A model generated the notes under the pieces. The model did no database searches and was not told where the DNA came from. It worked only from the letters and a program-made list of their open reading frames with translations. A stretch of 64,000 bases of DNA from Ascidiella aspersa (taxonomy: Eukaryota), in NCBI GenBank assembly GCA_963924565.1, contig OZ004615.1:2480001-2544000 (forward strand). The letters run 5' to 3'. This document shows, piece by piece, positions 1 to 64,000 of this stretch. Position numbers and translations under genes: made by a program. How positions within the stretch are numbered: the stretch's first letter is position 1; every line of letters begins with the position of its first letter.

Positions 1-197
1 GGAGTCATTGGGTATGTGTTTGATGGCTTTGGAGCCGGAGCCAAAGGATTGAGTTTTACGACTCCGGAGCTGGAGCCGGAGCCAAAGGATTGAGTTTTAC
101 GACCCTGGAGCTGGAGCCGGAGCCATTTAATAATTGCCTGATGGCTCCGGAGCTGGAGCCGGAGCTAATGTTATTTTACGGTGGCTCCCCAGCCCTG
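1..197. mobile_element. Right part of a MITE with internal GGAGCC/GGAGCT minisatellite
   Basis: Tandem ggagccggagcc units and a repeated 'aaaggattgagttttacgac'; ends in ...CAGCCCTG. Confidence 0.55.
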
Positions 198-3177
198 AGT
201 TAAATGATAGGTCGTTTAGGACTAAGGATTGTGAATTGTACTATTTTACTCAGTTTGTACCTCGGCTATCCTATAGTACTTTTAATTTACCGTTATTCGC
301 TTGTAATAGTAACGCTGTATTTTTGCAATGGGCTGCGTTTTTTGCGGTAGGTTTTTGGCCTTGAGCTGAATGTAGGGACATTTGTAGATCTGCGTTTGTA
401 CTTTTGCTATCCTACAGTACTTTTAATCTATTAATTCGCTTGTGAAATGTTGTTTATGCTGTGTTTGTTGCTGTAGGTTTTTGGCTTTGAACTATGGTTA
501 GATTGTATTACTGCGTTTGTACTTTGGTTATCTCACCGTACTTTTAATTTCATTTAATTCACGTGCAATGGTAGCGCTATTGTTTTGCTGGACGGGCTGA
601 GACGTTTTTTTGCGTTTTTTTTCTTTCGCAGCAAGGTTCTTGAACGTGTGAGATGTTTGCGTAAGTAAAGAAATTGCCAAGGACTGCATTTTCGCATTGT
701 ATAATTATAATAGGTACACGTTTTCGAGATTGATGGAAAGGCTATTATTTAGTTTATGTGTAATCCATATATAGTAATCCTACAAGGCAGGAAGTTAAAA
801 ACTAAAATAACTTTGTATAAAGACCGAATACTGCAGTACTACGTGTTGTTAAACTTTGTGGTTCTTTTTTCTGGACCGTGTGTTTGCAGTGCTTCCGCAG
901 TTTTCGTAAAGTTTGGAGAAATCATGCTTCGAACTTAAATAAATCTATCCAACCATTGCAGGAGGCGACCCAACCGAATCAAACGGCAATTTTTGGGCGC
1001 GGCCCATGTGTTAAGAAACACTGTATTACAAGCTCAAATAGTACTAAGTACAACATTTGATCAACTATTTGGCGGAGAATAGCAATTTAAAACTCGTATC
1101 GACTGCGAGTATTCATGTTAGTGTTTTCAACCGTGTATACATTATTGATTATTAAAAGTGGATATAACTTGAAGACTTCAGTTGTTGTTTGTATTTATAC
1201 GTCTTGTTTGCAACCTTGGCGATGCCTATGCAAATGTTCTTATACTTTTTTACCCCGGACCCCTAAAATATTTTTTTGCTTCGTGTGGACCACGGTAGGC
1301 AAGAAATTCTCAAAAATGACGTCATAAATTAACGTCACAATACAATAGACTTCAGAAATCTGCAGTTTTTGGTCCACAAAATGTGAAAATAGAATGAAGT
1401 CTAAATGCATTCAGTGCAAAAACGTTTTATTTTTAATTAAACCTCTTACTTTGAAAAATTGATTAGTTCTTAAATATGCACTAATATTTCGATTTAACCT
1501 TCCTGGACCCCTAAAACCAGTTAACGTACCCCAAGGGGTCCATGGACCCCCGTTTAAGAACCCCTGCTATAGTGTATTCCATTGCATAGCTTTGGTTTGC
1601 TTACTGGCATAGCTTTGCACGCGGCCTGAGAAATCGTGTTGCGTCCTTTTAATAATTAATAAACTTACGTAAGGGCTTATGCCAAGAACTCTAACCGCAT
1701 GACGCGAAAGCTCGTTTATATAAAGTCAAACAGTTTTCTTTAGTAATGAGGCCAAGATTAGGTAACTATAGGAGTCAGATTATTATCAAGTGTTTTAAGA
1801 GTTAAGTCACTGTTTTCGAATGACGTTGACGGGATATCTGTCTAGTTTTTTTGTTAAATCTTGACAGATAGATGATTCATTGTATGAGAAGCAAGTTTAC
1901 TCAGCAAATTTATCTGACGGTTTTGCGCACCTTAGAGGGAACACTGCACGCATCAAGTAATAATATCCACAGACAACGTAAAAAGAAAGGGGATTTTGAT
2001 GTCTTTTTCGAAATAGCAACTAAAATGCTCATGTCCTGTAAACTGTCTCGTTTTGCTAAAAACGCCCGTTGTCTTTAATGTTATCAAACTATCGCCCACA
2101 AAAGAAAATCGCTTTCGTTTATCGTGATTAGAAAAACAAAAAACCAAACCCTGCCAGATTGACTTATTTTTGTTTACATATTTATATAGATATATAGTTT
2201 TACGTGTTACATTTAAAATTACGGGATGCTTATAGTGGTCAGATTGTGAATGGTTAGATACTTTGAGTTTCAAAACTTTTTTTTTTGAATTGAAACTTCT
2301 ATCTATATTTTACACTTGAAGCATCGACACTATTAAATATGAGAACACATATTCTCACAGTATATTCTGACGTTGATAAGCTTTGTATTGACGGGACGTT
2401 TAATTAAAACTACGACCCTACATTTCTTCGAACTTTAGTCCGTATCGTACTGAAGCTATTCTGACGTCATTGTGCGCATTGTTTAATTGGAATGTCAAAC
2501 AAAGAGCCAGTATGGACTTTTTGATGATTCTATGGTTCATTCGTGCAGTAACTAATATTTAAAACCTTTAAAAAGTTATACTTTCAACTTTCTGTACGGT
2601 ACATTAAGGAAAAATTAATCGCTTCAAGATTTCAGAGATCACAAATAGTTAAGTACGAAAACTACCCAAATTGTTTATTAAGCCTAAATGTGCTTTAGCG
2701 ATAAAAAGAGCAATACTTTTGGCTATAACTATTTACATGAAAAGATTTCAAGTTAGAAAGCGCATTAGGAATGTCCGGTACTTTTTAGTGACATATCTAT
2801 GTCCGATATTTTGAACAAAGAATATCGCGATCCGATTCGATACTAAATGGGCGATTATTTTTGACCTAAAAATAAGTTATTTTACGAAAGTTTTGACCTA
2901 TTAGGAATGCATTGATTTAAGCAACGCATTGTTGCGTGAAGTACTATACTAGTGTCTAGTCACTTGTTTTAATGTTTCGGTGACAACCGGTAAAACAAAA
3001 ATCAGGTATTTTGGGGGCGTCTATGCAAGACTATTTTTGGATCAATTTTTTTGACAAAGATTTTGACAAACTTTGCCCTAACCTATAAATTGTGACAAAA
3101 TTTAGACTTTTTTGCCAAGTCAAAAAATATTCGCCCTAATTGTCTAACATCCCTACAACCTACCCCTAAGTATAGAG

Positions 3178-3521
3178 CAGGGGTGGGCAAATGTATTCAA
3201 TGGAAGAGCCATTTTGCAGAAAATACAAGCACCAAAGAGCCTCAAAATTATTTCAATACAAAAACGGTAAATAATGCAAGGCCAGCCGCAATAATAACAC
3301 GCACAATATTTATTAATATCAGTCTTTTGTTAACTAACTCTTCGAACTCTACGTCTAATGCTACATCATAAACGGAATGCTGGCCTAAATAAAGAAAAGA
3401 AAAAGAGAGAAACGTTTATAAACGGTACCCTTGGTAACCTTTACAATTTTTTTGAAATTTTACGATTTAACTAGAAGAGCCACAAAAAACATGCCGGAGA
3501 GCCGCAGTTTGCCCACCCCTG
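3178..3521. mobile_element. Non-autonomous hAT element (MITE), 344 bp
   Basis: TIR CAGGGGTGGGCAAA / TTTGCCCACCCCTG with a perfect 8-bp TSD GTATAGAG. Confidence 0.92.
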
Positions 3522-4294
3522 GTATAGAGTAAAAAAATTCCCAAGATTTAAAAAAAAATGGGGGGCTTCTGTTTTCCGTTGTTTCCAATACCACGTGACG
3601 TGTGCTGGGGGCATCGATCTTAAGCGAACAAGCACAGTCGAGATAAGATGTCTTCCTGTGTGCTTTAAAGCGCAGATAAGCACCCCCCAATTATTTTGTC
3701 CCTTAGCCTCTGCCACCCGCAAAGACAGTCGCGTGGGTTTTTGCGTCTTTTGTTTGCTGTTTTGCTGATAAGACTGCCAAGCGTAATAATGTTGCTTTTG
3801 GTAATTTAATTGGCATAAATACATTTTGCGCCATGTGTTGATGGATTTTTTAAATAGGACTAACAGAAAAAAAAATATTTTGCGCGTATATAAAACTTAG
3901 AAAAACGCCTATTTTGCTTCTTTTTAATTTAGAAAAAACGCCTGACTTCGATTTTTTTATAAAAAGTATAAAAAATTAGTGTAAAAATAAGATACAAAAA
4001 CCTGTTGGTTACTTGAAAATAGAAGAGAATTTTAGAAATGCGTTTTACACTTAAGCGAACTTTAACCTTATGGCCTGGAAAAATGATCTTTTAACGTTTT
4101 AATTTAATCTATTTTTCTTGTACATACATATTCGAGTGCGCGTTACATATACATCACAATACAATGCACAAGGGCTAGTTATGACGTCATCGGTATCAGA
4201 TTGGCGTTATTTTTGTTTAAAATATCGCGATAAATTTTGTCTAAAATATCGGGTATCAGTATAAATAAACAGTCAAATATCGGACATCATAGAC

Positions 4295-4689
4295 CAGTGA
4301 TTCCCAACGCATGGGTCGCGACCCAAAGTTGGGTAACCTGATTATTTTTAGGGGTCGCTTGTTTTTTAAGCATATTGTATCTTTTCACAAAACTGGAAAT
4401 CATAATCACATAATATGAACACTAAACGGCGAAACCGGCTGGAAGTTAAAGCTGACATGCGTGACTCTATATGCTCAAGCAAAATAACGATTTCAAAAAC
4501 TCACTGAGAGCAAGCGAGCACAACTATCTCATTAGTAAATTAATAAACATACTATTTTCGGAAAAAGTAACTGCTTTTGCAGTTCAGTTTGTTTGCAACG
4601 CAATCTTGTACTTGCTTGGGTCGCAAGATTATACCAAATTAAATTTTTTTTCAAAATGGGTCGCATTGAAAACGTGTTGGGAACCACTG
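4295..4689 (+). mobile_element. Internally deleted Charlie/Buster-type hAT element
   Basis: TIR CAGTGATTCCCAAC / GTTGGGAACCACTG; TSD TCATAGAC/TCATAGAG; frameshifted transposase C-terminus NTKRRNRLEVKADMR...RFQKLTESKRAQLSH* at 4415-4535. Confidence 0.85.
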
Positions 4690-7600
4690 TCATAGAGTAT
4701 AAAGCAAAACTCATATGACGAAGGTCTAAAATTTCCAAGTCTTTTTGATCCTTGATTTATGAATGCTGCCTACCACTACCATTTCAAAATTTCGTTTACC
4801 ATCGATTTATTGCCAGTCGTTATATATTCACTGGGCGGTTGGGTCTCCTACGGCCAAATCTACCCCGAGTGGACACGTTTAACAGGTTGTTTGTTCAGCG
4901 ACCATTGTAAGCGATGCTCTCCGGTTGTTATCTCGGATCGATTCGTTATAATTAAGCTTTTTCTCGGCAATTTAATTTTATTTTTCGAAGGCAGTGATAC
5001 GTGCTAGACAGCTGCAGTTCTCGTTGGTGTATTTTAATGTTCAAAACATAGTTATGGAATCCAAATGCTAGCTAGATTGCAGGCAATGTTGTAGACAGGT
5101 CACTTTAAAATGACTTTGTCTCAGTTCGTTATTTGCAAAATAACCAAGGTTTATGTCGAGTCGTTTTATGGGTTATTTTTTGCTTGAGTCAGTTGCTGGC
5201 GCAGTCATTGCCATTAAAAGTCTAGAAATTTAAATTAAATCTGTTAAACTAACTGCTTTATTGGCATATTTTATTCTTTAAAACAACAGTTATGGCCGAT
5301 TCGGACTTAATACAATGCAAGCTAGATTGGGCGTAAGATGCAGTTAAACAAGTCACTTATAAATGAGATGAATTTATTTCGTAATTTGCAAAACAACAAG
5401 GTTCAAGTCAAGTCGTTTCTCGGTTATCTTTTTCCTGAAAAAACATAGATTTTAGCTGATGAATTTGTAGCATAATGACTAGAGGTTGTAGTAAGACACA
5501 GTAATAATATCAAAGCCCATACAGAAATAGGTAGCATTTTGCAAAGGTTTCGAATATTTCGTTTTTCATGTGAAAATGTCGTACCGCACATCCCTAGCAA
5601 AATGCGACCCTAGGCCCCTCACTGGTTTACCATCCTCGCGCTATGCTTTGTCTTTGCAGCGTCCGAAATCGTTCAAACAAACAAATAAACGCGAATGAGC
5701 TATAGCTCCCTTGAGGAACGCTTTGCTCACATCGTGGGCCCGTTAATGTGATTTTAATCGGAATTAACAAGGCCACACGTCGATTTGCAATTCCCCAATC
5801 CGATATTCGCCCTCCGAGCTGGTCCTTGGACAACGGGGAACTCCCTAGGCCTTTCGCCCGTTGTACAATTTCTTGGGTGTTTTTCGTTTAACTGACCGTT
5901 TGATTACTTTTGGTTGTTGTGCTTTGTATTGATCCGGTGCGATAATGTTTAAAGGGTAAATTCTAGATTTCACGAATCTGATGAAAGATACACAAGTGCC
6001 TTTATTGACAGACAGATTATATCGGGAATTTGAACGCCAAACATAGCAGAAAAGAAAATCTAACGTGTATTGTTGTGCAATAAAACATGCAGACAAAAAT
6101 TTGTTCGACAAATGTGATCTAGCCCTTCTGAAGCTGCTTTTTAACCATCAATTACGCCGGCGTAGATATCATTAGTACACCAAAAGCCGTCTCAAACCTT
6201 CCCTGCTTGCAACATTGATCGACAGATTAGGTGAGTCTGCGATGGCTTTCTGTGTACGATTTCACAAATCTGCTGTAATTTATGATTGTCTCTATAGGTT
6301 AAGTACCGCTTTTTTACAGGTCATCTTTAGTAGGAGTTTTTTAGTAAAGAAAGTAACAGAAGGTTATAGTTTTATGCGATATTCTTTTTTTATTTAAATA
6401 ATTTGATAAGGTACCACTGTTTAACACAGACATGTTTAAATTATCTAACATTGCATCAATATCCTTCCAAAAAGGTAACTAAAATAACGGTTAAAAATGA
6501 ATTTGTCTTTTAGCATGTATACACGCCTTATAAATGCCACACGGTTATAGGGGGATCTTTGCTATTTCAAAAATATCCCACAACAAACTCTAACCAATAT
6601 ATTTCGTTTTCTTCGTTCGACCTTTGTCACCCAAGCTATGACGTCACAAAACATTGACGTCATCGCGCCTGTCCCGTCTCCTTTCTCCCTCGGTTTTCCC
6701 CCCTAAGGTGTTAAGGCAACTGGGAAGTGTGCCAGGGCGTCTGCAGCTGATAACACCAACAGTCGTTGCGCCGCCAAGAGCGATTAATCAAGGCCGGCTT
6801 GTGTATTGGGAATTCGACTTCAAGATTTGAGAGACAGATCTTAAACGTAGCACGCTAGAACGCCAGTCAGTCTAGCACGCTGGTCAGTCTCTTTGTATAA
6901 CCACTTGTGGTTCAAGGCTGATCCTTCCCCAAATCCGGTGACGTTATTTACTTTTTTATTGCGCGTGTGTATTGTATTAAGCGTGGAAGGGGAGAAAAAA
7001 TAAAACTTAAAACTTGCTAGAATCAACCTTGTGTGACTTAGCTTGGCGAGATTTTGGCGATCTGTACTCAAGCTAGAGCCTAGTTGTGTGTGTTGTCCTT
7101 TTTCCGCAGGATTTCAGTGGCTCTGTGATTTTTTTAAAGCGTTTTTGATGGCATCCGCTGCAGTTTACAGTTCCGAGCGAGTTGAATTGGCGTTTCGCCA
7201 TTTTATTTTACTTAATGAGATTCGATTGGATATAGTTGACAGCGGCTTGAATCACCGAGTTACCGTGTTGCGTTATCGTGTATACTGAGATGAGTCAACG
7301 AGCACTAAAAAATGTGAAGCGACTATGTCTTGAGTTTCCAAGTAAAGAACATGGTACATTTTTAAATATATTCTTGTTTGCTAAAATTGACTGAATCTTA
7401 ATTCTCGCTATTTCATTGAAAAGGCGTTTTTTAATTTAGACTTCACATTCGAGCCGATAAAATGGGTGAATAACTGAGTGTTGATAAAATCTAGTCTAGT
7501 GTAAAACGTTTTCCCATACAGCTGTCTGCAAGCTAGAGACTTTAGTTTGTGTGTGTTGGTTTTGTTGCGTCAGCTGTTTGCCTTCGCAAGTATTCTCTGC

Positions 7601-10600
7601 GAGCGGTGAAAGTTATACTTCGTTTGAAGTCGCTTTTATGGTTAAAGAGTTACGCCGCGACGACTAAACACACAGTAATTAACTATTTTTGAGTCATATT
7701 GGAAAATGACTGTAGATGAGTGAATAGAATAAAAAAAAAATAATATAATTTTTAAGGTTAAAAAATTGTTACGTTTTGTAGTCAGTTATTGTTGATTTAT
7801 AAAAAATACCTTTAAAAAGTAGTTTTTATTTATAAAATGTAGGCTTATTTGCTATCAGCCAGTGTTTAAAGTTTTGCTCTTGTGCGTGGAATTCGTGTCA
7901 GTATTGGCAAAATACATATATTCCTTTAAAAAATGTCTGATCCGGGTTTTAGTCAGGTTTTTAAACTTTAAGTTTGATTATTAATATACGTCAGCGGAAC
8001 AGTGATCGACAAGCAGAAACCTGCTTCCAATTGTTTTGGATTCCATAAAGATACACCTTTTATAGTTATAACAGTTATTTAGGACTTCAACATAGGTTGG
8101 ATTTAATAAGATAGCGTGTTGTAGCGTATTGATTGCGTTTTGCGACTGTTTCATTTAGTGATTTTGTATCTTGTGGTGATTGTTCGCGTTTGAAAGTTTA
8201 ATTAAATCCCTTTTTCCCACTGGGAACTGAATATCGAGCGGCCGAGAGGAAATCTCTCTTCCTTAAACAATATTATCCACGGGTTAAACTCAGCTAAATG
8301 GTAGAAATTTTATGTTATTATAATCTTTAGACTTTTCTGTCTCGATAAAAGTCAAGCATTTATCTGTTCTAGTCATTTATAAGGGAACAATTCAAATGAC
8401 AAATGACCCTCGAAATTAAGAGACTGATGATGCCTTATTTTGTGGCAAAATATATTTTTCTTATAAATGACTAGAACTTTTAAACAACAAATGACTAGAA
8501 CTTTTAAACAACTGATTAAGGCAGGAAATTCTGAAGAATATTTGCTCCCATTTGAAGTCATTGTCGTCATTTACGTGTAAGGGCGAGGAGATATCTTCCT
8601 ATTTTTCACATTCAGTTTGCCTATTCCATGTTAATATAATATTTATATTGCTTGTGGTACGAAGATAAATCAACGTATTATTAAGTACACAGTATATTGT
8701 CGGAAGAAAGGGCGCACAAAGGCGTAGGACCAAATTTACCGCACTATTCTGATGGATGAAAGGAATGCGTCACGTAACTAGTTTTTATTTTTTAATGCAC
8801 TTTACATTTAGACGAAAGGGTGTTTTGCTTTGGGATAAAGAGTAAGCTATTCGATTATAGTGCTTTGATATCTAGATAACATATAAAAGCCATATCATTA
8901 GATAAAATAGACATTTTGCCAATGCTCGTTGTTTTGGCAAAAGCCCATACCGTATTTAGAGTACAGGTGGAGTAAATTTTTGCCAAACTTGTTAAAACAG
9001 AAGTGTTTTGAAACATTATTAAAATAGCATTTCCCAGTTGACTTACATTGACTGACTTTAACTGTTAGAAATTTAATATTTATTCCAAGCATCACAAAAA
9101 CAAAACTAAAGAAATCGTTACGCTTTTGCAAATTTACAAATTACTTAAAAAACCTGCAAACATTGGACCTGTAAACATTGAAGTGAGTTTATGCCAAACG
9201 TGTTAAAACAGAAGAGAAGTGTTTTAAAGCTTTATTAAAACAGCTACACATATAAAAGTCATCTTATATACTATGTATAGCAATTAATAAGTGCTTGTCC
9301 TGTAGTATTGCTAAACGTTTTTTTTTATTTAGAATAATAACTTTATAATCGAAATTCGCCACAGAGTGCGTTACTGGGGTGAAGTTACGCAAGGGTACGG
9401 AGCGCACATGTGAATAAAATAAAATTTTAATAAGAAATAAAAACTTAGTGACACCATATTGAACTCAGGATTAGCGAATTAAAAGAACATTATTAAAACA
9501 GCAGCACATTTTTAAATTTACTCAGAAAAACCTGTAAGCATTGGACGTAAAAATGGATGAAACAAAAATCGCTTATTTTGGGGTCCAACCTGTACATTTA
9601 CAAAGCGAGGTTCAATAACTCAACTCGCTTTGAAAAAGGGCAGAAGCAAAGCAGCGCGCTATGACGCAAAGCCTGGTTATTTACCAAAGGCCACCGGTTA
9701 CACTGAACAAACAGCGAAGAGGTGGCAGCATTTTTTCGCTCTCTTCTTTGGCCCAGCATGCCTCACTCCGCCACCCCCAGTACTGTGTTGACTTTCGCTG
9801 AGCGTATAACTCGCTTGCGTCGGCCGAAAATAGCTCCTACAAGTCGAAGTCGGCTGCTGGAAAGGGGGAGGGCGTTAGATCGCTCGCGTTTGTCGTACAA
9901 GAAAGACTTTGTCGCTGTCAATAAATGCAGTTTATGTCGTGTTTGGAGGAAATGTTTTTTTTTTGTCTCACATGAAGACATTTTCTCCCCTTGTTAAATT
10001 CAGTTTAGCATTAAAGAGAAACGTTATTTTGTGAGGTGTTTCGTAATATGAAATTTTGTCTTGTTTAAATGCACATATAGTAAAATAGATGTGTAGTACC
10101 TAGTGCCTTACAAAACCACAATGTTATGTCTTTTTTATTAAATGGTGTTGTCTGTTAGAATGAAAATGTGTAAAATAGAGAGGGTTTTTCTTTATTCAAG
10201 GTATCTATTTAGAAGGCAAGTTTGAGTCCTCGTTTGACGCATTTTACCGTTATATAGAAAGGAGTTGTACAAAAGAATATTCTTGTCAATAAATGATGTT
10301 TATTGTTGCAAGAAAATGCTTGTGGTATAATGTTAATTGTTTAAATGTCAAATGTAGTTAAAAGGAAACGTTTTTCCAAGAAGAAATTGGTGTCGTACAA
10401 GAAAATACTAAATATCGTCTGTTTTAAGTGGACCTTTTTTATTAGAGAAGCGCTGCTTTACAATGAGAAATGTCTGTATAACTGCAGGTTTTGTTTGAAA
10501 AAAGTGCGTCGTGTAAAAAAATCGGCCTTTATTAAATGAATTATATTGTTGGAAGAAACGTCGTACAAAAATGCTTGATGTCGTATTTGTATGGAGTTAC

Positions 10601-13308
10601 AGTTAGAAAAAAGTGTGCTTTTCTATTAGAAATTGTCTTTACCGAATGCAGTAAACACAATTGGAAAGTATGTATTTTTTATTAGATACGCACGGCTTTG
10701 ACATTTATTTAAATAAGGGCTAGAACGCTTTGTGACGAGACGTTTTAAAATCCGAGATTCCATCTAGTTTAGTCGCTTCAGTTATTAAATCCACAAAGAG
10801 AGATTTCAACTATACGTAGGAATATCACATCCCATATAAAAGTTACATTTTGAACGTTTCGAATAAACCTTAAGATAATGGCTGGAGGCTGTAGTTAGAC
10901 GTAATAAGAATTAATTAAAGCACATAGAGAAGTAGGTCACATTCTAAACGTTTCGAATATATTTTTATTCATTTTTTCAACATTAGACTTTATTCATTGT
11001 TTAATATATCAACACAAGATGTTGAAATTTAAAGAAGTATACGAAACGTTCAAAATGTTACTTACCTCTGTATGTTTTCTATATTTATGAGCGTCTAACT
11101 AAACCCTTCAACCATTATGCTTCAAAGAGTTTTTAACTTTCGGAAATCCTTAACAGTTTCGAACGAAACCCAAAAAATTATGACCACTTTGATGTTTTTG
11201 GGTCGCATGTCTGGGTAATCAGTTTATTACTCACGTTAAAATTTCTTTCTGGGCACGTTTTCCCTGCAAGGCCCTGACACCATTTTTGACCAACGTTTCA
11301 GCAACACCTATAGTACCGAGGACTGGTCATTATCCCACGATACACATATAGATCATATCTCCTGCTATATTTGTGAACCGTTAATGCTTATCGGTAATTT
11401 TCAGAGAACTATAGCACTTAAATGTTATAAAGTTTTTAGTTTTAACAGACCTTTGATTAAATATAAATAAACTACAATGTATAATAGGTGACGTATTTAC
11501 TTATAAATCGATCATATTTGTAAAGGTATTTTGGGTTTTAGGTATTGGGGATTTATCGGAACTTTTCATGAACCATATTCGTAAAAACATGATATAAAAC
11601 ACAATTGTCTCTGTGTTACTGTGGAGTCAAATACACAAAAGCACGTTACATTTTCGCGTTGGTGAAGTTTTGCAGCCTAATAACTGGCCAAACAGTTTTA
11701 TGGGCTTTGATATTGCAACTATGTCTAATTAAAACTTCCAACCATTATGCTCCGAAGTCCAAACCTCATTTGAATGTCGTTAATATTTCTGAAGATGTAT
11801 GAAAGTTATTTGATTAAAAACATTATACCAGGGTAGGCAAAGGAAGTCCGAAGTTAAAACGTACAGAAATCATTTGGGAATTATAGGTACTTCTCATGGA
11901 ATATACTCGAAAAGAAAAACTAAACACAGTTTTCCATTTCTTAATATGGAGTCAAATACGTACACAAAAGGCACGTTTCATTTTCGCGCTGCTGGTGAAG
12001 TTTTCGTGTAGTCTAATAACTGGACAAACAGTTCCCTGCCGCTGATAGGATGAAGCAAGGTCGTACAAACAACTAAATAGCGAGAAAATTTTGCTCTGTA
12101 ACATATTAACCAATCCATATTTTACGACCGGCTGCCATGGCTGTCGCCAACGTTTAAACTCTTTAGTCGCTCGGCTCATATTAGGGTCCATGTTTGACTT
12201 TCTATCCCCCCGAAAACTTACTTATAAAATTAAACAAGCACTCTGCTGTATTCGTTTAGCTTGCTTAAAGCGGTGAACCTGTTGTTTTCTACTTACCAGT
12301 CGATTTTCTGTGAAACAACCCAAATTATTACCTGATTACTAAAAACAACAAGTCAAAAACAGATTTCCAATCTATTTGTAAATTTAAAAACCAAATTCTG
12401 ATCTTGGGTGAACATTTTTAGCAAAACTTAACTTTTTATGGAGATTTTAGGCAAATATTCAATAAATATTATTTAAAAGCATATGCCAAACTAATGTAAA
12501 CTCGAAAAGCAAATAGATCGTCTCTGGTAAACTTTATAAGCAAACATGCAATATATTTTGCTAAAAGGAGCAAATTTGTTATCTCTTGAAACTTGAAAGC
12601 AAATCAGATTTCAGCAAAATTTACTGTATGTGTAAAATTGTGAAGCAGATTAAAAACCTCTTGTCAGCTTTCAAAGCAAATTCTCAAATATGTTGGAGCG
12701 TATATAACAAACTGTAATTCCGTGGAAGTAGGTTTTTGATCTCAGGTGTGAGATTTTTAGGAAAAAAAGTCTTGTATGAGCTTGTGGAGCAAGTTTTAAA
12801 GTTAGAAAAAATTTCGTTTTATATGTAGGATTTCACTTTTTTTTTTACACGTTTACGCTATGTTAGAGCAAATTGCTCATACAGTGTGTTATTTCAAAGC
12901 AAATTCGCAACTTTGTGCTGAGTTTGACCCTATGTTTAAACGTTTAAAAATTTCCTATTAAATGTTGGGTTTGACATCAAATTTAATTTTTGTATATACG
13001 GTATATTGCAGCAAATTTTCCATCCTGTATGTACTTGTAGAGCGAGTTTTCAACTTTGTGCTGTGTTTAAACATGTTAGCAAATGCGCACGATATAAGTG
13101 TTGAAGCTTTATGTTGTCAGAGACGCTTGTCTACAGTTTGGCGCGTTCAGCGCCTTAACAGCTAAAGCCTAAAATGCTTGACTACACATTTTATTTGCCT
13201 CCCACCAGGTTTTAAACGTTCGCCGCAAAGGTATCGTGTGTAGCTGTTGTTTATGTGCAGTTGGACGCCTGGGATCTTACACGGGATTTTCTTATTGAGA
13301 GTATAGAT

Positions 13309-13619
13309 CAGAGATTCTTTAACCTTTTTTAACGCGGACCCCTAAAAAATATTTGGTCGGCATGATTTTCCTAGAGATGACGTCATATAAACAACTCAAG
13401 AAACTGGGAGATATCGGTCAAAAAATTTAAAATTGAAATGTAGTACACATACATTGAAGGAGAAACGCAAAATAGTTCTTTTAGTTAATATATTTTCTTT
13501 TGAAAAATTTGTTTCATGTTTTAAATAATGCACTCATATTTTAATTAGAAGTTTATGAACCCCCTATATCTAGTCAACGTAAACCCAAGGGTCCATGGAC
13601 CCCAGTTTAAGAACCCCTG
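13309..13619. mobile_element. hAT-type MITE family A copy
   Basis: Same termini and internal palindrome as 43836-44172, in the opposite orientation. Confidence 0.8.
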
Positions 13620-16600
13620 GTATGGTTGTATGTCCTTTAGCAGACGAAGCGTAAATTTTAATAACTGCTTTATATTTTGATCATCGATAAGGAAACTTTG
13701 TGAAACGATGTAAAATAAGCATTTTTTCTCTTTAAAAGTCGGTTAACCTGTTAGTGATCATACAGATTTAATATCGCGTTTGTATATTTTTCTTAAAATC
13801 AAAATATACGTGTAAACTAAGGATATAAACATTTTTGTAAAGATTGTAATTTTAAATTGAAAAAAAAAACAAAAAAAAAACATCAAACAACGATTTTTTT
13901 ACAAAAACTATATAAAAATAAATAAAATGTTCTAGGGGGGCAAATGCACCCCCTACTCCTGCCGTTGAGTTCGTGTGGAGAGGCACGATTAGCGCTATAT
14001 AAGAGTGACGTTCTCCTCCCTATGACAACTTTACTGCAGCTAAATCATCTTTACGACTTGACTGAAGGTCCTTTGTTTTGCCAAGCTAGGTTATACCAGC
14101 GACCAGCGTGTTTTAAGTTTCACTTCAATCACTGAAATTACCGCGTAAAATGCTAAAACAGTTTTCAAATAATAAAGTACATATCTTAGTTGAAAAGCTT
14201 ATTTTCTTTCGTAACCATTGTCCACGCTTTGTAGGTTTTGGTGTAATTATTTTGCTCGCTTTGAAAACAGAAAATTATTCCGAATTTCAAACAGTTTAAC
14301 TTTAAGCCAGTGGTAAAACTTTTGTGTCAAACGTTATTAACTTAAAGTTCAACCATAGAAGGACAAATAACTATTTACCAAAAATGAGCTGAGCTATATG
14401 AAAAATTGTCGTTCTTTTTAAATTTCGTCAAAATTAGTTTTAAATTTCCTTCGGTTGTCTTTTTTACTGTATTTTATATTCATTAGGTCAATATTCCGCG
14501 TGCCGGTATATTTAGCCCCGGAGGCCGTAGTTTCGTGACGTATGTTATCAGGGCTGAAAGTGGAATAATGTTCTTAACAAACGATAAAATATTTTATTAC
14601 CGAAATACAAGAAATACGACAAAAAATTAACGCATAAATGATCGTCTAAAGTCTAAACAAACAATCTTCGGAAACCTGAGGTTATTTTTCGATGTAGCGC
14701 ACAAATACAGGCAACTGGAATCTTAGAATAAAGTTTAATTTTTACTTGTTTTGGCGGTATCCAGCTTACGTGCAAAACTTATTTTACCGAAACGTCATTC
14801 TGTATCGTTCCGGCTTACTTTTGATACACCCTGCTGTTAAAAGGGGATTGACAACACTTAGGTCCAAGTCAAGTTACTTTACCTTATATGTAAGTTGATA
14901 AAGTAATACGACCGCAACAACTTAGGCACGACAGTAAATTTTTCAAGTGATGTGGTTGCGTACACTTTATGCATATATCTTTAGTGTAGTTTGATAATGA
15001 GTTGCAAAGCCAAAAAGGTCGAGTAGATCGGCATCATCTTAATGAAGACCTTTCGATACGAGCTTGTATCATCTTTAGTTAATGTGTCTGAGAAGTGAAT
15101 CAAAGCATCACTTATACTGTTTAACATCTGAAGGTGCTAATTAATGCTCCGACTATAGTAACTCAGAATGATAACATTGGCGTGGTAACAGCGAATGACT
15201 AAAAACTGTTTGGCAACGTCAATTTGTTTGACCTTTACCCGCCTTTAAAATTCAAAAACGGTTTATTTATTCCAACACTTCACAAAGTGTGGCGGGGAGA
15301 AATACGTCCAGCAATTTTACGACCGGTTCAAGTTGATTTATGGAGCTCCAGCACCGTTTGTCGGATGTTAAGAGTATTTTATTACAAAAGTCAATATCCG
15401 ATGACTCGTAGCAATAGCGCATGACATTGATGTAATATTTACCAATAGGTTTGGTTAAAACTTCTTTTTTAAAGAAAGTATAACAAGAAAAATGGCAAAT
15501 TAAGTTATTACTTAAACTACAACAAAAAAGCCCACCTGATATCGCAGTTGTTCACACAATTCTTAGTTAACATTTTTTGCGCGGCCCTGGACATTTTTTC
15601 TGCCTTATATCTTCAGTTTAGTGTTATAAAAATATTCAAATGCAGGCCAATAACCCATCACAACGTGATAATGCCAGTAGGCCACGTTTTACCAGTCGTA
15701 TTAGTAGGCCGGATCGGTTTGGAACAGCGTTTAAAAAAAATAAATTGTAAAATATTTTTGCATGTAAGACGTGGTAAAATTATTTTTTCCTGCCTTGCCA
15801 CTATCTCCTTGAATGTATTTAAGCCGAGATTTGAATATTTTTTTTGTATTATTTTTAATTTAAGATCACCTGGCTACGAAACCAACACGCAAACCGAGCA
15901 GTAACTTACCTTTTAAGTGCATGTTTTTTTCAATTCAGGTTTTTCAATATTTTCACATTTTTCTGCATAACATCGAACGAAAATTCAGGTTTCCTTGTTT
16001 TATATTTTTATTTCTCTATCTTATTGATTTAACGATAATCAGGTGGCAGTCTTACGACTGAAAAAAGCCTTTTGTCGTGACACCAATTACAACGCGTAAC
16101 AAACAGTTTTCCTTGTTATGGTTATTTGTTTTGGATGTCCAGTTATGAAGTAACTTTCTGACGTCATCTCTGAAAACATGCTATCCGGTAAAAAAAATAT
16201 CTTGCTTTCACCCCTACGTTATTGACTTAAATAACTGAGCCTCGTAGGAAACGATTTAGTCTGGGCGGAATTTGTGACCGCAAAAATTCCAAAATACCTT
16301 CTGCTGACATAAAGACATCGCTTAACTGGGCGACAGGCGCAGATGTAGAATTTTGGTATGGGGCATAAAACACGTTCAAACTAGGCTAAGACATTCTATA
16401 AACATATATTTTTTAATTCCCGTAAGATTCGCTCCATTTATTTTTTAATTCCCGTAGTAAACATAGGCAAAAATGCATTTTTTTTTGGGGGGGGGGAGGG
16501 GCATGGTTACGTTTTTTATTTCGATCCGCCCCTGCTGGATAATATAGCGCTTCAGATGAATGCACTCCCTTCGCAGTGAAATAATTACTGTCCTGTTGTC

Positions 16601-18441
16601 AAAAGAGCTCTGTTTGTCCAATTCCCGTCGTAAGTTTACACGGCTGTTCAGCTGGACAATAGAGCTTTCGCCGATCCCCAAATCTATAAAGATAGCTTTT
16701 CGGCGCTGTAAAGCAGAAAGTTTAAGTATCGAAAACCTAAAAACAGCAAACTACTGTAATAGTCAAGACCAGGGACTTGATTTTGTTATTTTTGTGAGTC
16801 GCATGAGAATAAAATGGATAAAAAAATGGATTTAAGGGCAGGGCCTAAAATAGAATCTAAAAAAACACGCAATATAAGCTGTGATTTTTTGTAAAGAACA
16901 CAGCAAATGACATTTTTTTTTGACACGCTGGTAGGATTTGAATAAGTGATTATGCCTCACAAGTGTGGTTTATTCAATAATATATTTTAAAATCAAGATA
17001 CAAAAACGTAAATGGTTACAAAGTTTAAGTAAAAAACGCGGCCGGACCCCTTTGTATTTTGACCAGGTCTGATAAAGAATTTCACTTTTTTTAGGAGTAT
17101 TTCATAGACAAGTTTTCTAAAGGTGTTTTTATGTAGCATATAAACGACACTGCAATTTGCCCATATACTAAATTAAACTAATAGAGAAGATTTTGGTAGC
17201 AGGTGCCTAACCTTAACTAGGCCAATTGTTTTACAGTTCAACGTTTGGCTTTGCGGAACATTGTTAATTGTCGATTTGTAATTTCCTACTGAACTCTTTT
17301 AGGCGAACTTGGGCAAAATACAATATAACTTTAAACGTGTTATAAATGTTATAAATCACAAACATACGTAGATAAACTGTATAACCATTCTCACCAAACA
17401 CTATGCTTCACAGCAGACCTGGGAAAACAACGGCCCGCGTGCCACGTCCGACCCGCTCCTTATTTTTTAGAAAACATTTTCACCTTGTCAAAACAAGGAT
17501 ATTTACAGATTGTTTTCAAGGGTTTTTATTCCGGCACTTTAAGGCGATTTATGCATATGATCCTGGCCCCTGGTAAAAATAACTGCCTACCCCCACTTCA
17601 CAGGCATCAAAATGTTTGAACGTTTGTAGTAAGATGTTAAAAAATTGTCAAACCTGATAAAGTGATGGCAGTTTCTTATTTTTTTGTAAAGCTTGTGTGA
17701 ATTTAATACTCGAAAGGTTATTAAAACGAAGATAATTTAGAGAGAGCGCGGTTGCAACGGCAAAATATCGTATCTTTTTTCGCAAAGCATTTTATTTGAA
17801 TTGCCCGCCGACTTAATTGTTTCGATTTTAACGCGACTTTTGGCCTGCAAGAAGCTGGAAAGCGTTTCGACCAATTACTTCAACGTCGTCAGCCCGACAC
17901 TAATCAATAAGCAGTCAGCGCTGCGCTGTTTCCACTATGTTTGGTCTGAATTTTCCTTTTGAAGGCTAATGCTTAGTAGAGGTAAAGTACTTTATAGCTA
18001 GACACGTGGTAAAAATGGTGCTTAGGGCAATATAGAAGCAGGTGGCATTGTGTGAAAATTCCAATATAACAATGTACATTATTGACGTCATAATGGAGAA
18101 ATGTTGTCTGTACAAAAAGTAGAAGTAAACAATGGCAAAGGGCAATGCAGAAGTTTGGTAAATCGGTGTGAAACGTTTTAATTACTTTTTTTAATTTTAA
18201 ATAATGAATAAGAACGTCGAAACGTGGTTCTCTGTGTAGATATTGTCTGATGGCTGTTTTTAAAACTGATTTTTACTGCAGTTTGCTGTAATTTATCGAT
18301 CGTAAACCATGTTTAAGCGGACGTTCTTAAAACCGATGCAGGGCGTCATATGTTTTGATTTTCTTTCTGAGTAGCCGTCACTTTGGCTAATAAAGGAAAA
18401 GTCAATTCCAGGTTACAAATGAAAATCCACTTCAAAAAAAG

Positions 18442-20956
18442 TCAACTCCTTTTGACTCACAATTAATTAAAAGTCAACTCCAAGTCCAAATTCACTGATG
18501 TAAAAATAAAACGATAAACTATTACAACTTTGTAAACCGTTTGTTTATGAGCAGTAATTCAACCAAAAGTAGTTGTGCTGTTGTGATAAATATAGTGTTT
18601 ATTTGGTTATGAAGAACCTAAAATATACCAAACTCTACTATGGGGTGCCTCGTCTTAATTTGTGCTACCATTTGCCTTACATACTCAATACTCAGTTAGC
18701 CTACTCATGTTAGTCAAGGTTAGGGTTACCAGGTGACATCACGCAGTTAAACGACAAAGCGATTTAGTAAACTTTTTGAAACAAACAGCCCAAGTTAAAC
18801 TTGCACTTGAACAGCCATAAGAAAGCCGAGTAACGTTGCCCAAAATTTGGGAATCAAAAATACAAAGCCGACTAATGGTAAACATTAAACTAATTACAGA
18901 ACTTAGTAATCCGAAATTCAGTTTGTTTGCATGTTATATGATAAATGTATTTCGCTGCTAAAAGCATTATTAGTATCTGAAAACATAACACAATATAAAT
19001 CAAGATGTACGCTAACAAAAATTCAAACCAACTGTTCTGGGCAAGCGGCCCGTCTTAGGATATCCTGTCATAACCCTAAAAATGCAGTAAAATAAGAAAA
19101 AAAGTTTAGTGTTTAATTTAACATTACGCAAAATAATGCGATCTTAACTAAGGTAGGAAATAGTAAAGTTTGTTGATAACACCACCAATCGACAGCAAAA
19201 GGCTTATACAGAAGCAGATATGCAAATAGTAGGCAGAATGCCGAGTGATGGAAAAAGAAAAAAATATAAGAAAAAATGTTTGATGAAAATTCGGCGCCAC
19301 TCCTAATGTCAGCCGCTACCGGGCCCTGACAAAACATCTTTAATTGACCAACGTGAACTGCAATTTAAGGGCCTTTTGCTTGACAATGCAGCCAGTGACA
19401 ATTGTTATGCAAATTAGGAGTTATAATGACGCTGAGCCTTGGTACCTCTTCTTTACAATGAAAGGCCGACCTAATTGGGCCGCTGCGGACACAGAAATAC
19501 ATTTGCATGCGCTATTTTAACAAATAAATCGATCAGAGCGTAAAACTAACAGGCCAACGCTTCGGAAACTCACGCAGCTGCTATTATAAGGACATTTTTG
19601 TTGTTTTTTTAATCTCCTGTCATTTTTTCAGCCTTTTGCGCCATTCTAGTTCGCTCATTGGCGAAATCTCGAAAAAAGGATTTCCTATCGATTCGCGATT
19701 TCAACTGCTTTTCGCTCACAATTAATGAAAAGTCCACTTCAAGTCCAAATTCACTGATGTAAAAATAAAACGATAAACTATTACAACTTTGTAAACCGTT
19801 TGTTTATGAGCAGTAATTCAACCAAAAGTAGTTGTGCTGTTGTGATACAAATAGTGTTTATTTGGTTAAGAAGCACCTAAAATATACCAAACTCTACTAT
19901 GGGGTGCCTCGTCTTAATTTGTGCTACCATTTGCCTTACATACCCAGTTAGCCTACTCATGTTAGTCAAGGTAAGGGTTACCAGGCGACATCACGCAGTT
20001 AAACGACAAAGCGATTTAGTAAACTTTTTGAAACAAACAGCCCAGGTTAAACTTGCACTTGAACAGCCATAAGAAAGCCGAGTAACGTTGCCCTAAATTT
20101 GGGAATCAAAAATACAAAGCCGACTAATGGTAAACATTAAACTAATTACAGAGCTTAGTAAACCGAAATTCAGTTTGTTTGCATGTTATATGATAAATAT
20201 ATTTCGCTACTAAAAGCATCATTAGTACCTAAAGCGCATAACACAATATAAATCAAGATGTACGCTAATAAAAATTCAAACTAACTGTTCTGGGCAAGCG
20301 GTTTGTCTTAGGATATCCTGTAATAACCTTAAAAATACAGTAAAATAAGAAAAAGGGTTTTGTGTTTAATTTGACATTACGCAAAGTAATGCGATCTTAA
20401 CTAAGGTAGGAAATAGTAAAGTTTGTTGATAACACCACCAATCGACAGCAAAAGGCTTATACAGAAGCAGATATGCAAATAGTAGGCAGAATGCCGAGTG
20501 ATGAAAAAAGAAAAAAATATAAGAAAAAATGTTCGATGAAAATTCGGCGCCACTCCTAATGTCAGCTGCTACCGGGCCCCGACAAAACATCTTTAATTGA
20601 CCAACGTGAACTGCAATTTAAGGGCCTTTTGCTTGACAATGCAGCCAGTGACAATTGTTATGCAAATTAGGAGTTATAATTTGACGTTGAGCCTTGGTAC
20701 CTCTTCTTTACAATGAAAGGCCGACCTAATTGGGCCGCTGCGGACACAGAAATACATTTGCATGCGCTATCTTAACAAATAAATCGATCAGAGCGTAAAA
20801 CTAACAGGCCAACGCTTCGGAAACTCACGCAGCTCCTATTATAAGGACATTTTTGTTGTTTTTTTAATCTCCTGTCATTTTTTCAGCCTTTTGCGCCATT
20901 CTAGTTCGCTCATTGGCGAAATCTCGAAAAAAGGATTTCCTATCGATTCGCGATTT
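18442..20956 (+). repeat. Head-to-tail tandem duplication of ~1.26 kb (18442-19700 / 19701-20956)
   Basis: Near-identical copies with scattered substitutions and small indels; explains the twin 74-aa ORFs at 19113 and 20366. Confidence 0.97.
19401..19414 (+). promoter_or_regulatory. Sox-POU composite-like motif ATTGTTATGCAAAT (copy at 20654-20667)
   Basis: Matches the zero-spacer Sox-Oct consensus; further octamers at 19220 and 19501. Confidence 0.4.
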
Positions 20957-21662
20957 GCTTATAATTCGATTTCGTTTGGTTTTGGGGAGAAATCCAACGT
21001 GTAAGACAGATCGTGGCCAGTTAAGAACGGGCGCCTTAGGTACATACTGTAAATTTTTTCAGTGGTACGCCAGCACCTTTTAGTTTTTTATGCGGATTTA
21101 GTAAAAATTAACGAAAGTTTTGATACAGATGCCAGTGCTGTAATGACTATAGTCAATGACTTGGCTTAAGTTACTGTTTTCAAATTACTTGACTTGACTT
21201 AAGTCGTTAGAAAATATATTTCGCGACCAGAAAAGGTTTAAAACCGATGTGTGTTAAAAAAAACTTTCTTAAAATAGTTCACAGAAATATAGTGCTATGA
21301 TGCCGGCTTTTATTCTTACTGTTAAGGTATTTTATTGATGCATTGAACCCTTTTGTATAGAGATAGAGATAAGCAAGTCCAGCATATAATGAGTCGATAA
21401 CAACTTTTTTTAACATCTTCTTCAAGATATTGTAAATTACTTGTATTATTGCAAAGTTTCCAATTAAAAATATAAAAAATATACTTTTGTTAACACCAGG
21501 ATTAGCGTCTAATCAAAAAATAAAAACCAGCGTATATATGAGTCGATAACAACTTTTAACATCTTCTTCAAGATAATGTAAAGTACTTGCAAAAAAAATA
21601 CTTCTTTTACCACCAGGCTTAGCGTCATATTAGAAAATAGAAACCTAGGCCAAAACGCGAGC

Positions 21663-37816
<16,154 letters not shown>

Positions 37817-39787
37817 GTGACGTCACAATGGGCTGCAGGAGCTGAAAAGTGCTCTCCGGCGCGGCACGCCACCATGCGGTGGCTTTTTGCCGCTAAATGG
37901 CGCTAGAGTTTGCGATAAAGCGCAGCGGTGTGTTTTTGACTTGGGGACGGGTGGGATTAACGTTTCCAAGGCTATTTTTGGCAAATTTTTGCAATACTTA
38001 GCTCAACCACTCATTAAAATAGCAAATTAACCTATATTTCATATATATATTATTATTGTTTAAATTCAATTAACAAAATTTTGGAAAATATTTTTGTGAA
38101 CTGAACTCACGTGCCATAATAATTACGTCATCAACAAATTATCGAAGTCATACTTTTAAAAAAATGTGCCCCTGCTTTTTTGCGACACACCGCTGTTTTT
38201 TGTATCGTTTTGCCGCAGATGTTTTCTGTCTACCGACATGAAGCGCAAGCATATATAGCGGCTTTTTTTAAGCCGCGCTAAACCAAAACGTGTCGATGCG
38301 TAGTGGGAATATCAAAGTCCATATAAAAGTAGGTGGCATTTTGAATATCTTACATCTGATGTTAAAAATAAATAAAGAGTTATTCGAAACGTTCAAAATG
38401 ATACCTACTTCTGTATGGGCTTTGATATTCTTATTACGAATTATTCCAAACGTTTTAAAAATTCTTACTACTTCTAACTCCGATCTCCGACAATTATTAT
38501 GCTCCAAAGTTTAGTGTCGATACGCTTTGATTTTGAGATTTTTACTCTGAGGCATCGCGCGTAGGTCTCTATGACGAGACAATGCATCATTGTCGGCCTT
38601 TTTTAAACGGACGGGTTCGTATTGTATAAACGTACCTGCGTTACTTTGTATAGTTAATCTTTAACTAATTTTTAGGACTATTCTAAAGGTTGTAAATTAG
38701 CTGTTACTGCTCATAAAGAAATTGCGATTTTTTACAACCAAATATAGAAAACTCCAATAAATATTATTATTCAACTCTTATTTGAAATATATATTTTTTT
38801 AATTCCTATGGGTCTTCAATTAAAATGCACTGTTATTGTTTCCTATCAAAGCGTTAAGTATAATTATTTATGTTTTTATAAATATATTATTTTTATTTAT
38901 GGTGCAGTTCCCACAGAAAATCACCACTCTTAAAAAACTTTGCTGAACTTAGCATTGTTTTAGATAAAATTCTTCATATTGTTAAACAGTTCATCATGTG
39001 TTTCACTGCAGTTCGAATTATGTACGTAAATGTACGAAAATTAAAAGTAGAAACCTGTTCTACTACAGGATTTAAATTTTATCTTCTTTTACTATAACTT
39101 TTGACGAAAAATCACAATTTTTTTAGCTAACGATAGCTTTTATGTTATGTACAGCCAAAATTGTCTGTTGGTTGATTTTGTGTTCTTATGGCAGACTTTC
39201 GTCCTTTCTGCATTTTAGTATTTATTTTTCGTCCCTCCAAAGTGCAGAGTTTCTTTTTCTATTGTTTGTTTGTTGTCTGCGTTCTACTTTCTTTGTTTCA
39301 TCCCGTTCTTCACTTTGCGTTTTTCAAATCAGATGCACTATGACGTCACAGTACACGATGCAGTCCGCTGATTTTTGCCGCCGAATTCTTCATCGCCACG
39401 TGTAGCAAGCTGTCAGCACTTCAACTAAATTATCGCGTAGCTTTGGTTTCAATCACACATTGTACATCTCTGCATTCGCCAAAAACCCTTAGATGATTTT
39501 ACACTCTCTTCAAGCAAGCATTTGGGCGCCCTGAGTTATCAAAAGCAAAATTACAGCATTCACACATAACCTAAATATAAAAAAAAAAGTTGTTTTTTAG
39601 AAACTTTTTTTTTTTAGAAGATTCTGCTCAGTCATTTGGAAAACTAACTATGTTTACGGTATTCTGCAGACATAAATAATATGCTGTTGCTACCAGACAT
39701 ACTAAAAATGAGTTCTTCTGTTGATATTTGTTACAAATATATACCAATCTTTGTATATGGCCGTATTTGTCTAATTCTAAATAGAGG

Positions 39788-39917
39788 AATCAGGTGGCAC
39801 TGTATAAAGACAATTTGTATCTGATTCTCGACAAGCTTTCGCACAACCGTGCTTCATCAGGTCAAAGTATGATGAAGTACGGTTGGGCGAAAGCTTGTCG
39901 AGAATCAAATACAATTT
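39788..39917. mobile_element. Fold-back Penelope-like pLTR remnant (other copies: 24113-24230, ~35670-35709 with 36449-36530, 50087-50175, ~16035)
   Basis: Shared unit: hammerhead followed by AATACAA(A)TTGTCTTTAT..AGTGCCACCTGATT, arranged as inverted pairs with the tails facing outward. Confidence 0.65.
39827..39866 (-). ncRNA. Minimal type I hammerhead ribozyme motif (Penelope-like), core intact
   Basis: Minus strand reads UUUGAC CUGAUGA A GCAC-GGUU-GUGC GAAA GC UU GUCGAG: full core, 4-bp stem II, palindromic AGCU stem III, stem I pairs. Confidence 0.8.
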
Positions 39918-41334
39918 GAAATATATTCCAGAAGAAGTTATTTTTAGTAGGCCATTCTGCAGATAATTCTGGCACGAGAGCCAATCATTTTAAAGATTTG
40001 GAGAAAAATAGATTTCGCCTATTTGATTAAACCAGGGGTTCTTAAAATGTGATCCGCGGAACCTCGGGTGTACCTGAACTAGTTTTAGGGTGTCCATGAA
40101 GGCCTAATTAAAATCTTTGTGTATAATTTATAAATGCGCTTTGGCGCCTTCTCCTTAAATGTATTTAGACTTTTACTTTCACTTTAAAAATAACAGGTTT
40201 CTCAAGTCTCATCAATTTATGTCGCCATCTTCAAAAATTCTATGCCGACCATGGTCCACGCGAACCAAAATAAATGTTAAAATAATTTTGGGACCCCTGG
40301 ATTCAACAGTATTTTTTTATCACAGTTCATTAAACCCAACTTTTATGCTAACTTGGTTAAAAGATTCCGAGAAAATGTCTAATTTTAAGCATATTTTATA
40401 TCTTACAGTGCAAATTGCTTCAGTTTTTTTATGTTTTTAGTGCACTATCTGGTTTTTATTAGACAACCATTCTTTCTTGTTCTTTTGCGACAAAATTTAT
40501 TGTGACCATAAATGCCAGAAATGGGCAACATTATTTCCATGAAAAATGATGTTATTATAATAGTTTATTCCTACAACATAAACGCACAATGGTATAATGT
40601 AGCAACGACAGTCATCAATTTTGAAGCATGTATTTCAACAACAACAACAAAAATGTCTTCGATTTTTTATCGTGTCGTTTATATTTAAATGCGCGCTACA
40701 CGTTTCCAAAGGTGAAACAGCACAGTATTTTTACATTGTTGCCATGTGCTAATTCGGTCGCACCATTTAGTCACAAACTGCAATTGGTTTCGCAACTTCG
40801 GTTACAGTTCATATACTATGAATAAAAAGACCGATCATCCTTTGACGGGTTTTCATGTGATTGTTGGTTAGACTATAGTATTCTGCAAGTTATTAAATTG
40901 TGTTTTGTAAAATATAAAATTAACAAGCTCTTATGGTTCTGTGGTAAATGGAGGATTGAGATGAAAGAAAAAGACAAAAGATGTTGCAAAAATATATCGA
41001 CTTGCGATTTTATAAATAAAAAGCTTTGTAGAATACAATTTTATGATTTTTTTTCGTTTATGAACAAAGTTACAACGTTATTCAGTTTCCCATATGACGA
41101 CTTAAGTTCTTTCCAAAAACAAGTAAACTCACCCTCAGGCGTTAGAATTTTCAAACTTTGAAACACATTTTTCTTCGCGAGCAAACAACAGTTTAAAGAC
41201 GAAGACATCTCTAACCTCGTAACTTACATATTAAGTAACCTTTCGCCATGAGACAAAAGCGACCAAACCAAATACCCAAACGTGCTCTGTGTGAACATCT
41301 TCGTGTTGTCATTGTGTGTGTTAATGTTATTGAC

Positions 41335-41941
41335 AGGCAGAGGCGGATCCAAATGGGGCACGTGGCCATGCCTAACAACAGGGTTTCTTAAACAGGTGAA
41401 TGGTTCACCCCAGGATGCCAACCAAAAGGGGTGAATAAGGGTGAATCGTCAGAAATGGATGATAGCTTGCAAGCAGGGCGGATGTTCCGGGTGTTCAACC
41501 TGTTCAGTGAAATTGGACGAGATAGTTTTATCATATCATGAGACAAGGGTGAATGAAATCTGGAGATAGATGCTAGCGGTGAACAAAACTAAAAAAATTC
41601 AAGAAGCACTGCCCTACAACACTACAAAAAGCTGGATATTTTTTCCTATTCTAACAACGTAATTGCAAAACATTTTCGCACCCAGCTGGAATGTAGGCCT
41701 ATTATAATTCTGGTATGTCAAAGCCTATTTTGTAAAACAGTTTGAGCCCGAAGGCGTCGTACGTCAAATCACTCCATCGAAAATGAAAGTTTTGCCAATC
41801 TAAATGGTTTAAAGGTGTTTTTCCGCTTGGCGCGATTCGACAAAATCTTTGTAAAGTAGCTTTAGTATTGTACTTGTGATGTCAAGTTGTAACAAAAAAT
41901 GTTCGTAGCCTTCCCCAAACAAACAGCGTGGATCCGCGCCT
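41335..41941. mobile_element. TIR element with AGGC..GCGGATCC termini (related element ~16334-16534)
   Basis: GCGGATCCA ... TGGATCCGCGCCT, flanked by direct repeat ATTGAC; internal W...GCxxC peptide may be a transposase zinc-finger relic. Confidence 0.6.
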
Positions 41942-43835
41942 ATTGACAGCAAAGCAAACTTAGGCTATATTTAAACTGTATTAAACTGTTGAAAAGCAAA
42001 CACGTATTATTAAGTAAAACGAGAAACTGTTCAACAAATACCCAAAACTAGTTAAAGAAACTAAAAATTGGGAATAATCTTGAGAGTATAATAATAACAA
42101 ACGGTTTTTAGTTTTATTTTGCACAAAGATACTTTAGGAATATTTTATTAATTGTTAGCGGCACTATTTACAAAGCAAAAGGCTAGGAAAAGATAAAGCT
42201 TAACTAAGTGTTGAAATAACAAATTACTAATGGGTGCGCCAATAACCTACTGAGTTTCTAAAGTATAGTTTGTTTCTGCATCTTATTCAAGAAAAATTCT
42301 GAACATGTACCAAAAGTTTGACAAAATCTAGCATAACATTTACCCACGCTCTAGGAATGAAAAGACTTCCAAAAATGCCATGAAACGCAAGCCTGGAGAT
42401 AAGGTAGATGGAAAACCTAAATGTAACGTGTTGACCGAAACTCCACGCGTCGCAAACAAACCAAACCCTCCTGTCGCAACAATTCCAGTCGTCACTCTGA
42501 CAGCGCAATTCGTCTGAGCTAAATCAACGCTCGATACTGGGAACTGATGGCTCCAATACATTACATAACGTACGCAATGTGCTCGCCCGTTCGTTCAAAC
42601 AACAGGCTTTATCTGTTGCCAGGTCCGCGGCCTGAAAAACAAGCAGGGACCTTGTATTGACTTGACACTTCACCTGGAGTATATTGGCATACATTTATTT
42701 GGTGCGGCCAGTCGAAAAAGCGCTCCGAACGACACAGCGACCAACTGGGATATCTAGATTGTTCTAGTTTGCTTGGTGGGCGAGCTAGAGCAGTGTTTTG
42801 TAACCCATGGGCCGCGATTAAAAATAGGTTGGCCGACTGCAGTATTTCAAATGGTTAGATTTATTGAGATTCCTTTAAGCAAAATTGTTCCATAAAACTG
42901 GGGAAAAATAAAATTTAAAAAATCTAAAATTTTTTATTCGTTTTAGTTAACACTGAGCGACTTGTTTTTGAGTCATTGCTTTGCTAAAGGCGCTAATGTC
43001 TCTTTCGGCCTAGTTTTTCGGCGCTGTATTTAGCTCTGTTGGCCAGGAGTTTATTGATATTAGAATATACTATATGTCTGTGTGATATTTGATCAATGTC
43101 AATATTTTAATGCTACAAGTATGTTCGCTGGATAGCTGAATCCAATTCAAAGCGGCATAACTTCCGAAGACATATGTAACAAAAATGTGTTCACTGGAAG
43201 AGCTAAAGCCAATCTAATTAATGAGTGAAACTTTCAGCTTAGTAGTGGCATAACTTTCCGAGATATTATGCCCCCAAAACTTCAGCGCGCTAAGTTCCCC
43301 GAGGTATATTTTTTGCTTGCTTCCGGCAGAAGCGACGGCGCACTGCTGTTTGATTGGCTTTTTGCGCGATGTGAAAGTGTTTTGTTGATTTAATTAGCTC
43401 ACCGGCGCCGCAGCAAACGGCGAAAGAAAGGTTCTTCTCTTTAAAGGTTAGGTATTTAAGCGACCAGCATCACAGCACAGCAAATTAATCAGCCCCGTAT
43501 TTGCATGCAAGTAGTTTTATCCTAGGCTAAAACATTCGTTTCGGTTAGTTAGGCTTGTGTACTTTATGTACAGCAATCCAGCACAGGTGCCAATCAAAGC
43601 GTAACGCAGTTGTCAGTCGTTTTTTGCGAATTTTCAAGCCGGCCTGATTTTGACCGACAAAAAAGACAGTAAGATTGGGTAACAAACTAACAAGAATATA
43701 GTATAGCGTTCGACTGTTTTTTTGTTTTATCTTACGCATGCTGGGTTTACGTTTTTTAGACTCATAGTCCATAACTTTGTTTGTCCATAGTTCAAAATTG
43801 TAAACGGTAAAGCCATAACGTACTTATAGTTAGAA

Positions 43836-44172
43836 CAGGGGTTCTTAAACTTGGGTCCATGGACCCCTTGGGGGTCTGTGAGCTAGTTTAAGGGGTCCAT
43901 GAGGTCTTGATTAAAATATTAGTGTATTCCTAAAATGTAATAAATATTTCAAAAAAGACAGTTTAGTTTAAAGTAAAACGGTTTTGCACTAACTGTATTT
44001 AGACTCCATTTCACTTTCACAGTTTTTAGACTGAAATCATCTGATTTATAACTTCTATTTGCATTATGACGTTAATTTATGACGTCATTTTTGAAAATCT
44101 TTTTACCGTGGTCCGCGTGAGGCAAAAAAAAAATTTTAGGGGTCCGCGGTAAAAAAAGTTTAAGAACCCCTG
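43836..44172. mobile_element. hAT-type MITE family A, full copy (others ~1236-1566, 13309-13619, ~40033-40330, 47222-47515)
   Basis: TIR CAGGGGTTCTTAAACTT / AAGTTTAAGAACCCCTG, TSD AGTTAGAA/ATTTAGAA, internal GGGTCCATGGACCC palindrome. Confidence 0.88.
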
Positions 44173-44782
44173 ATTTAGAACAAAGTTAGAACGGTCAATA
44201 AAAATGGCGCTGAAATGCAAAAATCTTGATTCAGTATAGATAGATCAAAACTTTTCAAATATGATTTTTCGACAAGCTAAACATAATAGTGAAAACAAGT
44301 TAATTTTGTAAACTAAACTTAGGATTTATATAACACTAAAAAATAATATTAACCACTATGTGAAAACGTATGTCGCCGAGCATTTTGAGAATACAATATT
44401 AGTTCAATGTCATGAAGTGTTATCTGCTATGAATAAGGGTAGCTCCAAATTAAATTAGGACTTTAGGTGTCAGTCACTATAGCGCCAATAAAAGTATGGT
44501 AGCCGATAGTAAAAAATCACTTCTCCGCAAAGTTGCCTAGATGACCGTACGGATCCCTTGTTGGTCCAAATTTACTCTGTATGGGTCGTATTTATATCCA
44601 GAAGCTCAAGTTTTTATTGGAACAAGGTTTCGCGTAAAGTTTGAACAATTCATTAACCTGAAACCGCGTATAGAGTGGCAAACAACGTGAAAGCGGTGCA
44701 TATTCTCCCAGCTATGAACAACTAAGTCCTGGGCAAACTACAGGCTTTGTCTTACGACCGGGACAGCACGTTCAACCTACAG

Positions 44783-45249
44783 CAGCTTCTCAACCTTTTG
44801 TTTACTGTGTCTTACGTCAGTTTCGGACAATTTTTGCTCTGCTTACGTGACTAAGTGGAAAGATTTTTTTTTTGAGTGATAAGGGTTTTTTTCAATTAAT
44901 TTATAGAGGCCTATGGCACTAAAATTAAACGCCTGAAAATACTTTTACCTACTTGCGTGACAATAACGCACGTTGAAATGATTTAGAATAGCTTTCAAAT
45001 AATGGTTGCCTTTTTGAAAAAGTATGTAAATTTGATGAAATTTTAAAACAAAACCACTTTTTGTGTAGGATTAGACTGGAATAAACATCAATTATAACTC
45101 TCTACGTTGTGTAGAGTTGATTTGTGTTGTTTCAGTTCCGTTTATTGTCACATTTTAGTGAATTAACTACGGAAAAATCTTATAGGGATGCCGCAAGCTA
45201 TAATTTTTTCTGAGGGGCACCCCAAGCCATAAAAGGTTGGGAAACACTG
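44783..45249. mobile_element. hAT-type MITE (3' part also at ~51800-51990), apparently nested in another MITE (~44725-45380)
   Basis: CAGC..TTCTCAACCTTTT ... AAAAGGTTGGGAAACACTG; ~190-bp similarity to 51800-51990. Confidence 0.65.
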
Positions 45250-45493
45250 GTCCTAGCCAAATAAGGTCAATTCAAAATTGTATATCCGGCTTGCGATCTC
45301 AATATTTAAAGCTATCTGGCCCGTAATCTCTATATTTTCAGAGTTATCTGGCCCTTGGTGAAAAAAATTGTCACCGCATGGGTTTTACTGCTTTTGTTCT
45401 TCAAATCAAAATTACTGTTTTTGTTCTTCAGAAAAAAGCAAGACTAGTTTACCAGCTTCGACGCTTTGTCTATAGGATTTACCCACTAGCAAA

Positions 45494-61648
<16,155 letters not shown>

Positions 61649-63580
61649 CTCGTAACTCGAACTGAGTTGGCGAGTAGAACTCAACCGTCAAGTAACATTC
61701 GTATTAGACACGCTGTATTGATATAAACATTCGCGGGACCTCCTAATAATTCTAAAGTTACCCTAACTACTAAACTAGGGTTTTCAGTTATTCATATACT
61801 ATACTCGCTTGCTCGTATCCAGATTAACTCACAGTTGCAGCCTATTCTGATCAAGTTAACGTTGTGTGGCTATAAAAACACTTTTGGACCTCCTAATAGT
61901 TTCAGATTTATGCAAACCACTTAACCAATGTTTCTCAAAATGGTTTGGAATCACTACTGTAGTACATTGACTGCGATATTAAATTCAGGAATATTGCGGT
62001 CCATATTCCTCAGCCGTGTAACCACAGAGAACCCACTGTTTTTCTAACTTCTAATAAAATGCCGTGTCCCTTTTGCGTGTTTACGCAGTTCCTTAGTAAA
62101 ATTCGAATATAAATTTTTTATTTCGTAAAGTTGTATTAAAGTTTCACCGACTATTCGCGAAAAACATGACCCACTGCTATCGAAACAAAGTGTGTGCGTA
62201 AAGTGTTCTGCTCGTTCCCTTCTGCACTTGTATTTATTGTGTTATTTTTTTATTACGTGATATTTGTAAAAAAAAGCCCATGATAAAAAATACACCAGTC
62301 CCATTGTATACGCTTTTGCAAACAATACCAAGCGTATTGTAAACTATGGCTAAGCAATTGCATTTAGGTTCATTACATACCGTATTTTTTTCATTTCGCT
62401 GCAGTTATTTTAAAGTTTCATGTTTTTTCTTTTTGGTAATTGTGTATATATTGCATGTTTTTATTTGGGCGTTGCGTTTTTATTTTATAACATTTCCAAT
62501 TTAAATACCATAAAAGAAAATCAACAGATGATTTTCGTCAAAATTATTTTAATTTTAAAACCTTTACCAAATCGTGTCATTTTATACAACAATTGTGACC
62601 TTATTTAGGTTAAAACGTTGTTTATCGCCTATTGGGTTTCTACAGATTGTCCAATTGTGATGAATATATTTTCGAACAAATAGTTTAAATATACTGTTGT
62701 TTACACATTTGAACTGCATTTAATATAGTCGTTGTGTTTGTTTGAATGTACATAGTAAAAGTGCACCATTTATTCATTTGCGCATTGTTACAAAATATAG
62801 CTTAAAGTTAGTGGAATGAGTTTATCGTATGGCATCCTGATGTGCAATCACTATGGACGTTATATGAAGAGGAAATGGTTAGTCCTATTGTTTCTACTTA
62901 ACGCTAGAAACCAGCTGTTTAAGTGTTTACCAGATTTTCTTTGCTGAACGCTGCACGATTCTCCTGGCTAACGGACAGCGACACGCGACACATTTATTTG
63001 TAAACTTTTAAATTGTGAAACAACATAAAAAAATCAGTTGAAAATTGTGCCCGTGTAATATTCTGTAATCTACGCAAAAATTTATTTAAAATTGAATTGG
63101 AGAAGTTATTAGACATAAAATATTAAGTCCCTTAATTAGAGCGACATGTCGCGTTATGCGTTGCCGCGTGTCTCTATACAGCGTGCATTGCCAACTACAC
63201 AGTTGTAATATATTGTAGTATAATTTAATTTTGTGGATTTATAAGCAACATGTAAAAAATTGCGTAATATTTGCTTCTCAATAAACTAAGCGGCGCTGGT
63301 CTAGAATCCTACCACTTTTTCGTCCTGGGTTTTATATTGCTGACATTATTGAGTTAGGGTGCAAGTCAGCCTTTGGGTTTTGAAGATCAGCGCTCAGACT
63401 GTCTGACCCTAACTTTAAAAGAAAGTTGGGCGCTGTTCTAGAATCCTACCCCATTTATTTTAGCTCAAATATTGTGTGTGATTTAATAATTGTTTATACC
63501 CTGTGGTGATTTCTAGACCAGAGCCCTTAACTGTTTTAAATTGGGTGATTGATAAACAGACCAGCAGTAATACATAGTTG

Positions 63581-63783
63581 GGCGCTGGTCTAGAATCCTA
63601 CCACAATGAAACACCATTTGGGTTAGGGTGCGGGTTAGCGTTTGGGTTAAGGTGGGTCAAGTATTATTATTAAACAAAGAATATAATAATACTTGACCCA
63701 CCCACACCCAAACGCTAACCCGCAACCTAACTCAAATTTTGTGCGTTGATTTTAGAACTGTGGTAGGATTCTAGACCAGCGCC
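63581..63783. mobile_element. Fully palindromic MITE with GGTTAG-type subterminal motifs (partial copies at 63292 and 63429)
   Basis: GGCGCTGGTCTAGAATCCTACCACA ... TGTGGTAGGATTCTAGACCAGCGCC, TSD CATAGTTG(G). Confidence 0.88.
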
Positions 63784-64000
63784 CATAGTTGGAATATCAA
63801 AACCCATACACAAGTAGATAGCATTTTGAACGTTTTGAATAACTTTTTATTTATTTTTGACATAGCTATGTTAAAGAGTTATTCGCACTGTTAAAAATGC
63901 TACCCACTTGTGCATGAGCTTCAATATTCTTACTACGTCTAACTACAACCTCCAACTAGGGTTCCTCTCTGGGAATGTTTCGACGGAAAATTCCTGGGAT

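Follow-up and report, generated by a model that had tools for sequence, protein, structure and literature searches.

The sequence at positions 39746-39918 of a 64-kb stretch of the Ascidiella aspersa genome (the whole of the DNA analysed, hereafter the window) is ordinary mobile DNA, namely the cut-short, mirror-image end of a Penelope element and one of hundreds of such stubs. Judged by its sequence relationships, the repeated unit represents the pLTR, or 3' end, of a Penelope retroelement of Neptune-like type. We regard it as very probable that the locus represents a 5'-truncated, head-to-head pLTR insertion, a likely dead end that the reverse transcriptase (RT) and GIY-YIG nuclease of the element itself probably produced in a single event at this place. 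The hammerhead type and the insertion layout encountered here are both already published.

The insertion at 39746-39918 and its hammerhead motif

The insertion spans 173 bp and consists of two arms joined head-to-head, with boundaries based on the target-site duplication and on alignment to a natural copy of the family (L039). The long arm (39746-39870, minus strand) extends from -38 to +88 in family coordinates, which take the predicted hammerhead cut as origin, and contains the hammerhead, the 3' end and a tail of ~35 nt (39746-39781, minus strand), the latter being the stretch between the two preferred 3' ends of the family at +52 and +87. The short arm (39870-39918, plus strand) covers positions -27 to +22 as judged from the alignment to L039, and its 3' end at +22 falls short of the usual +52 or +87. 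The arms are enclosed by an 11-bp duplication of the target (left copy 39735-39745, right copy 39919-39929, both given on the plus strand), the two copies of which are identical in 10 of 11 bases. Further out, 39700-39720 and 39929-39949 form an inverted pair (19/21), so that the insertion went into the centre of a small palindrome, of which no further copy was found among the retrieved loci. The junction of the two arms occurs a single time in the 308-Mb genome with one mismatch allowed.

The initial annotation had described this place as a fold-back of ~130 bp carrying back-to-back hammerhead ribozymes. The fold-back itself was borne out, as 39788-39917 folds with energies of -72.9 / -70.5 kcal/mol (z -14.2 / -15.7), which is far beyond chance and was equalled by none of 200 shuffles. 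The sequence is indeed a near-palindrome, but its extent had to be revised, since the insertion comprises 39746-39918 with a left arm that is 40 nt longer and includes the tail.

Within the long arm, a minimal type I hammerhead lies at 39827-39866 on the minus strand, with core residue C3 at 39860, the palindrome AGCU and U17. Read from 39866 to 39827, it is composed of the 5' strand of stem I (UUUGAC), CUGAUGA, an additional A behind A9, stem II (GCAC/GUGC) closing a 4-nt loop, GAAA, GC, UU and the 3' strand of stem I (GUCGAG). No defect is seen in the 11 core bases or in either stem on this strand, and the cut is predicted to occur between 39833 and 39832. A generic hammerhead descriptor matched nowhere else in the 64 kb; an Rfam scan of the window returned no hammerhead family at E-values up to 10, only weak matches to microRNA hairpins. 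An 18-nt match at 26376, which has neither stem II nor tail around it, was taken as chance. On its own, the hammerhead monomer folds into stems I and II as drawn, and with -10.8 kcal/mol (z -0.34) it is not unusually stable.

The motif features agree with the assignment to a Penelope-type minimal type I hammerhead with a palindromic 4-nt stem III. In its available text, the study of metazoan Penelope-like elements by Cervera and De la Pena 2014 (PMC4209133) describes the same type I form with an extra base between A9 and 10.1, a G10.1-C11.1 pair and a palindromic 15.1-16.1, and likewise reports mostly solo copies with some pairs on opposite strands. Differences concern stem II, which measures 4 bp here versus 7-8 bp in Schistosoma in that text, and the palindrome, which is AGCU here whereas five other Penelope-type motifs of this genome have ACGU.

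The copy on the plus strand (39870-39918) starts only at U4; C3 and the 5' strand of stem I are missing from it, and its stem II is altered at two places. By its sequence it is not a hammerhead, and the insertion holds one hammerhead only. Of the back-to-back ribozymes, the minus-strand member thus stands and the plus-strand one does not; the term was an overstatement, as the halves lie on opposite strands, one of them is incomplete, and a tandem dimer is impossible.

The fold-back hairpin is predicted to bury the hammerhead by pairing the whole motif with its antisense (-70.5 versus -10.8 kcal/mol). Because the halves lie on opposite strands and this pairing is predicted, the hammerhead is probably silent in read-through RNA of the stub, in which it would be inherited cargo. 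As for the parent RNA, cutting after GCUU is predicted to require either a dimer or the help of protein. Minimal hammerheads show no cleavage as monomers and weak cleavage as dimers, according to the accessible portions of PMC4209133 and of a review (PMC6765202). When two monomers were folded together, they paired through stem II into a duplex instead of the hammerhead dimer, in a nearest-neighbour calculation that cannot score the core and was given no weight in either direction. We also weighed whether 39827-39866 might be an active ribozyme used by the host, and consider this extremely improbable: the 11 core bases and both stems are all in place, yet their intactness reflects the youth of a copy that is 97-98% identical to many others, and both the predicted burial in the hairpin and the absence of monomer cleavage in minimal hammerheads (PMC4209133, as far as its available text goes) argue against it.

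RNA of the family was seen in one raw run carrying the same species label, 6% of which was read. It yielded 432 reads on L039, from both strands, and 59% of them continued into unrelated sequence, the pattern to be expected if stubs are transcribed within host RNAs. Of the 84 places that differed in the RNA, 38 were A>G or T>C changes, compared with 7 of 29 in one DNA run and 5 of 24 in another; for ten of the A>G sites, no more than one of 40-65 genomic arms had G. Changes of this kind cluster in the RNA, and not in genomic copies, at L039:2039-2119 and at 2155, and include the base paired with core U4. These data suggest A-to-I editing of fold-back transcripts, although the RNA comes from another individual and some of the A>G reads lie on an unexpected strand.

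The family, its coding copies and its clade

The window corresponds to C9:2480001-2544000 of the genome (308 Mb in 75 contigs), which was searched for two pieces of the family. A 28-nt core gave 369 exact copies and a 26-nt piece of the 3' end 340 exact matches, and the reversed control gave none in either case. Sixty evenly chosen 10-kb stretches contained 4 loci at E < 0.001 (control 0), which suggests roughly two thousand family loci in the genome, with a wide error.

Coding candidates amount to 39 for GIY-YIG and 13 for RT, compared with the 369 exact cores. Walking upstream from the hammerhead unit of one copy (L018) revealed a GIY-YIG frame, and at 21 of 26 distinct GIY-YIG-anchored places, counted after four duplicate loci had been dropped, the unit follows the frame in the same sense. 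One locus, L037, contains an open stretch of 488 aa (1308-2774, minus strand; P0001) with matches to both RVT_1 (E 3e-10) and GIY-YIG (E 2e-7); the hammerhead lies ~190 nt past the stop, and the copy has an inverted tailed arm and a 12-bp duplication. Since a GIY-YIG frame and RT precede the unit in the longer copies, we identify it as a Penelope pLTR. The suspected link to Penelope coding sequence was thus found elsewhere in the genome, and the description of the family as dispersed and RNA-derived was likewise upheld. The window itself, as had been stated, contains no Penelope RT or GIY-YIG coding frame, and its family copies are all stubs. In searches that scored the best candidates only, no full-length intact copy of the family was found, just truncated or decayed ones, and neither a tandem parent with two hammerheads nor RNA beyond +87 was seen in the copies found.

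Motifs of P0001 point to the Neptune clade. A CX2-5CxxC linker is located at residues 349-357, between RT and nuclease, and recurs in 103 of 104 listed homologues that contain the YIG motif. In the nuclease, a CxxC (residues 393-396) sits between the two halves of the GIY-YIG motif, with histidines downstream (CCHH-type). The combination of this linker and a CCHH-type GIY-YIG defines Neptune in the available text of PMC8557442, and the likeness, like the assignment of the family, is one of motif only. The nearest database proteins to P0001 come from turtle and metagenomes, share ~50% identity and are not named as elements; the turtle proteins rank ahead of a Styela protein at 38%, which might reflect patchy sampling or horizontal transfer.

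Among the other Penelope families of the genome, in which frames measure 815-880 aa, two possess a minimal hammerhead in each terminal repeat, and full-length partial-tandem copies with direct pLTRs are present. The other families keep the core at the same position of the element with wholly different stems, as found by a descriptor that itself demanded pairing. A head-to-tail array of 2671-bp Penelope units with frames of 816-843 aa (L118-L121; C9:23.48-23.50 Mb, C4 and C3) appears to carry the U3/A8 hammerhead variant described in the available text of PMC4209133. Minimal hammerheads with an ACGU palindrome come in at least five other types (L115, L117, L123, L131, L133 and L134), most of which adjoin Penelope frames. 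Two further families, B and C, gave 169 and 225 exact pattern matches, respectively, and both have two 3' ends ~30-35 nt apart.

Conservation of the hammerhead was judged from 91 arms not chosen by their core, 55 of which are young copies picked by the exact 3' pattern. The mismatch to the majority base was 3.1% in the core (11 positions), 5.5% in stem I and 4.1% in stem II, against 7.3% and 8.5% in the flanks of the same arms, where alignment edges raise the values. An intact core was present in 69 of the 91 arms, and the variants common to at least 10 copies (-38, +9, +10 and +45) are all located outside the ribozyme. No compensatory changes were evident in the stems among the 91 arms. Core conservation, which had been proposed as a check, is therefore modestly better than that of the flanks and is not accompanied by compensatory change, and we regard it as mild sequence-level support for the hammerhead.

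Three further places in the window had been assigned to the same family. Membership was confirmed for all three, whereas an intact hammerhead was found in none. The older head-to-head stub at 24112-24230 has a broken hammerhead core. A second older stub (35683-36531) consists of an inverted short fragment (35683-35720) and a sense arm (36448-36531) separated by a 605-bp insert. The third, a head-to-head stub at 50050-50182 that is likewise older, retains 3' ends only, with the tail on its left arm and not on its right, and no hammerhead. Matches by nhmmer had E-values of 3e-13 for the arm at 36450, which has one mismatch in stem II, and of 4e-12 for the arm at 24147. A close subfamily around the copy at 36450 was considered; its best other matches are 81-94% identical, which indicates an old copy instead. 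The 605-bp insert (35742-36346) is unrelated to the family, carries 14-bp terminal inverted repeats and an 8-bp duplication (7/8 identical), and is presumably hAT-like. Elsewhere in the window, cyclic-nucleotide-binding exons followed by kinase-like starts form two similar sets on the plus strand (29506-30207, 51379-51786 and 53833-54372) and probably belong to tandem cGMP-dependent kinase genes. Two near-perfect hairpins with weak Rfam microRNA matches (32435-32561 and 63632-63721) are probably small inverted-repeat elements.

Insertion architecture and the origin of the fold-backs

The architecture of the insertions was examined in the first 100 of the 340 exact 3'-pattern matches (contigs C1, C2 and part of C3), which correspond to 80 insertions. 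The 100 arms fall into two groups by their 3' ends, 54 at +45 to +60 and 46 at +75 to +87; from these groups (+52 and +87), the tail amounts to ~35 nt. The reference ends at +87, and flanks differ past that point. Duplications of at least 8 bp enclose 54 of the 80 insertions and those of at least 10 bp 44 of them (mode 12, range 8-14 bp), compared with 1.6% and 0.2%, respectively, for shuffled flanks. The duplicated targets are 80% A+T. In 26 of the 80 insertions no duplication of at least 8 bp was detected, in some through missed boundaries.

A head-to-head inverted arrangement was called by script in 41 of the 80 insertions and in 5 more on second look, so that the inverted pLTR layout expected in the initial annotation holds for at least 41 of them. 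In 35 of these 41, a long 3' end is paired with a short one, i.e., the tail is present on one arm only. The junction strings are distinct in 38 of 41; the one that recurs, in 4 of the 41, lies within 1.6-2.2 kb of shared flank. At six places on C2 (L264, L275, L276, L279, L283 and L284), one fold-back stub resides in a shared repeat of at least 1.6-2.2 kb that is 90-99% identical, and it is carried passively by this larger repeat. As for their 5' ends, 70 of the 100 arms extend no further upstream than -60, and 13 are long enough to include part of the coding frame. Only 8 of 100 start within -7 to +3, which is not clearly above background, and for this reason cleavage apparently does not define the ends of the copies.

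The same layout is known from EN+ Penelope-like elements (PMC8557442, legend of Fig. 2; Pen2a/Pen2 of Adineta vaga, PMC3846280), whose accessible descriptions include head-to-head inverted pLTRs with a one-sided tail, a duplication of ~10 bp, strong 5' truncation and an RT with a C-terminal GIY-YIG, as well as an inverted 5'-truncated copy with a tail of 30-40 bp. In contrast to these elements, the arms of the stubs studied here are shorter than 130 nt with no coding sequence left, the duplications centre on 12 bp, and no full-length copy was found. Poseidon of the green anole (Frangieh 2024, PMC11167929) also has two preferred 3' ends with the tail as the gap between them, and A+T-rich targets. 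It belongs to another clade, and a pile-up of 5' ends near the hammerhead is not mentioned in the available text, supplements aside.

Since the junctions are nearly all different and the one at 39746-39918 is unique, the fold-backs were likely made afresh at each insertion rather than copied as a MITE-like family. We propose a scheme of two nicks that draws on in vitro work with the anole element. The nuclease would nick both target strands ~12 bp apart, and each nick would serve as primer for a copy of the element RNA, as a rule with the first copy starting at +52 and the second at +87, or the reverse. The two copies would stop early, and joining of their ends head-to-head would generate the palindrome. 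In the available text of PMC11167929, the anole protein nicks and extends both target strands in vitro and prefers A+T-rich DNA, copying starts at two internal sites with the tail as the gap between them, and the hammerhead cuts only with protein and is dispensable for insertion in vitro.

The initial annotation had seen a non-autonomous family with the look of a MITE; a family of this kind that spreads as a unit is not supported. DNA-transposon MITEs have fixed ends, and a MITE with fixed terminal inverted repeats and a fixed duplication was rejected in view of the uneven ends, the duplications of 8-14 bp and the 38 of 41 distinct junctions. A fold-back family that multiplies as one unit by way of its own RNA or DNA, be it MITE-like or retrozyme-like, would fit the 70 of 100 arms starting at or downstream of -60 with only 13 reaching the coding frame, as well as the junction that recurs in 4 of 41 inverted insertions, and a preprint derives animal retrozymes from pLTRs (10.64898/2026.07.22.740005, available part). 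The recurring junction, however, travels with its 1.6-2.2 kb of flank, while the others differ and the present one is unique. Non-LTR retrozymes (PMC7229834; 10.64898/2026.07.22.740005) resemble the family in being non-coding and pLTR-related with a type I hammerhead, but as far as described there they are defined by head-to-tail tandem arrays; apart from short local duplications, the sampled copies are solo or head-to-head stubs with unique junctions, and a retrozyme was likewise rejected. Taken together, we judge copying as a non-autonomous unit to be very unlikely.

Less remote, though still unlikely, is that the stubs share the Penelope origin proposed above and that the palindrome arose by self-priming and folding back of a single cDNA, or by copying of antisense RNA, instead of from two nicks. 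Self-priming has been proposed for head-to-head junctions in the available text of PMC3846280, and several junctions of our sample lie at short palindromic words near -38 and -4; for antisense RNA, a TATA-like word is present at -42 to -35 of the antisense strand. Yet in 35 of 41 pairs each arm has a different 3' end and both arms abut the duplication, which fits two priming events, the arms are often unequal in length with extra letters at the junction, and the anole protein extends both strands in vitro (PMC11167929, available text). Priming from both nicked strands is in keeping with the two 3' ends, with a tail on one side only and with the duplication of 12 bp, and the stubs are a record of Penelope insertion, a process only partly worked out. 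Palindromes of this kind get misfiled as MITEs or microRNA hairpins.

Upstream ends of the arms and a possible start of the template RNA

The 5' ends of the arms pile up just upstream of the hammerhead. Thirty-five of the 100 arms begin at -44 to -34, i.e., 6-16 nt upstream of the core, compared with 3 in the equally A+T-rich stretch from -60 to -45, and the long arm of the insertion at 39746-39918 begins inside this zone. With identical junctions removed, 33 of 90 arms start within -42 to -34 at a per-position rate 8.5 times that of the rest, the zone having been chosen after seeing the data. Eight solo copies, once duplicated target letters were removed, start at -35, -35, -36, -36, -37, -37, -39 and -42 (nine were counted, two of them at -42). 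Loose ends in contigs of two public DNA runs, one of which may be the source of this assembly, fall on these bases too, 14, 13, 10 and 9 nt upstream of C3. The zone begins at the A of TCATTT, 14 nt upstream of the core, a word that we take to be initiator-like. A TATA box 30 nt upstream of -42 is absent in this family.

A prediction of start sites in families B and C was written before looking. In family B, 8 of 49 arms start at -13 to -10 from C3 and 4 of them on the base predicted from the TATA box (ratio 5.7, p 0.0002, with the width of the window chosen afterwards); the second batch alone (2 of 23 arms, p 0.16) was not significant. The prediction failed for family C, in which 4 of 47 arms fall into the predicted zone (ratio 1.2, p 0.44) and a cluster at -54 to -60 was not counted, as it stems from the alignment breaking off at a T-run. 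In ~6% of one ordinary RNA-seq run, read ends accumulated neither at the predicted cut nor in the pile-up zone. D. virilis has a 75-bp intron ending at helix I (PMC4209133), and its start site precedes this intron by 46 bp (PMC2377424), both from the available text; the start is thus not next to the hammerhead.

Two readings of the pile-up were weighed. The template RNA may begin 6-16 nt upstream of the core, which would be why many copies stop at that point; we assign this a little less than an even chance. Alternatively, the pile-up may mark a stop, caused by the RT falling off once it has melted stem I or by nuclease trimming of the new DNA at ATT, or it may reflect apparent ends displaced by A+T-rich microhomology, and this is about as probable. 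The downstream limit of the zone (-35) coincides with the base of stem I, and its upstream limit at -42 with ATT, the trinucleotide preferred by the anole nuclease (PMC11167929, available text), and the solo copies, freed of duplicated target letters, start at -35 to -42; the distant start in D. virilis and the lack of a TATA box 30 nt upstream of -42 also favour a stop. A+T-richness, however, is shared by the stretch from -60 to -45 with its 3 ends against 35, the ends stop sharply at the A of TCATTT, the peak in family B coincides with a base predicted beforehand from the TATA box, and family C has stem I yet no pile-up.

If the template RNA does begin at the pile-up, the stubs may tentatively be viewed as run-off products, for which the RT would start inside the 5' pLTR and copy, on one target strand or on both, merely the 90-130 nt that separate it from the first base of the RNA; the pile-up would then map the start, and the solo hammerheads of animals would be a by-product. 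No paper on the pile-up as a start-site marker was found in our search, which lay outside most subscription journals and the supplements of PMC11167929. Run-off, if true, would mean that solo minimal hammerheads, reported by the thousands from animal genomes, are built into internal initiation rather than the outcome of random truncation. A pile-up that marks the RNA start would also explain why solo hammerheads outnumber coding copies ~10:1 (369 cores versus 39 GIY-YIG candidates), and would offer a cheap way to locate Penelope promoters.
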